From Dehalococcoidia bacterium (GTDB taxonomy: Bacteria > Chloroflexota > Dehalococcoidia > Lucifugimonadales > UBA2985): a DNA stretch of 64,000 bases. The notes beneath the pieces were generated by a model. The model ran no database searches. It had not been told where the DNA came from and was given only the letters and a program-made list of their open reading frames with translations. The stretch spans positions 793 to 64,792 of the forward strand of contig CAUZMC010000001.1 in NCBI GenBank assembly GCA_963580875.1, written 5' to 3'. The translations under genes were made by a program, and so were the position numbers. Each line of letters begins with the position of its first letter. The first letter of the stretch is position 1. Of the stretch, positions 1-64,000 are shown piece by piece.

Positions 1-982
1 TATCTACGAGTTCCAGTCACTTGTGTGTCAGGTCATGGGTATGGAGGTAGCTAACTCAGGAATGTACGATGGTGCCACGGCGCTGGCAGAGGCGGCCCTA
101 ATGGCATGCCGGATCACTGGTAAGAGACGTATTGCCGTCCTAGATACTGTGTCACCCACGTATTTGTCTGTGATGAAGACATACACGGAACCGCAGGGCC
201 TTGAGATTTACAATGTAAATTCTGCTTCTCTTCACGTAGAGGACGATAGTGCATGCGTTATAGTACAGCATCCAAATTCCTACGGTTACCTGGAAAAACT
301 AGAAGTTCTTGGTAGGATGGCGCACGAAAGGAATGCCCTGCTGGTGGTCTCTACTGACGCAGTATTTTTGGGCATGTTCCGATCTCCTGGTGAGAGCGGA
401 GCGGATATTGCCGTTGCAGAAGGACAACCGTTGGGAGTAGCTTTGAGCTATGGAGGCCCGTATGTTGGGCTCTTCACCTGCAAAACTGAGTTTTTGAGGC
501 AGATGCCAGGTCGTATCGTCGGGAAGACGATTGATACTCATGGACGTGACGGCTACGTTCTTACCCTTCAAACTAGGGAGCAACACATTCGCCGTGAGCG
601 GGCCACCTCCAACATCTGCACCAGTGAAGCCCTAATTGGCACGGCTGTAGTGGCCTATCTGGCATGCATGGGGAAAGTTGGACTGAGACATATCGCTGAA
701 CTGACGTATCATAAAGCCCACTACGCAGCGTCCATTATAAGCCAGATTCCAGGTTACTCCCTTCCTATTGACGGAACGTTCTTCCAGGAATTTGTGGTGC
801 AATGTCCAATCACATCGGAAGAGGTGAACCGGAGTCTCTTGAAAGAGGGAATAATCGGAGGGGTGGATGTCAGTGACAGAATTCCGAATGGGCTGCTTCT
901 ATGTGTAACTGAGATGAACACCCGCCAAGAGATCGAGGATCTGGTAGAGACATTGACGAGAATTGCTCAGAGCTGTAAATGA
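1..982 (+). CDS. gcvPA: Glycine dehydrogenase (decarboxylating) subunit 1, C-terminal part (5' end lies outside the window)
   Basis: The frame is open from nt 2. The translation IYEFQSLVCQVMGMEVANSGMYDGATALAEA matches the conserved P-protein alpha-subunit core. The TGA stop at 980-982 overlaps the next gene's ATG. Confidence 0.9.
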   Translation, partial: IYEFQSLVCQVMGMEVANSGMYDGATALAEAALMACRITGKRRIAVLDTVSPTYLSVMKTYTEPQGLEIYNVNSASLHVEDDSACVIVQHPNSYGYLEKLEVLGRMAHERNALLVVSTDAVFLGMFRSPGESGADIAVAEGQPLGVALSYGGPYVGLFTCKTEFLRQMPGRIVGKTIDTHGRDGYVLTLQTREQHIRRERATSNICTSEALIGTAVVAYLACMGKVGLRHIAELTYHKAHYAASIISQIPGYSLPIDGTFFQEFVVQCPITSEEVNRSLLKEGIIGGVDVSDRIPNGLLLCVTEMNTRQEIEDLVETLTRIAQSCK

Positions 983-2466
983 GAGAAGATACAAGAAATA
1001 TGGAGCGTAACCGACGCTTGTTGATGGAGCGAAGTGCTCCAGGAAGGATTGGGGTCGCTCTGCCCGCACTGGATGTGCCTTTACAGCCTCTTCCTTCAGA
1101 GGAACAGTTAAGGGACTACTTGGAACTTCCGGAGGTGAGCGAGGGTGAGGTTGTGAGGTACTTTACAAGCTTGAGTCAGATGAACTTCTCTGTGGATACC
1201 AATTTCTATCCGTTGGGTAGCTGCACCATGAAGTACAACCCAAAGATCAACGATGAGGTGGCTGGATTTCCGGGGTTCTCGCAGATTCACCCATTGCAGC
1301 CGGAAGAAACCGTCCAGGGAGCATTGAAACTCGCTTTTCAGCTTCAGGGGTTTATGTCCGAGATTGTTGGTATGGAAGCCACAAGTTTGGCTACTATGGC
1401 CGGTGCACAGGGAGAGTTGGCAGGCATGCTTATGATACGTGCTTATCACCGGTCACATGGAGATGAGTCCCGTAGGACAGTTCTAGTGCCAGATAGCGCC
1501 CACGGCACAAACCCGGCTTCTGCTGCCATGTGCGGCTTCCATGTTGTGAGCATACCATCCGACGCCAGAGGCAACATGGATGTAGATGCCCTCAGAGAGG
1601 CATGCGATTCTGAGACGGCTGGTCTTATGCTCACCTTACCAAATACCCTTGGACTCTTCGATACCAACATTCTGGAGATATGTCGCGTCGTGCATGAAGC
1701 GGGAGGGCTGGTATATGGTGATGGCGCAAACATGAATGCCATGCTGGGCCAGACAAAGCTGGGTGAACTGGGCTTCGACGTGTTGCACATTAACCTCCAT
1801 AAAACTTTTAGCACTCCACACGGAGGAGGAGGCCCTGGTGCAGGGCCTGTGTCTGCCAATTCAATTCTAGCTCCGTTCTTAGCTTCACCAGTGATTGAGA
1901 AGGTGACAGCCAGCGATAGCGATGAAGAGGTTTACCGTCTAGCAGAGCCAGAGCAAAGCATTGGTAAGACAGCGGCATTCCACGGCAACTTTGGGATGCT
2001 GGTCAGGGCCTATACTTACATTCGTGGTCTCGGAGCCGAAGGATTGAGGGAGATAAGCGATAACGCCGTCATCAATGCTAACTATATACTCAATGCCCTG
2101 AAGGATTATTACCATCTCCCATACGACCGTTCATGTATGCATGAGGTGGTCTTTTCAGCGAAGACCCAGAAGGTGGTCGGAGTAAGTGCCCTTGATGTTG
2201 CTAAGCGTCTCATAGACTACGGCATTCATCCGCCTACCATGTATTTTCCTCTGATTGTTGAGGAAGCCTTGATGATAGAGCCAACGGAGACTGAGAGCAA
2301 GGAGACTCTGGACTACTTTATCCAGGTGATGAAAGACATTGCCATGGAGGCAAATGAAGATGCACAAGTGTTGAAAGATGCACCTCACTACACACCAAAC
2401 AGTCGATTGGACGAAGCTAGAGCCGCTCGCAGGCCTGACCTTCGCTGGAAACCCTCAGAGGATTAA
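979..2466 (+). CDS. gcvPB: Glycine dehydrogenase (decarboxylating) subunit 2
   Basis: 495-aa ORF with an ATGA overlap onto gcvPA. It carries the PLP-lysine region 'HINLHKTFSTPHGGGGPG' and 'PDSAHGTNPASA', typical of GcvPB. An alternative ATG at 1000 is possible. Confidence 0.92.
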   Translation: MREDTRNMERNRRLLMERSAPGRIGVALPALDVPLQPLPSEEQLRDYLELPEVSEGEVVRYFTSLSQMNFSVDTNFYPLGSCTMKYNPKINDEVAGFPGFSQIHPLQPEETVQGALKLAFQLQGFMSEIVGMEATSLATMAGAQGELAGMLMIRAYHRSHGDESRRTVLVPDSAHGTNPASAAMCGFHVVSIPSDARGNMDVDALREACDSETAGLMLTLPNTLGLFDTNILEICRVVHEAGGLVYGDGANMNAMLGQTKLGELGFDVLHINLHKTFSTPHGGGGPGAGPVSANSILAPFLASPVIEKVTASDSDEEVYRLAEPEQSIGKTAAFHGNFGMLVRAYTYIRGLGAEGLREISDNAVINANYILNALKDYYHLPYDRSCMHEVVFSAKTQKVVGVSALDVAKRLIDYGIHPPTMYFPLIVEEALMIEPTETESKETLDYFIQVMKDIAMEANEDAQVLKDAPHYTPNSRLDEARAARRPDLRWKPSED

Positions 2467-2473
2467 TTACACA

Positions 2474-3997
2474 ATGAAAGTGGTTTCTTCTGCAGAAAAA
2501 AGAACAGCTCGGTTTGTAGAACAGTTTGGCGACATGTTGCGTGATCGTCGGCTGATACTTGTAAGCAATAGAGGGCCTGTGGAATATCAACTTTCACCTG
2601 AGGATAACCTTCAGGCTCGTCATGGCAGTGGTGGAGTAGTAACTGCTCTCAGCACTCTGATAGATTACGTTGATTTCACTTGGGTTTCAAGTGCCATGGG
2701 AGAAGGGGATCGTCGTGTTGCAAAGCAAGCAGAGGATGGAAGGGTCAAGTCTCCTCTGACAGGGCAGAAACTCTATTTGAGGTACGTTGTCACACCAAGA
2801 CGTGTGTACCACAAATTCTACAATATATTCTGTAACCCACTTCTCTGGTTTCTTCAGCATTATATGTGGAGTTCCACATATACTCCTAATGTGGACGAAT
2901 CTGTATATGATGCCTGGGCGACGGGATATATCCCGGTCAATCGGTCATTTGCAGATGCAGTATTGGAAGAGGCCAAGCATAGCGTGTTACCTCCCTACGT
3001 CATGCTTCACGATTATCACCTCTATCTCGTTCCAGGAATGGTACGAGAGTCTTTGCCGGAAGCCATAATACAGCACTTTCTACATATTCCGTGGCCGGAA
3101 ACAGTTTATTGGCAGATGATCCCGGCCTTTATGCGAACTGCCATCTGTGAAAGCCTCTGTGCTAGCGACATAATAGGATTTCAAACGTTACGGGACGTAC
3201 GTAGTTTCCTGCATAGTTGCGAAATATTCATAGATGAGTGTACTGTTGATCATAAGAAATGTACGGTTACCTTGAATGGGCGGGAAACATCAGTCCGGTG
3301 CTATCCCATCTCCATAGATGTAGAAGAGGTGAAGGAGATTGCCAACTCTCCTAGGGCATTGGAATACGAGAAGAAGCTCAAACCTCTATTGGGTGAGAAA
3401 ACTATTATTAGGGTGGATCGCGTGGAGCCCAACAAGAACATTCTCAGGGGTTTCAGAGCCTATCGTCTTTTTCTGGAACGGAACAAGGATTTCATTGGGA
3501 AGGTTAAATTCCTAGCATTTCTTGTCCCGTCGAGGACACACATAAGGCAGTACCAAAGATACCTTCAGGAAGTGGATGCCCTGGTTGCTGAGATCAATCA
3601 GGACTTCGGCACCGAGGACTGGCAACCCATAACAGTCTTTTACGAGAACAACTATATACAAGCTATGGCTGCAATGAAACTATACGACGTTCTTTTGGTC
3701 AACTCCGTAATAGATGGAATGAACCTGGTGGCTAAAGAGGGTCCAGTGGTCAACTCTCAGAGCGGCATAGTAGTCCTCTCGGAGACTGCCGGTGCATACG
3801 CTCAACTACATGAGGGTGTTTTGGCTGTGGCTGCTGCAGATGTGGAAGGCACAGCTCAGGCCCTCTACCAAGCCATAACAGCATCCTTAGAAGACAGAGA
3901 GAAGCGTGCCAACATGCTTGTTCAGAAGATAGAAAAAGAGGACATAATCTACTGGATGGAATCACAGATAGAGGATATGAAGTCCCTGGTCAGCTAG
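2474..3997 (+). CDS. GT20-family glycosyltransferase (trehalose-6-phosphate synthase / glucosylglycerol-phosphate synthase-like)
   Basis: The track ORF is trimmed to ATG 2474, which lies 7 nt after the gcvPB stop. 'LILVSNRGPVEY', 'GSGGVVTAL' and 'FCNPLLWFLQHYMW' correspond to OtsA/GgpS N-terminal signature motifs. The sugar acceptor cannot be decided from sequence. Confidence 0.75.
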   Translation: MKVVSSAEKRTARFVEQFGDMLRDRRLILVSNRGPVEYQLSPEDNLQARHGSGGVVTALSTLIDYVDFTWVSSAMGEGDRRVAKQAEDGRVKSPLTGQKLYLRYVVTPRRVYHKFYNIFCNPLLWFLQHYMWSSTYTPNVDESVYDAWATGYIPVNRSFADAVLEEAKHSVLPPYVMLHDYHLYLVPGMVRESLPEAIIQHFLHIPWPETVYWQMIPAFMRTAICESLCASDIIGFQTLRDVRSFLHSCEIFIDECTVDHKKCTVTLNGRETSVRCYPISIDVEEVKEIANSPRALEYEKKLKPLLGEKTIIRVDRVEPNKNILRGFRAYRLFLERNKDFIGKVKFLAFLVPSRTHIRQYQRYLQEVDALVAEINQDFGTEDWQPITVFYENNYIQAMAAMKLYDVLLVNSVIDGMNLVAKEGPVVNSQSGIVVLSETAGAYAQLHEGVLAVAAADVEGTAQALYQAITASLEDREKRANMLVQKIEKEDIIYWMESQIEDMKSLVS

Positions 3998-4454
3998 TGA
4001 GTCCTTCAGTATCGGTATCGCTCTCAAGAATAAGATCAGCATCTTTTTTCATGCTATAAGGGGCGTAATGGTCAAGAATACCCCTCCCCACCAGAGCCAG
4101 TCAACTGCAAATACCCTATGCCGTGAGACCGTGGAGCGTTTTAAACGCGTACACATCCAGTATATATCCAACACATAGAGATATCTCCTTAAGTCAGTAT
4201 TCTACAACTAGCTTGCCACTTATCCATATTTCTAGGCCGTTGGTAGCTACGTAAATCGCTCAATCTATGCTAAGCATATTCTTGGTCTGGGTACCGTTCT
4301 GTTATGGACTGTCACATCAGAGCTTGAGGTCTCAGCTATCTATCATGTCACATTGTCTTAATAGATGCCCGGCCCATACCTTATGTTCATGCTCTGTGAT
4401 ACTCGATAGCGCGTTATATTGCAATGAGGTCAGTGCAGGTATTTTGAGTAATGA

Positions 4455-5237
4455 CTAGTCGTAATCCTCGTCGTCGTCATCATCCTCGTCATCATCTTGT
4501 TGAGGTGAGGCTCCTGGTAAAGATAGCCTTGGTAATAACCCGTTGGACTGGTCATGTTTTGTCTTACGTGGAGGAAGTCCGTCTATGGCATCTCGTACCT
4601 GGATGGCGTCTTCCAGTTTCATGATCCTCATATCTACGACGATTCCTTGAATACCAACGTCCTGCAGAACGACCATTTCATTTCGGTTCAAAGTTTGTGC
4701 ACGTACAAGAAGAATGGGTTTGGAAGTCAGGTCTCTTATGGAGCGGATCTGCATAAGGTCCTTCACTGACATTGGTAAGTTTTCTTCCAGTCCGGTAAGG
4801 AGTACAGCATCCACTGGTATCTCCTCAAGAGAGTGTCCAAGCTCCTCCGGGAACCCGACCGGTATGGTTATTAACTTACCCAAATTCTCTTCAGCAAGTA
4901 CCTCCACATTGGTGTCTAGACTGGAGAATATGAAAAAATCTCCGCCTCCACCTTTGAGGGCATCAAGGGAGTCTTTTGTTAGAGTATCAGGCCACAACCC
5001 CCATGGGTAATCTCCCCACATGTCCTTTGCTGCCTTGAGTTCTGGTTTTCCCACCTTGCTCCCGACAACAATGTAGGAGTCCGCTTTTAGTTGAGCACTG
5101 GATATTGTTGGCTTTGTTCCGGATAGAGCTACGAGCACCAAAGAAGGAGCTTTATTGGCAGCACGGTTGACTCCGAAACCAATAGGTACCGGTGTAAACA
5201 TGCCTACTTTTTCAAGGCGCTCAATCAGCTTGCTCAT
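4455..5237 (-). CDS. Hypothetical protein with a poly-acidic C-terminal tail
   Basis: 260-aa ORF with an ATG start and coding-like composition. I recognise no family. The C-terminus is 'QQDDDEDDDDDEDYD'. It lies downstream of, and on the same strand as, two desulforedoxin-like micro-ORFs. Confidence 0.6.
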   Translation of the reverse strand: MSKLIERLEKVGMFTPVPIGFGVNRAANKAPSLVLVALSGTKPTISSAQLKADSYIVVGSKVGKPELKAAKDMWGDYPWGLWPDTLTKDSLDALKGGGGDFFIFSSLDTNVEVLAEENLGKLITIPVGFPEELGHSLEEIPVDAVLLTGLEENLPMSVKDLMQIRSIRDLTSKPILLVRAQTLNRNEMVVLQDVGIQGIVVDMRIMKLEDAIQVRDAIDGLPPRKTKHDQSNGLLPRLSLPGASPQQDDDEDDDDDEDYD

Positions 5238-5367
5238 GAGTATCTCCTAAAGGGAATTAACCGCACAGACAAATCTAAGCCATCCCAAAGCGATGCCTTG
5301 AAATGGTCGTTGAATCTTGCAGGGGTGTGCCAGCTTAGTACAGGAAGTATCTGTGTTTCCTGGGAAT

Positions 5368-5511
5368 TTAGTCTGAGGAGGGTAGTCTCTTCGCATCCTG
5401 AAGTGCCATCTCTTTGTCGCAACACAATGTGGGACCCTCACCAGCCTTGGTACATAGGGCTACGGTGCCACACGTATCACATTGATATCTTTTACCAAGT
5501 TCATTTGCCAT
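5368..5511 (-). CDS. Desulforedoxin-like small metal-binding protein (47 aa)
   Basis: Translated by hand; it is below the 60-aa ORF-track cut-off. The sequence is MANELGKRYQCDTCGTVALCTKAGEGPTLCCDKEMALQDAKRLPSSD. The C-x2-C-x15-C-C spacing and the flanking residues (GxxYxCxxCG...G.G.L.CC...M) match desulforedoxin and the N-terminal domain of desulfoferrodoxin. GGAGG lies 8 nt upstream of the ATG. Confidence 0.7.
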   Translation of the reverse strand: MANELGKRYQCDTCGTVALCTKAGEGPTLCCDKEMALQDAKRLPSSD

Positions 5512-5557
5512 GTCAAACCTCCGCCCTTTTCCCTAGGGCATCCGGGAATAAAGGTAT

Positions 5558-5674
5558 CTACTTTTGCTGTACAGGCTCTCCGTGGCATGACATTTCTCCA
5601 TTGCCTGCCGTGGTAACTATGAACTCAGAGCCGCAACTCTTGCAGAAATATCTCTTACCTGACTGGTTTGCCAA
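5558..5674 (-). CDS. Desulforedoxin-like small protein, Cys-to-His variant (38 aa, TTG start)
   Basis: Translated by hand as (M)ANQSGKRYFCKSCGSEFIVTTAGNGEMSCHGEPVQQK. It is a paralogue of the neighbouring micro-ORF: same N-terminus (MAN..GKRY.C) and same C-x2-C-x15 spacing, but the final CC is replaced by CH. GGAGGA lies 5 nt upstream of the TTG. Confidence 0.55.
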   Translation of the reverse strand: MANQSGKRYFCKSCGSEFIVTTAGNGEMSCHGEPVQQK

Positions 5675-5838
5675 CTCTATCCTCCATAATTATAACTTCA
5701 AGTGCATTATAGCTTTCGGATTAGCCTGGGTCAACTAGACAAGACAGCGTTTTAAGCATGAACATCGGTGTTTGTAGCAATGCCTTTGGAATTGAAAAGG
5801 CAGACATGTAAAGGATTGGTCTGATATGATGTTTACGT

Positions 5839-6732
5839 ATGACATCATCTTCAGAAACTAAAGAGAGCCCTCATCAGCGCCTACCTCCATGGTTTAAGGT
5901 GACGATGCCTGGAGGGGCCAACTACATTGAGGTGCAGAACTTGCTGCAGCAGGGCGAGCTGCATACCGTTTGCGAAGAAGCTCATTGCCCCAACATTGGG
6001 GAATGCTGGGAAAACCGTAGTGCAACTTTCATGGTTCTGGGCGACATCTGTACGCGTGCATGTCGCTATTGCGCTGTGACCACAGGTAAACCACTGGCCG
6101 TCGATATTGAGGAACCTCAACGCTTGGCCCGTACGGTTGAACGTCTTGGTCTGCGTTATTGCGTTATAACTTCGGTAGATCGGGACGATCTTCCTGACGG
6201 AGGGGCCTTCATCATCGCACAGTGCATTAAGCAGATTCGTCAAAGGTTGCCTGAGTGCCAGGTAGAAGTGCTCATACCTGACTTTCAGGGTTCGAGGTCG
6301 GCTCTTAATACGGTTATGCGTGCCGTTCCTGATGTTCTCAACCATAATATAGAGACTGTTGAGCGGATCTTCCACTCGGTCCGTCCGAGGGGAGATTACA
6401 GGCAGTCCTTGGAGTTACTGGCTACGGCCAGGGAGATAGCACCAAATGCCGTGACCAAATCTGGGATGATGGTCGGTCTTAGCGAGGAATGGGATGAAAT
6501 AGTCCGGACTATGAAGGACCTCCGCTCTGTTGATTGTGATCTCCTCACCATAGGCCAGTACTTGAGGCCGTCTAACAAGCATGTTCCAATATCTAGGTTT
6601 TACACTCCACAAGAATTTGAAGGCCTGCGAAAAGAAGGGGAACGTCTCGGTTTTCGCCACGTTGCATCCGGACCTCTTGTACGCAGTTCCTATCACGCAG
6701 AGGAGCAGTTCGTCACAGCCCGTCGCTCCTGA
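5839..6732 (+). CDS. lipA: Lipoyl synthase
   Basis: Carries both cluster motifs, 'CEEAHCPNIGECW' and the radical-SAM 'CTRACRYCAV'. The length of 297 aa fits. Confidence 0.95.
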   Translation: MTSSSETKESPHQRLPPWFKVTMPGGANYIEVQNLLQQGELHTVCEEAHCPNIGECWENRSATFMVLGDICTRACRYCAVTTGKPLAVDIEEPQRLARTVERLGLRYCVITSVDRDDLPDGGAFIIAQCIKQIRQRLPECQVEVLIPDFQGSRSALNTVMRAVPDVLNHNIETVERIFHSVRPRGDYRQSLELLATAREIAPNAVTKSGMMVGLSEEWDEIVRTMKDLRSVDCDLLTIGQYLRPSNKHVPISRFYTPQEFEGLRKEGERLGFRHVASGPLVRSSYHAEEQFVTARRS

Positions 6733-6748
6733 CGACAGCCATAATTTT

Positions 6749-8296
6749 ATGTCTTGGGCTGTTCCAGATATTCTTCTTCGTAACGCGATTGTAATTACTT
6801 TGGATCCTGCTATGCCGCGCGCTTCCTGGATAGCTATAGATCATGGCAAGATAGTCGATGTGGGTGTGGGCGAGCCTAGCATTGACGCAGGCGGTTTTAC
6901 GAAAATCATCGATTGTCGTGGCGGTACGTTGATACCAGGCTTCAATGACGCTCACTGTCACGTGCTTGCAACTGTCGCTTCACTGTTGTCGGTGGATTGC
7001 AGTCCAGCGTCCGTATCCTCTATCGAAGACATTCAGCAGAAACTGCGTGAGCGTTCCCGTTATGCCCACATGGATACATGGATACGAGGGACTGGATACA
7101 ATGAGTTTTACTTGAAGGAAAAGCGGCATCTAACACGCTGGGATCTTGACCAGGCGGTTACAGATCACCCCGTAAGACTTCTTCACCGATCAGGGCATGC
7201 GATGGTACTCAACAGCATGGCATTAGAGCTGGCGTCCATAGATGGAGGCACACAGGACCCTCCAAGCGGCGTGATAGAGCGGCAACAGGGCACAGGGGAA
7301 CCCAATGGGCTTCTCCTAGAGATGAATGATTACCTTGATGGAGTGATACCGCCTTTGTCTCAGGCCGAAATGGATATTGGCGTCGGTCAATTCAATGAGA
7401 AATGCCTTGCCCTCGGAATCACTTCACTTCAAGATGCTACTCCTGGGAATAACATGGAACGTTGGAAGTTCTTTGACAGACTTAAGAAACGTGACTTGCT
7501 TATTCCGTCTGTGACATTCATGGCGGGAGTCAGCTACTTACCGCAGTTCCTAGAAGAAGGATTCACATTCGGTTATGGGGCGAAAGGGCTTCGACTTGGT
7601 GCGGTAAAAATAATGGTCACAATGACAGCAGGGTCGCTCAGTCCGTCTAGAGATGAATTGCACAGGCTTGTGAAAGAGACACACCTATGCGGCTTTCAGG
7701 TTGCCATTCACGCCGTGGAGGCAGAGGCAGTGGAGGAGGCCGCAGAAGCCATTCATTTTGCTATTGGAGATAACGTATTTAACGAACTTCGACATCGTAT
7801 CGAACACTGCTCCGAGTGCCCGACTCATATCATAGAGAAACTGGTGCACAACGGCATAATCGTGGCCACACAACCTGGATTCTTATACCACAACGGGGAA
7901 CGCTATCTGGCCGATGTTCCTAGCGACAGGCTGCCTTGGCTATATCCAATAGGCTCTATGATGGCCAACGGGATACCGGTGGCCGCTGCCTCAGATGCCC
8001 CTGTTATTCCCATGAATCCACTTGTGGGGATATATGCCGCGGTAACTCGCAGGGCGGAATCTGGCGACACTGTGCTTCCAGGCGAATCTGTGAGTGTGGA
8101 GGATGCATTGCGTATGTATACATTGGGAAGTGCATACGCGTCATTTGAAGAACATGTTATTGGCTCCATTGCAAATGGCAAACGGGCAGACCTGGTGCTT
8201 TTGGACAGAGATCCAATGGCTGTTGGCGTAGAAGGAATTAAAGAGATCAATGTACTTATGACGATGGTGATGGGTAAAGTGGTATTTGAGAAGTAA
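6749..8296 (+). CDS. Metal-dependent amidohydrolase (Amidohydro_3 / YtcJ-like)
   Basis: The track ORF is trimmed to ATG 6749, after the lipA stop. Motifs are 'PGFNDAHCHV', 'AIHAVEAEA', 'RIEHCSE' and 'AAASDAPV', typical of the amidohydrolase superfamily. The substrate is unknown. Confidence 0.8.
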   Translation: MSWAVPDILLRNAIVITLDPAMPRASWIAIDHGKIVDVGVGEPSIDAGGFTKIIDCRGGTLIPGFNDAHCHVLATVASLLSVDCSPASVSSIEDIQQKLRERSRYAHMDTWIRGTGYNEFYLKEKRHLTRWDLDQAVTDHPVRLLHRSGHAMVLNSMALELASIDGGTQDPPSGVIERQQGTGEPNGLLLEMNDYLDGVIPPLSQAEMDIGVGQFNEKCLALGITSLQDATPGNNMERWKFFDRLKKRDLLIPSVTFMAGVSYLPQFLEEGFTFGYGAKGLRLGAVKIMVTMTAGSLSPSRDELHRLVKETHLCGFQVAIHAVEAEAVEEAAEAIHFAIGDNVFNELRHRIEHCSECPTHIIEKLVHNGIIVATQPGFLYHNGERYLADVPSDRLPWLYPIGSMMANGIPVAAASDAPVIPMNPLVGIYAAVTRRAESGDTVLPGESVSVEDALRMYTLGSAYASFEEHVIGSIANGKRADLVLLDRDPMAVGVEGIKEINVLMTMVMGKVVFEK

Positions 8297-8350
8297 GCGT
8301 ATCGCAATGGTTATTATCTTTCAGTATTGAAGGGACTTATTTAAGAGGGT

Positions 8351-8674
8351 ATGCTTCGCTGGTTCAGTGGTGGCTGTTGTATCAATAGGATGAAAGGAAA
8401 TGGCAACGCTATGGAAAAGAATGAGTATGCGGAGATTCAATTGGTGCAAGAAGCGGTAGAAAACTGGGAGAGCATGGATGAAGTTGAGGAAATAGGGACG
8501 CGTGAAATATTTATTGGTGTCACAGAAGAGCGAGCGTTCCTCTCACGTATCATGTTTAGGGATATGGATAGGCCTGTTTATATCGAGGTGCGCCTGCTAA
8601 GGGAAGAAGCAGAGGAGCAAGAAGGTGAAATGGAGTTTATGTTTGAGAACGGGCAGCCAGTAATTTGGCAATAA
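8351..8674 (+). CDS. Hypothetical small acidic protein
   Basis: ORF only, with no recognisable family. The likely start is further in, at ATG 8390 or 8411 (MEKNEYAEIQ...). The protein is Glu-rich. Confidence 0.35.
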   Translation: MLRWFSGGCCINRMKGNGNAMEKNEYAEIQLVQEAVENWESMDEVEEIGTREIFIGVTEERAFLSRIMFRDMDRPVYIEVRLLREEAEEQEGEMEFMFENGQPVIWQ

Positions 8675-8721
8675 CTTTTGATGCTTTTGTGCGTTGGTGA
8701 AATGATTGGTTCTAGCAGTAA

Positions 8722-9717
8722 TTAGTAACGCCGCTCCATGACGTATGAGGCCAGGGTCGTCAGTGAGTGTTTGTAGGAGGAGTCAGGAAGTGAATCAAGT
8801 GCCTGAGTGGCTTTGGAGCAAAGGTCGGCGGCTACGGCATATGACTGTGGGATTATATCAGAGGTTTGGATCATCTCAATGGCCCTTTGCAGACTGCCGT
8901 CAGCCTCTCTGTTTTCGGATTCTTTGAACCTTTCAAAATTTTCTTTGATGGGGTTGTCGTCTGGATATCGCTCCATGAGCATTATAGACGGCAGTGTGAT
9001 TGTGCCCTGCAGTAGGTCATTCCCAACTGGTTTACCAATTTCTTCCTCTGTGCCTTGGAAGTCTAAGATGTCGTCTACAATTTGGAATGCCATTCCGAGG
9101 TTGTATCCGTAGGATTTGAGAGACTGCACCAGGCTTTCCGGCGCGCCGCTCAGGACTGCACCAGACTCCGCGGCGGTGGAGAATAGGGATGCGGTCTTGT
9201 CGTAGATTCTCTGCCAGTAAGTATTCCGTGAGATATTCCAGTTGAAGGCGGAAGATATCTCCGAAAGTTCGCCGCTTGATAGCTCCATGATGGTCTCGGA
9301 GAAGCGCCGAATGACCCTTACGTTGTTGGTATCGCAGACCATTGTGGCCGATGTAGCGAAGACGTAGTCGCCGAGGAGAATAGCCACGTTTTCGCCCCAC
9401 TTGGTGCTGACAGTGGCTTTTCCACGGCGCACAGCAGAGTTATCCACAGTGTCGTCGTGTATCAGGGTAGCTATGTGCAAAAGCTCCACAGAGGCGGCCA
9501 TTATTATTGGGAGATCGTTGTCATTAGGGTGGAACTTGGATGCCAAGATAGTGATGGCGGGACGTGTGCGTTTCCCTGGGGCTTCCAATATATGACCAAG
9601 TAGCTCCACGAGAAGCGACGGTTCTGCCACAGAACTCTGGTTGCCTATAGCGCTAAGCTTCTCTTCGACAGCTTCCAGCTCGTCTTGTATTTGTTCGTAT
9701 ATGGAGAGTGTGTTCAA
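8722..9717 (-). CDS. Long-chain trans-polyprenyl diphosphate synthase
   Basis: The first and second Asp-rich motifs are present: 'LIHDDTVD' and 'QIVDDILD'. The length of 331 aa fits. Confidence 0.88.
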   Translation of the reverse strand: MNTLSIYEQIQDELEAVEEKLSAIGNQSSVAEPSLLVELLGHILEAPGKRTRPAITILASKFHPNDNDLPIIMAASVELLHIATLIHDDTVDNSAVRRGKATVSTKWGENVAILLGDYVFATSATMVCDTNNVRVIRRFSETIMELSSGELSEISSAFNWNISRNTYWQRIYDKTASLFSTAAESGAVLSGAPESLVQSLKSYGYNLGMAFQIVDDILDFQGTEEEIGKPVGNDLLQGTITLPSIMLMERYPDDNPIKENFERFKESENREADGSLQRAIEMIQTSDIIPQSYAVAADLCSKATQALDSLPDSSYKHSLTTLASYVMERRY

Positions 9718-9738
9718 TGTTTTCCTAAGTTTTCTGCT

Positions 9739-11421
9739 TTAATTTACGCTCTGTCCTAGACGTTCCATCTCGGCGACGGCCACATCGTCATCTAACTTTG
9801 AGAAGAGTGCTTCGGGTGCGTTCATATTCTGTCCTGGAGGCAGAGCGCTTTGCGATGCTTCCCATTTCCATCCATTCTCAGAAAGAGCTTCATGGAAGCC
9901 CAGCATACCATGTAACTTTTCAGAGCTGAACGGAATGAATGGATAGAGAGCCGTTTTAAGGCAGTTGATGACCGACAGTACAACCCATAGTGTAGTGGCT
10001 GTGGCTTTGGGGTTTTCCTTTAAAGTTTTCCAGGGTTCCTTGCTGTCTAGATAGCGGTTGGCCTCTTGAGCCATTGACATGGCGCCTGAGAGTGCGTTTC
10101 GGAAGTGGCATAGCGACAAGTTGTGGTCTATGTCCTGGAATAGCTGGCCTGTTTTGGATAGGAAGTCTTTAGCGTGCTGGTCTAATTCTTCCGGCTGGGG
10201 TATGTTTCCATCGAAGTTGCGATATGTGAATGTTAGCACGCGGTGCACTAGGTTGCCGTATGTGGCTACCAGCTCATCGTTGTTGCGGCGTACGAAGTCT
10301 TTCCAGGAGAAGTCGGAGTCGCTTGTTTCCGGCATTGTCGCGGATAGGTGGTATCGAAGAGGGTCTGGATCGTAATGGTCAAGATAGTCTGTTACCCACA
10401 CTGCCCAGTTGCGGCTGGTGGATAATTGTTTTCCTTCAAGTGTCACGAATTCGTTTGCAGGTACGTCGTACGGGAGATTGAGTCCACCGTAGCCCATGAG
10501 CATGGCAGGCCATATGATAGTGTGGAATACGATGTTATCCTTTCCCATGAAGTAGTAGCTCTTGGTATTCTCCTGCCAGAATGGCATCCATGCGTTCGGC
10601 TGGTCCTGTGTGGTTGCCCACTCTTTGGAGGCTGATAGATACCCTATAACTGCCTCAAACCATACGTACATTCGCTTCTCATCGTATCCGTTGACAGGAA
10701 CGGCTACGCCCCAGTCCAGGTCTCTGGTTATGGCTCTGTCCCTTAGCCCATCTTCCAAGTAGCGTCGTGTGAAGTTCAGTGCGTTTGATCTCCAGTGTTT
10801 TTGCTCATTTACCCATTTCAGCAAAGGTTTCTGGAAGGCGCTGAGTTTGAAGAAGAAGTGCTCAGAGTCCCGTATCTCAGGAGTGTCACCGGAGATACGG
10901 CATTGTATGTCTATCAGGTCCTCCGGGTTCATAGGTTTGCCGCAGTTATCGCACTGGTCCCCACGTGTGTCTAAGTTGCCGCAGTTGGGACAGGTGCCCT
11001 TTAGGTAGCGATCAGGCAGGAACCGTTTGCATGTATGGCAGTATGGCAGAGGAGTCGTAGCTGTATAAATGTATCCCTTGGCTTGGAGAACTTTGAAGAT
11101 ATCCTGAGCTGTCTCTCTGTGGTTCTCTGTCCCAGTGTTTGTGAACAAGTCGAAGGATATGCCAAGGCGCTCCCAGGAATGAAGGAAATCTTGATGGTAT
11201 CGCGATACGATCTCCTGTGGAGATACACCTTCCTGCTCAGCACGCAGGGTTATGGGTGTGCCATGCTGGTCGCTGCCTGAGACCATGAGTACTCGGTTTT
11301 TTTTCAGGCGGTGGTAACGGGCGAATATGTCTGCGGCTAAGTAGCACCCTGCGATGTGTCCCATATGGAGAGGGCCGTTGGCATAGGGCCAAGCTACACC
11401 GATAAGTATGCGTTCGGACAT
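9739..11421 (-). CDS. metG: Methionine--tRNA ligase
   Basis: The HIGH-type motif 'PLHMGHIAG', the zinc knuckles 'CHTC...CPNC...CDNC', and class I aaRS architecture are all present. Confidence 0.93.
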   Translation of the reverse strand: MSERILIGVAWPYANGPLHMGHIAGCYLAADIFARYHRLKKNRVLMVSGSDQHGTPITLRAEQEGVSPQEIVSRYHQDFLHSWERLGISFDLFTNTGTENHRETAQDIFKVLQAKGYIYTATTPLPYCHTCKRFLPDRYLKGTCPNCGNLDTRGDQCDNCGKPMNPEDLIDIQCRISGDTPEIRDSEHFFFKLSAFQKPLLKWVNEQKHWRSNALNFTRRYLEDGLRDRAITRDLDWGVAVPVNGYDEKRMYVWFEAVIGYLSASKEWATTQDQPNAWMPFWQENTKSYYFMGKDNIVFHTIIWPAMLMGYGGLNLPYDVPANEFVTLEGKQLSTSRNWAVWVTDYLDHYDPDPLRYHLSATMPETSDSDFSWKDFVRRNNDELVATYGNLVHRVLTFTYRNFDGNIPQPEELDQHAKDFLSKTGQLFQDIDHNLSLCHFRNALSGAMSMAQEANRYLDSKEPWKTLKENPKATATTLWVVLSVINCLKTALYPFIPFSSEKLHGMLGFHEALSENGWKWEASQSALPPGQNMNAPEALFSKLDDDVAVAEMERLGQSVN

Positions 11422-11516
11422 TAGTCCTCTGATATTCTGATCAAATTTTGTGTGTATTGTATCATAGTGAGTAAGCGGGCATACAGTGGGTTTTGCTGGG
11501 TGCTGCCTAATCAGGT

Positions 11517-12344
11517 CTAGCTTCTGGCATTCCCTTTAATTCGTAGCCACATCTGATAGATGGCTCTGTGCTTTAGTCCAGTTTCATCGGCTGTTTGCTC
11601 CCTGGCTTCTCGACTGGATACATTCTGCTCAAGGAATGAACGAAGTATTTCCTCGGCTTCCGCCAGTGAAGGCGTATCCAATTTCTGGCTGCCGCTTATG
11701 ATCAGCGTAAATTCCCCACGTGGCATTGTAAAGTGCTCAAGGCACTGAGATACAGTGCCACGGAACACCTCTTCATAGAGTTTGGTTGCTTCCCGCACAG
11801 CGGCCATATGCCTATCACCAAGAACTTCATATAAGCTAGTAAGTGTCCTTTGCAGGCGATGTGGTGCCTCAAAAAGGACTATTGGGTGCGGTAGCCTGGA
11901 TACGGATTCTAGCAGCCCATGTTTCTCGCCTTTCTTGCGCGGTAGGAATCCAAGGAAGAGGAAGTGCTCGGCAGGGATACCGGATGCCGCCAGAGCCGTT
12001 ACCACCGCGGATGGTCCCGGCAGGGATACAACAGGGATGCCCATATCTATTGCAGCCTGAACTAGTTCAAGCCCTGGGTCGCTTATGCCGGGTGTCCCAG
12101 CGTCTGAGACAAGGGCCACGTCCCCCTCTTCCAGTGCGGAGATAATAGCTGGTATCTTTTGAACCCTGTTATAGTCGTGATAGCTTGTGAGTGGAGTATG
12201 AATCTCGTAGTGCGTGAGGAGTTTGCGTGTGGTACGGGTGTCCTCAGCGGCGATGAGTTTCACCTCTTTCAGAACACGTATGGCTCTGAGGGTTATGTCT
12301 TCAAGGTTGCCTATGGGTGTGGCCACTATGTAGAGAGAAGGCAC
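11517..12344 (-). CDS. rsmI: 16S rRNA (cytidine1402-2'-O)-methyltransferase
   Basis: The N-terminus 'LYIVATPIGNLEDITLRAIRVLKEV.LIAAEDTR' is the RsmI tetrapyrrole-methylase-fold signature. Confidence 0.9.
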   Translation of the reverse strand: MPSLYIVATPIGNLEDITLRAIRVLKEVKLIAAEDTRTTRKLLTHYEIHTPLTSYHDYNRVQKIPAIISALEEGDVALVSDAGTPGISDPGLELVQAAIDMGIPVVSLPGPSAVVTALAASGIPAEHFLFLGFLPRKKGEKHGLLESVSRLPHPIVLFEAPHRLQRTLTSLYEVLGDRHMAAVREATKLYEEVFRGTVSQCLEHFTMPRGEFTLIISGSQKLDTPSLAEAEEILRSFLEQNVSSREAREQTADETGLKHRAIYQMWLRIKGNARS

Positions 12345-12580
12345 TGATTTTCCTTAATGATAAACGATTGGACTGGCGAGGTTCATTCTACACGATGACG
12401 CCTTGAAATGTGCACTGCTAAGGGAGGCGATACTGTAGGCGTTTAAGGCTTGAGGCGTGACTATCTAGAAGTGGGATTGGGCAACTGTTAACAGTGTGTG
12501 CTTCCACAGGGCAGGAGTGTACTTGATCGGTTAGGTACACCAGTAGATACTCTGAAATTTACAGCATGGTCAATATGGCC

Positions 12581-14410
12581 CTACTGGTCCAGCTTAAGTA
12601 TGGCCAAGAATGCCTCCTGAGGAATCTCCACGCTCCCTACACGCTTCATCCGTTTTTTCCCCTCGGCCTGTTTCTCCAACAGCTTCCTTTTGCGGGTTAT
12701 GTCTCCACCGTAACATTTTGCCAGAACGTTCTTGCGTAGCGCACGCACTGTTTCTCTGGCGATGATTCTGCTTCCAACGGCGGCCTGTAACGGCACATCA
12801 AAGAGCTGGCGAGGTATCAACGTTTTTAGTTTCTCAACTAGTGCCTTACCTTGCTGGTGAGCCTTGTCACGGTGCAGAATCAGGGATAAGGCATCCACAG
12901 GCTGGTTGTTCACAAGAAGGTCCAGTTTCACAAGGGGTGATGGCTGATAACCTTGGAAGGAGTAGTCCAGCGAAGCATATCCCTGAGTGCGTGACTTGAG
13001 CTGATCGAAGAAGTCCATGAGTACCTCTGACAGTGGGGCATGGTATTCCAGAAGCACTCTGGCATCCGAGGATGAGGTGCCTTCTTCCTGTGATCCAGCT
13101 CCTTGCAGGTACTCCATGCGACGGAATTCCCCACGGCGCGTTGTAACCAACTCCATTATTGTTCCTATGAAACGGGCTGGTGATACGATGCTCAGGGCAA
13201 GCAGCGGTTCTTTCATTTCGATGATCCGCTGAGTTGGCGGCAGTTTGGCTGGACTATCTATAATCACTTCAGTACCATCGTCCATTACAACCTGGTAAGC
13301 GACACTGGGAGCTGTTATCAGTAAGTTCAGGTCGTATTCCCTCTCCAAGCGCTCCTGGACTATCTCCATATGAAGGAGCCCCAAAAAACCGCAACGGAAT
13401 CCGAATCCTAGGGCGGCGCTTGTCTCAGGCTCGTAGCTTAGAGCTGAGTCGTTCAGTTGCAGTTTCTCCAGCGCTGTCCGCAGGGGCAAGTATTCGTCAC
13501 CGTCAGTTGGGTACAGACCGGCGAATACCATTGGCTTCAGCGGTTTATATCCTGGCAGTGGTTCGGAAGCCGGTCTATCGGTAAGCGTCATTGTATCTCC
13601 AACTCTGCACTCACCAATATTCTTTAGACCAGTGGCTACATAGCCAACTTCTCCTGCATATAGCCGCTCAACTTGAGTTAGGTGCGGTAGAAAGTTGCCC
13701 ACTTCCAATATGTCACCCTTGTATCCTGTGGACATCATTTGTAGTTGTGATCCTCTCCCAATGGAGCCGTCGAAAAGACGTACGTATGCAACTACGCCTT
13801 TATATGGATCGTAGGCCGAATCGAAGACAAGGGCTCTCAGGGATTCGGAAGTGCTAGTGGGAGGAGGTATTCTTTGTACAATAGCGCTAAGGAGTTGGTT
13901 GACGCCTGCGCCATCTTTGGCAGAAACGAAGAGGATTTCATCTTCACTAAAACCAAATGCCTGCTGCATCTCCTGTGAGACCCTCTCTGGCTGTGCTACA
14001 GGTAGGTCTATCTTGTTAATAACAGGGATTATGGTCATATCATGCTCAAGGGCTAGATAGACGTTGGCCAGTGTTTGGGCCTGAATGCCCTGGCTGGCGT
14101 CTACCACCAAGACTGCGCCTTCGCAGGCGGCCAGTGCCCTCGATACCTCATATCCGAAGTCCACATGGCCTGGAGTGTCAATGAGGTTGAGCTGGTAGCT
14201 CATATCTTCAAAGTGGTATGACATCTTGACTGCCTTACCCTTGATGGTGATTCCACGCTCCCGTTCAAGGTCCATTTGGTCCATGAACTGCTCCATCATT
14301 TGCCTAGAGCTAATTGTCCCTGTGAATTCCAGCATACGGTCTGCCAGGGTGGATTTGCCGTGGTCTATGTGGGCAATAATACAGAAGTTGCGAATATGGC
14401 TAGTATCCAT
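12581..14410 (-). CDS. lepA: Elongation factor 4
   Basis: Motifs '[20 protein letters not shown]' and '[10 protein letters not shown]' plus the conserved LepA C-terminus '[17 protein letters not shown]'. Confidence 0.95.
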
Positions 14411-14480
14411 GCTAAATTCATCCTAGCATAGCGTGTCTCTGAAAGACAGTGCAATCTAGCTTTTATTTTAGGGTAAACAA

Positions 14481-14521
14481 AAAACGAGGTTGTGGAGTAA
14501 TCTACTCCACAACCTCGTTTT
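14481..14521 (-). terminator. Rho-independent terminator downstream of the oppDF-like pair
   Basis: Perfect 19-bp stem (14481-14499 pairs with 14503-14521) with a 3-nt loop. On the minus-strand transcript it is followed by TTTTTTGTTT. Confidence 0.75.
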
Positions 14522-14544
14522 ACTATTCTCTAATAAAGGCTGGA

Positions 14545-15564
14545 TTATACTCGAATACAGGAGACCCAATGACCGGGAGAAACCTCTCTCAACTCTGGGA
14601 CACCACGTTCGTTGGTAAGACCAACCGATTCCGTTCCGGTGCAATCGTGCACTGCTACGGGGCACCTAGGATTGAACACACATCCTGGGGGTGGCCTGAG
14701 TGGGCTGGGTACGTCTCCAGTGAGAACTATGCGTTCCCGCGTGGCTTCTACCACGGGATCTGGAATTGGCACAGCAGAGAGAAGAGCCTTTGTGTATGGA
14801 TGCAAGGGGTTATCGTACAATTCTTGACGATCTGCGATTTCGGCTATCTTCCCGAGGTACATCACCACTATGCGGTCACTTATGTGGCGCACAACTGAGA
14901 GATCGTGGGCGACGAAGAGGTAAGTCAGATTAAACTGTTGTTGAAGTTCTTCTAGGAGGTTAACAAGCTGGGCTTGAATGGACACGTCCAAAGCTGATAC
15001 AGGCTCGTCACAGGCTATGAAGCTTGGCCTAACTGCCAAAGCACGAGCCACACCAATACGCTGCCTTTGTCCTCCGCTGAACTCATGGGGGAACCTCGAG
15101 GCCATGTATGGGCTCAAGCCAACCGTACTGAGCAACTCAGCCACCTGGTCTTTGTACTCCGAGCGACCCTTGGTCAGTTTATGGACTATTAAGGGCTCTC
15201 CGATGATATTTCCGCAGTTCATGCGAGGGTTAAGGGAGCCGTACGGGTCTTGGAAAATCATCTGCATCTTGCGGCGCATCATCCGCAACTCTTTGCCCTT
15301 GCTTTTCGTAAGGTCTACTCCATCAAATGTAACGGTTCCAGATGTGGGGCGATACAGCTGAAGAATTGTGCGCGCAGCGGTTGTTTTGCCACAACCGCTC
15401 TCGCCAACCATTCCCAGCGTCTCTCCCCTGTTGATATGGAAGCTTATGTCGTCTACGGCCTTAACATCAGCTACATGCTTCTGGAATATTATTCCCTTGC
15501 GGACAGGGAAATATTTCACTAGGTTTTTAACTTCAAGCAGAACATTGTCGTCTTGCATTATCAT
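14545..15564 (-). CDS. Oligopeptide/dipeptide ABC transporter ATP-binding protein (OppF/DppF-like)
   Basis: Walker A 'GESGCGKTT', signature 'FSGGQRQR', Walker B '[12 protein letters not shown]', and the oligopeptide-type C-terminal extension. Confidence 0.9.
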
Positions 15565-15569
15565 ACCCC

Positions 15570-16553
15570 CTATTTTTTAGCACCGAGTTGATCAGATATC
15601 CAACAAGCTGCGGTGTGGCCGTCGGCGACCTCCACGAGTGGAGGAATCTCAGTTGCACACTTGTCAATGGCGAATTTGCACCTTGCCCTGAAACTGCATC
15701 CCAGTGGTAGTTCAATAAGGTCTGGAGGCAGGCCTTCAATGGGTTCCAACTGCGTCTTACGTGGTTCGTCCAAGCGAGGTACGGAGGCCAGAAGTCCTAT
15801 GGTGTATGGATGTTTCGGGTTTCCATAGATTTCTTTAGCGGTGCCTCTTTCTATTATCTTTCCGGCGTACATTACGTTAACCCGGTCGGCGTAGCGAGCC
15901 ACAACCCCTAGGTTATGGGTGATTATAAGTACAGATGTCCCAAATTCTTTGCCAAGGCGTTGAATCAATTCCAAAATCTGAGCTTGGATGGTTACATCAA
16001 GGGCAGTGGTAGGCTCATCTGCTATTAGCAGTTTGGGGTTGCAACTAAGAGCCATGGCTATCATCACTCTTTGACGCATCCCTCCACTGAATTGGTGAGG
16101 ATAATCCTTTAAACGCTTATCGCCTTCAGGAATACCAACCAGTAGGAGTAGTTCACCGGCCTTGATAACCGCGTCCTTTTTGTTCAGTCCTTCATGTAAC
16201 TCAAGGGCCTCGGTGAGTTGAATACCGATGGTAAGTACGGGGTTCAACGATGTCATGGGCTCCTGGAATATCATGGACATATCTTTGCCACGGATGCCAC
16301 GCATCTCGGGTTCTTCTAAAGACAATATATCCTTGCCATCGAACATAACTTCTCCGGCTACGTTTTTGCCTGGGTTTTGAATAAGCCGCATGAGAGAAAG
16401 GGCGCTGACACTCTTTCCACATCCGCTTTCGCCAACTAAGGCCAAGATCTCGCCCTCTTCTATGTCATAAGAAACGTCGTCTACAGCCTTAACCACACCC
16501 TCTGGTGTGAAGAAGTAGGTTGCGAGGTTTTTAACCTCCAAAAGTTTAGCCAC
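15570..16553 (-). CDS. Oligopeptide/dipeptide ABC transporter ATP-binding protein (OppD/DppD-like)
   Basis: Walker A 'GESGCGKSV', signature 'FSGGMRQR', Walker B '[12 protein letters not shown]'. Confidence 0.9.
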
Positions 16554-16662
16554 TTTCCCTTCCTCCTTTAGTCGCTGAGCTTTCCATGTAATTTAATGCC
16601 ACTTGAGAGGCTTTCATCAGATATTCCCTGACAAATTCAATTTTGAGTCCACCCCTTGTTTC

Positions 16663-16745
16663 TGGGGAAGAGGAGACTCGAACTCCTACGCCTTAACGGC
16701 ACATGATCCTAAATCATGCTCGTCTACCAATTCCGACACTTCCCC
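16663..16745 (-). tRNA. tRNA-Leu (anticodon TAG)
   Basis: The reverse complement folds as a cloverleaf: acceptor GGGGAAG/CTTCCCC plus A, anticodon stem CATGA/TCATG with loop TTTAGGA, a long variable arm, and T-arm AGGAG-TTCGAGT-CTCCT. No CCA is encoded. Confidence 0.9.
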
Positions 16746-16757
16746 ACATTTATTTCG

Positions 16758-16829
<72 letters not shown>

Positions 16830-16999
16830 TTATGCTACCTCGTGGGGATGCTCGAAAATTGAACAGAATTTAACATGGAAAGAAAACTATGTCAAGCATG
16901 ATGGTTATTCGTCAATCGCATCTTTGAAAATTACATTGCAGATATACTCTCCAGAGTTTCGATGCTGATTCAGTGACGGCATAGATCATAGCGATTTCA

Positions 17000-17185
17000 T
17001 CACCACTCTGAGGCCATTACTCCTGCTTTAGACCAATTTTCTTTGTCTATATCCTGAAATATGACGATGGTCTCATCTGGGGTGGTTTTGGCTATGTTTA
17101 CCACCGCATCGGTGATGGCTTTAGCTAGCTCAGCCTTCTGATCTTTGGTCCTTCCGGTCCAAAGTTCTACTTTGATTACGGGCAT
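17000..17185 (-). CDS. 4-oxalocrotonate tautomerase family protein
   Basis: 61 aa, starting 'MPVIKVELW.GRTKDQKAELAKAITDAV' with the catalytic Pro1 and a beta-alpha-beta pattern. Confidence 0.85.
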   Translation of the reverse strand: MPVIKVELWTGRTKDQKAELAKAITDAVVNIAKTTPDETIVIFQDIDKENWSKAGVMASEW

Positions 17186-17361
17186 GTTTGTTCTCCTTGC
17201 CTACTGTATTACCAGTAGATTGTATGATTAGTACAGTATAAACGGTTTCACATTTTTACTATAGGTTGCTGATCATAATACTAAGGGTTGTGTGGCCTGG
17301 CTTTTCTCAGTGTGCTTATCACATCAAAATTCCCTTGTGGCTCAGATTTGTTGAAGATATA

Positions 17362-18369
17362 ATGCATGCTGTGAAAGTACGAGATATAGGGGAATTCGGT
17401 CTTATTAAGTCGATTCAGGAGTTGGTAAATCGTTGTGTGCAGACATCGGAGGAGGCGACATTCCCTCTGCTGCTTGGCATTGGTGACGATGCGGCTGCCT
17501 GGCGTACCACTGAGGCGACTGAACTGGCCACCACGGACACTTTGGTGGACGGTGTGCACTTTCGTAGCGATCTCATATCTTGGGAAGATCTGGGATGGAA
17601 GGCAATGGCTGTAAACCTGAGCGATATTGCTGCAATGGGAGGGTCTCCCATATATGCACTGGTGACTCTTGGGCTTAGTCCTGAAACTGATGTTGAGGAT
17701 GTTCACGCTCTATATGAAGGCATGATCTCCGCATGCCTTCAATACCATTGTCGTATAGCTGGCGGAGATATGGTGCAGTCACCTGTTACATTCATAACAG
17801 TTGCCATGACAGGTGTTGCTGGTGAGAGTGTCCTAACCCGTCATGAATCTAAACCAGGAGAGCTCATTGCCGTTACAGGTCCATTGGGATGTGCTGCTGG
17901 AGGGCTGCAAGCGCTTCTGCAAGACACTGCATTAGAATTGGAACAGAGTAGGCATTTGTACAAGGCTCACAACCGTCCTATACCTAGGCTAGATGCATGC
18001 CAGGTGCTGGTAAGCTGTGGGGTAAATGCTGCCATGGACATTAGTGACGGCCTGACCGACGATCTGTCAAAGATGTGCGTTAGCAGCGGGGTGGGTGCCA
18101 TTATCCATGCTCATCATGTGCCAATTGACTCATTGCTCAAGGCCGCCTTCCCGCAGACTTACCTTCAGCTTGCCCTCAACGGTGGAGAGGACTACGAGCT
18201 TTTATTCACTGGCAATGAGGAGGTAATATTAAATGTTATTGCCGAGCTAGGCTTGCACGCTGCAATCATAGGACGCATAGTAGCAGAGCATCCTGGCGAA
18301 GTGCAGGTGTTGGATGAGAGTGGAGTAGAGATACAATTGAACCAGCACGGATGGGACCATTTTAAGTAG
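17362..18369 (+). CDS. thiL: Thiamine-monophosphate kinase
   Basis: Trimmed to ATG 17362. Motifs 'GEFGLI', 'GIGDDAA' and 'DTLVDGVHF' indicate the PurM-like fold. Confidence 0.88.
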   Translation: MHAVKVRDIGEFGLIKSIQELVNRCVQTSEEATFPLLLGIGDDAAAWRTTEATELATTDTLVDGVHFRSDLISWEDLGWKAMAVNLSDIAAMGGSPIYALVTLGLSPETDVEDVHALYEGMISACLQYHCRIAGGDMVQSPVTFITVAMTGVAGESVLTRHESKPGELIAVTGPLGCAAGGLQALLQDTALELEQSRHLYKAHNRPIPRLDACQVLVSCGVNAAMDISDGLTDDLSKMCVSSGVGAIIHAHHVPIDSLLKAAFPQTYLQLALNGGEDYELLFTGNEEVILNVIAELGLHAAIIGRIVAEHPGEVQVLDESGVEIQLNQHGWDHFK

Positions 18370-18394
18370 TAGTTATTTTGCATTTTTGTAAACT

Positions 18395-18889
18395 ATGGAA
18401 CCTGTAATTCTGAAGAGCCGCTCTGCAGCGGAGACTAGACGCGTTGGTGTTTTGCTGGGTCGCCATGTTGAGCCTGGTGACCTCTTGCTTCTGTGTGGAG
18501 ATTTGGGCGCCGGCAAGACCTGTCTTACACAGGGAATAGCAAAAGGACTGGGGATTAATGGGTACGTTAGGAGCCCTACCTTTGTTCTGATCTCCATTCA
18601 TCAAGGCCGACTTCCTCTATATCACATGGATATCTATCGGCTTGATCACGTGGCAGAAGTTTTGGACCTTGGGCTTGACGAATATTTGGCAAGTGACGGG
18701 GTATCCGTGATAGAGTGGGCCGACAAAGCTATCGAGGCGTTTCCTCAGTCCTGTTTGCGGGTGACTCTAGATTACGAAGGCGAAAATGAACGGGTCTTGC
18801 GCTTGAAGCCTCAGGGAGATCGCTATGAGAGGCTGGTGTTACAGGTGCAGGATGAACTGAACAGTCGCATGTCTTCTAAAATAAAGTAG
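18395..18889 (+). CDS. tsaE: tRNA t6A37 biosynthesis ATPase TsaE
   Basis: Motifs 'LCGDLGAGKTCLTQGIAKGLG', 'SPTF' and 'HMDIYRL'. Confidence 0.9.
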   Translation: MEPVILKSRSAAETRRVGVLLGRHVEPGDLLLLCGDLGAGKTCLTQGIAKGLGINGYVRSPTFVLISIHQGRLPLYHMDIYRLDHVAEVLDLGLDEYLASDGVSVIEWADKAIEAFPQSCLRVTLDYEGENERVLRLKPQGDRYERLVLQVQDELNSRMSSKIK

Positions 18890-18973
18890 TTATTCTACAA
18901 GTTGTAAACCGTAATTTCATCAGATGGAGGATTGCTTCCTCTGTGAAGCAGTAGTTTTACATTGACAAAAAAC

Positions 18974-19657
18974 ATGGAATTATCCATAGATACTTCAACC
19001 AGATACGCCAGCGTGTGTCTCTCACGTGAAGGAGATGTGGTGGCTGAGTACTCATGGTTTTCTCAGCAGAATCACTCTGTGGAGCTACTACCAGCTGTAG
19101 AGAACCTTTTGAAGGTAGCGAGCGTGGTTGCTCAAGACCTGGCGTGTATCTTTATAGCAATCGGCCCTGGTGGATTCAGTGCCCTCAGAGTTGGGCTGAG
19201 TACAGCCAAGGGGCTTGGTGTATCTCTCGGAATCCCACTGGTGGGCGTTAACACATTAGATATTGAGGCCGAACCACACAGAGATTCCGGGTTGCCAGTC
19301 TGCTCCATTCTTGATATAGGCCGTGGGGAGATGGCGGTGGCCTTGTATGCAATGGAAAAATCCATCTGGAGCAAGGTTGACCAAGAACGGATAATGACAC
19401 CAGAAGACTTGAGGGGCATGGTTAAACAGCCCACAATTTTTTGTGGTGAAGGGGTGTCAATTTTCGGAGATGCATTGAAGGAGCATCTGGGTGCAATGGC
19501 CGTGCTAGCAGACCAGTCGCTACCAACCAGAAGCCCAGGTACGCTGGCTAGAATTGGATATCAAAGATTTAGCAAAGGCGAGCATGACGACATTTACGGC
19601 TTGGAGCCATTCTACCTCCGTCGCCCGTCGATAACGCCGCCGCGTCAGCCCAGCTAG
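18974..19657 (+). CDS. tsaB: tRNA t6A37 biosynthesis protein TsaB
   Basis: The start 'MELSIDTST....SVCL' and 'GPGGFSALRVGLSTAKGL' are typical of TsaB. ATG 18974 is preferred over TTG 18962. Confidence 0.85.
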   Translation: MELSIDTSTRYASVCLSREGDVVAEYSWFSQQNHSVELLPAVENLLKVASVVAQDLACIFIAIGPGGFSALRVGLSTAKGLGVSLGIPLVGVNTLDIEAEPHRDSGLPVCSILDIGRGEMAVALYAMEKSIWSKVDQERIMTPEDLRGMVKQPTIFCGEGVSIFGDALKEHLGAMAVLADQSLPTRSPGTLARIGYQRFSKGEHDDIYGLEPFYLRRPSITPPRQPS

Positions 19658-19718
19658 TGGCCTGGATGAAGAAAAGCATACATATATGGGAATACATGAG
19701 TATATATAGGAGGAATAA

Positions 19719-20177
19719 TTGAGTATAGAACGGACACTTGCCCTTGTGAAACCAGATGGTGTGCAGCGTGGTCTTGGCGGCACCATAATATCTAGGCTGG
19801 AGGCTAGGGGCCTTCGAATAGTGGCAATGAAAATGCTTCAGGTCTCCAATGACATGGCTATGAAGCACTACGGCGCACATCAGGGAAAGCCATTTTTTGA
19901 GGGACTGGTAGGGTTTATAACATCTGGTCCTGTCATCGCCATGGTGCTGGAAGGACGGAGTGCAGTGGAGATGGTGCGCAATACAATGGGTGTCACCGAT
20001 CCTCTCAATGCCCAATCTGGTACAATACGTGGAGATCTTGGAGTGGATATTGGTCGGAACCTTGTACACGGTTCCGACTCGCCGGAATCGGCTGCGCAGG
20101 AGATATCACTGTTCTTCTCATCGGATGAGATAATGAGCTACGAGCGGGACATTGACAGGTGGATTACTGAATCCTGA
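19719..20177 (+). CDS. ndk: Nucleoside-diphosphate kinase
   Basis: Motifs 'ERTLALVKPDGV' and 'NLVHGSDS' (active-site His). TTG start with GGAGG upstream. Confidence 0.93.
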   Translation: MSIERTLALVKPDGVQRGLGGTIISRLEARGLRIVAMKMLQVSNDMAMKHYGAHQGKPFFEGLVGFITSGPVIAMVLEGRSAVEMVRNTMGVTDPLNAQSGTIRGDLGVDIGRNLVHGSDSPESAAQEISLFFSSDEIMSYERDIDRWITES

Positions 20178-20526
20178 AGAGAACGGTAGCGTTAGCCCAT
20201 AGCTCTTCCAGGTTGTAGAACGCCCTCTCTTCAGGACCGAACACATGGATTACCAGATTGCCGTAGTCCATGAGTACCCATCCGCCGTCGCTGGTTCCCT
20301 CTCTATGGTGGATGGTAAGCCCTGCGCTATCAAGGGATTGATCTATGTCCTCCAAAAGTGCTTGCATCTGACGTCGGCTCTCGGCGGTGAGGATGACGAA
20401 ATAGTCTGTGAATCCAAATGGACCGCGCATATCAAGCATCAAGATGTTAGAGGCCTGCTTCTCAGAGGCTGTGTCCATCGCTAGGCGAGCTGCCTCCTCT
20501 GTTGCTATCTTAGTTTGCTCCATCAT
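20164..20526 (-). CDS. rsfS: Ribosome silencing factor
   Basis: 120 aa. 'DYFVILTA.S.RQ..A' and 'W.L.DYG..V.H.F..E.R.FY.LE.LW' form the Iojap-family pattern. Confidence 0.88.
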   Translation of the reverse strand: MMEQTKIATEEAARLAMDTASEKQASNILMLDMRGPFGFTDYFVILTAESRRQMQALLEDIDQSLDSAGLTIHHREGTSDGGWVLMDYGNLVIHVFGPEERAFYNLEELWANATVLFRIQ

Positions 20527-20641
20527 TTGTTTTTAGTTTACGTTCTTATACGGAGTGGGTCAACGCTGTAGTTGTTATTTTGCTTGACTGCCCACAGGCG
20601 TATCGTTATTCTCGTATATATATTCTTTGGAGGTTCCATAC

Positions 20642-21724
20642 GTGACCAAGCGTAAAGTAGTAGTAGCCATGAGCGGAGGAGTTGACTCCTCGGTAGCCGC
20701 CTGCCTGCTGAAATCAGAGGGTTACGACGTGGTTGGCGTGACTATGAAGTTGTGGGACGATGACCAACCAGATACTCCGCGCCATTCCAAGGGATGCTGT
20801 ACCGCTGATGATGTGGAGGATGCTCGGAGAGTGTGCCAGATTATCGGTGCTCCTCACTATGTTATGAATTTCCAACGCGAATTCCAGGCTCACGTGATCG
20901 ATTACTTTGTCAGCGAATACCAGCGCGGTCGTACACCACATCCATGCTTGGCCTGCAATGACAAGATAAAATTCGACTTTCTGATGAATAAGGCGCGTGC
21001 CTTGGACATAGACTATATTGCAACTGGACACTACGCTCGACTCGATTCCTCCACTGGACATCCGCGGCTACTTAGGGGGATAGACCCATTGAAGGATCAG
21101 TCATACGTCCTGTTCAACCTGAGGCCACATCAGGTGCAACACCTCCTTCTGCCTTTGGGTGGGTATTCCAAGGTGGAAATACGTGATATAGCCCGGAATG
21201 CAGGACTGCCAGTGGCTGACAAACCAGATAGCCAGGAGATATGTTTCATTCCATCCAACGACTACCGGTCATTTCTTGCCGAGCGCTCCACGCCAACACC
21301 AGGCGATATAGTTGATACAGACGGGAACGTCCTTGGGAAGCACCAGGGCATTGAGTATTTTACAGTTGGCCAGCGCCGTGGCCTTGGCATTTATGTGCAA
21401 GAACCGATGTTTGTTTTGTCCATTGATATGGAGAGCAACCGAGTCGTGGTAGGGCCTGCTGAGGGGCTTTTCCAAAAAAATCTGTGGGCAAGCGACGTCA
21501 ACTATCTGTCCGGCATTTCTCCTGAGTGTCCAGTAGAGGTTGAGGCCAAGATTAGATATAAATCCTCACAGGCAGTGGCAATGCTCATCCCTCACGACGA
21601 CTGGGCTGAGATTCGCTTTGAGGAGCCTCAACGTGCCATCACTCCAGGTCAGGCCGTAGTTTTCTACCGCGGAGACGAGGTCCTTGGCGGCGGATTCATA
21701 GAGGGGGCCCTGACGGATAAGTGA
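20642..21724 (+). CDS. mnmA: tRNA-specific 2-thiouridylase
   Basis: PP-loop 'VVAMSGGVDSSVAA', plus 'CLACNDKIKF' and 'ATGHYAR'. GTG 20642 with GGAGG 8 nt upstream is preferred over TTG 20627. Confidence 0.92.
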   Translation: MTKRKVVVAMSGGVDSSVAACLLKSEGYDVVGVTMKLWDDDQPDTPRHSKGCCTADDVEDARRVCQIIGAPHYVMNFQREFQAHVIDYFVSEYQRGRTPHPCLACNDKIKFDFLMNKARALDIDYIATGHYARLDSSTGHPRLLRGIDPLKDQSYVLFNLRPHQVQHLLLPLGGYSKVEIRDIARNAGLPVADKPDSQEICFIPSNDYRSFLAERSTPTPGDIVDTDGNVLGKHQGIEYFTVGQRRGLGIYVQEPMFVLSIDMESNRVVVGPAEGLFQKNLWASDVNYLSGISPECPVEVEAKIRYKSSQAVAMLIPHDDWAEIRFEEPQRAITPGQAVVFYRGDEVLGGGFIEGALTDK

Positions 21725-22004
21725 TGCTTGTAGCTAAGCCACCCCGCGTTGTGTCTCAGCTGAGAGTGCTAAATCAATCGCACTAACCAATCCTTGATAA
21801 GAATTTGTTTTCTCTACAATCGTAGTCGTGGAGGCCTCTGCTCTTGGCGCGATCATTGGCGTTGTTTCTCTTTCATCGTTGCTGATACCTTCGTTGTGTT
21901 TCCTTAGTGTCCTTATGTTGATCTAAAATGTATAGTTTGGAGGATACATTCACTCTTCCAAAGCGTTCATTGAAAAATCTCATCACATAAGCTAATATCG
22001 GTAT

Positions 22005-22793
22005 GTGACTACTTCAGAAAATACACCAAAAGTTGGCTCCCAGGAGCAGTTTGGGCGTCAAGCGCGCTTCTACAGCGATAGCGTGGGACATAGTTCTGGG
22101 GAAAGCATTCAGGTGCTTAAGGACTGGGTCGCAAGGGGGCGCTATAAAAAAGCCGCTGACATTGGTACTGGAACAGGCTTCACTGCCGTAGCCCTAGCTC
22201 CGTATACCGAAAGTATTGTGGCTGCCGATATCACTCCGGCCATGCTACGCGAGACTCGTTCTCTGGCTGAACGGAGCGATATTACCAACCTGAGTTGCGT
22301 TCAAGCAGCGGCTGAGGAACTGCCATTCGCTGACGGTTCATTGGATTTGCTAGCCTGCCGTATAGCGGCACACCATTTCTTGGACTTAAATAAAGCTGTT
22401 GCGGAATGGCACCGTGTCTTGGCACCAGAGTCGGTGTTGATTTTGGCGGATACGACGTCTCCTGAGGATGCTGTAAGCGCCACTTGGATGAACGATGTTG
22501 AGGAACGGCGAGACCCAAGTCATATACTCAATCTGTCACCGTCCGAATGGCTAGCGCTATTGGATGACAACGGCTTTGAGACAACGGACAGCACAATTAC
22601 CTTGGTGCCACTTGATTTTGATGATTGGGTGCGCCGTTCTGGTACACCTCAATCTGTGATAGATGGCCTTCGCAACGATATTCTGAACGCTTCTCCTGCG
22701 GCTGTAGAAGCGTTCGATATACGCAAGGACGATACCGGGATCATTAATTTCCACTGGAGTTGCGTTGTCATCCGGGCGATCCGGCGCGTATAG
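22005..22793 (+). CDS. Class I SAM-dependent methyltransferase
   Basis: Motif I 'AADIGTGTGFTA' and post-I/II 'LPFADGSLDLLACRIAAHHF' (Methyltransf_11-like). GTG start. The substrate is unknown. Confidence 0.8.
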   Translation: MTTSENTPKVGSQEQFGRQARFYSDSVGHSSGESIQVLKDWVARGRYKKAADIGTGTGFTAVALAPYTESIVAADITPAMLRETRSLAERSDITNLSCVQAAAEELPFADGSLDLLACRIAAHHFLDLNKAVAEWHRVLAPESVLILADTTSPEDAVSATWMNDVEERRDPSHILNLSPSEWLALLDDNGFETTDSTITLVPLDFDDWVRRSGTPQSVIDGLRNDILNASPAAVEAFDIRKDDTGIINFHWSCVVIRAIRRV

Positions 22794-22818
22794 GGACTCA
22801 CAGTCCGACTGGCGTAAA

Positions 22819-23544
22819 ATGGGAGCCCAATTCACACCACCGACCTTTGTCGAAGAGTCGGTTCTGCACAGGCTAGGATATAACCTTATTGCAGGTATAG
22901 ATGAGGCTGGCCGAGGCCCACTTGCTGGGCCGGTGGTTGCAGGTGCTGTAATCTTCCCAGATGGCTTCAACCAACAGTGGCTGAACGGCATACGCGATAG
23001 TAAACAACTCAGTCCCGGTCGACGTGAGACCCTGTTCTCATGTATACAGGAATCTGGAATAGCCTGGGGGGTGGGAATTGTCTCTTCTCAGGATATTGAT
23101 TCTTTGGGAATAGTGCCAGCCACCAGAAAAGCAATGATACTGGCCATGCATAATCTCCCTGAGCGTCCTGACTTTCTTCTCATAGATGCTCTACCTATTG
23201 CACAAAGTGGGATGCCATTCAAAGCTATTGTCAAGGGTGATCAGCGTAGTCTATCGATAGCTGCAGCATCAATCGTTGCCAAAGTCACACGCGACAGGAT
23301 AATGGTAGAAGAAAATGTGATATACCCTGGCTACGATTTCGCTGTTCACAAAGGATATCCTACGAGAGCACATATCGAGAACCTTCAGAGACTTGGCCCC
23401 TGTCAGATTCATCGCCGTTCCTTTTCTCCTGTCAGATCACTGGTTGAGAGTGACATAGCCAGAGCGCTCGAAATAAGAAACTGGGTGGCATTGGAGAAAA
23501 ACCGCCAGAGGACATATAAAAAGAACGTAGTTGAAGGGTTTTGA
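22819..23544 (+). CDS. rnhB: Ribonuclease HII (with an unusual C-terminal extension)
   Basis: Motifs 'IAGIDEAGRGPLAGPVV', 'DSKQLS' and 'IDA....' are present. Trimmed to ATG 22819. The last ~25 aa are not RNase HII-like and overlap a YraN-like remnant. Confidence 0.88.
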   Translation: MGAQFTPPTFVEESVLHRLGYNLIAGIDEAGRGPLAGPVVAGAVIFPDGFNQQWLNGIRDSKQLSPGRRETLFSCIQESGIAWGVGIVSSQDIDSLGIVPATRKAMILAMHNLPERPDFLLIDALPIAQSGMPFKAIVKGDQRSLSIAAASIVAKVTRDRIMVEENVIYPGYDFAVHKGYPTRAHIENLQRLGPCQIHRRSFSPVRSLVESDIARALEIRNWVALEKNRQRTYKKNVVEGF

Positions 23545-23806
23545 CAATAATTCCAGTTATGATTACGGAGAAGTGAACATTATTGTGTTGGATGATGATT
23601 GTATTGTGTTTCTGGAGGTAAAAATAAGTAGTAGTAATGACATTGGCTCGCTTGAGGAGTCGATTATTCCCGGCAAAGTGCAAAACTGATTGCCACAACC
23701 GAGATACACTTCTTACCCTCCGCCCAAATTACTGATAGACATGGTTGTTGTGGATGTGGTCACATGGGTCAATATAATCAGGAGGGAACGTACCCAGAAC
23801 GTGTAA
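23531..23806 (+). pseudogene. YraN/UPF0102-like endonuclease remnant, frame-disrupted
   Basis: Frame 2 (TTG 23531 to TGA 23689) reads 'KGFDNNSSYDYGEVNIIVLDDDCIVFLEVK...', which is the YraN core (GEIDII....VFVEVK) with the catalytic Asp replaced by Asn. The next conserved block ('SAKLIATTEIHFL') is in another frame, and the 'IDMVVVDVV' block is back in frame 2. At least two frame changes are needed to read through. Confidence 0.5.
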
Positions 23807-23880
23807 TCTGCTGTGAGAAAACCAGGTTTACCAGTGTACTCCCAGTGTGTTAGAATCCCTCCTACTTAGGGAGAATCATC

Positions 23881-24228
23881 ATGCCTATTTACGAATATCG
23901 TTGTCAGAGTTGTAAACGGAAATTCTCCATGCTAAATCGCAGCTTTTCCGAAATTAAAGAGCCTCTTTGCACTAACTGCGGCACTGTAGGAGGCACGCGT
24001 CTCATTTCCCAGGTGGCGGTAATTAGAGATGAAGGCGATTTCATGAGCGGTATGCCATCATGGGACTCCATGAGCGACTTCAATGAAGACGATCCACGGA
24101 ACGTTGCCGATATGCTGAGAAGAATGAAGGACGAAACAGGCGATGACATAGGACCTGAGGGTGAAGAGTTGCTGGCGCAAATGGATGCAGGGCAGATGAT
24201 GGCAGATGATGCAGATTTCGGTTTCTAG
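23881..24228 (+). CDS. FmdB-family zinc-ribbon protein
   Basis: The N-terminus 'MPIYEYRCQSCKRKF....CTNCG' is the CxxC...CxxC FmdB/Zn-ribbon signature. The C-terminal half is acidic. Confidence 0.8.
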   Translation: MPIYEYRCQSCKRKFSMLNRSFSEIKEPLCTNCGTVGGTRLISQVAVIRDEGDFMSGMPSWDSMSDFNEDDPRNVADMLRRMKDETGDDIGPEGEELLAQMDAGQMMADDADFGF

Positions 24229-24259
24229 GCATTGTAGCCAGATAGGTTCTTTTTGAAAT

Positions 24260-24928
24260 ATGGACCTCCCTATTAAGCAGAGAATAGCTCAAAATATCAA
24301 AGGCCTCTACGTCATTGTAGATGTCCAGTTTGCCAAGGGTAAGGACATTGTGGAATTGACTCAGTCTGTCCTTAAGGGTGGAGCACAGGTTATACAACTA
24401 CGGGATAAACTGCACGACAAGGGAGATGTGTTGCCAGTTGCTCGTCGCATTCGTGACCTGTGTGAACAGCATGGTGCCATATTTATCATCAATGACCATG
24501 CCGACCTGGCCGTTGCTTGCGATGCTCATGGCTTGCACCTAGGTCAGCACGACCTGCCGATAAAAGAAGCCAGGGCCATTCTGCGTCCCCACCAGATTAT
24601 AGGAAAATCGAATGCTTTCTTGGATGAGGCATTGGATTCAGAGGGGCAAGGAGCTGATTACCTAGCAATAGGTACCATATTCCCAACAAACACGAAGGAA
24701 AATGCCAGACCTGCTGGCCTTCAGACTTTGGAACATGTGAAGCCAATGGTCTCAGTCCCAATTGTGGCCATTGGTGGCATAAACAAACACAACGTTACAC
24801 AGGTGATGCAGGCAGGAGCAGACTCCGTGTGTGTCATATCAGCGGTGATCGGCGACCCAAATCCAGAAGAGGCCGCTCGGCGATTGATAGATGCCATGGG
24901 TGGTTCGCCACTCACTAAGAGCAGTTGA
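24260..24928 (+). CDS. thiE: Thiamine-phosphate synthase
   Basis: Motifs 'LYVIVD', 'VIQLRDK', 'INDHADLA', 'GLHLGQHDLP' and 'VAIGGI'. Confidence 0.9.
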   Translation: MDLPIKQRIAQNIKGLYVIVDVQFAKGKDIVELTQSVLKGGAQVIQLRDKLHDKGDVLPVARRIRDLCEQHGAIFIINDHADLAVACDAHGLHLGQHDLPIKEARAILRPHQIIGKSNAFLDEALDSEGQGADYLAIGTIFPTNTKENARPAGLQTLEHVKPMVSVPIVAIGGINKHNVTQVMQAGADSVCVISAVIGDPNPEEAARRLIDAMGGSPLTKSS

Positions 24929-25004
24929 AGTCCACATGTATTTGAGATACCATTAAAGTGAAAGAAATCGCAATCTATTTTAAACCTGTTTATCAGGAGT
25001 ACCT

Positions 25005-25484
25005 ATGAGCGAGTCTGAACCAGGTCCTTTGCCGGAACCATATGCCCTTCCAGAGCCAGTTGAAGAGAGATCTGTGCTTGCACACAGGGGTAAACTTCTT
25101 GTTGCGGTTGGCGTTTTTGTTTTAGCACTGGGATACTTTGGATTCACAGCTTTTCAGGGAGCCAGCGCCTACTATCTCACGGTGGGTGAGTTGATGGCTA
25201 AAGGTGACTCAGCTTACGACACGAACCTGAGAGTCAACGGCAAACTGGTGCCGGATTCCTTTGAACGTGACGAGAACGGGACACTCATACACTTTTCGCT
25301 CATAGATGCCGAAGGCACGGAAACAATCAGTGCTGTGCACAATGGACTTGTGCCGGATCTGTTCTTCAACGAACATTCTGAGATACTGCTCGAGGGGACG
25401 TACGACTCAAGCGGCCTCTTTGATGCTCAGGCAATTATTGTCAAATGCCCCTCCAAATATCAGGCCGCTGAAGAAACTATCTGA
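25005..25484 (+). CDS. ccmE: Cytochrome c maturation haem chaperone CcmE, CxxxY variant
   Basis: One TM helix followed by the OB-fold region 'LRVNGKLVPDSFERD...LIHFSLIDAEG...VPDLFFNEHSEILLEG', which is collinear with E. coli CcmE. The haem-binding 'HDENY' position reads 'CPSKY'. Confidence 0.8.
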   Translation: MSESEPGPLPEPYALPEPVEERSVLAHRGKLLVAVGVFVLALGYFGFTAFQGASAYYLTVGELMAKGDSAYDTNLRVNGKLVPDSFERDENGTLIHFSLIDAEGTETISAVHNGLVPDLFFNEHSEILLEGTYDSSGLFDAQAIIVKCPSKYQAAEETI

Positions 25485-25763
25485 CTACCGGCGACATATG
25501 GCGACTGGTATTTAAGCGTACCTGAATTACATGTCCTAGTCTCAATACATTAGGGTCGTGATCGTAATTTGAGACATCTAGGAATTGTCCAATACTAAGG
25601 CAGCCGATTACCTTGGTGCCATCGTATCTTCTCTAGAGGAGCGGCTTCGTTGTGGTATGGTTTTTGTGCAAACAACTGGGAAATTATATAAAACTCTCAG
25701 TTGAATTAGAGCCTTGCTGACTGTTTAACGTATTAGAGATAGACTGACACTATTACGAACGAG

Positions 25764-25806
25764 AAAAGAAAGAACGCTCCTCAATATGAGGAGCGTTCTT
25801 TCTTTT
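25764..25806. terminator. Bidirectional hairpin terminator (korAB on the minus strand, ccmE side on the plus strand)
   Basis: Perfect 19-bp stem (25764-25782 pairs with 25788-25806) with a 5-nt loop. The arms are A-rich and T-rich, so either transcript ends in a U-rich tail. It lies 27 nt beyond the korB stop. Confidence 0.65.
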
Positions 25807-25832
25807 AAACTTGGTTTTGTACGGGCTGTATG

Positions 25833-26699
25833 CTAAATCTTAAAGGTTGCCAACTGTTGGTCAAGGGTTCGTGGGGAGGCTTTTTGTCTCATTCCCGCCA
25901 CTCGTTGATCCAATGGCTCTGAGTCTGGCCTCTGATATATGATACCAAGAGGTACACCACTTTGTTGAAGCAGTCCATAAGCGGCCTGTCTGTCAGATGC
26001 ATCATGATCTTTAGGCACATCCCAAGCGATAGAATCAATGCCTTTTTTCTCATTTCCCTTCAGCTGATCGTAGTTATCATTGTACGTGGTGCAGGGGGAT
26101 TGCACGTGAACAACGGAAAAGCCAGGGTGTTTCATGCCTTCGTTTATTAGGATGGCCAACTCTCTAGTTTTGCTGGAGAAGCCAGAGGCTACGAAGCTAA
26201 CTCCTAATGTCAGATACAACTCAAGAGGATTCACGGGGTTTTCTAATTTGCCGTAGGGGGTTGTTGGTGTAATCACTCCCAGTTCCGTGGTTGGTGAGCT
26301 TTGTCCCTTGGTCAGTCCATATACTCCGTTATCCATGACAATTGCAGTCACGTTCAGGTTTCTCTGTGCCTGGGGTGAAATATGTTCCGCTCCGATACTC
26401 AAGAAGTCGCCGTCTCCAGAAACCACAACTACATTCAGGTCTGGATTTGACATTTTGATTCCAAATGAGAAAGGTAGTGTCCTGCCGTGAAGTCCGTGGA
26501 TACCAAAGGGTTGGTCACCATCCAACAGGTGTACCAAGTTCCCAGAGCAACCAATGCCTGCCACCACTACTGTGTTGGCCATAGGCATCTCCAATTCTAT
26601 GTTACGCCTTTCAACTCCAAGCTCCAGCGCTCTTTTTACGCCGAAGTCTCCACAGCCTGGGCACCACTTAAAATCGTACTCGGGATTTTTCTTGCTCAT
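25833..26699 (-). CDS. korB: 2-oxoacid:ferredoxin oxidoreductase, beta (TPP-binding) subunit
   Basis: Motifs 'WCPGCGDFG' and 'GDGD..SIGAEH' (TPP motif). A 4-nt overlap links it to the alpha-subunit gene. Confidence 0.9.
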   Translation of the reverse strand: MSKKNPEYDFKWCPGCGDFGVKRALELGVERRNIELEMPMANTVVVAGIGCSGNLVHLLDGDQPFGIHGLHGRTLPFSFGIKMSNPDLNVVVVSGDGDFLSIGAEHISPQAQRNLNVTAIVMDNGVYGLTKGQSSPTTELGVITPTTPYGKLENPVNPLELYLTLGVSFVASGFSSKTRELAILINEGMKHPGFSVVHVQSPCTTYNDNYDQLKGNEKKGIDSIAWDVPKDHDASDRQAAYGLLQQSGVPLGIIYQRPDSEPLDQRVAGMRQKASPRTLDQQLATFKI

Positions 26700-28411
26700 A
26701 CCTTCACCAGGTCCTTTTCATGTGTTTGAATTTTGTCTGTTATCATTGTTATAAGATCTTTAACTTTGAATGGTGTACCCGTGTATTGGGTAATGGACTC
26801 CGCCTTCACTCCTTTGGCACGTAGAAGGCTGGAGAATTGTCCAAGGTAGTTCAACTCTGGTACCAAGACCAGTTCTTTTTTCTTAAGTTCCTCCAACAGC
26901 TTTGGTGGTAGAGGGTTGAGTTGCATAGTGTAGTACCATCCCACTTGCTGTCCCTGCTCAGCCATCCGGTCATATGCTTCCCGTGTCGAGCCTTTTGAAC
27001 CGCCCCAGGTCATGATTGCTATTGGAGAATCAGTGTTCTCGCGTTCGTAGTTGTCGTCTTCCAGTAGCTTCAGTTTTCCGAAGCGGCGCTCAGTCATCTC
27101 AACGTGCCGACTGGCGAGGTGGGTGGTGTCTCCCATGCCATCGTGTTCGCTACCGTTTGCCACGTAGGCACCAGGCCCTCCAGGTATTGGCATGGGTGAT
27201 AGTTCAGCGCCAGCGTACCGTTCGTATCCGTTCTGGCCTTGGTAGGTCTTTCTTCTCTCATCCACCACTTTATTTACGTCTGGTATCGGAATGTTCTGTG
27301 CTTGCTCAGATAGAGCATGATCGCTGAGCAAAATCACTGGCCCTTGGTATCGCTCGGCCCAGTTGAGTGCCAAGGCGCCCCCATAGAAGCATTCCTCAAC
27401 AGTGCCAACCGCAATAACCGGCACGCTGACGTCGCCGTGTGCAGGATGTATTGCAGTAAGTAGGTCTGATTGTTCTACCTTTGTGGGTAGTCCAGTAGCT
27501 GGGCCACCTCTTTGCACATTCACTATCACCGCTGGGATCTCGGCCATCCACGCTAGGCCAATTCCCTCGCTCATCAGGCTGAAACCAGGGCCGGCTGTGG
27601 AAGTCATGGCTTTCTTTCCAGCGAAACCTGCTCCGACTATGGAGGTAATGGACTCTATTTCAGAACTGGCTTGATAGACAAACTTGCCAGGACCTGTCAG
27701 GTTTCGTTCCATATACACGAGAATGGTTGTGGCTGGCGATATTGGATAACCTATAAAGGTATCAAGCCCAGCTGCTATGGCTCCAATAGATATGGCGTCA
27801 TTGCCCTTGATCATGATTTGTTCGCCTTCAGGTGGCTGGGGGACTTCCATCTCGCCAAGACTGAAGCCGCTTTTCTTGGCCTCTTCCCTACCCAGCGCAA
27901 GGGCCAATATATTGCCCTTTATGATCTCTTCGTCACCGGGGCGACCACGTGTGAATCTCTTTGTGACGAACTCAGGTAGGTAGTGCTCCGGCATGTTTAC
28001 CAGGTTGGCTATGGCACCTAGGATTACCATATTGGCGGCTCGCGCGTTCCCGCTCGATTTCGCCAGTTCGTCTATGCGCATTCCAAAGCTCTTTCCATCT
28101 TCTTCCAATTGGAAATCTTCAGAGTTGTATATTATTACACCGCCGTCTCTAACTTCCGACTGGTGGGTGTTATATGCCTCACGGTCAAAGGCAACAAGCA
28201 CATCCAGTTCATCGCCGTAACTCAAGACTGGCGCAGTGGAGATACGTGCTTGTGCGAATGTGGGGCCTCCCATAATTTGAGACGGGAAAGTAACGTACGT
28301 TTTTACGTGGTAACCTACTTGAGCGGTTACTTGAGCTAGCAACTCAGCAGATGTCACGAGACCGCCGCCTCCCTCACCCGCGAATCGTACAACGAAATCT
28401 TTATTGGCCAT
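26696..28411 (-). CDS. korA: 2-oxoacid:ferredoxin oxidoreductase, alpha subunit (fused gamma-alpha type)
   Basis: 571 aa. The N-terminal gamma-like 'RFAGEGGGGLVTSAELLA' is followed by the alpha-domain 'GYPISPAT'. Confidence 0.88.
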   Translation of the reverse strand: MANKDFVVRFAGEGGGGLVTSAELLAQVTAQVGYHVKTYVTFPSQIMGGPTFAQARISTAPVLSYGDELDVLVAFDREAYNTHQSEVRDGGVIIYNSEDFQLEEDGKSFGMRIDELAKSSGNARAANMVILGAIANLVNMPEHYLPEFVTKRFTRGRPGDEEIIKGNILALALGREEAKKSGFSLGEMEVPQPPEGEQIMIKGNDAISIGAIAAGLDTFIGYPISPATTILVYMERNLTGPGKFVYQASSEIESITSIVGAGFAGKKAMTSTAGPGFSLMSEGIGLAWMAEIPAVIVNVQRGGPATGLPTKVEQSDLLTAIHPAHGDVSVPVIAVGTVEECFYGGALALNWAERYQGPVILLSDHALSEQAQNIPIPDVNKVVDERRKTYQGQNGYERYAGAELSPMPIPGGPGAYVANGSEHDGMGDTTHLASRHVEMTERRFGKLKLLEDDNYERENTDSPIAIMTWGGSKGSTREAYDRMAEQGQQVGWYYTMQLNPLPPKLLEELKKKELVLVPELNYLGQFSSLLRAKGVKAESITQYTGTPFKVKDLITMITDKIQTHEKDLVKV

Positions 28412-29216
28412 CTATTCCCTTTCCTGTGGTATCAATGTTCTAGCGCTTTGGTTGTCAGCTCGCTCCAAGACGCGAGGATTTCTTGTAAAAAGAAACAGAT
28501 ATGGTGATTAAAATAAAGATGCCTCTCCTCCGCCACGCGTCCTATCAGTAAGATACTGTTGTCGCTCATCAACAAGAAGGCACCACCCTAATGAATGCTA
28601 ATTAAGGAACCATTTTCTGCAGACTGGCTCCTGCACTCCAGTTTCGACCTTTTCTACTCGATAATGACTATATCATTCGCTTTTGATTGATGTCAATAAC
28701 GGTTCATGTCTGTTTATATCGTGCGAAATTTCACAAATCGTTGCAGCTACGGTGCCGAAATAACTAATATCGGCCGTTATATTGTGTAAATTGTATATTT
28801 CAATAAGTTGTATGTGCTATGTGGGATGGGAAATGACGAAGGGACGCCATGCATGAACGTAAATCGGCTTGGCCCCTATTGAATGGTAAAGAGATAACTT
28901 TCCAGGGTACTTATTTTCTGCGGCTGAATTTCGTGCTCGTAAATATGTCCATTCCATGTACCGCGTACCGCGTTGAACACGGCTCTACTGGAGGAGGCTT
29001 TTGCTATTACTAGTAACCATTATAAAATAAAGCCAAGTTGAGTGATAGGTTTCATATATCATTGTAATAGTTAAAGCTGTTCTTGAATTATACCTTGTAT
29101 TGAGTATACTAATAGAAAATAGGGCATTTGATATCTTAGGATCTGAGTGCACTTCAGAATGTAGTTATATTTAGTTGGGTTGATGTTTCTGTGAGAAATT
29201 GGCAATTGGAGGAGCG

Positions 29217-30353
29217 ATGACAACCGAAATAGAGATTAAAAGAGGTCTACAGGGCGTCTATATTGACAAGAGTCAATCTAGTTTCATTGACGGCAATATA
29301 GGGAAGCTGCTTTATCGTGGATATTCGATCCATGATCTGTCTGAAAAATCTACCTTTGAAGAAACAGTATACCTTCTTCTATATGGAAAGCTTCCAAACA
29401 GAAAAGAGTTGAGTGATTTTGATATTCAACTTCGTGCAAACCGCTCCATAGCGCCTGAGATCATGCAGATCATACGATTGGTCAAGGATGCTCACCCAAT
29501 GGATGTTCTGCGGACTGCAGTGTCTGCACTGGCTGCCTATGACCCAGATGTAGCAGATAACTCCCCAGAGGCTACTCTCCGCAAGGGGGTCAGGCTTACC
29601 GCTCAGGCACCTACCATAGTTACGGCTCATGCCCGAATAAAAGACGGGAAAGAACCAGTGGAACCCAACTCCAATCTTAACCAGGCTGCCAACTTTTTAT
29701 ATATGCTCTTTGGTAAGGAACCTACCCAAGAAGAGGCCCGGCTCATGGAGAAGGACTTCATACTCCATGCCGAGCATGGAATCAACGCCTCAGCCTTTGC
29801 CGCCAGAGTGGCGGCCAGTACAATCTCTGACCTTCATTCAGCCATTGTGGCCGGTATCGGCACTCTGAAGGGGCCGTCTCACGGAGGAGCTGCTGAAGAG
29901 GTAATGCAGATGGCTCTAGAGATAGGTGAAGAGAGCAACGCGGAGAAATACACACGTGATATATTGGATAGCGGCGGTAAGGTAATGGGTTTCGGTCATC
30001 GTGTATATAAGGTTGAAGACCCAAGGGCTCCTCACCTGCAGACAGAATGTAAGGCCTTGGGAGAACAGAAGGGCCAGCCCAAGTGGTTCCGCATCCTCAG
30101 TAAAGTGGCTGAGGTAATGGAGCCATATGCGTCCCGTGGAATATGTCCCAACGTGGATTTCTGGGCTGGGACTATGTACCATCTCATGGATATTCCTAAA
30201 GAGATTTTTATTTCCATCTTTGCAATGGGCCGTATTCCAGGCTGGACGGTGCAGGTTATGGAACAGCATGCAAACAACATACTTCTGCGTCCTCTGCTTC
30301 TGTACGATGGCCCAATGGACGTGGAGTATGTGCCAATTGACGAGCGCGAATAG
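29217..30353 (+). CDS. Citrate synthase (short, ~380-aa type)
   Basis: Motifs 'ILHAEHGINASAF', 'GPSHGGA' and 'GFGHRVYKVEDPR'. ATG 29217 with GGAGGAG just upstream is preferred over TTG 29199. Confidence 0.92.
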   Translation: MTTEIEIKRGLQGVYIDKSQSSFIDGNIGKLLYRGYSIHDLSEKSTFEETVYLLLYGKLPNRKELSDFDIQLRANRSIAPEIMQIIRLVKDAHPMDVLRTAVSALAAYDPDVADNSPEATLRKGVRLTAQAPTIVTAHARIKDGKEPVEPNSNLNQAANFLYMLFGKEPTQEEARLMEKDFILHAEHGINASAFAARVAASTISDLHSAIVAGIGTLKGPSHGGAAEEVMQMALEIGEESNAEKYTRDILDSGGKVMGFGHRVYKVEDPRAPHLQTECKALGEQKGQPKWFRILSKVAEVMEPYASRGICPNVDFWAGTMYHLMDIPKEIFISIFAMGRIPGWTVQVMEQHANNILLRPLLLYDGPMDVEYVPIDERE

Positions 30354-30381
30354 CTTCAAGCTACGTAACAGCTGATAAATC

Positions 30382-30420
30382 GCAAAGGGACGCTCTTGAC
30401 TAGGAGCGTCCCTTTGCTTT
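30382..30420 (+). terminator. Hairpin terminator after citrate synthase
   Basis: GCAAAGGGACGCTC (30382-30395) pairs with GAGCGTCCCTTTGC (30404-30417) and is followed by TTT. Confidence 0.6.
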
Positions 30421-30451
30421 GGTGACTATTGATTCATACGAGAGAGGCCAA

Positions 30452-31681
30452 ATGGAAGATGGTGTTGAATGTGACATCAGAAAACTCATAGTCGAGCATG
30501 GCAAGATCACCTTTGCCGATTTCATGGAGGCGGCTCTTTTTTTGCCGCCTGGAGGTTACTATACCTCAAGAAATCATGCTAAAGAGAAGGATTACTACAC
30601 CGCACCTGTAGCTCACCCTGTCTTTGGTGCTTTGGTGGCGCTGCAATTGAAGCAGATGTGGGAACGCATGGGCTCGCCATATCCATTCTATGTGTTGGAG
30701 GTGGGTGCAGGTAGTGGTGTACTTGCCGGGGACATTCTGGCGTATTCATCATCACTGCAATCAGGGTTTTCAGATGCTCTTGAATATATAGGGATAGATT
30801 ACGATGTGCTCAAAGGATCTCCAAATGGTGCCCATTTAATTAAGGCAAACGGACTGCCGTTTAGGGATGTGGTCGGCTGTGTTCTTTCGAATGAGTTGTT
30901 TGATGCCTTCCCAGTTCACCGCTTTGCCATACAGGATGGACGTGTCAAAGAAGTCTACGTCACATTGAAGGAAGATGAGTTTACGGAAATCCTTGAAGAT
31001 CCTTCTACTCCGCGGCTGGAACAGCGGCTATCCTGCCTTGGGTTTGACCTGCCAGAGGGTTTCATGGGAGAGGTAAATCTGGCTATGGACGACTGGATAA
31101 ATGATCTTTCACAGGTTCTAGAACAGGGGTTTGTACTCACCTTCGATTACGGCCATGTGGCGGAGGATATGTACTCGTCAGTGAGGGCGCGCGGCACACT
31201 GCGTTGCTATTATAGACACATTCTTGAAGGCAACCCATATCGGAGGATAGGGCTACAGGACATCACGGCCCATGTTGATTTTACGTCTCTAATGCGCTCT
31301 GGAGAAGAGCATGGACTGGCTTCAGTTGGCTACACTACACAAAAAGAGTTCCTGTTGAATATGGGTTTTCGGGGATTCCTGGAATCCATTGGTGAGCGAC
31401 AGCTACCACAAAGAGAACTGGACGCTAACCGTATGGGTATGCTGGAGCTTGTCAAAGACGGAGAGATGGGCGATTTTAAAGTGTGTGTCCAGGCGAAGGG
31501 CTTTGGCTACGATAGTAAGCTACTTGGTTTTGATACAGACAGTCCTTTGAGAATGAGCAAAGACAAAAAACTTCCTGCTCTACCTCTTCTATCTACGGAG
31601 CATCTTGACCTAATGGCAGGCCGTTACCCTCACCTTTCCTTGGAGTGGGAGGGCCTGTGGCCCTTTGGGGAAGAGGGATAG
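30452..31681 (+). CDS. MidA/NDUFAF7-family SAM-dependent methyltransferase (DUF185)
   Basis: Motifs 'GKITFADFMEAALF.PPGGYY', 'F.T.P......FG' and 'EVGAGSGVLAGDIL'. The start is set at ATG 30452 because TTG 30419 overlaps the upstream terminator. Confidence 0.8.
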   Translation: MEDGVECDIRKLIVEHGKITFADFMEAALFLPPGGYYTSRNHAKEKDYYTAPVAHPVFGALVALQLKQMWERMGSPYPFYVLEVGAGSGVLAGDILAYSSSLQSGFSDALEYIGIDYDVLKGSPNGAHLIKANGLPFRDVVGCVLSNELFDAFPVHRFAIQDGRVKEVYVTLKEDEFTEILEDPSTPRLEQRLSCLGFDLPEGFMGEVNLAMDDWINDLSQVLEQGFVLTFDYGHVAEDMYSSVRARGTLRCYYRHILEGNPYRRIGLQDITAHVDFTSLMRSGEEHGLASVGYTTQKEFLLNMGFRGFLESIGERQLPQRELDANRMGMLELVKDGEMGDFKVCVQAKGFGYDSKLLGFDTDSPLRMSKDKKLPALPLLSTEHLDLMAGRYPHLSLEWEGLWPFGEEG

Positions 31682-31779
31682 TAGGCAACTTGCTGTACTA
31701 GTAGTTGGATACTGTTACGTTTGTGGAAGTCAGATTTGACGATTTGCAGAGTATTGGTATGTATTTACAGTAACGTCAT

Positions 31780-32442
31780 CTAGTCTAGCTGCTTTTTTAG
31801 TAATCTGACAGCAGCTTCTATCCCATCGGCGTGATCGAAAATCGCTGAGCCTGCCACCACCACCTGTGCTCCCGCCTTTGCCACCAGAGGTGCAGTATTG
31901 GCGTTTATGCCACCGTCTACCTCCAACTCAGCTTGAATTCTCCTCTGCTCCATGAACTGACGCACATTGGCAATCTTCTGAGGGCTTTCGGTGATGAACT
32001 TTTGGGCAGGGAGCCCTGGGTTCACGGTCATCACCAGTATTTGGTCGAGTAACTGTAGTACTTCTTCAATGCTTGTCACTGAGGTGCCCGGGCTTATAGC
32101 TACTCCTACCTTGGCTCCGTACTCTTTTATCTGTGTGATGGTCCAGTGCAGCTGGGTGCATGCCTCAGCGTGGATCGTGATTATGTCTGCTCCAGCATCC
32201 AAGAATGAGGCGATGTGACGTTCTGGTTGCTCCACCATCATGTGTACGTCCAATGGTAAATCAGTCCACTTTTTTATGGCCTCTACTGTACGCGGCCCCC
32301 AGGTGAGTCCTGGCACAAAGTGTCCGTCCATTATGTCCACGTGTATGAGGTCTGCCCCAGCTTTGGTGACTTCTGTTACGTGTTCACCAAGGCGTGCGAA
32401 GTCCGCTGACAGTATCGATGCAGCCAGCTTGATACTGCTCAT
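31780..32442 (-). CDS. rpe: Ribulose-phosphate 3-epimerase
   Basis: The start 'MSSIKLAASILSADFARLGE' and the motifs 'HVDIMDGHFVPGLT', 'DVHMMV' and 'MTVNPG' are present. Trimmed to ATG 32442, which overlaps the upstream gene's stop (ATGA). Confidence 0.92.
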   Translation of the reverse strand: MSSIKLAASILSADFARLGEHVTEVTKAGADLIHVDIMDGHFVPGLTWGPRTVEAIKKWTDLPLDVHMMVEQPERHIASFLDAGADIITIHAEACTQLHWTITQIKEYGAKVGVAISPGTSVTSIEEVLQLLDQILVMTVNPGLPAQKFITESPQKIANVRQFMEQRRIQAELEVDGGINANTAPLVAKAGAQVVVAGSAIFDHADGIEAAVRLLKKQLD

Positions 32443-32975
32443 CGCGGCCACCTGGTTTTCGGGTCTATGTCGTAGAGTAGTTGTTGTAGTGAGGATTGGT
32501 ATTTTGCCTCGTGATGCCATCCAGAGAAATCGAGGACATGGGTTGCTAGTACATCTGATTTCTGTTCATGCTGCCATTCGTTCAGCATATAGTCGTCAAG
32601 GCGTATGGGAAATAGTACGTCTCCATTCAACAATTCTGGTTCCATGTCGAGCGTTGCCGCACGCTTTTTGCGACGGTTGTTTGCAGTTCTGATAATGGAT
32701 TCTTTTTGTAAGGCATGTTCAATCTCCTTAGGGACCCCATCCATTTTCAGGGAGTTTTGTGAACAGATTGGTAACATTTTATCGTCGTCCTTAATCGGCC
32801 GGCCAATCGTAGACCATACCTTTCTTCCTACAACTGTGTCTTGTATGTATTCCCAGCATGGCATGCCTATGGCATTCAAATCTTTACATAGACGTGTAGC
32901 CAACTCTGCATCTACGGATGAGTAGCTCACGAAGCAACGGTAGTGTTTTCTCTCGCTGTTTATTTGTGTTACCAA
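32439..32975 (-). CDS. Standalone TIR-domain protein (178 aa)
   Basis: TTG start 6 nt after the argH stop, with GAGG upstream. 'YRCFVSYSSVDAELATRLCKDLNAIGMPCW', 'LPICSQNSLKMDGVPKEIEHAL', 'LFPIRLDD' and 'DFSGWHHEAKYQSSLQQLL' follow the bacterial TIR (TIR_2-type) layout, including a candidate catalytic Glu. No second domain is present. Confidence 0.7.
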   Translation of the reverse strand: MVTQINSERKHYRCFVSYSSVDAELATRLCKDLNAIGMPCWEYIQDTVVGRKVWSTIGRPIKDDDKMLPICSQNSLKMDGVPKEIEHALQKESIIRTANNRRKKRAATLDMEPELLNGDVLFPIRLDDYMLNEWQHEQKSDVLATHVLDFSGWHHEAKYQSSLQQLLYDIDPKTRWPR

Positions 32976-32981
32976 TCCTGT

Positions 32982-34355
32982 TTACCTCGCTATCAACGGT
33001 GTATCAAGAATTTGATGAGCCTCTTTTACTGCTTCTTCAACTCTCAGTTGGTTGGTGCCTCCTGGCACATCGCGGCTGGCGATGGATGAGTTAGCGTTTA
33101 TGGCGTATATGTCCTCATTGAAATTTGGAGAGAGTTTTTTGTACTCTTCCAGTTCCAATTCTGCTAGACCCTTGCCGTTGGCATCGGCATAGCGCACCAA
33201 CTTGGCTACGATACCGTGTGCGGTGCGAAATGGCTCGCCCTTACCAACAAGGTAATCGGCAAGGTCTGTGGCTAAAATGTTGCTATCCCGTGCGGCCGCT
33301 CGCGTTCGATCGGCGTTGATTGTCAGTGTGCTAATCATGCCGTTAAATGCATCCAGTGTGCTCAGTAGAGTATCCACTGTGTCAAAGAAGCCTTCCTTGT
33401 CCTCTTGGAGGTCACGGTTGTATGTGAGGGGTAGTCCCTTGAGTATGGTCAGTATTCCAATAAGGTGGCCGTAGACACGGCCAGTTTTGCCGCGAGCCAG
33501 CTCTGCAAAGTCAGGGTTGCGTTTTTGTGGCATGATGCTGCTGCCTGTGGTGTAGTCATCGTCCAGGCGAATGAATCCGAACTCCTGTGATGACCAGAGC
33601 ACAAGTTCCTCTCCTAGGCGTGAGAGGTGCATCATGCACGTGGCGGCGTCGGCGTGGTACTCCACGAGGAAGTCTCTGTCCGCAACGGCGTCCATGCTGT
33701 TCTTACTTATCTCGCGGAATCCCAATTCTTTTGCAACGAACTCACGGTCTAAGGGGTACGGAACTCCGGCTAGAGCGCCGCTACCGAGAGGAAGTACGTC
33801 GGTTCTATACAAGCAGTCCTGGAGTCGCTCCCTGTCTCGCTGAAGCATATGAAAGTAGGCTAGTAGGTGATGTGATAACAGGACTGGTTGGGCGCGCTGT
33901 AGATGTGTGTATCCAGGAATAACCACGCCATGATTAGCCTCGGCGGTGGCAAGGAGAGTAGCTTGAAGCGTTTTTAGTATTTTCTGTGTGTTACCTATGG
34001 CCTCTTTGCAGTAGAGGCGCATATCTGTGGCCACTTGGTCGTTGCGGGAACGGCCCGTGTGGAGCTTGCCAGCCACATCGCCTATTTTTTCAAAGAGGCG
34101 GGCCTCTATGTTCATGTGTAGGTCTTCCAAGGTCTCTTTCCATGGGAAAGAGCCTTCATCGATCTCATGCTGGATACTGTTAAGTCCACTGTCGATAAGC
34201 TCAGCGTCCTTGTCGGTGATTATGCCCTGTTTTGCCAGCATACGGGCGTGTGCCATTGACCCGGCCAGGTCCTGTCGGTACAGACGGCGGTCGTAGTGGA
34301 TGGAGGCGGTATAGGACATAGTTCTTTTTTCGTTGGACATTGGTTTGTTATTCAT
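32982..34355 (-). CDS. argH: Argininosuccinate lyase
   Basis: Motifs 'HTGRSRNDQVATD' and 'GSSIMPQKRNPD' form the fumarate-lyase signature. Confidence 0.95.
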   Translation of the reverse strand: MNNKPMSNEKRTMSYTASIHYDRRLYRQDLAGSMAHARMLAKQGIITDKDAELIDSGLNSIQHEIDEGSFPWKETLEDLHMNIEARLFEKIGDVAGKLHTGRSRNDQVATDMRLYCKEAIGNTQKILKTLQATLLATAEANHGVVIPGYTHLQRAQPVLLSHHLLAYFHMLQRDRERLQDCLYRTDVLPLGSGALAGVPYPLDREFVAKELGFREISKNSMDAVADRDFLVEYHADAATCMMHLSRLGEELVLWSSQEFGFIRLDDDYTTGSSIMPQKRNPDFAELARGKTGRVYGHLIGILTILKGLPLTYNRDLQEDKEGFFDTVDTLLSTLDAFNGMISTLTINADRTRAAARDSNILATDLADYLVGKGEPFRTAHGIVAKLVRYADANGKGLAELELEEYKKLSPNFNEDIYAINANSSIASRDVPGGTNQLRVEEAVKEAHQILDTPLIAR

Positions 34356-34383
34356 TACGGGAGATTAACAGTATTTCAGTTAA

Positions 34384-35607
34384 TTATTCTATGTACTCGT
34401 TCAGTCTGGGAAGCTCAAGCGGCTGGATTTTAGCCTGGATACGTCCGGCAAGTCCGTAGATGTGTATGAATCCCTCTGAGGCGCGATGATCGAAAATGTC
34501 TCCAGCATCGTATGTTGCAAGGTTGTGCTGGTAAAGGGAGGAAGGTGAACTTCTGCCCACAACCGTGCAGTTGCCTTTGAAAAGCTTCAGACGGATTGTG
34601 CCTGTGACGTAGCGTTGTGTGCTTTTCACGTAGGCATCCAAGTCTTGGTGGAAGCCCGTGTACCACAGACCATTATACACATGCTCGGCGTATTCCTGGG
34701 ATACTTTCTCTTTCAATCTAAGCTGGTCCCTGCTCAGTGTGATACTTTCCAACGCCCGGTGAGCTGCATGCAGCACAGTTGCCGCGGGTGCTTCGTAGAC
34801 TTCCCTGGATTTTATGCCTACAAGCCTGTCTTCCAGATGGTCAATACGTCCGACACCGTGTTCTCCTGCAACTGCGGCCAACTGTTCTATTAGGGCGACT
34901 CCATTCATATTTTTGCCGTCCAGTGCCACAGGCACTCCCTGATTGAAAGACACTTCAAGGTAAATGGGAGTTTGGGGTGCATTTTCTAGAGACTTAGTTA
35001 GTGAATAGGCTTCCTCCGGCGGTTCCTGCCAGGGGTCTTCCAGGTTCCCGGCCTCAACGCTGCGACCCCACAGGTTTTCATCTATAGAATATGGACTTCG
35101 TTGTGTCAGATCAAGGGGTACATTTCTGCTCTGGCCGTACTGAATTTCCTCATCCCTGGTCATATGCCATTCCCTGGCAGGAGCGATTATACGAAGAGAT
35201 GGATCCATACCAGCAATGCTGAGATCAAAGCGCACCTGGTCGTTGCCCTTGCCTGTGCAGCCGTGTGCCACTGCCTCGGCCCCTTCCCTGTGGGCGACAT
35301 CCAGTAGATATCTGGCTATCAATGGACGTCCTAGGGCTGTTGCCATTGAGTATTGACCCTGGTAGATGGCGCCGGCCTGCAAGGCAGGGAATACGAAGTG
35401 ACGCACGAAATCTTCCCGGCCTTCTACAATAAGGGCCTTAAGTGCACCTGCCGCAAGAGCTCTCTCTTGTACGTCCCTTCTTCCCTTTGCTCCACCCAAG
35501 TTTGCCGTGAGAGTTATGATTTCGGCATCGTAATGTTCTTTCAGCCATGGAATAGCAACTGATGTATCAAGGCCACCGCTGTATGCCAGGACTACTTTAA
35601 TTGTCAC
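34384..35607 (-). CDS. argG: Argininosuccinate synthase
   Basis: Motifs 'VLAYSGGLDTS' and 'AHGCTGKGNDQVRF'. Confidence 0.95.
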   Translation of the reverse strand: MTIKVVLAYSGGLDTSVAIPWLKEHYDAEIITLTANLGGAKGRRDVQERALAAGALKALIVEGREDFVRHFVFPALQAGAIYQGQYSMATALGRPLIARYLLDVAHREGAEAVAHGCTGKGNDQVRFDLSIAGMDPSLRIIAPAREWHMTRDEEIQYGQSRNVPLDLTQRSPYSIDENLWGRSVEAGNLEDPWQEPPEEAYSLTKSLENAPQTPIYLEVSFNQGVPVALDGKNMNGVALIEQLAAVAGEHGVGRIDHLEDRLVGIKSREVYEAPAATVLHAAHRALESITLSRDQLRLKEKVSQEYAEHVYNGLWYTGFHQDLDAYVKSTQRYVTGTIRLKLFKGNCTVVGRSSPSSLYQHNLATYDAGDIFDHRASEGFIHIYGLAGRIQAKIQPLELPRLNEYIE

Positions 35608-35638
35608 TTTGAATGGTTCTCCTTACAGATTGGATTGT

Positions 35639-36829
35639 CTAGCTGTAAACTACTTTGCTAAATGCTATCTCAAACCGCTCTAGCGCCGTGTCAACCTCCT
35701 GTTGACTCACGTTCAGTGGAGGCATGAAGCGGATGGCATTGGGCCGGACGGGGTTGAGAAGCAGTCCTTCTTCATTGCAAAGCGATACCATTTGTCCTGA
35801 GATATCGCTGCTGAACTGTACTGCAATGAGAAGTCCCATACCGCGAACTTCCGTGATGAGTTCGTGTCTGGAGGCAATGGCATTAAGGCCATCTCTAAGG
35901 TGCTGACCTACTGTTTCGGCATAAGCCGGAATATCATTCTGGACTACGTGATCTACAACAGCGAAGGATGCAGCACACGTTAGAGCGTTACCTCCGTATG
36001 TGGAGCCGTGGTCTCCGGGGGCCAGCAGGCAGAATTTCTCTTTGGCCATGAACGCACCTATTGGTACGCCGCCGCCAAGTCCCTTGGCCAGTGTAATTGC
36101 ATCTGGTTCTACCCCAAAACGCTCGTAGCCAAACAGGGTGCCCAGGCGCCCGATGCCCGTTTGCACCTCGTCCAGGACCATCACCAAGTTCTGTTCATCG
36201 CACCACGCGCGTACCTGCTTTAAGTAATCCATTGATGGGACGATGACGCCTCCCTCTCCCTGTACGGGTTCAAGCATGACGGCGCATGTGTTGCTGTTGG
36301 TGGCTGCTTTGATGGCTTCGATATCGTTGTAGGGCACATTTACAAAGCCAGGAGCTAGGGGTTGCCACTGTTCCTGATAGCTGGGCTGGCCTGTGGCTGC
36401 CGCCATGGTCAGCGTGCGTCCATGAAAGGAGTTTAGTGCTGTTATGATTTCGTATGCTCCGTTTCGGTTGATCTTGCCGTACTTGCGGGCCAGTTTGACG
36501 GCTCCCTCGTTGGCTTCCGCACCGCTGTTGCTGAAGAAGATACGGTCTAGGCAGCTGTTTTCTACTAGAAGCTGGGCCAACTTAACCTGGGGTATGGTAT
36601 AGAATTGGTTGGAGGTCTGCATCAAGGTGTGAGCCTGTTCCTCAATGGCGCTGACCAGAGATGGATGACAATGTCCAAGAGTATTGACTGCCCAACCAGA
36701 TGTGAAATCTAGATACTCTTTGTCGTTTTCGTCCCAAACTAACGTACCTTTCCCTTTCACAATCACCACCGGTTGACGTCGAGCCACCTGCATATAGTAC
36801 TTATTTTCTAGATCAATCAAGTTGCTCAT
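35639..36829 (-). CDS. argD: Acetylornithine aminotransferase
   Basis: Class III aminotransferase with 'SNSGAEANEGA', 'DEVQTGIGR.G' and the 'LAKGLGGG' PLP-Lys region. The call also rests on arg-operon context. Confidence 0.9.
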   Translation of the reverse strand: MSNLIDLENKYYMQVARRQPVVIVKGKGTLVWDENDKEYLDFTSGWAVNTLGHCHPSLVSAIEEQAHTLMQTSNQFYTIPQVKLAQLLVENSCLDRIFFSNSGAEANEGAVKLARKYGKINRNGAYEIITALNSFHGRTLTMAAATGQPSYQEQWQPLAPGFVNVPYNDIEAIKAATNSNTCAVMLEPVQGEGGVIVPSMDYLKQVRAWCDEQNLVMVLDEVQTGIGRLGTLFGYERFGVEPDAITLAKGLGGGVPIGAFMAKEKFCLLAPGDHGSTYGGNALTCAASFAVVDHVVQNDIPAYAETVGQHLRDGLNAIASRHELITEVRGMGLLIAVQFSSDISGQMVSLCNEEGLLLNPVRPNAIRFMPPLNVSQQEVDTALERFEIAFSKVVYS

Positions 36830-39642
36830 TTTTCTCCTTCTGATATGGACTTTATCATCTGTTTCAAGTTCGTTGCTAGTTGGTTTAGAGTCTGCTGAAT
36901 GTCCTCTATGGATTGCCGTATGTCTTCGATTTGCTGTTGCTCTGTGTCATACGTGTGTAGTGACGTAGTGTCGCCACCATCTGAATCAGGTCGTTTTTCC
37001 AGAAGTGCGTCAAGAGCGCTTTGGAAATCGCCCTTCATAACAACTCGTTTGGCATCGGCTACAATCACCTGCTTAAGTTCCGGGAATGTTATGTTATCTG
37101 CCTGTATGTAAAGAGGCTCAACGTACATTAAGAACTTTTCCCCTTCATGCTCAATGGGGGTGACAAGCAGATTGCCTCTGATGCATCTGGCACCCCTTTG
37201 GCACAGCAGAGTGAACTGCTGTTTGATTGTGAAATCCTGGTCTATGCGTGCTTCTATCTGTTCTGGTCCGTCCACTTGAATGCCTTTTGGAAAGAAGAAC
37301 GCTTTTAGGCTACCATACTGCCCACGGTCGTTGTCCATACGGGCGGCCAACCATGCCACCTGATTTGGCTTGTTGAGTGGGGTGAATGGGAGCATGAGAA
37401 CAAATTCTTCCTTCTCCTCGCCCGGAAGCTTCATTATGACATGGTATGGCTGTATTGGCTGCATTGTTTCAAAGAATAGTTCCTGTGGTATGCTCCATGG
37501 GTCTTCTTTGCGATAAAAGTCGGTGGTGTCTTTCATATGGTATAAGAGGTATTTTTCAGCCTGTATGGAGAAGAAGTCACGTGGATAGCGAATGTGAGAT
37601 TGCAGGTCTTTAGGCATCTCTCTCCCTGACTTGAATAGGCCCGGGAATATATTTGAATAGGTCTGAATTAGTGCATCCTCTTCGTCAAAGATATAGAAGT
37701 CTACCTCACCTGTGTAGGCGTTGACTACTGCCTTTACGCTATTTCGGATGTAGTTGAAATCATCGCGGTACGGGTCTGAGTATGGATAATGATCTGTGAC
37801 GGTATAGGCATCCTGAATCCACCATAAATTGCCTTCGCTCACTACTATATATGGGTCTGAGTCCAATCGCAGGAATGGAGCCAATTGTTTTACTCTATCC
37901 TGGATTAGTCGCCTGTACTGGATTCTGCTCTCGGATGATATAGCTCCGCTGATTAGGATGTTGATGTCTACGAACTCCAATGCATAGGCTAGTCTGTGAG
38001 CCACAGAACTGAGCTGTACCCCGCCGCCGCCATCGTATTTATACTCTGTGTTGGCGACTGGGTTCGAATCTATAGCAGGGAAATCGAATTCTGGTTCCTT
38101 GGACTTGACTATGACATAGTTTGCGCTGTTCTCTCCATAGTAGATCTGTGGTTGTGTTATCTGCGGGACGAGCCCTTCTAGTGACTCCGTAGCTGCTTTT
38201 GGGGGAATGTCTTTAATGTAGAATTCAGGTTTCCCTTCGGCTGTGAACTCCGTCGTCGGGCTCATGGCTATCCCGAAGCCATGAGTGAATTGGAGTCGGC
38301 TATTTACCCAGGACTGTGATTCCTGTGGCAGATCCTCAGGGAAAAGCTCACGCGCTCCTAAGACCACCTGGCGAATTTCTCCATTTATGTTGTAGCGGTC
38401 TATATCCACTCCCACGAACCGATAGTAAGCTCTGAAGAACTGAATCTGGTTGTATATGCTCGTGAGCGGGCGGCGGTCCCACAACCGCACGTTGTTAATT
38501 GTTCCAGGATTGGCTGCCACAGCTTCCGCGGATAGAGGGGCTAGCTCGCCAGCTCGACTTCCTGTATCTATGGTGGCCAGATCGTAATCTTCCTCAACGA
38601 TGCGGTCTAGGGCGAAGCCATGCCGTGTGAATTCTAGGTGGTGAGGAATATAAGCGCGTTCCTTGTCCAATTCGTTGGGATCTACTTGGAAGCGTTGTAC
38701 AAGAGATGGGTAAATTGCCCCCACTATTATGGCCGCCGTAATCCACAAACCAAGACCGCCCACGATTATTCGAGGAGATCGGAAATAGGCGTTGGTAAGG
38801 AGCAGTACTCCTATCATGCTGCCTATAGCAATAAGAATATAGAGTGTTGGGAGACGTGCGTGTAGGTCGGTATATGAGGCACCGAAGATAGCTCCGCTGG
38901 AGGAAAACAGGAGTTCGTAGCGGTCCATCCAGTAGCTCCATGTTATAACTAAAAGCAGCAGGCCCAATAGAATTGAAGCGTGACTCATTGCATGATTAAT
39001 TGTCTGAGTTAAGTTTATTCCGCTTAGTTTTATTTTGATGAGGTATATTGAAATTACAACTAATATTGTTGTTGTTATGGCTCCAAGCAACCATCCCTGA
39101 ATAACATTTAACATTGGTAACGTGAACACGTAGAAAGACACGTCATTGTGGAATACTGGGTCATCTGTGTTGAACTGGACATTGTGGATGAACTTAAGCG
39201 CCGTTTCCCATTGACTGCTCGCTATGGCACCGAAGATAATGGCCAGCAGGAAAATAATTAGCCACGTGCCCCACGTAAAAAGGCACTTCATCCAATCCTG
39301 AACAGCGAGCGACAAGGATATTGTCGGCTCACCCTTGAAGTTTTTGTATGCGAACAAGGTGTTTGGTATGATGATAGTCGTAAAGCCCAAGGCCCCAAAG
39401 AAAAAGAGCCACAGCTTGGTGCCCACAATCTTCATGTAGACGCTGCTGTAGTCGAGTGCCTCGAACCAGAGCCAATTGGTGAATAGCTGTCTCAGTATGT
39501 TTAGGAGGACGAGGAATAGTATTAGGCCAAAAACTATCAGTCCCCACTTCAACATCCGGGTTGAATCAAAAGATATAACAGACCTTCTGGTTTCTCCATT
39601 GTGGAATGGCGACCAGTCCTGATCGCCTTTGAAGCTAGACAT
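36826..39642 (-). CDS. UPF0182-family large membrane protein (COG1615-like, uncharacterised)
   Basis: 938 aa with about 7 N-terminal hydrophobic helices, then a large soluble region and a coiled-coil, Gln/Glu-rich tail. The architecture and size match the UPF0182 family known from Actinomycetota (for example Rv3193c). Its stop overlaps the argD ATG (ATGA), and its start lies 5 nt after the argB stop. Confidence 0.7.
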   Translation of the reverse strand: MSSFKGDQDWSPFHNGETRRSVISFDSTRMLKWGLIVFGLILFLVLLNILRQLFTNWLWFEALDYSSVYMKIVGTKLWLFFFGALGFTTIIIPNTLFAYKNFKGEPTISLSLAVQDWMKCLFTWGTWLIIFLLAIIFGAIASSQWETALKFIHNVQFNTDDPVFHNDVSFYVFTLPMLNVIQGWLLGAITTTILVVISIYLIKIKLSGINLTQTINHAMSHASILLGLLLLVITWSYWMDRYELLFSSSGAIFGASYTDLHARLPTLYILIAIGSMIGVLLLTNAYFRSPRIIVGGLGLWITAAIIVGAIYPSLVQRFQVDPNELDKERAYIPHHLEFTRHGFALDRIVEEDYDLATIDTGSRAGELAPLSAEAVAANPGTINNVRLWDRRPLTSIYNQIQFFRAYYRFVGVDIDRYNINGEIRQVVLGARELFPEDLPQESQSWVNSRLQFTHGFGIAMSPTTEFTAEGKPEFYIKDIPPKAATESLEGLVPQITQPQIYYGENSANYVIVKSKEPEFDFPAIDSNPVANTEYKYDGGGGVQLSSVAHRLAYALEFVDINILISGAISSESRIQYRRLIQDRVKQLAPFLRLDSDPYIVVSEGNLWWIQDAYTVTDHYPYSDPYRDDFNYIRNSVKAVVNAYTGEVDFYIFDEEDALIQTYSNIFPGLFKSGREMPKDLQSHIRYPRDFFSIQAEKYLLYHMKDTTDFYRKEDPWSIPQELFFETMQPIQPYHVIMKLPGEEKEEFVLMLPFTPLNKPNQVAWLAARMDNDRGQYGSLKAFFFPKGIQVDGPEQIEARIDQDFTIKQQFTLLCQRGARCIRGNLLVTPIEHEGEKFLMYVEPLYIQADNITFPELKQVIVADAKRVVMKGDFQSALDALLEKRPDSDGGDTTSLHTYDTEQQQIEDIRQSIEDIQQTLNQLATNLKQMIKSISEGEK

Positions 39643-39647
39643 TGCCT

Positions 39648-40460
39648 CTAATCAATCCTGGTGCCGGAGGAGTGTCCCGCTACAAAATCTAGTAGAGAAT
39701 TACTTCTTCTCCCATCTAATATCTGGGCAACTCTAACCTTTTCTAGTGCACGCAAGCAAGCCTCTACCTTTGGTACCATGCCACCTGCAATTGTGCCTGA
39801 ACTTATTAAATCGGTTACTTGAGCTGAGGTGAGTTTGTTAATAACGTTGCGGTTAGAGTCCATTACCCCTTCCACATCGGTTAGAAAGACCATTGACTCT
39901 GCCTGTAGTGTGCGTGCTATCTCACCAGCGGCGGTATCACCGTTGATGTTTAATAGAGCTCCGCTGTGCTCCGAGGAATCTATGACATGAATGGCCACAG
40001 GCGCTATTACTGGTATGTATCCAGAGGTTAGGGCCTGGTGGATGGGAGCAGTGTCTACCTGTGTAATTTTCCCCACGTACCCAAGCTCTGGGTCCAGGAT
40101 TTCTGCTTGAAGCATTCCCCCATCTACACCACTCATTCCGATTGCTTTTCCTCCTAGTCTTTGAATGGAGGCCACCAAGTTCTTGTTTACAAGTCCAGCC
40201 AGTGTTGCAGCTACAATTTCCATGCTTGTGGCATCGGTAATCCTGAGGCCATTTACGAAGTGAGCGAGTGCGCCCTGCTTCTCCATCCATTGAGAGATTA
40301 CCTGCCCACCACCGTGAATTACCACCGGAACCTCACCCTGCTGTTGCAGCGCAACAAGATCCTGTATTGTGGTGTCTTTATTGCTTAAAACGCTTCCTCC
40401 TATCTTGATTACCAAGGTAGGAGGAAGGTGTACATCAGGAGTCAAGCTACTCTTTTCCAT
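39648..40460 (-). CDS. argB: Acetylglutamate kinase
   Basis: Motifs 'IKIGGS', 'VVIHGGG' and 'NINGDTAA'. Confidence 0.93.
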   Translation of the reverse strand: MEKSSLTPDVHLPPTLVIKIGGSVLSNKDTTIQDLVALQQQGEVPVVIHGGGQVISQWMEKQGALAHFVNGLRITDATSMEIVAATLAGLVNKNLVASIQRLGGKAIGMSGVDGGMLQAEILDPELGYVGKITQVDTAPIHQALTSGYIPVIAPVAIHVIDSSEHSGALLNINGDTAAGEIARTLQAESMVFLTDVEGVMDSNRNVINKLTSAQVTDLISSGTIAGGMVPKVEACLRALEKVRVAQILDGRRSNSLLDFVAGHSSGTRID

Positions 40461-40533
40461 TTATCGATTTCATGACGTGGTTTTTAGGCTACCGCTGTGA
40501 TGCTCCCTAGGAGGGCTGCACAGCGGGCACGTA

Positions 40534-41757
40534 TCACGTGGTGTAAGCGCTGTTGAAGGTGACGTACTCTTCGCTGATATCGCAGCCCCAAGCGGTTGCA
40601 GATGCGGTGCCAAGGTTAAGATTAAGGCGTATGCTAATTTCAGGCCCAGTCATGGTTAAGACCACCGCGTCTTTGAAGTATGGTATGGGGCGGCCCTCTT
40701 CCATAATACATACATCACTGATGTAGAGAGCTATTAGGTTCTCTACAAGTTCAGCGCCGCTGTATCCAAGTGCAACAATGATGCGACCCCAGTTGGGGTC
40801 ACCGCCGTGGATGGCGGACTTGACCAAGGTGGAAGCGGCCACGGCTCTAGCGGCGGCCCTAGCATCGCTCTCTGTTACAGCGCCTTCTACAGTGACATTT
40901 ACCAGCTTGGAAGCACCTTCGCCGTCTCTGGCTATCTCTCTTGCCAACGCGATGGATACTTCATTTAGTGCGTGCATGAAGGCTTCTTCGCCCGGACTGC
41001 CAGATGTAATGGTATCTCCACCGGCGGCTCCATTTGCCATAATAATAACGCTGTCATTTGTGCTTGTATCACCGTCGATGGTAATCATATTGAATGATGC
41101 ATCAACTGATTTAGAGAGGGATTTCTGAAGGAATTTTTGCTCAACTGGTGCATCTGTTGTCATGAAGGCTAGCATAGTCGCCATGTTGGGGTGGATCATT
41201 CCGGAACCCTTGGAAATGCCTCCAAGTATGTAGGTGTTCTCTCCAATATTGAAGGAAACTGCGAATTCTTTTGATATGGTATCCGTGGTCCGAATTGCCC
41301 GGCCCAGTGCATGTCCTCCGTTTTCGTCTGCGGTTAGCTGCACTTTGGGTACACCGTTGCGGATTAATGCCATTGGTAGCTCAACTCCTATAAGTCCGGT
41401 GCTACAGGCAAGGACAAGTTCTGGGTCAATGCCCAGGTGATTTGCTGCTATGTCAGCCATTTCCAAGGCATCTGTCATTCCTTGATCGCCTACGCAAGCA
41501 TTGGCTATTCCGCTATTGATGATTATTGCCTGTGCGTATCCAGAAGCCACTCTGCGCTGGTCAAGGACAACAGACGGTGATTTGATTTGATTTGTGGTGA
41601 AAGTTCCCGCGACAGTGCAGCGTGTCTCAGAGCTGACGATGCCAAGATCTAGCTTATCCTTGGTGTATGTCCTGATGCCTGAATAGGTTGCTCCTGCTAA
41701 GAACCCCTTTGCAGACGTTATTGTGCCATCTTTCAACCACTTCAACTCTACGTTCAC
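40534..41757 (-). CDS. argJ: Bifunctional ornithine acetyltransferase / N-acetylglutamate synthase
   Basis: Motifs 'ITSAKGFLAGATYSGIR' and the autoprocessing site 'HPNMATMLAF'. The track ORF (to 41874) is trimmed. The start is GTG 41757 or TTG 41745, the latter with GAGGTGA upstream. Confidence 0.9.
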   Translation of the reverse strand: MNVELKWLKDGTITSAKGFLAGATYSGIRTYTKDKLDLGIVSSETRCTVAGTFTTNQIKSPSVVLDQRRVASGYAQAIIINSGIANACVGDQGMTDALEMADIAANHLGIDPELVLACSTGLIGVELPMALIRNGVPKVQLTADENGGHALGRAIRTTDTISKEFAVSFNIGENTYILGGISKGSGMIHPNMATMLAFMTTDAPVEQKFLQKSLSKSVDASFNMITIDGDTSTNDSVIIMANGAAGGDTITSGSPGEEAFMHALNEVSIALAREIARDGEGASKLVNVTVEGAVTESDARAAARAVAASTLVKSAIHGGDPNWGRIIVALGYSGAELVENLIALYISDVCIMEEGRPIPYFKDAVVLTMTGPEISIRLNLNLGTASATAWGCDISEEYVTFNSAYTT

Positions 41758-42228
41758 CTCGAGTAATCTATATATTGCGTGGAACTGATACCAGTATAAC
41801 ACTATACTAGGCACAACAAAAGATGCGAGGAGAGATATACATACGCATCTTTTGAGAGCGCAATGTGGCTTCATTCATCAGAAAACATGGGAAGTGATAT
41901 GCTTCTGTTTAGAATTCGCCCCCTCAGCGCGAAATTTCTCTTGGATGACTATAAACATAGCCTTGGTGTGCGAAGAGTATTATGTGTAGATCTACACTAT
42001 CTGCGTGAGCAGATTGCGATAGACGGACAGGATTTGGCGTGAGATATGTTCCAACAAGGATTTCCGGTCTGATATAAGAATGTCAAGGAGCACTACGTTT
42101 ACAGCAGTGAATTTTCTTTGCCGCCGCGTTGCTTTAATGCGGAGTGTCAAACAGATCTTGGGAAACATATGAGAGTGACACACCAAGAAAGGCAATCACA
42201 TCAACGATGAACAATCCCTTAGCCGGGT

Positions 42229-43608
42229 TCACTCCATCTCCACTGTTCCTGCTTTTCTTTCCAGTTCTTTCTGAAGTCTCCGAAGCCTGCTGCTCAATCT
42301 AACTGGATATTTGTCGGCTTTCTTCAGGCTCTTGAATCTGTCATCTAGGGCCGAAAAATCCTGTTGAAAGCGTTCTCTTATCTCCGGTAAAGATGGCAAG
42401 GGCTTTGTTATTTTGCCCTCTCCCATGAAGGTTTCCAAAAGGGCATCAGCTCTGGGTTCCGGAAGCTGATCATCTGCAAGGCCGATGACATCACCGCTCA
42501 GTTGCCCTTTTGAGTCCATGAGCCGGAACACTTGTTTCTCATCTGCCAGTGATATTTTCCCAGTGCTGAGCTTGAGGACTGGCCGTTCGTCATACTTTAC
42601 AAGCTTGTAGGCCATGTCCAGCCAGGGAGCATCTCCAGAGACACCCATGCGTGTTCCAATACCAAAGCCATCTATGGGAGCATCCGCTGCCACTAGCCTC
42701 TCTACCTCAAACTCGTCCAGCCCTCCACTGGCGAGGATGGTTACGTATCCAAGCTCCGCTTCATCCAAGATTTTTCGTACCTGTCGACTCAGCTCGATGA
42801 GGTCGCCGCTGTCTAGCCGTACGCCTCTCAGTCTGTTTCCCTTGGACTCCATTTCATGGGCGACCACGACGGCTTTGTGCGCTCCAGCGACTGTATTGTA
42901 GGTGTCAATGAGAAGAACGGTGGTCTCAGGGAAGCTCTTGGCAAATGCTCTGAAGGATTCCAATTCATTCTCGAAGCTGGTGACGTATGAGTGAGCCATG
43001 GTCCCAGTTACAGGTATACCGTATGTTTTCCCGGCTAGGACGTTGCTGGTCGATTGGAAACCAACTATGTAGCTGGATCTTGCTGCTTTCATGCCCGCGT
43101 CTACTCCGTGTGTGCGTCTCAGTGAGAAATCAGACACAGACCTATTTCCGGCTGACCAAAAACACCGAGCCGCCTTGGTAGCAACCACGCTCTGGAGGTT
43201 GAGTTGATTTATGACCAAGGTCTCTACCAGCTGCGCTTCGATTATAGGCGCTGTGACCTCCAGCATAGGTTCGCCATAGAAGCAGAGGCGTCCCTCAGGA
43301 ATTGCGCGGACATTTCCTGTGAATCGAAGATGGCACAGATAATCCAGGAATTCGCTGGCAAATATCCCGGTGGAGTGTAGGTAATCAATGGCTGCCGACG
43401 AAACGGAGAACGCCTCCAGGTAGTTCAACACATCTTCCAGGCCGGCGGCTACAAGGTAGGGTCGATTGACTCTGGATTGGCGCACGAACAGACTGAAGGT
43501 GCCAGGAGCGAACATCTGCTCTTGCATGTAGCTCTGTGCCATAGTCAACTCGTAGAGGTCCGTGAATAATGCCGTTTCTTCAGGGGAGAGTGAGCCAGGC
43601 CTGTTCAT
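42229..43608 (-). CDS. pncB: Nicotinate phosphoribosyltransferase
   Basis: Motifs 'LFTDLYELTMAQSY' and 'GTMAHSY' on a type II PRTase barrel of about 460 aa. Confidence 0.88.
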   Translation of the reverse strand: MNRPGSLSPEETALFTDLYELTMAQSYMQEQMFAPGTFSLFVRQSRVNRPYLVAAGLEDVLNYLEAFSVSSAAIDYLHSTGIFASEFLDYLCHLRFTGNVRAIPEGRLCFYGEPMLEVTAPIIEAQLVETLVINQLNLQSVVATKAARCFWSAGNRSVSDFSLRRTHGVDAGMKAARSSYIVGFQSTSNVLAGKTYGIPVTGTMAHSYVTSFENELESFRAFAKSFPETTVLLIDTYNTVAGAHKAVVVAHEMESKGNRLRGVRLDSGDLIELSRQVRKILDEAELGYVTILASGGLDEFEVERLVAADAPIDGFGIGTRMGVSGDAPWLDMAYKLVKYDERPVLKLSTGKISLADEKQVFRLMDSKGQLSGDVIGLADDQLPEPRADALLETFMGEGKITKPLPSLPEIRERFQQDFSALDDRFKSLKKADKYPVRLSSRLRRLQKELERKAGTVEME

Positions 43609-43885
43609 GTAGTTGTCTCTTCCAGTGTCTATTTGTTGGTATCTATCAGCTTGCTTGAGTTAAGTTTACGGATATGAGTTATATCCGTCAAAGGTTGATA
43701 TCGTATATGCTTGCACAATGAAATTGGCGTATAGATCTCCCTCGGCACTTCTTTCTATAGTAGAATCCCATCAGGAATAATTGCGACAGTGCAGGTCACT
43801 ATACGCATCATCTTTAATGGAGTACTTTAAAGTGCTTATAAATACTTATTATTGCATGTTTGTGCAGCCCAACGTTTAGAGTAAA

Positions 43886-46051
43886 TTGATACCGCTGAAG
43901 CTATCGCTAAAAAATTTCCTTTCCTATCGCGATAGAGCACCAGTCCTTGATCTGGAGGGTGTGCATGTTGCTTGCCTATGCGGCGATAATGGCCACGGTA
44001 AATCGGCCTTATTGGATGCAATAACCTGGGTCCTTTGGGGTACCGCTAGGGCTAGGGTTCAGGAAGAGTTGGTCTATCAGGGCGAAAGCGACATGATGGT
44101 TGACCTTGAGTTCCAGGCTGGTGACGGTCGTTACTGGGTGTCCAGGAGGTTTGCACGTCCCACAAGGGGCCGTCAGGGGGCCACGTTTCTGGAGCTTTTT
44201 CACTCCACCGAAGAGAGTTTCCAGCCGATTACAGGTAACTCCGTGCGAGAGACAGAGGCAAAAATTCGATCGTTGCTCCGCATGGACTATGACACCTTTG
44301 TCAACAGCGCATTCATTCTTCAGGGCAGGGCTGATATGTTCACTACAAGTACGCCATCAAAGCGCAAGGAGCTTCTTGGTGAGGTACTCAACCTATCCTG
44401 GTACGAACGTTTGGCAGAGAAGACCAGAGCACAGGCCAGGGAGAGAGATGCCTCAGTGAGAATGCTGGAAGCTGATATAGGGACCATAGATGGTGAGATA
44501 TCACGCAAAGAAGGATATCAGGCTCAGATGGGCATAATAACGGGAGAGTTGGCAGTTTTGGACACTGATGTACGTGGTCGAGAATCCAGGCTTGATGCCC
44601 TTCAGGCGGAAATCCACCGACTCCAAACCTTGAAGCAAGAGTTGAGTGGATTGGAACTAGAAGAAAAGCGAGTTTTTGAGGAACTGAGAGGACGGGAGTC
44701 ACGGTTGAGATTACAAAGGAAGCGAGTTGAGGAGATTATGGTCGATGCCGAGCGCTTGCCTAAGCTGGAATTTGAGCTTATACAACTTCGCATCTTCTTG
44801 GATGAACTGTCCACTCCTTCCCAGGAAACTGATCAGCAAAGGATACAAGTCCGAGAATTTCAATCTCAGGTTCTTCATCTTAGACAAATCAATTTGGGGT
44901 TGAAAGCGGAGATGGATGATCTTAGAGTGAAGGTGGACCTCCTTCACGAGGCCAGTGGGCCGGACGGGATCGGGGCCAGTTGTCCTCTATGCGGTGAGGA
45001 CCTAGGCGAAGAAGGGTGTCAACATCTTGCTGCCAACTACGAGTCACAGGGAAGACAGAAGGCTGCCAGCCATCGTGAGAACGATGTCTCCATAACTCGG
45101 ATGGAAACTGAGAGAATAAAGATGGAACAGGAATTCGCGAAAATGGAATCCGAATTCATAGATATTCGTAAGAAAGAGGAAGATCGTCGTGACTCCCTGT
45201 TCAGAGCGGTTGAGGGGGCTAGGGCCGCTGGGGACATGGCCGATCAACTTACTGACGCTCTGGAATCTGAGGAAGCGCTGTTGCAAGTGAACCACCAGCG
45301 CTTGCAGGAAGTGCAATTGGCCATGCCTTCACTGAAAGGAGCGCTTGTCTTGCTATCTGGCATTCTGGATTCTCAGAACGAGGAGAAATCACATTTGGCT
45401 GCTTTAAGGGTGCGGCAAGGACGTCTTCTCGAAGATAGTGGTGTGGTGCATGGCCAACTGGAAAGGTGCCGTGAGCTTGAGCTTAGGCGTGTGGAAAAAG
45501 CTGAATCCCTAGGTGTATCCTCGCATCAGAAGGGGGTTTACGACCAGCTAGCGGTGGCATTCGGCAAGAGTGGAATACAGGCACTTTTGATTGAGCAGGC
45601 CCTTCCCGAGTTGGAGGACCAGGCCAACGATATTCTGGGTCGTGTTACAGATCATCGTATGAACTTGAAGTTGGAGAGTCAGCGAGAGAGGCGCGGAGGC
45701 GGAGATCCGAGAGAAACATTGGACATCAAGATTTCCGATGAGCTTGGCACACGCAGCTATGAAACATACAGCGGTGGCGAGGCCTTCCGCATAAACTTCG
45801 CCCTTCGCATTGCCCTTTCCAAACTTCTCGCCAACCGCTCAGGGGCACCGTTGCCTACCCTGTTTATAGATGAGGGGTTCGGTACACAGGACGCAGAGGG
45901 TTTGGAAAAGCTGGTGGAAGCCATAAATGCAATTCAGGGCGATTTCCAGAAGATAATCGTGATAACTCACATAGAAGAGCTGAAAGAGGCCTTTCCCGTA
46001 CGCATAGAGGTTACAAAGTCCAATGAAGGATCCACTTTTACTATAACCTAA
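43886..46051 (+). CDS. SbcC/Rad50-like SMC-family ATPase with a central zinc hook
   Basis: The N-terminus reads 'LKLSLKNFLSYRD....LCGDNGHGKSALLDAITWVLWG' (Walker A), followed by 'FVNSAFILQGRADMF'. Long heptad-rich coils flank the hook 'CPLCGEDL' (nt 44981-44992). The C-terminus carries the signature 'YSGGEAFRINFALRIALS' and Walker B 'LFIDEGFGTQD'. TTG start. Confidence 0.85.
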   Translation: MIPLKLSLKNFLSYRDRAPVLDLEGVHVACLCGDNGHGKSALLDAITWVLWGTARARVQEELVYQGESDMMVDLEFQAGDGRYWVSRRFARPTRGRQGATFLELFHSTEESFQPITGNSVRETEAKIRSLLRMDYDTFVNSAFILQGRADMFTTSTPSKRKELLGEVLNLSWYERLAEKTRAQARERDASVRMLEADIGTIDGEISRKEGYQAQMGIITGELAVLDTDVRGRESRLDALQAEIHRLQTLKQELSGLELEEKRVFEELRGRESRLRLQRKRVEEIMVDAERLPKLEFELIQLRIFLDELSTPSQETDQQRIQVREFQSQVLHLRQINLGLKAEMDDLRVKVDLLHEASGPDGIGASCPLCGEDLGEEGCQHLAANYESQGRQKAASHRENDVSITRMETERIKMEQEFAKMESEFIDIRKKEEDRRDSLFRAVEGARAAGDMADQLTDALESEEALLQVNHQRLQEVQLAMPSLKGALVLLSGILDSQNEEKSHLAALRVRQGRLLEDSGVVHGQLERCRELELRRVEKAESLGVSSHQKGVYDQLAVAFGKSGIQALLIEQALPELEDQANDILGRVTDHRMNLKLESQRERRGGGDPRETLDIKISDELGTRSYETYSGGEAFRINFALRIALSKLLANRSGAPLPTLFIDEGFGTQDAEGLEKLVEAINAIQGDFQKIIVITHIEELKEAFPVRIEVTKSNEGSTFTIT

Positions 46052-46088
46052 TGGTCTGTTAAACCCCCTCGGCAGGTATTTTGGCATC

Positions 46089-46355
46089 TCACTTCCTCAG
46101 CAAATTGACGAACTCAACGGTGTTATTGGGGCTTATTCCCTCAATTTGGCACAATCCATATGGTCGAGTTTCGATTATGATGTTGTTGTCTCTGGAGAAT
46201 GCCAGCCTCAGTCGTGGTTCCAGTAACGATCTCATCTGCACACACAATCCTCCATTGCCCACAAACACCAGATTCTCTAATGGATAAGTGAGGCGTAACG
46301 GCGCCAAAGATGATTTGCAGTTTTGACTATTTCTAGTAGATACCGGCTGCCTCAA
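46089..46355 (-). CDS. Doubtful ORF / possible gene remnant
   Basis: 88 codons with a non-ATG start, no recognisable motif and no clear RBS. It is listed only because it is the longest ORF in an otherwise empty 0.6-kb gap. Confidence 0.15.
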   Translation of the reverse strand: MRQPVSTRNSQNCKSSLAPLRLTYPLENLVFVGNGGLCVQMRSLLEPRLRLAFSRDNNIIIETRPYGLCQIEGISPNNTVEFVNLLRK

Positions 46356-46714
46356 AGTGGTTCACAGGTATAGAACACCTATGACAATTATCACAAAGAA
46401 TGTTCAGAAGCTTACCTCGTCGGTGTCTAGCAGCGTGACTACATCTGTAATACCTAGCTCTCCAGAATCAGTGTCGAGAGCTACTAGTAAAGCTTGAGTC
46501 GGAAGGTGATAGTGGATATGGCAAAAACATTCTCAATGTAACTGTACACAGAGATTATATTACAATTGACGCTGCGCGGGTTTTGCACTGCCACACACGT
46601 TGCTTTTAGCAGAGTACGTTAATCGAGTGCAACGCTTGTGAAAAGTGTGTGCAGGGACGCCATGCTGTCGTTGACAGCCATCCAGCGCCTTGCTATATTC
46701 GAATGGGAGTACTG

Positions 46715-47269
46715 ATGACCGCTTCTTTAAATGCAAAAAGAACTCAGACACTGCTCATATCTAGAGAGCAGATAGCATCGACAATCAATCGTATGGCTAA
46801 CCAGATACAGGAAGACTATCCCGTTGATATACCACTGCTGGTTGGTGTCCTAAAAGGCTCATTTGTATTCCTGGCCGACCTGATACGGCAGATGCAGCGA
46901 CCTGTGGAAATTGACTTCATTCGTCTCTCAAGTTATGGAGACGAGGTGCAATCGTCAGGCAATGTGAAGCTCAGCATGGGTGTCTCTAGTTCAATTAAAG
47001 GGAGAGAAGTTCTGGTTGTGGAGGATATAGTTGACACCGGATTAACCTCGTCCTATATATTTGGGTATTTGCGGAGAAAGGGCGCTTCATCTGTGAAGCT
47101 TTGCACTTTGTTGGATAAGCCCTCTCGCAGACAGGTGTCTGTGACCCCTGACTACCTGGGTTTCACTGTGCCAAACGAGTTTATGGTTGGTTATGGTTTG
47201 GACTTCGAACAGCAATATCGCCATCTACCAGACATTCATGTTCTTGATGGAAGTGCTCATGAGTCTTAA
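46715..47269 (+). CDS. hpt: Hypoxanthine phosphoribosyltransferase
   Basis: The PRPP motif 'VLVVEDIVDTGLT' and 'L.DK..RR' are present. Trimmed to ATG 46715 with GGAG upstream. Confidence 0.9.
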   Translation: MTASLNAKRTQTLLISREQIASTINRMANQIQEDYPVDIPLLVGVLKGSFVFLADLIRQMQRPVEIDFIRLSSYGDEVQSSGNVKLSMGVSSSIKGREVLVVEDIVDTGLTSSYIFGYLRRKGASSVKLCTLLDKPSRRQVSVTPDYLGFTVPNEFMVGYGLDFEQQYRHLPDIHVLDGSAHES

Positions 47270-48968
47270 AGGCCTCATAGAAGTGGCGCGCGGAGATGCC
47301 AGAGCTGACTTGATGTTTTCCAATGCTAGAATCGTGAACACATTCACTGGTGAGATTGAAGAGAACGACGTAGCCGTGTATCAGGGTCGTGTGGCGGGCA
47401 TCGGCGATTACAAAGAAGCGCGACGGGTTATTGACCTCGGCGGTAAATACCTGGTACCTGGATTCATAGACGGCCACTTTCATCTGGAGAGCAGCTATCT
47501 TCATGTAGACCAGTTTGCCAGGGCTGTGGTGCCAAGAGGCACATTGGCAGCTGTCACTGATCTTCATGAGGTGACCAACGTGTCCGGCCTTGATGGCATG
47601 AGATATATAATGGACTGTGCTCGTAAGGTTCCGGTAGACCTTTTTTTTGTAGCTCCGTCCTGCGTGCCATCCACATCAATGGAGACATCAGGGTTCACAC
47701 TGGAGCCATCTGACATTCGCAAAGCACTGCGATGGAAACGGGTCATTGGACTAGGTGAATTGATGAACTTTCCAGGAGTGATAAATGCCGACCCTCACGT
47801 CCTTGAGAAGATCAAAGCAGCTAGTGGACTACCAAAAGACGGACACGCCCCGCGTGTGCGTGGCAAGGCTCTCAACGCGTACCTTGCACCAATAATCGGC
47901 TCAGATCACGAGTCTACTGAGTACGATGAGGGCCTTGAGAAGCTGCGACGTGGTATGCGTCTTATGATAAGAGAAGGTTCATCTGAGAAGAACCTGGAAG
48001 AACTGCTCCCCCTGGTCAATGATGGCAATTATCACCGTTGCATGCTAGTTGTTGATGACCGCAGCGCACTGGATATTCTGGAAGAGGGTGATGTGGACGC
48101 CGTGGTGCGTAAGGCCATTCGACTAGGCTTAGACCCTGTCAGGGCTATTCAGATGGCCTCACTCAATGTGGCAGAGTACTTTCGGCTGGAGGGTCTTGGT
48201 GGTATAGCTCCCGGCTACTACGCCAACATGATGGTCGTCGGTGACCTGAAGGAATTGGATATTCAGCAGGTGTATTACAGGGGTCGTTTGGTGGCCGAGA
48301 ACGGGAAACCTTTATTCACTCCAAATATACCTACAAATGAGGCCATAACCCGTACCATGCATGTTAAACCATTTACTAAAGTAGATCTAGCGCTGACAGC
48401 AGGTGACGCTGCGACATTCCCTGTGATTGAGATTGTTCCTGGGCAAATTGTGACCCGCAGGCTGGATCAGCGTCCTAGCCGAAGCAATGGCACTGTGATT
48501 GCTGATGCCGCTAAGGACATGCTCAAGCTGGTGGTGGTTGAGCGTCACCATGCCACTGGCAACATCGGTATAGGATTGGTTAAGGGCTTTGGCTTGAAGA
48601 AAGGGGCCATAGCCACCTCTGTTGCCCACGACTCCCACAACATAGTTGTTGCAGGAGTGTCAGATGACGATATCTATGCTGCCATCAAAGAGGTGGAGGT
48701 CAATCAGGGTGGTCTTGCGGTGGCCGCGGATGGTAAAATTCTAGCTTCACTCCCACTGCCAATTGCTGGCCTCCTCTCGCAGGAACCTCTTGAGACTGTG
48801 GCTGCGAAAATAAAGGAAATGGAACGCTTGACCAGGGATCTGGGTTGTCAGGTTCCATCGCCATTTTCTGTTCTCTCATTCCTGGCTTTGCCGGTTATAC
48901 CTGAACTGAAGCTGACAGATATGGGTCTGGTGGACGTGATGGCGGCCAAACTTCTGGATGTGGGGTAG
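47259..48968 (+). CDS. ade: Adenine deaminase
   Basis: Motif 'LVPGFIDGHFHLESS', 'GSDHES', and a length of about 570 aa with the typical C-terminal domain. Trimmed to ATG 47259, which overlaps the end of hpt by 11 nt. Confidence 0.88.
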   Translation: MSLKGLIEVARGDARADLMFSNARIVNTFTGEIEENDVAVYQGRVAGIGDYKEARRVIDLGGKYLVPGFIDGHFHLESSYLHVDQFARAVVPRGTLAAVTDLHEVTNVSGLDGMRYIMDCARKVPVDLFFVAPSCVPSTSMETSGFTLEPSDIRKALRWKRVIGLGELMNFPGVINADPHVLEKIKAASGLPKDGHAPRVRGKALNAYLAPIIGSDHESTEYDEGLEKLRRGMRLMIREGSSEKNLEELLPLVNDGNYHRCMLVVDDRSALDILEEGDVDAVVRKAIRLGLDPVRAIQMASLNVAEYFRLEGLGGIAPGYYANMMVVGDLKELDIQQVYYRGRLVAENGKPLFTPNIPTNEAITRTMHVKPFTKVDLALTAGDAATFPVIEIVPGQIVTRRLDQRPSRSNGTVIADAAKDMLKLVVVERHHATGNIGIGLVKGFGLKKGAIATSVAHDSHNIVVAGVSDDDIYAAIKEVEVNQGGLAVAADGKILASLPLPIAGLLSQEPLETVAAKIKEMERLTRDLGCQVPSPFSVLSFLALPVIPELKLTDMGLVDVMAAKLLDVG

Positions 48969-48974
48969 GCACTC

Positions 48975-49718
48975 ATGCGCAATATTGAAGCCGTTACATT
49001 CGACCTGTGGCAGACTCTCATAATGGACGATCGCGAGCTTGGCAGGGCCAGAACGCGGAGGCGCCTGGAAGGATCTCTGGAAGCTCTCACAGACGCTGGC
49101 TATGATTTTTCATTTGATCAGCTACAAGAGGCTTACCGCAGCTGTTTCAGGGCATGTCGCCTCATTCACTCCGAAGAGAAGGATGTAACCTTCGACGAGC
49201 AGGTTGAAATGTTCATAAACAACATAGATAATGGCCTGTCCCAGCGCTTGAACAGCCAGGTGGTGGAACAGATCACCTACTGGTATGCGGAGGCATTCTT
49301 TGAATTTCCTCCCCCCGTTGCACCGGAGGCGTACAAGGTGTTGGAGGATGTGAGGGGAATGGGGTACCGTGTTGCCTTAATCTCCAACACTGGCATGACG
49401 CCAGGCAGATTGTTTAGAAGATACCTGGCGCAGCAAGGTATCTTAGATTTTTTCCATGTCCTCACATTCTCTGACGAGGTGAAGCTATGCAAACCTTCTA
49501 CGGAGATGTTCCATATGACGTTACAAGAACTGGGAACTACTCCAGACAAGACTGTCCATCTGGGAGATCACATTCAGAATGATGTTCTAGGGGCCAACCG
49601 AGCTGGCATGACGAGCGTGCTTTTGGGAACAGCCGAAGGCCAGGAGAAGGTGGCCGACCCTTATCTGCAAGTCCTGACTCTTGGCGAGTTTCCCAAGGCA
49701 CTGGAGACATTGTTCTAG
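48975..49718 (+). CDS. HAD-superfamily hydrolase (subfamily IA-like)
   Basis: Motif I is 'VTFDLWQTL' (the second Asp is replaced, as in haloacid-dehalogenase-type members). Motif II is 'LISNT', and motifs III/IV are 'K....F' and 'LGDHIQNDVLGA'. Confidence 0.75.
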   Translation: MRNIEAVTFDLWQTLIMDDRELGRARTRRRLEGSLEALTDAGYDFSFDQLQEAYRSCFRACRLIHSEEKDVTFDEQVEMFINNIDNGLSQRLNSQVVEQITYWYAEAFFEFPPPVAPEAYKVLEDVRGMGYRVALISNTGMTPGRLFRRYLAQQGILDFFHVLTFSDEVKLCKPSTEMFHMTLQELGTTPDKTVHLGDHIQNDVLGANRAGMTSVLLGTAEGQEKVADPYLQVLTLGEFPKALETLF

Positions 49719-49793
49719 TAAACTCCATCTTGTAGGTTGCAAGTGAAGCAGTGTTGAATGCGCTGGGTGTCTAGAATAAGATAGCCTAAGGTT

Positions 49794-50888
49794 TTGTATA
49801 ATGAGGCCACTTTGTCAGAACTGAAGTACGCAGGAAAACAACCATCCTTCAACACACCCAATCCCATAGAGTGGTCACAAGGATGCCTCAGGCTCCTTGA
49901 CCAGACCAAGCTGCCCTGGGAAGAGGTTGTTCTGGATATCAAAACCACCAAAGACACCGCACTAGCTATACGCGAGATGCGAGTTAGGGGTGCTCCGGCC
50001 ATAGGCGTCACGGCCGCCTATGGGATGGTGCTTGCAGCGACAGCCATTAAAGGGACGGACAGAAAATCTACCCTGGACGGACTGCTGCTGGCCTCTCAGG
50101 AGTTGGCAGAGTCAAGGCCAACGGCCGTTAACCTTCGCTGGGCGCTGGACAGGATGATGGCCTTCGCAGAGAGAATACCACAGAAGGACAATATGGAAAC
50201 TTCGCTTTTAAGTGAGGCCAAACAAGTCCACCTAGAGACCCAGGAGTCTGACTTGAGGATGGCCACATTTGGTGCATCCCTCATTCCGCTGTGTTCCACA
50301 GTATTGACTCACTGCAACACCGGCGCACTGGCCACTGGGGGCTACGGCACTGCACTTGGCGTCATTCACCGTGCGTGGATGGAAGGTCGAGTGAAGGATG
50401 TTCTAGCCACTGAGACTAGGCCCTGGCTTCAGGGAGCGCGACTTACCACATGGGAGTTGGCGCACATGGGCATTCCCGCGACACTCATAGTGGATTCCGC
50501 TGCTGGATATCTGATGAACCAGGGCAAAATCCATTGCGCCATCGTTGGGGCGGACAGGATTGCGGCCAACGGCGATGTGGCGAACAAGATAGGCACCTGC
50601 TCACTGGCAATACTGGCCCATGCTCATGGCATACCATTCTACGTGGCAGCACCATTTAGTACCGTTGATATGAGCATGGCATCAGGAGACGAAATACCCA
50701 TAGAGGAACGCCCAGCGGAAGAGATAAGGCGAATTAGAGACACACAGATAGCACTGGAGAACACACCTGTCTTGAACCCGGCATTTGACGTGACTCCCAG
50801 CAAATACATCAAGGCCATCATTACAGATAGGGGTGTTGCAGAGGCGCCCTACGTAGAGGCTTTGCGAAAGCTGGCGAACTGTGACTGA
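49794..50888 (+). CDS. mtnA: S-methyl-5-thioribose-1-phosphate isomerase
   Basis: Motifs 'LRLLDQTKLP', 'MRVRGAPAIG', 'RPTAVNL', 'THCNTGALAT' and 'VGADRIAANGD'. TTG start. Confidence 0.88.
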   Translation: MYNEATLSELKYAGKQPSFNTPNPIEWSQGCLRLLDQTKLPWEEVVLDIKTTKDTALAIREMRVRGAPAIGVTAAYGMVLAATAIKGTDRKSTLDGLLLASQELAESRPTAVNLRWALDRMMAFAERIPQKDNMETSLLSEAKQVHLETQESDLRMATFGASLIPLCSTVLTHCNTGALATGGYGTALGVIHRAWMEGRVKDVLATETRPWLQGARLTTWELAHMGIPATLIVDSAAGYLMNQGKIHCAIVGADRIAANGDVANKIGTCSLAILAHAHGIPFYVAAPFSTVDMSMASGDEIPIEERPAEEIRRIRDTQIALENTPVLNPAFDVTPSKYIKAIITDRGVAEAPYVEALRKLANCD

Positions 50889-51744
50889 AACCCGCATTGG
50901 AATAATAGGCGGCACTGGTTTGTACCAGATGGAAGGTTTGAACGACGTGAAGGAAGTCTACCTCGATACGCCCTTTGGCAAGCCAAGCGATGCTATCGTT
51001 ACAGGAACTTTTCATGGAGTAGGGGTTGCTTTTCTGCCACGTCACGGCAGAGGACACTTTTTTTCGCCATCGGAGATACCAGTCAGGGCCAACATATATG
51101 CCATGAAAGCCATTGGTGTCCAGAGGATAATATCTGTGAGCGCGGTGGGCAGCCTCAGAGAAGAAATAAGTCCCCTGGATATGGTTATACCTGACCAGAT
51201 TATTGATAAGACAAAGGGTCGTGTGAGCACCTTCTTTGGAGACGGCATAGTGGCTCACGTCGGATTTGCTGAGCCGTTTTGCCCATATATGACAGAGGCA
51301 CTTCACCGTGGATCGGAGAAAATTGGAGCTAAGGTTCATCCAACAGGTACATATGTGGTCATGGAAGGCCCACAGTTTTCCACCAAAGCTGAGTCACATA
51401 TGTACCGCTCGTGGGGTGCTGACGTCATCGGCATGACCGCGCTGCCGGAGGCCAAACTCGCCAGAGAAGCAGAGATATGCTACGCTATATTAGCTTGCTC
51501 TACAGACTACGACTGTTGGCATGAGAGCGAAACACCGGTGACCGTGGAGATGGTGGTGGCGAACCTGAATAAGAACACATCCCTCTCCAAAGCGATACTT
51601 GCTGACGTGATTCCGAGCTTGTCCGAGGAGCGGAATTGTTCTTGTGGTTCAGCCCTTGAGAATACCATCATAACCGCTAGAGAAGCGATTCCAACTGAAG
51701 CACTGGGGCGTCTTGCTCTGTTGGTAGACAAGTATTTAAAATAG
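50881..51744 (+). CDS. mtnP: S-methyl-5'-thioadenosine phosphorylase
   Basis: Motifs 'IGIIGGTG', 'FLPRHG', 'MEGPQFST.AES' and 'IGMT..PEA.LARE'. The GTG start overlaps mtnA by 8 nt. Confidence 0.9.
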   Translation: MTETRIGIIGGTGLYQMEGLNDVKEVYLDTPFGKPSDAIVTGTFHGVGVAFLPRHGRGHFFSPSEIPVRANIYAMKAIGVQRIISVSAVGSLREEISPLDMVIPDQIIDKTKGRVSTFFGDGIVAHVGFAEPFCPYMTEALHRGSEKIGAKVHPTGTYVVMEGPQFSTKAESHMYRSWGADVIGMTALPEAKLAREAEICYAILACSTDYDCWHESETPVTVEMVVANLNKNTSLSKAILADVIPSLSEERNCSCGSALENTIITAREAIPTEALGRLALLVDKYLK

Positions 51745-51815
51745 CGTGCCTATATACTTATTTCATGCTATGGAATAAGCGTCAAAATAATTGAGATACT
51801 TGGAGGATCATTGGT

Positions 51816-52160
51816 ATGCCAAGACAAGATTCAGGAGAGCCATACTGGCGTGTAAGCCTGGAAGAGGCCAAGGAGATGATTGATGGCGGGAACGCCGTGG
51901 TTATTGATGTGCGTCAGCCCGATGAGTGGGCTTCCGGTCATGTAGCTGGAGCTGTGCATATCCCTGTTGACGATGTCATTGCCCGCATCGACGAGTTACC
52001 CGCGGGGAAGGATCTGCTTTTCATATGCGCCATGGGCGCGCGAAGCGGTTTGGCATGTGAGATGGCCGCGGCTATGAGCCTAGCCTCTGACCGCCTCTTC
52101 AACATAGAGGCCGGCACTCCAGCCTGGATACAGGGTAACTATCCAACTGAGAAAGGTTAG
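51816..52160 (+). CDS. Single-domain rhodanese-like sulfurtransferase
   Basis: Motifs 'VIDVRQPDEW..GH..GA..IP' and the active-site loop 'CAMGARS'. Confidence 0.8.
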   Translation: MPRQDSGEPYWRVSLEEAKEMIDGGNAVVIDVRQPDEWASGHVAGAVHIPVDDVIARIDELPAGKDLLFICAMGARSGLACEMAAAMSLASDRLFNIEAGTPAWIQGNYPTEKG

Positions 52161-52327
52161 CCAACACCAGTTTGGGAGCGTCTTATTTTACGCTGTAGAT
52201 TTGGTGTTAGTGTGTGTGGTGATCGGGGGGTTCTCTGATTAGCAAATGTATTATAATGGGCTGTTTTTGCATCTCATGTAGCACTTATTTACGACGTTCT
52301 CGAGAGGAATCGCTTAGGTAAACAATT

Positions 52328-53329
52328 GTGATGTATGAAGAACAAAGAAACCTTAAAGACGTGGTTGGTATTGGCAATGCTATGGTCGATATCTTGGCAC
52401 CTGCAGGCGAGGCGTTTTTGCTTGAACATGGCCTGCTAAAGGGTGCAATGACGCTGGTGGACGCCCTACAGGCGGACAAAATACATGAAGCAATGGTCCC
52501 TGGAATAGAGATGTCCGGAGGCTCCGTGGGTAACACAATGGCTGGCTTGGCTTCTCTGGGAGGTACAGGGTCATATATAGGCAAGGTACATAACGACAAA
52601 TTTGGCGGCATTTTCCATCATGACATGGAATCCATGGGTATAACCTTCGGTACTGCGCCTGCTCTAGATAGTTCACCGACCGCGCGATGCTTGGTTATCG
52701 TTACCCCTGATGGACAGCGATCAATGGCTACCTATCTCGGTGCATGTGTTGAACTAGGCCCTGAGGATATAGACGCCGATACCATACAGCGCCATAAAGT
52801 GACATACTTGGAAGGTTATCTGTGGGATGCCCCCATGGCAAAAGAAGCTATGATAAAGGCGGCAGAGCTGGCACATGACGCTGGACGTCAGGTGGCTCTG
52901 ACACTTTCTGATTCCTTCTGCGTTGGTCGTTATCGTGACTCATTTAGAGATCTGATTCTGAATCACGTGGATATTCTCTTTGCCAACGAACAGGAGATTA
53001 TCTCGCTGTACCAAGAAGAGAATGTCCATGCTGCCCTAGAACTTGGGCGCGGCGACTGCAACTTGGTGGCTGTCACTCTCGGAGCGGAGGGGTCGCTCAT
53101 CGCCACGAGTGAAATTGTGCACCACGTTAATGCCGTGTTGGTGGAACGCGTTGTGGATACCACGGGAGCTGGAGATCTCTATGCAGCTGGTTTTCTTTAC
53201 GGCATTACACACGGCTACGACGTAGCGATCAGTGGACACATTGGTGCCATAGCGGCGGGAGAGATAATCAGCCACGTTGGAGCGAGATCAGAGTCAGACC
53301 TGCAAGAGTTGGTGCAGCAAGCGCTGTAG
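52328..53329 (+). CDS. PfkB-family kinase, adenosine kinase-like
   Basis: Motifs 'GIGNAMVDIL', 'FANEQE' and 'DTTGAGDLYAAGFLYG'. The adenosine-kinase assignment rests partly on its position next to ahcY. Confidence 0.75.
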   Translation: MMYEEQRNLKDVVGIGNAMVDILAPAGEAFLLEHGLLKGAMTLVDALQADKIHEAMVPGIEMSGGSVGNTMAGLASLGGTGSYIGKVHNDKFGGIFHHDMESMGITFGTAPALDSSPTARCLVIVTPDGQRSMATYLGACVELGPEDIDADTIQRHKVTYLEGYLWDAPMAKEAMIKAAELAHDAGRQVALTLSDSFCVGRYRDSFRDLILNHVDILFANEQEIISLYQEENVHAALELGRGDCNLVAVTLGAEGSLIATSEIVHHVNAVLVERVVDTTGAGDLYAAGFLYGITHGYDVAISGHIGAIAAGEIISHVGARSESDLQELVQQAL

Positions 53330-53381
53330 AATTAGCCGTTTGGAAGTGGACATGCCAACTCTTAATCAACTATGATGCACT

Positions 53382-53415
53382 GGCTGAGAATAAACATGCA
53401 TGTTTATTCTCAGCC
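53382..53415. repeat. Perfect 34-nt palindrome (hairpin or operator) between the kinase gene and ahcY
   Basis: GGCTGAGAATAAACATG|CATGTTTATTCTCAGCC. No U-tract follows on either strand. Confidence 0.6.
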
Positions 53416-53472
53416 ACTTAACAAGTAATATCATGATTTCAAGCCCTTGATTTTAAGGAGGATAGTTAAAGG

Positions 53473-54741
53473 ATGGTTACCAAAGCTGAAGGAGATGTGA
53501 AAGATCTGAATCTGGCTAGCCAAGGAGTTATGCGTATTGAGTGGGCTGCCAGGGAGATGCGGGTTCTACGTATCATAAGGGAACGCTTCCTCAAGGAGAA
53601 GCCTCTTCAGGGCATAAAGTTGTCTGCATGTCTCCATGTAACCACTGAAACGGCCAATTTGGCAATAACTCTTCGGGATGGCGGAGCTAGCGTAGCTCTT
53701 TGCGCTAGCAATCCATTGAGCACTCAAGATGATACGGCCGCCGCTTTAGTGAGTGAGTATGGAATACCGACCTTTGCTATTCATGGAGAGGATAATTCCA
53801 CCTACTACCAGCATATTCATTCCACATTGGATCATGCGCCTCACTATACCATGGACGATGGTGCGGATTTAGTGACTGTGCTCCACAAGGAACGAACGGA
53901 GCTCTTGCCTGGAGTTAGAGGTGGTACAGAGGAAACAACTACCGGAGTCATACGTCTGAGGAGCATGGCCAATGAGGGCAAGCTTCAATACCCGATTATT
54001 GCCATCAACGATGCAGACACCAAGCACCTGTTCGACAATCGCTATGGGACCGGGCAGAGCACACTGGATGGCATCACGCGTGCTACCAACGTGCTCTGGG
54101 CTGGGAAGAACGTGGTGGTCTGCGGCTACGGCTGGTGCGGTCGCGGCATTGCTTCAAGGGCTCGTGGCATGGGATCACATGTTATCGTAACCGAGGTTGA
54201 TGCGGTACGGGCCTTGGAAGCTGTCATGGATGGCTATCAAGTCATGCCGATTATTGACGCTTCTCCATTGGGTGATATTTTTATCACTGCCACTGGAGAC
54301 ATTAATGTAATAGATGGCCCTAGCATGGAGTGCATGAAAAACGGCGCTATTTTGGCCAACAGCGGGCACTTTAATTCGGAGATAAACATTCCTTGCCTGG
54401 AATCCATGTCAAGTGCTAAGCGTGTAGTCCGCTCATCCGTGGAGGAATACACTATCAAGGACGGTCGGATGCTGTACCTATTGGCAGAAGGGCGGCTCAT
54501 TAATCTGGCCGCGGCCGAGGGTCATCCATCCAGTGTGATGGATATGAGCTTTGCAAATCAGGCTCTCTGTATAGAGTATTTGGCTGGTCTCAATAGTGAA
54601 TTGAAGAGCGACGTTCATATTGTGCCAGTTGAAATAGATACTACTGTGGCTCGACTTAAACTAGAGTCCTTGGGTATTTCCGTGGATTCCTTGACGGAAG
54701 AACAGAAAAAGTACCTGTCAAGCTGGGAAGAGGGCACGTAA
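53473..54741 (+). CDS. ahcY: Adenosylhomocysteinase
   Basis: Motifs 'SNPLSTQDD', 'GTEETTTG', 'NDADTKH.FDNRYG' and the NAD site 'GYGWCGRG'. Confidence 0.95.
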
Positions 54742-54778
54742 GGTAGGCATCTAAGTAAGTTGTTGAGGAGGAAAAATA

Positions 54779-56011
54779 ATGGGATTCGCATTCACAGACT
54801 CACTATCCTATCTGTACACATCTGAATCGGTGACAGAGGGACATCCGGACAAGCTGTGCGATCAAATATCTGACTCGATATTGGATGCTATCTTAACCAA
54901 GGACCCGGATGCTCGTGTCGCTTGTGAGACGTGCGTGACTAATGGGCTTGTAGTGGTCATGGGCGAAATAACCACTAACAGTTATGTCGACGTTTCAAAC
55001 ATCATCCGAGAGACAATATATGGTGCGGGATACAACAACCCTGACTTCGGGTTCGACTCTAAAAGTTGTGGAGTGATTGTGTCTCTGCAGGAGCAATCAA
55101 AAGACATTGCTCTTGGAGTTGATGCATCACAGGAAGCCAAGGAAAAGGGATCACGTTACACCAACGATGACCCAGATATGATCGGCGCAGGCGATCAGGG
55201 TATGGTGGTTGGATTTGCCTGCAACGAGACTTCTGAACTAATGCCGATGTCCATTGACCTTGCTCACAAGCTGTGTCAGCGTTTGGCCTACGTACGTAAA
55301 GAAGGTCTTATTCCGTATCTTCGACCAGACGGCAAGGCGCAGGTCACGGTGGAGTATTCCTATGGTGTGCCAAAACGGATAGAGGCGGTTGTTGTAAGTA
55401 CACAACACTCCCCAGATGTGTCGCAAGAAGTTATTGAACGTGATATTGCATCCCTTGTAATAGATGAAATTATCCCCAAGGCGCTGTGGGATAGTAATAC
55501 AAAAGTATTCATAAATCCTACCGGAAGATTTGTCGTCGGCGGCCCAGTTGCCGATACAGGACTCACGGGTCGCAAGATATTGGTGGACACTTATGGAGGA
55601 GTAGCACGTCACGGTGGTGGTGCTTTTTCTGGCAAAGATCCAACCAAGATTGATCGCTCGGCTGCTTACATGGCACGCTATGCTGCCAAGAACATAGTTG
55701 CTGCCGGGCTTGCAGATCGTCTTGAGATACAGGTCTCATATGCCATAGGTAAGTCACACCCTCTCTCGATTTCAGTGGAGACATTCGGTACAGGACAAGT
55801 GGAAGACAATACCATCATAGAACTTCTGCACAAGCACTTCGATTTCCGTCCAGCAGCCATTATTAATAACTTGAACCTTCGTCAGCCCATGTACAAGCTG
55901 TCAGCCGCCTACGGACACTTTGGAAGGGAAGATGTGGAGTTTCCATGGGAACGCACAGATAAGGTGGATATTCTTCGTGCAGAGGCTGGCCTCAAAGGCA
56001 TAAGGAAATAG
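54779..56011 (+). CDS. metK: S-adenosylmethionine synthase
   Basis: Motifs '[17 protein letters not shown]', 'GAGDQG' and '[14 protein letters not shown]'. Confidence 0.95.
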
Positions 56012-56045
56012 GGAGAGGCCACGGTCTGAGAGCTAGGTATGCAAA

Positions 56046-57149
56046 ATGAAGGCAGTTATTCTGGCTGGAGGAGAGGGAACTCGTTTAAGGCCTTTGACTT
56101 GTAACATACCAAAGCCCATGGTGCCAATTCTCAACAGACCTTTTCTGGAGCACATGTTGGGACACCTCAAGGGGCATGGGGTTGACTCAGCTATTCTCAC
56201 TCTATGCTATCTTCCAGATATAATAGAGTCGCATTTTGGAGGTGGAGAGCAGATTGGTATGGATCTCTCTTACGTTCTGGAAGAGACACCGCTTGGTACT
56301 GCTGGGGCTGTTAAGAATGTTGAGAACGATCTTAATGGGACGTTCTTTGTCCTCAACGGTGATATATTCACCGACCTTGACCTGAGAGATATGGTCAGAT
56401 TCCACAGAGAGAAAGGAGCCAAGGTTACTCTTTTTCTCACTCCTGTGGAAGACCCATCCGCATTTGGAGTTGTCGAGATAACTCCAAATGGTCGTGTACA
56501 GCGTTTTCTGGAGAAACCGGCCCATGGCGTGACAACAAGCAACTGGATTAACGGTGGTATATACCTTATTGAGGCTGATGTGTTGGTCCACGCTCCAGCT
56601 GGAGAGTTCTACATGTTCGAGCGCGGACTTTTCCCGAAGCTCCTTGAGATTGGTGTGCCAGTGTATGGATATCAAGCCAGCCCCTATTGGATTGACCTAG
56701 GTACTCCGGCTAGCTATTCGCGCGTACACCATGACCTCCTTGAGGTAGATTTATCGGGCAACTTGGCAGAGGCCAGCAGTGCTAGTCATGAACATAGTTC
56801 AATAGATCCATCAGCCAAGATATTGGGGCATGTTCTCTTGGGAGAGGGCTGTTCGATAGGACCCGGGTCTCTTGTTCAGGGTCCTTCTGTACTTGGAGAT
56901 GGATGCAAAATTGGTTCCGATGTCACTATAATTGAATCTATCCTATGGCAGAACGTGGTAGTTGAAAGAGGATCTGTCCTGGAAAAATGCATTGTTGGTA
57001 GTGGAGCGCATATTGGAGAGGCGGTAAATGTGGGCGAACGATGTATACTGGGCGATAATGTTGTTGTAGGCAAGGGTAATCAGATGGACCGCGGTATGGT
57101 CATGTGGCCGGGCATGTCCCTAGAGCCTGAAGCTGTCTCCTTTCATTAA
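56046..57149 (+). CDS. Sugar-1-phosphate nucleotidyltransferase (mannose-1-phosphate guanylyltransferase-like) with a C-terminal left-handed beta-helix
   Basis: The N-terminus is 'MKAVILAGGEGTRLRPLT...PKPM' and the C-terminus carries hexapeptide repeats. The GDP-mannose assignment is inferred from the neighbouring genes. Confidence 0.8.
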   Translation: MKAVILAGGEGTRLRPLTCNIPKPMVPILNRPFLEHMLGHLKGHGVDSAILTLCYLPDIIESHFGGGEQIGMDLSYVLEETPLGTAGAVKNVENDLNGTFFVLNGDIFTDLDLRDMVRFHREKGAKVTLFLTPVEDPSAFGVVEITPNGRVQRFLEKPAHGVTTSNWINGGIYLIEADVLVHAPAGEFYMFERGLFPKLLEIGVPVYGYQASPYWIDLGTPASYSRVHHDLLEVDLSGNLAEASSASHEHSSIDPSAKILGHVLLGEGCSIGPGSLVQGPSVLGDGCKIGSDVTIIESILWQNVVVERGSVLEKCIVGSGAHIGEAVNVGERCILGDNVVVGKGNQMDRGMVMWPGMSLEPEAVSFH

Positions 57150-57186
57150 ATAATAAGCCTTTAAATAAATATATGTTTGTAATCAT

Positions 57187-58608
57187 ATGACTATTAAATT
57201 TGGTACAGACGGTTGGCGTGGAATTATCGCCGATGACTTCACTTTCGACAACGTGAGATACTGTGCACAGGGTGTGAGCTGCTACCTATTGGAGCAGGGG
57301 TTGGCCCAACGCGGACTGGTGGTTGGCTACGATACCCGTTTTGCGTCGGAGGACTTCGCGTTGGCGGTCGCAGAGGTGGCCGCTGGGAACGGAATCACGA
57401 CATATCTCTGTGACCGGCCTGCACCAACACCAGTGCTTAGTTTTAACGTGCTCCATCACCAGGCAGGAGGCGGAGCAATGATCACCGCAAGCCATAATCC
57501 TGCCAAGTGGAACGGTTTCAAGTACAAGCCAGAATATGCAGGTAGCGCCTCTCCTGAGATTGTGGATGCTTTGGAGAAACACATAGCGGCTGTTTTGACG
57601 AACAAAGAAGTCCAAACCTTTTCTTGGGATAATGCCCTAGAATCGGGCATAGGAAAGTTCATAGACCCAGCCTCGTCTTACCTTGCGCACATAGCAAGCA
57701 TGGTGGATATGCAGGGAATAAGAGCCGCCGGTCTCAATGTGGTTGTGGATCCAATGTACGGTGCAGGAGCAGGATACCTTACGTCGCTGCTTGATGGAGG
57801 TAACATCCGGGTACATGAGATACACGGAGAAAGGAACCCTACTTTCCCAGGCATGGGCCAGCCAGAGCCGGTGGCACATAACCTATTGGATTTGTCACGT
57901 GCAGTCCTTGATCAAAATGCTGATGCGGGTCTTGCACTGGACGCCGATGCTGACCGGTTTGGATTGGTGGATGAAAAGGGTAATTTCATCACACCCCTTC
58001 AGGTCTTCGCACTTTTGGTGCTGTATCTGTTGGAGACAAATGGAGAGCGTGGCGCTTTGGTCAAGTCTCTAACTGCCACTAGTATGGTTTTTAGGCTTGG
58101 GGAGCTTTTCAACGTTCCAGTACATGAGACTCCAGTAGGATTTAAGTACGTTGGCACAGTTATGACCCGAGAAAATGCCCTCATAGGTGGAGAGGAGAGC
58201 GGTGGATTCGGCTTTCGTGGACATATTCCCGAACGCGATGGCGTTCTAAGTGCTCTATTTCTGCTGGATATGATGGTCAAGACTGGCAAAAGGCCATCGG
58301 AACTTGTGGAATATCTGTACAGCCGTGTTGGGCCTCATCACTATCGCAGAGACGACGTTACTTTTGATCCGGAAAAACGTAATACTCTGCAGAAGCGACT
58401 TCAGGAAGCCAAACCAGATGCCATTGGTGGCATAAAGGTGGTGCGTAGGGACAATGTGGATGGTACACGATTCACATTGGATGACGGTTCATGGGCCATT
58501 GTTCGTTTCTCTGGAACTGAACCCCTTCTTCGCGTCTATGCCGAGGGGGAAAGTCTGGATAGAGTTGATATCCTTATAGCCGAAATTCGGAATCTTGCAG
58601 GAGTTTGA
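57187..58608 (+). CDS. Phosphomannomutase / phosphoglucomutase
   Basis: The active-site Ser loop 'TASHNPAKWNGFK', the metal loop 'DADADR' and the sugar loop 'GEESGG' are all present. Confidence 0.9.
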   Translation: MTIKFGTDGWRGIIADDFTFDNVRYCAQGVSCYLLEQGLAQRGLVVGYDTRFASEDFALAVAEVAAGNGITTYLCDRPAPTPVLSFNVLHHQAGGGAMITASHNPAKWNGFKYKPEYAGSASPEIVDALEKHIAAVLTNKEVQTFSWDNALESGIGKFIDPASSYLAHIASMVDMQGIRAAGLNVVVDPMYGAGAGYLTSLLDGGNIRVHEIHGERNPTFPGMGQPEPVAHNLLDLSRAVLDQNADAGLALDADADRFGLVDEKGNFITPLQVFALLVLYLLETNGERGALVKSLTATSMVFRLGELFNVPVHETPVGFKYVGTVMTRENALIGGEESGGFGFRGHIPERDGVLSALFLLDMMVKTGKRPSELVEYLYSRVGPHHYRRDDVTFDPEKRNTLQKRLQEAKPDAIGGIKVVRRDNVDGTRFTLDDGSWAIVRFSGTEPLLRVYAEGESLDRVDILIAEIRNLAGV

Positions 58609-59687
58609 TGGTTAACAACGATCTGTCTTTCCTAGACAATGTAGGAACATATAAAATCCTAGACGTTACTGGATTCCAGAATAGAATAGGAGATCTTCCA
58701 TCTCAATGCGTTCGTGCTTGGGAACAGGGATTGAAGTTCAAGCTACCCGATGACTACTGCAATGTGCGCAACGTGATCGTGACTGGTGTAGGAGGCTCTG
58801 CAATTGGAGGGGAACTCTTGGGTGACCTGATTTCCAAGGACGGATCTCCCCTTGTGACGGTGTGTCGCGACTACCATCTACCCCCATACCTTGGTATGGA
58901 CTCTCTGGTAATTGCATCCAGTTACTCAGGGAACACAGAAGAGACTATCGCCGCGTTTCATGATGCCATCAAGCGAAGGGCAAAGGTTATTGTTGTAACC
59001 ACAGGAGGCCAATTGCTAGAATTGGCCAATAAAGAAGGCGTACCTGTGTTTCTCATCGACTACGTGGGAGAGCCAAGGACGGCCCTGGGATACAGTTTTT
59101 TGGTTCCTCTGGCCATTCTGCAAAACCTGGGGTTAATTGATCATATGAACGAAGCTGTTTTGGAAGCAGCTGAGGTGCTACTTTCTCTCAGCCATAGGCT
59201 TGAGGTGCAAATACCCACACACGATAATCCTGCCAAAGAGCTGGCTATATCCCTCCAAGGAAAGCTAATAGTGATTTACGGAGGAGGAATGCTCACCGGG
59301 GTAGCCAGACGGTGGAAGACTCAGTTCAACGAGAACTCCAAGGCATGGGCATTTGTTGAACTTCTGCCGGAAGCGGGACATAATGCCATAGCTGGACTTC
59401 AATGGCCAAAATCTGTAGGCAAGAAGGTGTGTGGAGTGCTGTTGAATACTTGGAGCCTACACCCGCGCATCAAGTTGAGGTACCAGGTTATAGAGGAACT
59501 TCTTGGTAATGCTGGAGTGGAATGTCGTACTGTGGACGGAGTTGGTGAAAGTACTCTGGCGCAGATGCTCAGCTCCGTTATGTTTGGAGACTACACAAGC
59601 TATTATTTGGCTCTGTTAAACGGAGAGGACCCCTCTCCAGTATCGTCGCTGGATTACCTAAAAAGTAGACTGAAAGATTTATGGTAG
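58605..59687 (+). CDS. Bifunctional phosphoglucose/phosphomannose isomerase (SIS domain)
   Basis: A 4-nt overlap links it to the mutase gene. The SIS motifs 'GVGGSAIGG' and 'SYSGNTEET' are present. Confidence 0.8.
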   Translation: MMVNNDLSFLDNVGTYKILDVTGFQNRIGDLPSQCVRAWEQGLKFKLPDDYCNVRNVIVTGVGGSAIGGELLGDLISKDGSPLVTVCRDYHLPPYLGMDSLVIASSYSGNTEETIAAFHDAIKRRAKVIVVTTGGQLLELANKEGVPVFLIDYVGEPRTALGYSFLVPLAILQNLGLIDHMNEAVLEAAEVLLSLSHRLEVQIPTHDNPAKELAISLQGKLIVIYGGGMLTGVARRWKTQFNENSKAWAFVELLPEAGHNAIAGLQWPKSVGKKVCGVLLNTWSLHPRIKLRYQVIEELLGNAGVECRTVDGVGESTLAQMLSSVMFGDYTSYYLALLNGEDPSPVSSLDYLKSRLKDLW

Positions 59688-59791
59688 AGCAAGTCGGATA
59701 ATATTAGAATAATCGCATCTTAATGTCTGTGTGTGTAAAGCTGCCTCTGACTTGGAGAACGTTTTACTTTAGCTTACTCTTAAGAAATATT

Positions 59792-61123
59792 ATGTTTGAA
59801 TCACTCTCAGGAAAACTCAATACTGTCTTCGCTCGTCTTTCCAGCAAGGGTCGTCTTACGGAGAAAGAGGTGGAAGACAGTCTCAGGGAGATTCGTTTGG
59901 CCTTGTTGGAGGCTGACGTCAACTTCCGTGTGGCGCGTGACTTTGTTCAAAAGATCAGAGAGCGTGCCGTGGGTAGCCAGGTACTTGAAAGTCTCAGTCC
60001 TGGCCAGCAGATTGTGAAGATAGTAAACGAGGAGCTCATCACCATTCTTGGTGGCGAACATTCTAGATTAGTTGGGTCTGACCGACCTCCTGCTGTCTTG
60101 ATGTTGGCCGGTTTACAGGGATCCGGAAAAACCACCACTGCTGCCAAATTGGCGCTCCATCTTAAGCGTGACGGCCATCGTGTTCTGCTTGTGGCTGGAG
60201 ACCTTCGCCGTCTTGCAGCGGTGGAGCAGTTGGAAACCCTCGGCAAACAGATGGACGTGACCGTGTACAGCGAAGGGCCAGACTCCAGCGCGTTGCAGGT
60301 GTGTAGACATGGTATACAGAAGGCAAGGGATATAGGGGCGACTTGGGTTATCCTCGACACTGGAGGAAGACTGCATATAGACGACGAGATGATGGAGGAG
60401 CTGGAAGAGATAAAAACGGCCACTTCGCCATCAGAGCTTCTCCTAGTTGTGGATGCTATGACGGGCCAGGACGCTGTTAATTCAGCCCAGAGCTTCCACG
60501 AAAGAATAGGACTTACTGGTCTTATCATTAGCAAATTGGACGGCGATGCCCGTGGAGGATCTGTCCTTTCGATCGCACAGGTTACGGGTCTGCCAGTGAA
60601 GTTTATCGGTACTGGAGAAAGAGCCGAAGCCCTTGAGCCTTATCATCCTGACCGCATTGCTTCTCGTATTCTTGGCATGGGAGATATCCTCACACTTGTG
60701 GAAAAAGCCCAGAAAAACATGGATCAAAATCGCGTCAAGGAGATGGAACGCAAGATACGTAGCGCAACATTCAACCTTGAGGACTTCTTGGAACAGCTCC
60801 ACCAGATAAAACGCATGGGGCCGCTTAGCCAGGTGATGGATATGATACCGGGCTTTTCTTCGATTTCCAAACGTATGTCACCGGAAGAACTGGACGGCGA
60901 CCACATGAAATCTTTGGAGGCCATTGTCTATTCTATGACTCCTGGGGAGCGCCGTAACCCAGATGTTCTCAACGGCAGTCGGAGGCGTAGGATCGCAAAG
61001 GGTAGTGGCACTACACCACAGGATGTGAACCAGCTGCTCAACCAGTTCCGTCAGATGCAGAAGATGATGAAACAGATGTCCTCAGGCAAAATGCCGCGCG
61101 GTATCAGGGGCATGTTCGGATAA
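59792..61123 (+). CDS. ffh: Signal recognition particle protein
   Basis: The start 'MFESLSGKL', 'GLQGSGKTTT', 'DTGGRLH' and the Met-rich M domain 'QMQKMMKQM' are present. Trimmed to ATG 59792. Confidence 0.95.
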   Translation: MFESLSGKLNTVFARLSSKGRLTEKEVEDSLREIRLALLEADVNFRVARDFVQKIRERAVGSQVLESLSPGQQIVKIVNEELITILGGEHSRLVGSDRPPAVLMLAGLQGSGKTTTAAKLALHLKRDGHRVLLVAGDLRRLAAVEQLETLGKQMDVTVYSEGPDSSALQVCRHGIQKARDIGATWVILDTGGRLHIDDEMMEELEEIKTATSPSELLLVVDAMTGQDAVNSAQSFHERIGLTGLIISKLDGDARGGSVLSIAQVTGLPVKFIGTGERAEALEPYHPDRIASRILGMGDILTLVEKAQKNMDQNRVKEMERKIRSATFNLEDFLEQLHQIKRMGPLSQVMDMIPGFSSISKRMSPEELDGDHMKSLEAIVYSMTPGERRNPDVLNGSRRRRIAKGSGTTPQDVNQLLNQFRQMQKMMKQMSSGKMPRGIRGMFG

Positions 61124-61438
61124 GGTAAAGTTTCAACCGGTTGGGGTAGTGGTCTGGCACACATTGTGAGTAGTGCTAAGTGACAGATCTTTGTTTATAT
61201 GTGCAAGATAGCGTTGCCGTGGCTCCAACCTGTCAGGTTATTCCTCAGATATTGGAAGAAAAGCACGATTCAGGTATGTTATAGGTAGGCTATAAATTTC
61301 AGGTTTTATGCAGGCATATCATGGTAGGCATTGCCTGCCGAAGCTATTATGGTATAAAGATGGAATGTTCGTGGAGTACGAGCATGATGAGAATATCTGC
61401 AATTTGCTACGCACAGAGAGGTGCCACTAGTAAGTCAA

Positions 61439-62332
61439 TCAGTTCTGATTGAACTGGTCGCCCAACTGATTCAGAAAGGATTGAATCTCTGGCGAAAGCT
61501 CCGGATCCTCCTCGGCCCTGCCTTCTTCCATACGTCTGACTCTATCCTCGTATTGACGCTCCAACTGTTCTACCAGGGCCTTCACCTCTGTGCTGCGATT
61601 CATGGCAGAGGATATCTCCTCGTTTTGTTGCTTGGATCGGAGTTTGACTCTTTCCAGATCCATGTCAAAGTCGTATAGCTTGCATATTAATTCGAGGAGG
61701 CGTAGACGGCCAGTATGATCCACATCCATCTGGGCATATTGGGGCAGATGAGCTATCAGTCCCATTGTCTCAATACCCAGGTTTGTTGCTTCTTGGGCGA
61801 TTAGAGAGGCGATGCTGGTTGGCCCTTCGTAGCTGCTGGAATGTATGCCTAGGCTTTTAACCTGTTGCAGTGTGGCTTCTCCAGAGGCAGATCCTGTTAC
61901 AAGTATTGGCTTGGTATGTGGAACCAAGTCATACATGGCTCCGAGGAGACAGTATCTCTTAACATTGAACTTCTCCAGTAGTTTTACAATCGAGTGAACG
62001 TAACTTTCGCCGTTCAAGTGAGGTTCCAGTAGGTGTAAGAATATGAAATCGTTGTCTCTTGGTCCATGTGCGTATCTGACATTCACGGTCGGCACGGTCA
62101 CATTACGTTGTCCTTCAACGGTGTAGATGGTTGGGCGATATCTGGTGAAATCGAAGAAGGTACCGGGTCTAGAGAGTTTGGCTAGTTCCTGGGCCTGGAA
62201 GTGGCGTTCCAGGCTGCGGAATGAGAGACGTCCAACGCTTCCGACGTCCACCCAGGGACGGAGAGTGGCAAAGACATGGGGGTTACGTAGCTCTGGTATG
62301 GGTTCTTCTATTTCAAATGGCCCGAATTTCAT
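61439..62332 (-). CDS. PAC2-family (proteasome assembly chaperone-like) protein
   Basis: 297 aa. The N-terminus 'L.NP..FA.L.PW.DVG' and the overall pattern resemble bacterial PAC2/DUF75 proteins, and the C-terminal tail is a charged coiled coil. The family call is by eye only. Confidence 0.6.
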   Translation of the reverse strand: MKFGPFEIEEPIPELRNPHVFATLRPWVDVGSVGRLSFRSLERHFQAQELAKLSRPGTFFDFTRYRPTIYTVEGQRNVTVPTVNVRYAHGPRDNDFIFLHLLEPHLNGESYVHSIVKLLEKFNVKRYCLLGAMYDLVPHTKPILVTGSASGEATLQQVKSLGIHSSSYEGPTSIASLIAQEATNLGIETMGLIAHLPQYAQMDVDHTGRLRLLELICKLYDFDMDLERVKLRSKQQNEEISSAMNRSTEVKALVEQLERQYEDRVRRMEEGRAEEDPELSPEIQSFLNQLGDQFNQN

Positions 62333-62374
62333 GGATATATGTTACCACAGGATTCACACAAATCGCGCTTGTGT

Positions 62375-62434
62375 CTTCGTTCATAACAAACAAGCGCCTC
62401 ACGTTATGGAGGCGCTTGTTTGTTATGAACGAAG
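62375..62434 (-). terminator. Very long perfect hairpin downstream of sodN
   Basis: 26-bp perfect stem (62375-62400 pairs with 62409-62434) with an 8-nt loop, starting 37 nt beyond the sodN stop. No U-tract follows, so the terminator function is inferred. Confidence 0.45.
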
Positions 62435-62470
62435 ATTGCAATGTCTGCGAGAGGCTAGCGAAGCTGGGAA

Positions 62471-62968
62471 CTATGAACCGAAACGAACATCTGACACGGT
62501 ATCCTGCCAGACGGTGTTCTTGGTGGCCCAGAAGGTCTCGGCTAGCTTGTCCACTGTTGCTACTAGATCTTTTGAGGCATCAAGGTCAACTCTCTGTTTG
62601 TTGGCGCCGCAGAGCTTTGCAGCCTTCCAGAAAGTGTCGTGTAGGTCTGGGTATTTCTCAAGATGCTCAGGCTTGAAGTAGTCGCTCCAGAGAATCGAGA
62701 GTTCATTCTTGCAGACTTGTGCATGTTCTTCTTTGACGGTTACAAGGCGCCCGAGGGTATTCTCATAGGTAGCCCAAGCGTCGGAGCTGTCGCCAGATTC
62801 CGGTTTTTTAAGCGCTTGGATTCGGATTACCATTTTCTGTACAGTCTGGGCTGCTATCTTGGCTGTGATGGGATCGTAAATTCCGCAGGGAATATCGCAG
62901 TGAGCATATCCATTTTCCGATGGGAACGCCCTGATAATTGCGCTGACAGCTTGTCTGAATATAGACAT
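62471..62968 (-). CDS. sodN: Nickel superoxide dismutase precursor
   Basis: The nickel hook 'HCDIPCGIYDP' is preceded by a 22-aa leader (MSIFRQAVSAIIRAFPSENGYA), and 'LWSDYFKPEHLEKYPDLH' is also present. Trimmed to ATG 62968 with AGGAG 9 nt upstream. Confidence 0.88.
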   Translation of the reverse strand: MSIFRQAVSAIIRAFPSENGYAHCDIPCGIYDPITAKIAAQTVQKMVIRIQALKKPESGDSSDAWATYENTLGRLVTVKEEHAQVCKNELSILWSDYFKPEHLEKYPDLHDTFWKAAKLCGANKQRVDLDASKDLVATVDKLAETFWATKNTVWQDTVSDVRFGS

Positions 62969-63240
62969 GTTTACATCTCCTAACAAAATGGATTTAAGTA
63001 GTCTATAGTTTAAATGAATGAGCTGATATTGCCAAGTGGCAAGATATATCTTTACTGGCACATTGTACTGGCTTCTCTGGTATCCTCCCAGTATCTAGGT
63101 TTATTGCTTTTGCGTATTTAATACGGCAGTATTTATATGCAATGGGACGCCGAGAACGTCGCGCACGATCAAGCTATCAGCCTTTAACCAGTTGGAGACA
63201 ATCGAAACACCATCGTTGAAATGAAGGTGTCGAGCCCCAG

Positions 63241-64000
63241 TCATACTCCCCACATTTTGTAAAATGCATAAAAGTGATTGAGGGGTCCGTGGCCACCACC
63301 CATTGCAAAAGTGTTTCGTATGGACGCGGTAACATATTCTTTGGCTCGTGTCACAGCGTCTTCAACAGCCATACCTTGTGCTAAACCCGCAGCGATGGCC
63401 GAGGCGAATGTGCAGCCAGTACCGTGTGTGCTTGTTGTATCAAGCCTAACAGCTGAGAACTCTCGAAGCTTACATCCATCGTATAAAACATCCACCGCAT
63501 TGCCCTTGAGATGCCCGCCTTTTACCACAGCGCTTTTTGCACCCATCGCAACAATATCCATAGCCGCCTGTCTTGCGTCCTCAAGTGACTCTACTCCGCG
63601 ATCTAGAAGCACGGCCGCCTCGGGAAGATTTGGAGTTACAACCGTAGCCAGAGGGATCAGTACGTTCCTTAGAGTTTCTACAGCAGCCGCCTGAAGCAGA
63701 TTGTCTCCGCCTTTTGCTATCATTACTGGGTCAACTACTATGTTAGAGAAGCTATATTCCCTAGCCTTATCGGCCACTGCTTTAATAATAAGTGAGTTGG
63801 CTAGCATACCAGTCTTGACAGCATCTGTGCCTATATCAGCAATAATGGCATCAATCTGAGCGCACACTAAGTCTGGTGGTAGTTCCAGTACCGATGTCAC
63901 GCTGAGCGTATTTTGTGCGGTGATTGCCGTTATGGCCGATGTTCCGTACACGCCAAGAGCGGCAAACGTTTTTAGGTCTGCCTGGATTCCAGCTCCGCCA
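63241..64000 (-). CDS. thiD: Hydroxymethylpyrimidine/phosphomethylpyrimidine kinase (N-terminus outside the window)
   Basis: The frame stays open to the window edge, and the reverse complement of 63952-64000 reads [19 protein letters not shown]. Motifs 'TAITAQNT', 'VDPVM' and 'THGTGCTF' are present. Confidence 0.9.

Follow-up and report, generated by a model that had tools for sequence, protein, structure and literature searches.

Paired desulforedoxin-like micro-genes with a recurrent histidine ligand in Dehalococcoidia

The window analysed here comprises 64,000 nucleotides of a Dehalococcoidia contig (CAUZMC010000001.1) and harbors on its minus strand two very small protein genes, termed ORF-A and ORF-B (Table 1). 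An earlier note, written from the sequence alone, had pointed to two micro-ORFs of 47 and 38 aa with the same C-x2-C-x15 spacing, and both were located with these motifs. ORF-A encodes the motif C-x2-C-x15-C-H with the codons TGC CAC at 5587..5582, and its predicted ligands are Cys11, Cys14, Cys30 and His31 (CAC, 5584..5582). ORF-B encodes C-x2-C-x15-C-C with TGT TGC at 5424..5419, the predicted ligands being Cys11, Cys14, Cys30 and Cys31. While the note had assigned these residues correctly, it had called the C-C gene the first and the C-H gene the second; transcription runs in the reverse order, with the 38-aa C-H gene preceding the 47-aa C-C gene. The claimed Shine-Dalgarno sequences are present as GGAGG 6 nt before both starts (5522..5518 for ORF-B), and the coordinates bear out the layout described, i.e. 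divergent from lipA and upstream of a 260-aa ORF on the same strand. No terminator was predicted in the 46-nt spacer between ORF-A and ORF-B. The putative promoter stems from a consensus-only scan with 3 sites against 1.1 expected in shuffled sequences, so that its function is presumed, and the terminator scan gave 1 site against 0.5 expected.

Table 1. Genes and signals of the desulforedoxin-like locus and further features of the window.
Feature	Position	Strand	Remarks
ORF-A, short-type desulforedoxin-like gene	5558..5674	minus	38 aa, TTG start; sequence MANQSGKRYFCKSCGSEFIVTTAGNGEMSCHGEPVQQK
ORF-B, long-type desulforedoxin-like gene	5368..5511	minus	47 aa, ATG start; sequence MANELGKRYQCDTCGTVALCTKAGEGPTLCCDKEMALQDAKRLPSSD
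Shine-Dalgarno GGAGG of ORF-A	5681..5685	minus	spaced 6 nt from the TTG codon; visible in the sequence itself
ORF-A/ORF-B spacer	5512..5557	minus	46 nt; contains the ORF-B Shine-Dalgarno GGAGG (5522..5518)
Putative sigma-70-like promoter TTGACC-17-TATAAT	5706..5734	minus	11 of 12 positions match the consensus; ORF-A starts about 32 nt further downstream
Weak terminator-like hairpin	5280..5306	minus	between ORF-B and the 260-aa gene; tentative, poor T-run
Gene of 260-aa protein with poly-acidic C-terminus	4455..5237	minus	directly downstream of ORF-B
Antisense 146-aa ORF	5298..5738	plus	shadow, not a gene; no family match
lipA (lipoyl synthase)	5839..6732	plus	Radical_SAM and LIAS_N; divergent neighbour of the pair
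YtcJ-like Amidohydro_3 gene	6581..8296	plus	downstream of lipA; true start probably near 6749
NiSOD gene	62471..63061	minus	PF09055, E 1.1e-45

Coding constraint in relatives had been named as a check on the micro-ORFs, and both proved to be under purifying selection, with pN/pS ratios of 0.13 for ORF-A and 0.12 for ORF-B (range 0.08-0.13 in the analysis) and with 73-77% of the differences falling at third codon positions. The opposite reading takes the micro-ORFs for products of chance and regards either the 146-aa plus-strand ORF or none as the real feature; it draws on the fact that this frame is open across both genes and that an antisense ORF is open at the loci L001 and L005 too. However, over ORF-B the antisense frame shows a pN/pS of 3.3 compared with 0.12 in the sense frame, an antisense ORF of at least 90 aa is kept in only 38 of the 136 pair loci described below, and the spacer lengths of the 136 pairs occupy all three residues modulo 3 (59/45/32). 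Furthermore, the 146-aa ORF has no Pfam or NCBIfam match, and no structured RNA was matched in Rfam at E <= 1 in the region 5000..6000. The conservation analysis refutes this reading, to which we assign practically no weight, and the suspicion of the earlier note that the plus-strand ORF is a shadow is borne out.

Both genes encode proteins of the desulforedoxin / Desulfoferrod_N fold family. A search with PF06397 (Desulfoferrod_N), proposed as a further check, gave a match above cut-off for both (24.0 bits for ORF-A and 23.4 bits for ORF-B at a gathering score of 23), and the same model is matched by all 22 of the 22 family members tested (best E 7.4e-11). The NCBIfam domain model TIGR00319 stays below its cut-off (17.8 and 20.7 against 36.05 for the two ORFs), as does the desulfoferrodoxin equivalog TIGR00320 (15.7 and 24.6 against 146.9). 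When the PDB was searched by sequence, desulforedoxin (Dx) was the best match, followed by desulfoferrodoxin (Dfx). The AF2 model of ORF-A (pLDDT 87) has chain 1dxg_A as its top Foldseek match in the PDB (TM 0.88/0.93, rmsd 0.5 Å over 35 columns), and so has the model of ORF-B (pLDDT 79.7; TM 0.71/0.90, rmsd 0.9 Å over 36). The desulforedoxin-like centre that had been read from the motifs is thus backed by a family match and by predicted models superposing on the Desulfovibrio gigas protein. ORF-B displays the four-cysteine pattern C-x2-C ... C-C, in which nothing separates the third Cys from the fourth. In ORF-A the position of the fourth Cys ligand is occupied by His31, which makes it a ligand variant of the desulforedoxin family and not a canonical member.

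Desulforedoxin of D. gigas (PDB 1dxg and 1cfw; 36 aa) shares with the two proteins the family PF06397, the size class and the stand-alone single domain, and its C-x2-C-x15-C-C spacing is the same as in ORF-B. Its dimer is built from two copies of a single gene product and contains Fe(Cys)4 sites. In contrast, the present system consists of two diverged paralogues with 39% identity, usually paired and fused elsewhere, in which ORF-A has His for the fourth Cys and ORF-B adds an invariant fifth Cys as well as a conserved C-terminal tail of 10 residues. The host differs too, as it is a Dehalococcoidia/SAR202-type bacterium with a NiSOD and not a sulfate reducer. The N-terminal centre-I domain of desulfoferrodoxin, the 2Fe superoxide reductase (SOR; PDB 1dfx, 2ji1 and 1vzg), is homologous, has the same ligand pattern and represents the second-best match in sequence and structure, but ORF-A and ORF-B lack the C-terminal SOR (His4Cys) domain, and no SOR gene was found in the neighbourhoods examined. 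Rubredoxin likewise holds a small mononuclear Cys4 site on two knuckles and may share an electron-carrier role; its second ligand pair, however, is C-x2-C, whereas here it is an adjacent C-C or C-H, and the rubredoxin HMM gave no match at E <= 1 for either ORF. Many members of the family already carry the names 'desulforedoxin', 'desulfoferrodoxin' or 'desulfoferrodoxin-like iron-binding protein' in public databases. The name 'desulfoferrodoxin' on the relatives is an over-annotation, since the proteins end at 38 and 47 aa without an SOR domain.

The short and the long type are recognisably related to each other, as their profile comparison gave a probability of 99.2% (E 2.9e-19). A short-then-long pair on one strand occurs in 136 of the 166 sources examined, mostly Dehalococcoidia/SAR202; this count rests on the strict pattern C-x2-C-G, which is blind to C-x2-C-N variants and to insertions in the short type, and all frequencies are biased toward relatives of the window because each scan contributed its 80 top-scoring loci. 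According to a relaxed scan, most of the 30 apparently unpaired sources represent motif variants or contig ends. The median spacer of the 136 pairs is 45 nt, and the pair was seen in at least five unrelated gene contexts. The TTG start of the short gene is conserved. Proteins of the 47-aa type were found in 393 species-level genomes, again mostly Dehalococcoidia/SAR202. A homology search with an alignment headed by a 41-aa member returned 1397 clusters, and the padded 38-aa protein used as a single query returned one match.

Outside this group, the two types occur in other phyla as one fused protein of 81-110 aa in which the short type again precedes the long type. When 1.84 billion representatives were searched exhaustively with a profile, single-chain fusions ranked at the top, and two domains were present in 34 of the best 150 matches. 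The architecture is a short-type domain, a linker and a long-type domain with its tail, with examples in metagenome-assembled genomes (MAGs) of Betaproteobacteria and Firmicutes. ORF-A and ORF-B are thus anciently diverged paralogues which are co-inherited as a short-then-long cassette in Dehalococcoidia/SAR202 and a few other lineages. The earlier note had spoken of a duplicated pair; two paralogues they are, but an ancient heterotypic pair instead of a local or lineage-specific duplication. The fusions show that the short and long types work together, not that a Dx-like dimer forms; as both types are joined in the same order in other phyla, they nevertheless argue for a heterodimer, and we infer that the products of ORF-A and ORF-B associate 1:1.

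The substitution of Cys by His, observed by the earlier note in one copy, is real but not peculiar to the source genome. Within the split pairs, His occupies ligand 4 in 18-19 cases in each paralogue, the only other replacements being single occurrences of S, Y and D. Cys is the ancestral state, and parsimony places the origin of His at least four times in the short type and at least six times in the long type; His31 of ORF-A is kept in close relatives. His at ligand 4 is therefore a derived and recurrent natural replacement in both paralogues. It is nearly the sole replacement although Cys to His requires two nucleotide changes, which argues that selection for metal binding still acts on the site. 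The variants are limited to marine and groundwater clades of Dehalococcoidia; the sediment clade, in which the pair is linked to AMP-ligase genes, has none. Adjacent C-C ligands, which characterise the redox-active Fe(Cys)4 centre of desulforedoxin, are retained in about 85% of the members; this fits an electron carrier equally well.

The long type has two additional conserved features. ORF-B carries a family-invariant Cys20 (in LCTKAG) and ends in LPSSD, and the consensus of the tail reads ...(K/R)x(L/I)PS(S/A)D-COOH. Asp47 ends 65 of 66 unique 47-aa proteins, S45 and S46 are invariant, and the tail is predicted to be flexible in the AF2 model (pLDDT 59). An end of the form [small][small][D/E]-COOH persists even in the fusions P0213 and P0263, which have lost the C-x2-C.

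Gene neighbourhoods, with 3-5 kb of flank per locus, were compared for possible partners. In 43 of the 136 loci lipA and the pair are at most 300 nt apart, and two architectures occur, divergent (5'-5') in the clade of the window and convergent (3'-3') in a second clade. As an electron donor to LipA the pair was set aside on redox-potential grounds, since at a potential near that of desulforedoxin it would probably be unable to reduce the radical-SAM cluster, the potential being too high. The 260-aa gene is confined to the clade of the window (23 loci), and its product has no Pfam family, only sub-threshold noise in NCBIfam and no meaningful sequence match in the PDB. The NiSOD which the earlier note had ascribed to the source genome is encoded within the window, and its link to the pair is co-occurrence there and nothing more.

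Beyond lipA, an AMP-binding ligase is located immediately upstream, within 300 nt, of the split pair in 32 of 136 loci. Any of the genes for ligase, CoA-transferase III, enoyl-CoA hydratase (ECH) or Amidohydro_3 lies within 3.5 kb of the split pairs in 62 of 136. The counts for CoA-transferase and ECH (17-18 of 136) may be near background, since SAR202/Dehalococcoidia genomes are very rich in CoA-transferase paralogues, with 62 + 11 counted in five single-amplified genomes (PMC5395668). Genes of the four types are also found in eight of the ten contexts of fusion genes, and fusion genes overlap (start/stop) with genes for an 842-aa CoA_transf_3 protein, a Hydantoinase_B and an AMP-binding protein. 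zf-ChsH2 and Acetone_carb_G genes occur in the clusters of fused Dx-Dx genes as well. An oxidoreductase is not among the recurrent neighbours. The amidohydrolase of the window and the one beside a fusion in a Betaproteobacteria MAG share 41% identity over 515 aa, and a second comparison gave 32%, so the same subfamily adjoins fused Dx-Dx genes in other phyla. The pair of the window adjoins neither a ligase nor a CoA-transferase or ECH gene, its neighbours being lipA and then the amidohydrolase.

Our favoured explanation, which as a whole we rate at somewhat under an even chance, is a heterodimer with structural metal sites whose tail docks on an enzyme of acyl-CoA or carboxylic-acid metabolism. 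Where desulforedoxin forms a homodimer, the two products would form its heterotypic equivalent, each subunit holding a single mononuclear site, in the source genome Cys3His in the short and Cys4 in the long one. These sites, binding Fe or Zn, would be kept under selection mainly for holding the mini-fold together and not for a finely tuned redox potential. The working surface would be the flexible, invariant C-terminal tail of the long subunit, possibly together with the invariant Cys20, and the module would dock as a small accessory subunit on a partner enzyme, candidates being the AMP-binding ligase, the family III CoA-transferase or the YtcJ-like amidohydrolase. The nearest candidates in the window would be, on the opposite strand, the operon of lipA and the amidohydrolase and, downstream, the 260-aa protein. 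Analogous accessory subunits are DUF35 / zf-ChsH2 plus OB proteins with SCP2-type thiolases, the gamma subunit of acetone carboxylase and the MbtH-like partners of adenylating enzymes; they are small, mostly of the Cys4-ribbon kind, and their genes adjoin and are often translationally coupled with those of ligases, thiolases or carboxylases, but the Dx-like module is of a different fold and family.

A more classical reading regards each protein as a one-electron carrier of the rubredoxin/desulforedoxin type with redox-active Fe(Cys)4 and Fe(Cys)3His centres, serving oxidative-stress or other electron-transfer chains, and His as a means of tuning the potential or lowering oxygen sensitivity in an oxygen-exposed lineage. 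Homology to and predicted superposition on desulforedoxin and Dfx centre I speak for it, as do the adjacent C-C ligands of most members, the restriction of His to the marine and groundwater clades with its absence from the ligase-linked sediment clade, and the NiSOD in the window, from which it follows that the organism meets oxygen. On the other hand, neither SOR nor rubrerythrin, a flavodiiron protein, a reductase or any other redox partner is a recurrent neighbour of the pairs or fusions (136 pair loci and ten fusion contexts), the residue at ligand 4 is not constant (H, D or S), and in some fusions the C-x2-C is gone while the tail remains. As the reading also leaves the invariant tail and the need for two different subunits unexplained, we consider it possible but rather unlikely. 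The close spacing to lipA in two architectures, with a short divergent control region shared in the window, has suggested to us that the pair might be a small metal- or redox-sensing module controlling its neighbours by binding, for instance lipA and thereby Fe-S/lipoate homeostasis. This appears improbable: the remaining contexts of the pair lack lipA, as do all ten of the fusions, the proteins have no DNA-binding domain, and with only two lipA arrangements known, no more than two rearrangements speak for selection on the linkage.

The tail also invites a comparison with LysW and related amino-group carriers, which combine a small metal-ribbon globule with a flexible tail and an invariant acidic C-terminal residue and are encoded within metabolic operons. 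By this analogy the long subunit would be covalently loaded by the neighbouring AMP-binding ligase at the C-terminal Asp carboxylate, a tail Ser or Cys20, and the tethered intermediates would be processed and then released by the YtcJ-like amidohydrolase. The Dx-like module would thus be a protein-borne carrier or adaptor of a widespread carboxylic-acid pathway (ligase, CoA-transferases III, ECH and YtcJ-like amidohydrolase), its PSSD-COOH tail being adenylated or loaded, or else inserted into the active site of a partner, with Cys4/Cys3His as structural clasps; we judge this version, like the loading of the long subunit, highly improbable. The carrier reading gains from the anatomy, from the adenylate-forming ligase immediately upstream in those 32 loci and overlapping the fusion gene at locus L179, and from the recurrence of one amidohydrolase subfamily across phyla. 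Against it, the likeness is analogy only, with a different ribbon type, no detectable homology and no LysW match in Pfam at E <= 1. No ATP-grasp gene occurs among the neighbour clusters, no ligase adjoins the pair in the window, and the substrates of CoA-transferases and ECH are free CoA esters, not protein-bound groups. If true, it would give the desulforedoxin fold its first defined physiological role, outside electron transfer.

Desulforedoxin has served as a bioinorganic model protein for decades, to our knowledge without an assigned physiological function. Our search of the literature on desulforedoxin and desulfoferrodoxin found no paired, fused or Cys3His desulforedoxin, nor these gene neighbourhoods. 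The impression of the earlier note that a Cys3His site and a pair were undescribed therefore stands for this literature, and the gene context can be added to them; the protein family itself is known, and many of its members are already named. Should the module be another small electron carrier, the gain would be a modest one in annotation. The system offers several handles: a natural desulforedoxin that may be heterodimeric or pseudo-dimeric, repeatedly evolved Cys3His (and Cys3Asp / Cys3Ser) versions of the distorted Fe(Cys)4 site for spectroscopy and metal selectivity, and a reproducible neighbourhood (AMP-binding ligase, CoA-transferase III, ECH, YtcJ-like amidohydrolase and lipA) which names candidate partners. 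In addition, mini-proteins of the Dx fold are common well outside the sulfate reducers, and the locus illustrates once more how a length threshold in ORF tracks costs conserved genes of less than 50 aa.

The two minus-strand micro-ORFs at this locus are almost certainly genuine genes of the desulforedoxin (Dx) family. ORF-A, the short type, and ORF-B, the long type, have C-x2-C-x15-C in common, and the next residue, the fourth metal ligand (ligand 4), is His in ORF-A and Cys in ORF-B. Both starts are preceded by GGAGG and 6 nt. The earlier note had described this arrangement, including the GGAGG motifs, the ligands, the divergent lipA and the 260-aa ORF, and its account was accurate. No terminator was predicted in the 46-nt spacer between the two ORFs, a weak hairpin is located 3′ of ORF-B, and an Rfam search of the region returned no matching family.

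Coordinates of features in the window and in relatives' loci (L numbers)
Feature	Source	Position	Strand	Remarks
ORF-A	window	5558..5674	minus	TTG start, 38 aa, MANQSGKRYFCKSCGSEFIVTTAGNGEMSCHGEPVQQK
ORF-B	window	5368..5511	minus	ATG start, 47 aa, MANELGKRYQCDTCGTVALCTKAGEGPTLCCDKEMALQDAKRLPSSD
Promoter-like site	window	5734..5706	minus	near-consensus, TTGACC-17-TATAAT
260-aa ORF	window	4455..5237	minus	directly downstream of pair; poly-acidic C-terminus (..DDDEDDDDDEDYD)
lipA	window	5839..6732	plus	divergent from ORF-A/ORF-B
YtcJ-like Amidohydro_3 gene	window		plus	downstream of lipA; listed ORF overlaps lipA end by 152 nt (6581..6732)
Nickel superoxide dismutase (NiSOD)	window	62471..63061	minus	PF09055, E 1.1e-45; HCDIPCGIY nickel-hook motif after N-terminal propeptide
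Trehalose-6-phosphate synthase and phosphatase genes	window	2378..3997	plus
Trehalose-6-phosphate synthase and phosphatase genes	L005	8931..11051
Long-then-short pair	L105	2762..3120
Long-then-short pair	L156	about 1308..1655
Dx-Dx fusion	L172-L174	5001..5252
Dx-Dx fusion	L175	5001..5297
Dx-Dx fusion	L179	328..633
Biotin/lipoyl-domain protein	L001	2700..2921	minus	stand-alone, 73 aa

A search with Pfam Desulfoferrod_N (PF06397) and an analysis of conservation had been proposed as checks. Both ORFs lie just over the gathering score of 23 (ORF-A 24.0 bits, ORF-B 23.4 bits), as do matches from 22 of 22 relatives tested (best E 7.4e-11), and both are constrained, with sense-frame pN/pS of 0.08-0.13 across relatives and 73-77% of differences at third positions. 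Among solved structures the best sequence match is D. gigas desulforedoxin, followed by the N-terminal region of desulfoferrodoxin (Dfx). Predicted structures (AlphaFold2, mean pLDDT 87 for ORF-A and 79.7 for ORF-B) superpose on desulforedoxin 1dxg_A with an rmsd of 0.5 A (TM 0.88/0.93) and 0.9 A (TM 0.71/0.90), respectively, with Dfx N-domains as the next matches. Desulfoferrodoxin has a superoxide reductase (SOR) domain, whereas ORF-A and ORF-B have none and are therefore not desulfoferrodoxins.

The 146-aa plus-strand ORF of this region had been judged a probable shadow, and was rejected as a gene. Over ORF-B its antisense frame has a pN/pS of 3.3; an antisense ORF of at least 90 aa is retained in only 38 of 136 loci; the ORF-A/ORF-B spacer length modulo 3 is distributed 59/45/32 across loci; and a family search gave no match. 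Over ORF-A the antisense frame shares the wobble position and always looks constrained (pN/pS 0.20 vs 0.13 for sense). In the genome set the short gene has a TTG start at 51 of 66 loci, whereas ATG prevails in the metagenome set (55 of 64), and for the long gene ATG is near-universal; start-codon choice may set the short:long translation ratio.

The 47-aa type is present in 393 species-representative genomes; Dehalococcoidia, Chloroflexota and SAR202 MAGs made up nearly all of the 80 fetched, alongside two Deltaproteobacteria and one Binatia. The short type matched 1397 protein clusters and over 556 stretches of metagenome sequence. The short gene precedes the long one on the same strand in 136 of 166 sources (median spacer 45 nt). 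The other 30 are mostly variants outside the first motif pattern or contig ends, and in a handful the flank contains just one of the types or the order is reversed, as at L105 and L156. By hhalign the two types are clearly paralogous (probability 99.2%, E 2.9e-19, 39% identity). The "duplicated pair" of the earlier note is a widely conserved, heterotypic one and did not arise by local duplication. Invariant in the short type are E17-F18-(I/V)-V-T and a basic end (..KK), in the long type L19-C20-T-K-A-G, Q38 and a C-terminal (K/R)x(L/I)PSSD, with S45 and S46 invariant and 65 of 66 unique sequences ending at D47. The pair stays intact in entirely different surroundings: lipA/amidohydrolase, MTHFR/lipA, AMP-ligase/TPR/CoA-transferase and clpC/MarR/MacAB. 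One protein, P0134, is a 122-aa call with a hydrophobic N-terminus, then the long and then the short type, and may be a gene-calling read-through.

An exhaustive search of 1.84 billion representatives with a profile of both types yielded 975 matches at E <= 1e-3, of which 247 reached E <= 1e-10. Single polypeptides score highest; two stretches match in 34 of the best 150 and four in one. These fusions consist of a short-type domain, a linker of 6-30 residues and a long-type domain ending in ..PS(S/A)D; their sources include a MAG from each of Betaproteobacteria and Firmicutes, and one fusion occurs on at least 23 contigs. On this Rosetta-stone evidence the short and long products probably act together physically. 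Desulforedoxin is an obligate homodimer, and from this and the fusions we infer, as the simplest reading, a heterodimer or pseudo-dimer. Another protein, P0153 (195 aa; NCBI-derived 4-kb contig), carries three to four tandem Dx-like domains, one with C-H as last ligand pair.

The Cys-to-His exchange noted earlier in one copy recurs among relatives: ligand 4 is Cys in 134 and His in 19 short-type sequences (Ser and Tyr once each), and Cys in 130 and His in 18 of the long type (Asp once). Short/long pairs comprise 107 C/C, 13 H/C, 9 C/H and 4 H/H. The ligand column was masked to build a neighbour-joining tree from 119 unique pairs, on which parsimony gave at least four Cys-to-His events for the short and at least six for the long type, rough figures for a tree of ~85 residues; by eye, each paralogue shows at least three separate His clades. 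The exchange takes two nucleotide changes (TGY to CAY), and one Tyr (TAC) intermediate was seen. His is almost the sole replacement, and Ser, Gly, Arg, Phe and Tyr, each reachable in one step, are nearly absent, which argues that ligand 4 is still selected as a metal ligand. Fusions carry C, H, D or S there (H in 11 of 34 long-type domains), and a few have lost C-x2-C altogether and retained the tail. Three short types (L060, L027, L059) have a shifted last Cys (..C-S-C-G..) and three (L064, L065, L069) a 2-residue loop insertion (RGSDEGA), which hints at more ligand-geometry variants than C-H alone.

His variants occur in marine and groundwater Dehalococcoidia clades, including the window's; none were found in the sediment clade linked to AMP-ligase genes. 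The genome does encode NiSOD, as had been remarked, which implies an oxygen-exposed lifestyle; His at ligand 4 is possibly an adaptation to oxygen. Either Fe or Zn may be bound: recombinant desulforedoxin is known to incorporate both, and a Cys3His set is much commoner in structural Zn sites than in mononuclear Fe sites.

Among the 136 split-pair loci, lipA was found within 300 nt in 43 and within 3.5 kb in 45, either divergent (window's clade) or convergent with an MTHFR-like gene upstream (second clade). Corresponding counts were 32 and 33 for an AMP-binding ligase directly upstream on the same strand, 3 and 25 for YtcJ-like Amidohydro_3, 1 and 18 for enoyl-CoA hydratase (ECH), and 6 and 17 for family III CoA-transferase. 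SAR202 genomes carry dozens of CaiB/BaiF CoA-transferase paralogues (PMC5395668), and the split-pair figures for CoA-transferase and ECH may therefore lie close to background.

The fusion contexts, which are compact and span phyla, are less easily set aside. Ligase, CoA-transferase, ECH or amidohydrolase-type genes occur in 8 of 10, often in tight operons: CoA_transf_3, ECH, PHP and two further CoA_transf_3; a fusion overlapping the start of an 842-aa double CoA_transf_3, flanked by thiolase and zf-ChsH2/OB; ECH, ECH, fusion, Amidohydro_3, AMP-binding; Acetone_carb_G, Hydantoinase A and B, fusion, AMP-binding, Amidohydro_3, ECH, CoA_transf_3; three CoA_transf_3, fusion, CoA_transf_3, ECH, AMP-binding; two CoA_transf_3, a MatC-like carrier, fusion; an AMP-binding gene one gene away; and an AMP-binding gene with its stop overlapping the start of the fusion. 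The window amidohydrolase shares 41% identity across 515 residues with the neighbour of the betaproteobacterial fusion and 32% with that of the hydantoinase cluster. Start/stop overlaps of the tabulated Dx-Dx fusions with the double CoA_transf_3, Hydantoinase_B and AMP-binding ligase genes suggest translational coupling.

We propose that the two products would form a Dx-like heterodimer, one metal clasping each half (Cys3His and Cys4 in the window genome). The metals would mainly hold the fold together, and the module would serve carboxylic-acid or acyl-CoA enzymes as a small accessory subunit, acting via the long-subunit C-terminal tail, the family's most conserved and predicted-flexible part. 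The chain as a whole is tentative, at slightly less than even confidence; taken separately, a specific link to acyl-CoA or amidohydrolase enzymes is an even call, and a structural rather than redox metal role is equally balanced. The main rival, a conventional Fe electron carrier whose His tunes potential or oxygen tolerance, appears rather unlikely; no recurrent oxidoreductase or SOR was found around the 136 split pairs and ten fusions. A lipA-linked regulator and a LysW-like carrier protein are both improbable.

Fold and family are already known, and public annotation names many members desulforedoxin, desulfoferrodoxin (wrongly) or desulfoferrodoxin-like iron-binding protein. The earlier impression of an undescribed system thus holds only in part, for features not found in the searchable literature: the obligate short and long pairing and fusions, a ligand set in which Cys3His (and Asp/Ser) recurs, Cys20 and the PSSD tail of the long type, and the gene neighbourhoods. 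The locus offers concrete experiments for a fold without a settled function.

No Pfam or PDB relative was found for the 260-aa protein, whose gene follows the pair directly in 23 loci, all of the window's clade; a role as lineage-specific partner is possible. Homology and Pfam domain of the listed Amidohydro_3 ORF begin only at about residue 63-108, so that its true start is probably near 6749, with no real lipA overlap. In the window's clade the locus has trehalose-6-phosphate synthase and phosphatase genes on its flank, joined in relatives by an MFS transporter, with no evident link to the pair. At L001 the biotin/lipoyl-domain protein lies ~3 kb from the pair in a clpC/MarR/MacAB context, which is curious given the lipA linkage elsewhere and may be coincidence.

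What the first reader, a model, noticed from the sequence alone, without database searches (positions are those of the whole stretch)
32439..32975. Standalone TIR-domain gene translationally coupled inside the arginine operon, between argH and rpe
The 178-aa ORF carries the block order of bacterial TIR domains: 'FVSYSS.D', 'G...W', 'ICSQNSL......KEIEHA' with a candidate catalytic Glu, and 'DFSGW....Y...LQQLL'. It has no other domain. It starts 6 nt after the argH stop, and its TGA overlaps the rpe ATG (ATGA), so it looks co-transcribed and co-translated with core metabolic genes. Bacterial TIR proteins are best known as NAD+-cleaving or signal-generating parts of antiphage systems (Thoeris ThsB, TIR effectors). 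Those normally sit beside partner genes in defence islands. Here there is no ThsA-like partner, no other defence gene and no mobile-element signature within the window. Two readings are possible: an orphan sensor whose effector is encoded elsewhere, or a TIR/NADase co-opted for a housekeeping or regulatory role tied to arginine and pentose-phosphate expression. I do not know of a described system with this arrangement.
Basis: partly seen in the sequence, partly recalled or inferred. Interest (0 to 1): 0.7.

Follow-up and report, generated by a model that had tools for sequence, protein, structure and literature searches.

The report
Truncated TIR gene inside arginine operon
The small TIR-domain gene wedged between argH and rpe is real and still under selection, but it is the leftover catalytic half of a longer pentapeptide-repeat–TIR gene that has sat in this same operon slot throughout a group of marine Chloroflexota and is being lost step by step in some of them.

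Summary
A 178-codon ORF on the minus strand (32439-32975) starts with TTG 6 nt after the argH stop, and its TGA overlaps the rpe ATG. It scores above the Pfam TIR_2 threshold and gives a confident TIR fold. Its Glu84 is the only invariant residue in 118 relatives and aligns with the catalytic Glu77 of SPARTA TIR-APAZ.

It is not an original standalone TIR. It is the C-terminal domain of a large, uncharacterised family of single-gene pentapeptide-repeat(PRP)–TIR proteins (more than 3,000 clusters). Full-length PRP–TIR genes occupy the same argH–[gene]–rpe slot, with the same ATGA overlap, in at least six related metagenomic lineages. The window's lineage lost about 490 nt (the intergenic spacer plus the PRP domain), and the TTG start is a former internal Leu codon.

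The truncated gene is still under purifying selection (dN/dS 0.185 against an 83%-identical ortholog, p=1e-10, N-terminal part included). Sister lineages show decay: frameshifts, four nonsense codons, or only the C-terminal half. All of them keep the 3' end that carries the rpe ribosome-binding site.

There is no ThsA-like partner or defence island in the window. Most likely it is a still-functional NAD-cleaving TIR that has lost its sensor or scaffold domain. It is a new variant of a known kind, of moderate interest.

The parts
32439..32975 (-). TIR-only ORF, 178 codons (TTG...TGA). It is the truncated ortholog of the PRP–TIR genes.
   Evidence: ORF list and translation. Pfam TIR_2 49.5 bits. 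AF2 model pLDDT 86.9 with TIR fold matches. dN/dS 0.185 against L001.
32973..32984 (-). argH stop TAA (32984-32982), 6-nt spacer ACAGGA, TTG start (32975-32973). The stop and the start are in the same frame. This is a probable termination–reinitiation junction.
   Evidence: Sequence. The same TAA-N6-TTG is present in L001. TTG aligns with the internal Leu codon CTG of full-length orthologs. Codons 14-66 have dN/dS 0.153, p 5.5e-4, so translation must begin upstream of residue 14, and TTG is the only in-frame ATG/GTG/TTG start codon there.
32724..32726 (-). GAG codon of Glu84, the putative catalytic glutamate.
   Evidence: It is the only invariant column among 118 family members. It aligns with Glu77 of SPARTA TIR-APAZ chain 8j7s_B (residue number from my count along the printed alignment). 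E77A abolishes SPARTA NADase activity (PMC9097488).
32439..32442 (-). ATGA: the TIR stop overlaps the rpe start.
   Evidence: Sequence. The same overlap is found in L001, L087, L090, L091, L092, in L096 by gene coordinates, and in L006.
32448..32453 (-). AGGTGG, a Shine-Dalgarno-like element for rpe, encoded by the last TIR codons (Arg-Trp-Pro).
   Evidence: Read directly from the sequence. Equivalent G-rich elements lie in the last TIR codons of all orthologous loci. This is an inference, not a test.
31780..32442 (-). rpe (ribulose-phosphate 3-epimerase), the downstream coupled gene.
   Evidence: Pfam Ribul_P_3_epim E 2e-74.
32982..34355 (-). argH (argininosuccinate lyase), the upstream gene.
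   Evidence: Pfam Lyase_1 + ASL_C2.
34384..41874 (-). The rest of the co-oriented cluster: argG 34384-35607, argD 35639-36829, UPF0182 36826-39642, argB 39648-40460, argJ 40534-41874.
   Evidence: Translations. Pfam. The same gene order is found in L001, L087, L090-L092 and L096.

Best explanation
The ORF is a genuine, translated TIR_2-domain gene. It arose when a roughly 490-nt deletion removed the ribosome-binding region and the whole N-terminal pentapeptide-repeat (PRP) domain of a PRP–TIR gene. That gene is a long-term, vertically inherited resident of the argH–rpe junction in a clade of uncultured, mostly marine Chloroflexota (Dehalococcoidia-like). The deletion left the complete TIR domain plus 13 linker residues, and a former internal Leu codon (now TTG) lies 6 nt after the argH stop. 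I infer that the gene is transcribed with the arg genes. I infer that it is translated by reinitiation at that TTG. I infer that its own termination is coupled to rpe initiation: the stop and start overlap as ATGA, and the rpe Shine-Dalgarno-like element lies in the last TIR codons. The protein keeps the invariant catalytic Glu84 and almost all family-conserved residues, and it has been under purifying selection since the truncation. It therefore most likely still acts as an NAD+-cleaving or NAD+-processing TIR enzyme that needs self-association for activity, as its closest characterised relative, the SPARTA TIR, does. It has lost the PRP module that presumably sensed a trigger or scaffolded assembly in the parent protein. 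The locus as a whole is in reductive evolution. Sister lineages carry frameshifted, nonsense-riddled or half-deleted copies, and these always keep the 3' end that rpe translation depends on. Shown here: the TIR identity, the origin by truncation, the conserved synteny, the purifying selection and the decay series. Inferred: the NADase activity, the translation mechanism, and the sensor or scaffold role of the PRP domain.
For: TIR identity: Pfam TIR_2 49.5 bits; AF2 model pLDDT 86.9 with Foldseek probability 1.0 to SPARTA TIR-APAZ, BtpA, SARM1 and AbTir; Glu84 is the only invariant residue in 118 relatives and aligns with SPARTA catalytic E77.

Parent family: an exhaustive HMMER search gave 3,287 representatives at E<=1e-3. 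The top full-length hits are 320-450-aa proteins that match the query over their C-terminal ~170 residues. Their N-termini are pentapeptide repeats.

Synteny: full-length PRP–TIR lies between argH and rpe in L087-L089, L090, L091, L092 and L096. It also does so in a deep branch, L099/L100, where argH is 65%, rpe 54% and TIR 45% identical.

Truncation: the junction alignment shows that window and L001 lack the spacer plus codons 1 to ~156. Homology resumes exactly at TTG = CTG(Leu). L104 shares the same junction.

Selection: dN/dS 0.185 (37 synonymous against 32 non-synonymous differences; p 1e-10). The N-terminal half gives 0.20, the C-terminal part 0.12, and codons 14-66 give 0.153. The neighbours argH and rpe give 0.11 and 0.067.

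Decay series: L104 has at least two frameshifts and has lost the EIERALQ motif. L006 has four in-frame stops in the N-terminal half. L167 has the argH stop joined directly to the C-terminal half, and it is 100% identical to L006 over the next 768 nt.

Empty site: argH abuts rpe in two other Dehalococcoidia genomes, L007 and L070.

Operon: no promoter-like or terminator-like site was found at either junction.
Against: No enzymatic or expression data exist. A TIR that has lost its regulatory domain and is co-expressed with housekeeping genes should be either harmless (inactive) or costly, so its present activity is uncertain. Gene callers disagree on the start, giving products of 178, 158, 143 or 112 aa. 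The purifying-selection estimate rests on only two distinct intact sequences, the window type and the L001 type. A third lineage with the same truncation (L104) has decayed, which shows the gene is dispensable. PADLOC recognises no defence system here: the best hits are Aga_TIR 3e-6 and ThsB 9e-4. The role of the PRP domain is conjecture.
Confidence: 0.6

Rival explanations
1. The ORF is a functionless remnant. The TIR-only ORF has no activity of its own and persists only because it is wedged between argH and rpe. Ribosomes must read through it to reach the ATGA overlap, and the rpe ribosome-binding site lies in its last codons, so most deletions or stops would reduce rpe expression.
For: All decayed copies (L104, L006, L167) keep the 3' end and the ATGA overlap. 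The sensor or scaffold domain is already gone. The window copy carries changes at positions that are nearly invariant among close relatives (R87H, E118G).
Against: A coupling constraint needs only an open frame, not a conserved amino-acid sequence. dN/dS is 0.185 overall and 0.15 in codons 14-66, far from the 3' end. Of the 29 family-wide near-invariant positions, 26 are retained and the other 3 differ conservatively; the invariant Glu84 is also retained (my count). L006 and L104 show that stops and frameshifts in the 5' part are tolerated, so coupling does not force an intact full ORF.
Confidence: 0.15
2. The protein has a housekeeping or regulatory role. PRP–TIR, and its TIR-only derivative, would be a metabolic or regulatory NAD-linked enzyme of this clade that is deliberately co-expressed with arginine-biosynthesis and pentose-phosphate genes, and not an immune protein.
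For: The syntenic position inside a core operon is stable across lineages with argH+rpe protein distances of 0.11-0.31, and possibly about 0.5 (L099). Both domains are under purifying selection, with no sign of diversifying selection. No partner gene recurs, and most contexts of other family members are metabolic. The family is almost absent from viral contigs: 1 hit in 2.9 million. pncB (NAD salvage) heads the same co-oriented gene string.
Against: The gene has been lost or pseudogenised repeatedly in close relatives and is absent from other Dehalococcoidia with the same argH–rpe junction, so it is dispensable. The arg/rpe association is confined to one clade: about 70 of 80 other PRP–TIR loci have neither gene nearby. 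Some family members lie next to restriction-modification, SoFic or PDC candidate defence genes. I know of no precedent for a metabolic bacterial TIR (own knowledge).
Confidence: 0.13
3. The protein is an orphan ThsB-like signal generator. The TIR-only protein would make a cyclic-ADPR-type signal on infection, and an effector encoded elsewhere in the genome would read that signal.
For: It is a TIR-only architecture like some ThsB proteins. There is a weak PADLOC ThsB1 match (E 9e-4). The catalytic Glu is retained.
Against: No SIR2, SLOG or Macro gene was found in 64 kb. The protein derives from a single-gene PRP–TIR family with no recurrent partner. Its closest solved TIRs are NAD-depleting SPARTA effectors, not ThsB. 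Its loss of the PRP domain removes the only candidate sensing module.
Confidence: 0.1

Closest known systems
Pentapeptide-repeat–TIR_2 proteins (uncharacterised; annotated as 'toll/interleukin-1 receptor domain-containing protein' or 'pentapeptide repeat-containing protein' in Chloroflexota, SAR202, Acidobacteriota and Bathyarchaeota)
   Same: The TIR domain is orthologous: 73% identity to P0154 and 66% to P0004 over all 173-174 aligned residues. It has the same EIE(R/H)ALQKE motif, the same helical insertion after the motif, and the same C-terminal DFS.W..E.KY block. It sits in the same argH–rpe slot with the same ATGA overlap.
   Different: The window protein lacks the whole N-terminal PRP domain and most of the linker (about 156 residues). 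It starts at a TTG that is an internal Leu codon in the full-length genes.
SPARTA TIR-APAZ (short pAgo-associated TIR NADase; PDB 8oz6, 8qlo, 8j7s, 8spo)
   Same: It is the closest solved TIR both by profile search and by fold (Foldseek probability 1.0, TM about 0.55). The catalytic Glu aligns (E84 with E77). By analogy, activity probably depends on oligomerisation.
   Different: There is no APAZ domain and no Argonaute partner. Sequence identity is only about 20%. The neighbours are argH and rpe.
Thoeris ThsB and other bacterial TIR-only proteins
   Same: It is a small protein that consists of a TIR domain only, with the catalytic Glu.
   Different: There is no adjacent ThsA. The HMM match is only marginal (E 9e-4). 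The TIR-only state is secondary here, produced by domain loss.
Bacterial TIR NADases with an N-terminal self-association domain (AbTir, BtpA/TcpB, PdTir) and SARM1
   Same: It has the TIR fold. The parent has an N-terminal non-catalytic domain followed by a C-terminal TIR. Removing such N-terminal domains is known to change regulation (own knowledge).
   Different: The N-terminal module of the parent is a pentapeptide-repeat beta-helix, not a coiled coil or ARM/SAM domain. This family has no virulence or axon-degeneration context.

Membership tests
TIR domain superfamily (Pfam TIR_2, PF13676) | The sequence matches the family HMM above the curated threshold. | tested here: met
   49.5 bits against a cut-off of 28; E 7.3e-13; residues 15-91.
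TIR domain superfamily (Pfam TIR_2, PF13676) | A flavodoxin-like alpha/beta TIR fold. | tested here: met
   AF2 model with pLDDT 86.9 and pTM 0.82. All top Foldseek PDB hits are TIR domains, with probability 1.0.
TIR domain superfamily (Pfam TIR_2, PF13676) | A conserved catalytic glutamate, as in enzymatic TIRs. | tested here: met
   Glu84 is invariant in 118 relatives. It aligns with SPARTA E77, whose E77A mutant is inactive (PMC9097488).
TIR domain superfamily (Pfam TIR_2, PF13676) | NAD+ hydrolase or cyclase activity. | not testable with these tools
   This needs a biochemical assay.
Pentapeptide-repeat–TIR family | A C-terminal TIR with the family-specific motifs, close to full-length members. 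| tested here: met
   Identity is 66-73% to P0004 and P0154 and 40-45% to many others, over residues ~10-175.
Pentapeptide-repeat–TIR family | An N-terminal pentapeptide-repeat domain. | tested here: not met
   The ORF has only 13 residues before the first TIR strand. No PRP match lies upstream, since argH ends 6 nt before the start. The gene is therefore a truncated derivative and not a full member by architecture.
Pentapeptide-repeat–TIR family | An orthologous genomic position in the clade (argH–X–rpe). | tested here: met
Thoeris (ThsA/ThsB) | ThsB-type TIR protein. | tested here: inconclusive
   The PADLOC ThsB1 models give E 9e-4 and 0.026 only.
Thoeris (ThsA/ThsB) | An adjacent ThsA effector (SIR2/SLOG or Macro domain). 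| tested here: not met
   The neighbours are argH and rpe. No ThsA, SIR2, SLOG or Macro hit was found among 50 window ORFs. The rest of the genome could not be examined.
SPARTA (short pAgo + TIR-APAZ) | A TIR fused to an APAZ domain and encoded next to a short Argonaute. | tested here: not met
   The protein has 178 aa with no APAZ. There is no pAgo in the window. The similarity is limited to the TIR domain.

The most novel reading that the evidence does not exclude
PRP–TIR and its TIR-only derivative are not immune genes. They would be a clade-specific NAD-linked metabolic or regulatory enzyme that is purposely co-translated with the arginine-biosynthesis and pentose-phosphate genes, with pncB heading the same gene string. 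That would be the first bacterial TIR with a housekeeping role. The TIR-only form would be a streamlined version that dispenses with the PRP module.
Probability: 0.12. Interest if true: 0.75.

Novelty: new variant of a known kind. Interest (0 to 1): 0.42.

Why it matters
Bacterial TIR genes are normally thought of as mobile, fast-turnover immune modules in defence islands. This locus differs in four ways.

- A TIR gene has been inherited vertically inside a core biosynthetic operon. Its reading frame is physically interlocked with the next housekeeping gene.
- The natural series runs from full-length, to sensor-less TIR-only, to frameshifted or nonsense-bearing copies, to a half-gene, and possibly to an empty site.
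- This series shows how such a gene is dismantled, and how overlap with an essential neighbour shapes which part survives.
- The sensor-less form remains under purifying selection.

The TIR-only form is therefore a ready-made natural experiment on what a bacterial TIR domain can do without its N-terminal module. The work also flags a large, uncharacterised single-gene PRP–TIR family (more than 3,000 clusters) that current defence-system catalogues do not model.

Tried and rejected
- Single-sequence AF2 gave a useless model (pLDDT 35). I replaced it with an alignment-based model.
It returned only distant relatives (at most 53% identity) and not the source genome or close relatives. It did yield two 'empty-site' Dehalococcoidia.
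- I first read the stretch before the TIR in L006 as the argH C-terminus. Comparison with full-length proteins showed that it is the PRP–TIR linker.
- I considered that L104 might be an independent truncation. The DNA alignment shows the junction is homologous to that of window and L001, so there was one ancestral deletion.
- I looked for a conserved partner gene around 80 PRP–TIR loci by all-against-all clustering. Only shadow ORFs and rpe recur.
- PADLOC hits in the window (LmuB, mad3, mad8, PbeC, AbiLi) turned out to be two oligopeptide ABC ATPases and a lone SbcC/Rad50-like ATPase, not defence systems.
- Rfam found only two tRNAs, and the promoter/terminator scans found nothing at the junctions.
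- The codon-level parsimony split of changes between the window and L001 branches left 27 ambiguous codons, so I did not use it for branch-specific dN/dS.
- The NJ tree of argH+rpe could not resolve whether the empty-site genomes are ancestral or secondary losses.
- Literature searches found no paper describing a PRP–TIR system or a TIR in an arginine operon.
Full report
**1. The observation**

The ORF is on the minus strand, 32439..32975, and has 178 codons. Its TTG start follows the argH stop codon TAA after six nucleotides (ACAGGA) and is in the same reading frame as argH. Its TGA overlaps the ATG of rpe as ATGA, so rpe is 31780..32442.

Pfam confirms the neighbours: argH is Lyase_1 + ASL_C2, and rpe is Ribul_P_3_epim. 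The ORF itself scores 49.5 bits against TIR_2 (cut-off 28, E 7e-13) over residues 15-91. NCBIfam gives nothing significant. PADLOC gives only weak TIR-domain matches: Argonaute-associated TIR at 3e-6 and ThsB1 at 9e-4.

The consensus scans find no promoter-like or terminator-like site at either junction. Rfam finds only two tRNAs, far away.

**2. What the protein belongs to**

A word-index search found only near-identical relatives. The exhaustive HMMER search of 1.84 billion representatives found 3,287 proteins at E<=1e-3 and 833 at E<=1e-10. In most of the best hits the whole query (residues ~10-175) matches the C-terminal end of a 320-450-aa protein.

Those proteins begin with 'MANPEHV...' followed by a run of pentapeptide repeats (A[ND]LSGA[ND]L...). 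A conserved linker follows (GPSSIGIDT...FLxGAGVP...), and then the TIR. A second search with the closest full-length protein, P0004, returned more than 3,283 clusters with the Pfam architecture Pentapeptide + TIR_2. Where they are named at all, the names are 'TIR domain-containing protein' or 'pentapeptide repeat-containing protein', from Chloroflexota, SAR202, Acidobacteriota and Bathyarchaeota.

I found no paper that describes this architecture as a system.

**3. The same slot holds the full-length gene in relatives**

Contig look-ups show the order argJ-argB-UPF0182-argD-argG-argH-[PRP–TIR]-rpe for five proteins:

- P0004 (three contigs)
- P0155, from an NCBI Chloroflexota MAG
- P0156
- P0157
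- P0154

The downstream genes also match the window: a Methyltransf_28 family gene, citrate synthase and 2-oxoacid:ferredoxin oxidoreductase.

The TIR stop overlaps the rpe start as ATGA in the window, L001, L087, L090, L091 and L092, and in L096 by its gene coordinates. In L090 the gene caller missed this start. The last TIR codons (…W-G/P…) encode a G-rich Shine-Dalgarno-like element for rpe.

The argH-to-PRP–TIR spacer is variable, from 9 to 814 nt. In two loci it contains a palindromic repeat element.

A metagenome scan added a much deeper branch, L099/L100/L101/L173. There argH is 65%, rpe 54% and TIR 45% identical to the window, and the order is again argH–PRP–TIR–rpe, with a gap of about 80 nt before rpe.

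About 70 other PRP–TIR loci have neither argH nor rpe nearby. No partner gene recurs among them. Their neighbours are mostly metabolic genes, with a few restriction-modification, SoFic or PDC candidate-defence hits. Only one hit was found in 2.9 million viral contigs.

Two other Dehalococcoidia genomes have argH directly abutting rpe, with an 8-nt overlap in one and a 1-nt gap in the other. This is the empty site.

**4. The window copy is an N-terminal truncation**

I aligned the junctions. The window and L001 lack the argH–PRP–TIR spacer and codons 1 to ~156 of the full-length gene, about 490 nt in all. Homology resumes exactly at the start codon. 'TTG GTA ACA CAA ATA AAC AGC GAG' (L V T Q I N S E) corresponds to 'CTG GTG CCA AGA CCA AAT GGT GAG' (L V P R P N G E) in the linker of L087. 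The TTG start is therefore a former internal Leu codon.

L001 has the same TAA-N6-TTG junction. This type is also represented by L002-L005, L097 and L098; it is 83% identical in protein. L104 has a homologous junction too. The deletion therefore happened once, in a common ancestor.

**5. Is the truncated gene alive?**

Nei-Gojobori estimates between the window and L001 give dS 0.44, dN 0.081 and dN/dS 0.185. These rest on 37 synonymous and 32 non-synonymous differences (Fisher p 1e-10). By region:

| Region (codons) | dN/dS |
|---|---|
| 2-91 | 0.20 |
| 120-178 | 0.12 |
| 14-66 | 0.153 (p 5.5e-4) |

The values for argH and rpe are 0.11 and 0.067. Full-length orthologs give 0.09-0.29 in both domains.

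The result for codons 14-66 matters because annotation pipelines call this gene with four different starts: TTG (178 aa), GTG-21 (158 aa), Met36 (143 aa) and Met67 (112 aa). Constraint on codons 14-66 means translation starts upstream of residue 14, and TTG is the only in-frame ATG/GTG/TTG start codon there.

The identical 178-aa protein occurs on 23 contigs from many samples. Of the 29 family-wide near-invariant positions, the window protein keeps 26 and has conservative changes at the other three (my count). Against its closest relatives it does carry R87H and E118G.

**6. Fold and catalytic residue**

With a 118-sequence alignment, AF2 gives pLDDT 86.9 and pTM 0.82. The best Foldseek hits in the PDB are the TIR domains of SPARTA TIR-APAZ (8oz6, 8k34, 8fex, 8qlo, 8spo). 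BtpA, MyD88, SARM1 and AbTir follow, all at probability about 1.0.

A profile search of PDB sequences also finds SPARTA TIR-APAZ first. It aligns '...DGVPREIERA' with '...EGVLKELAVA' of 8j7s_B. By my count along the printed alignment, this puts Glu84 on Glu77. The E77A mutant of SPARTA has no NADase activity (PMC9097488).

Glu84 is the only invariant column in the 118-member family alignment.

**7. Decay in sister lineages**

- L104 carries the same truncated allele but has at least two frameshifts and has lost the EIERALQ segment.
- L006 retains the linker and the N-terminal half of the TIR in frame, but with four in-frame stops (TAG, TAA, TAG, TGA). Its C-terminal half remains open and overlaps rpe.
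- L167 is 100% identical to L006 over 768 nt, from the EIERALQ codons into rpe. Upstream, however, its argH stop is joined directly to the C-terminal half of the TIR.
- P0155 has a two-residue deletion in the BB-loop region.
- P0276 looks like a recombinant between TIR-only and full-length alleles.

Every decayed copy keeps the 3' end that overlaps rpe.

An NJ tree of argH+rpe gives distances of 0.11-0.31 within the marine clade. L099, L007 and L070 each lie at about 0.5. The tree cannot tell whether the empty sites are ancestral or secondary losses.

**8. Surroundings in the window**

PADLOC scans of 50 ORFs give only generic ATPase hits. These are two oligopeptide ABC ATPases and a lone SbcC/Rad50-like protein at 43886-46051. 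Pfam shows housekeeping genes throughout. There is no SIR2, SLOG or Macro domain, and no integrase or transposase.

The TIR gene has a somewhat lower GC content than argH and rpe (0.45 against 0.52), but it is similar to argB and UPF0182. pncB (nicotinate phosphoribosyltransferase) lies directly upstream of argJ on the same strand. This may be coincidence.

**9. Interpretation**

Firmly supported: the ORF is a real TIR gene, and it is the truncated ortholog of a PRP–TIR gene that has been inherited vertically in the argH–rpe slot of a Chloroflexota clade. It has been kept by purifying selection since it lost the PRP domain, while the locus is being eroded in sister lineages.

Inferred:

- It still acts as an NAD+-cleaving or NAD+-processing TIR that needs self-association.
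- The PRP beta-helix of the parent was the trigger-sensing or scaffolding module.
- Translation starts by reinitiation after the argH stop and is coupled to rpe.

The pure-remnant reading is weakened by the amino-acid-level constraint. The housekeeping reading is weakened by repeated loss and by the clade-restricted association with arg/rpe. The ThsB-like reading is weakened by the origin from a single-gene family and by the lack of any partner gene.

**10. Novelty and score**

TIR domains, TIR-only proteins and the PRP–TIR architecture are all already present in databases. Three things are new:

- the stable embedding in a core operon, with interlocked reading frames;
- the secondary TIR-only state under selection;
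- the visible decay series.

This is a new variant of a known kind. It has moderate interest (0.42), mainly as a natural experiment on TIR regulation and on how gene overlap shapes gene loss.

Noticed in passing
L090:7794-8000 and L091:7187-7450 (between argH and PRP–TIR): A palindromic, MITE-like repeat of about 190 nt (...TGTCATTGCGAGG ... CCTCGCAATGACA...) occurs in both loci. L091 also has a duplicated 'MANPEHV' gene start and about 600 nt of extra small ORFs in this spacer.
   Followed up: no
L090:5897-6403 and L091:5466-5840: A small retropepsin-like aspartic protease gene (Asp_protease_2 / gag-asp_proteas) is inserted between argG and argH in two related lineages but not in the window.
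   Followed up: no
window 36826-39642 (-): A 938-aa UPF0182 membrane protein gene is embedded in the arginine operon between argB and argD. Its ends overlap or nearly abut the neighbouring genes, and it is conserved in all related loci.
   Followed up: no
window 42229-43608 (-): Nicotinate phosphoribosyltransferase (pncB, NAD salvage; NCBIfam E 8e-176) lies directly upstream of argJ, on the same strand as the TIR gene. A link between NAD salvage and an NAD-cleaving TIR is possible, but this may be coincidence.
   Followed up: partly
window 43886-46051 (+): A lone 721-aa SbcC/Rad50-like SMC ATPase matches PADLOC LmuB (E 1e-27) nearly full length, but it is below the TIGR00618 cut-off and has no SbcD or LmuA gene beside it. 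It is flanked by pncB and hypoxanthine phosphoribosyltransferase.
   Followed up: partly
L006:310-1077 versus L167:218-985: The two metagenome contigs are 100% identical over 768 nt but differ completely upstream. One has the TIR N-terminal half with four stop codons. The other has the argH stop joined directly to the TIR C-terminal half. They are either two alleles of one population or an assembly chimera.
   Followed up: partly
P0276 (ENA, 178 aa) versus P0002 and P0154: A TIR-only protein has an N-terminal two-thirds of the L001 type and a C-terminal third identical to the full-length P0154. This suggests homologous recombination between truncated and full-length alleles.
   Followed up: no
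window 32982-32984 and 32973-32975 (-): The argH stop TAA and the TIR TTG start are in the same frame, 6 nt apart, and the same holds in L001. Read-through of the stop would therefore make an ArgH–TIR fusion.
   Followed up: no
L093:9094-9384: In the SAR202 MAG Io17-Chloro-G2, the PRP–TIR gene lies in a different, metabolic context and is followed after 1 nt by a 96-aa ORF with no Pfam hit. The same pair is present in L094.
   Followed up: no
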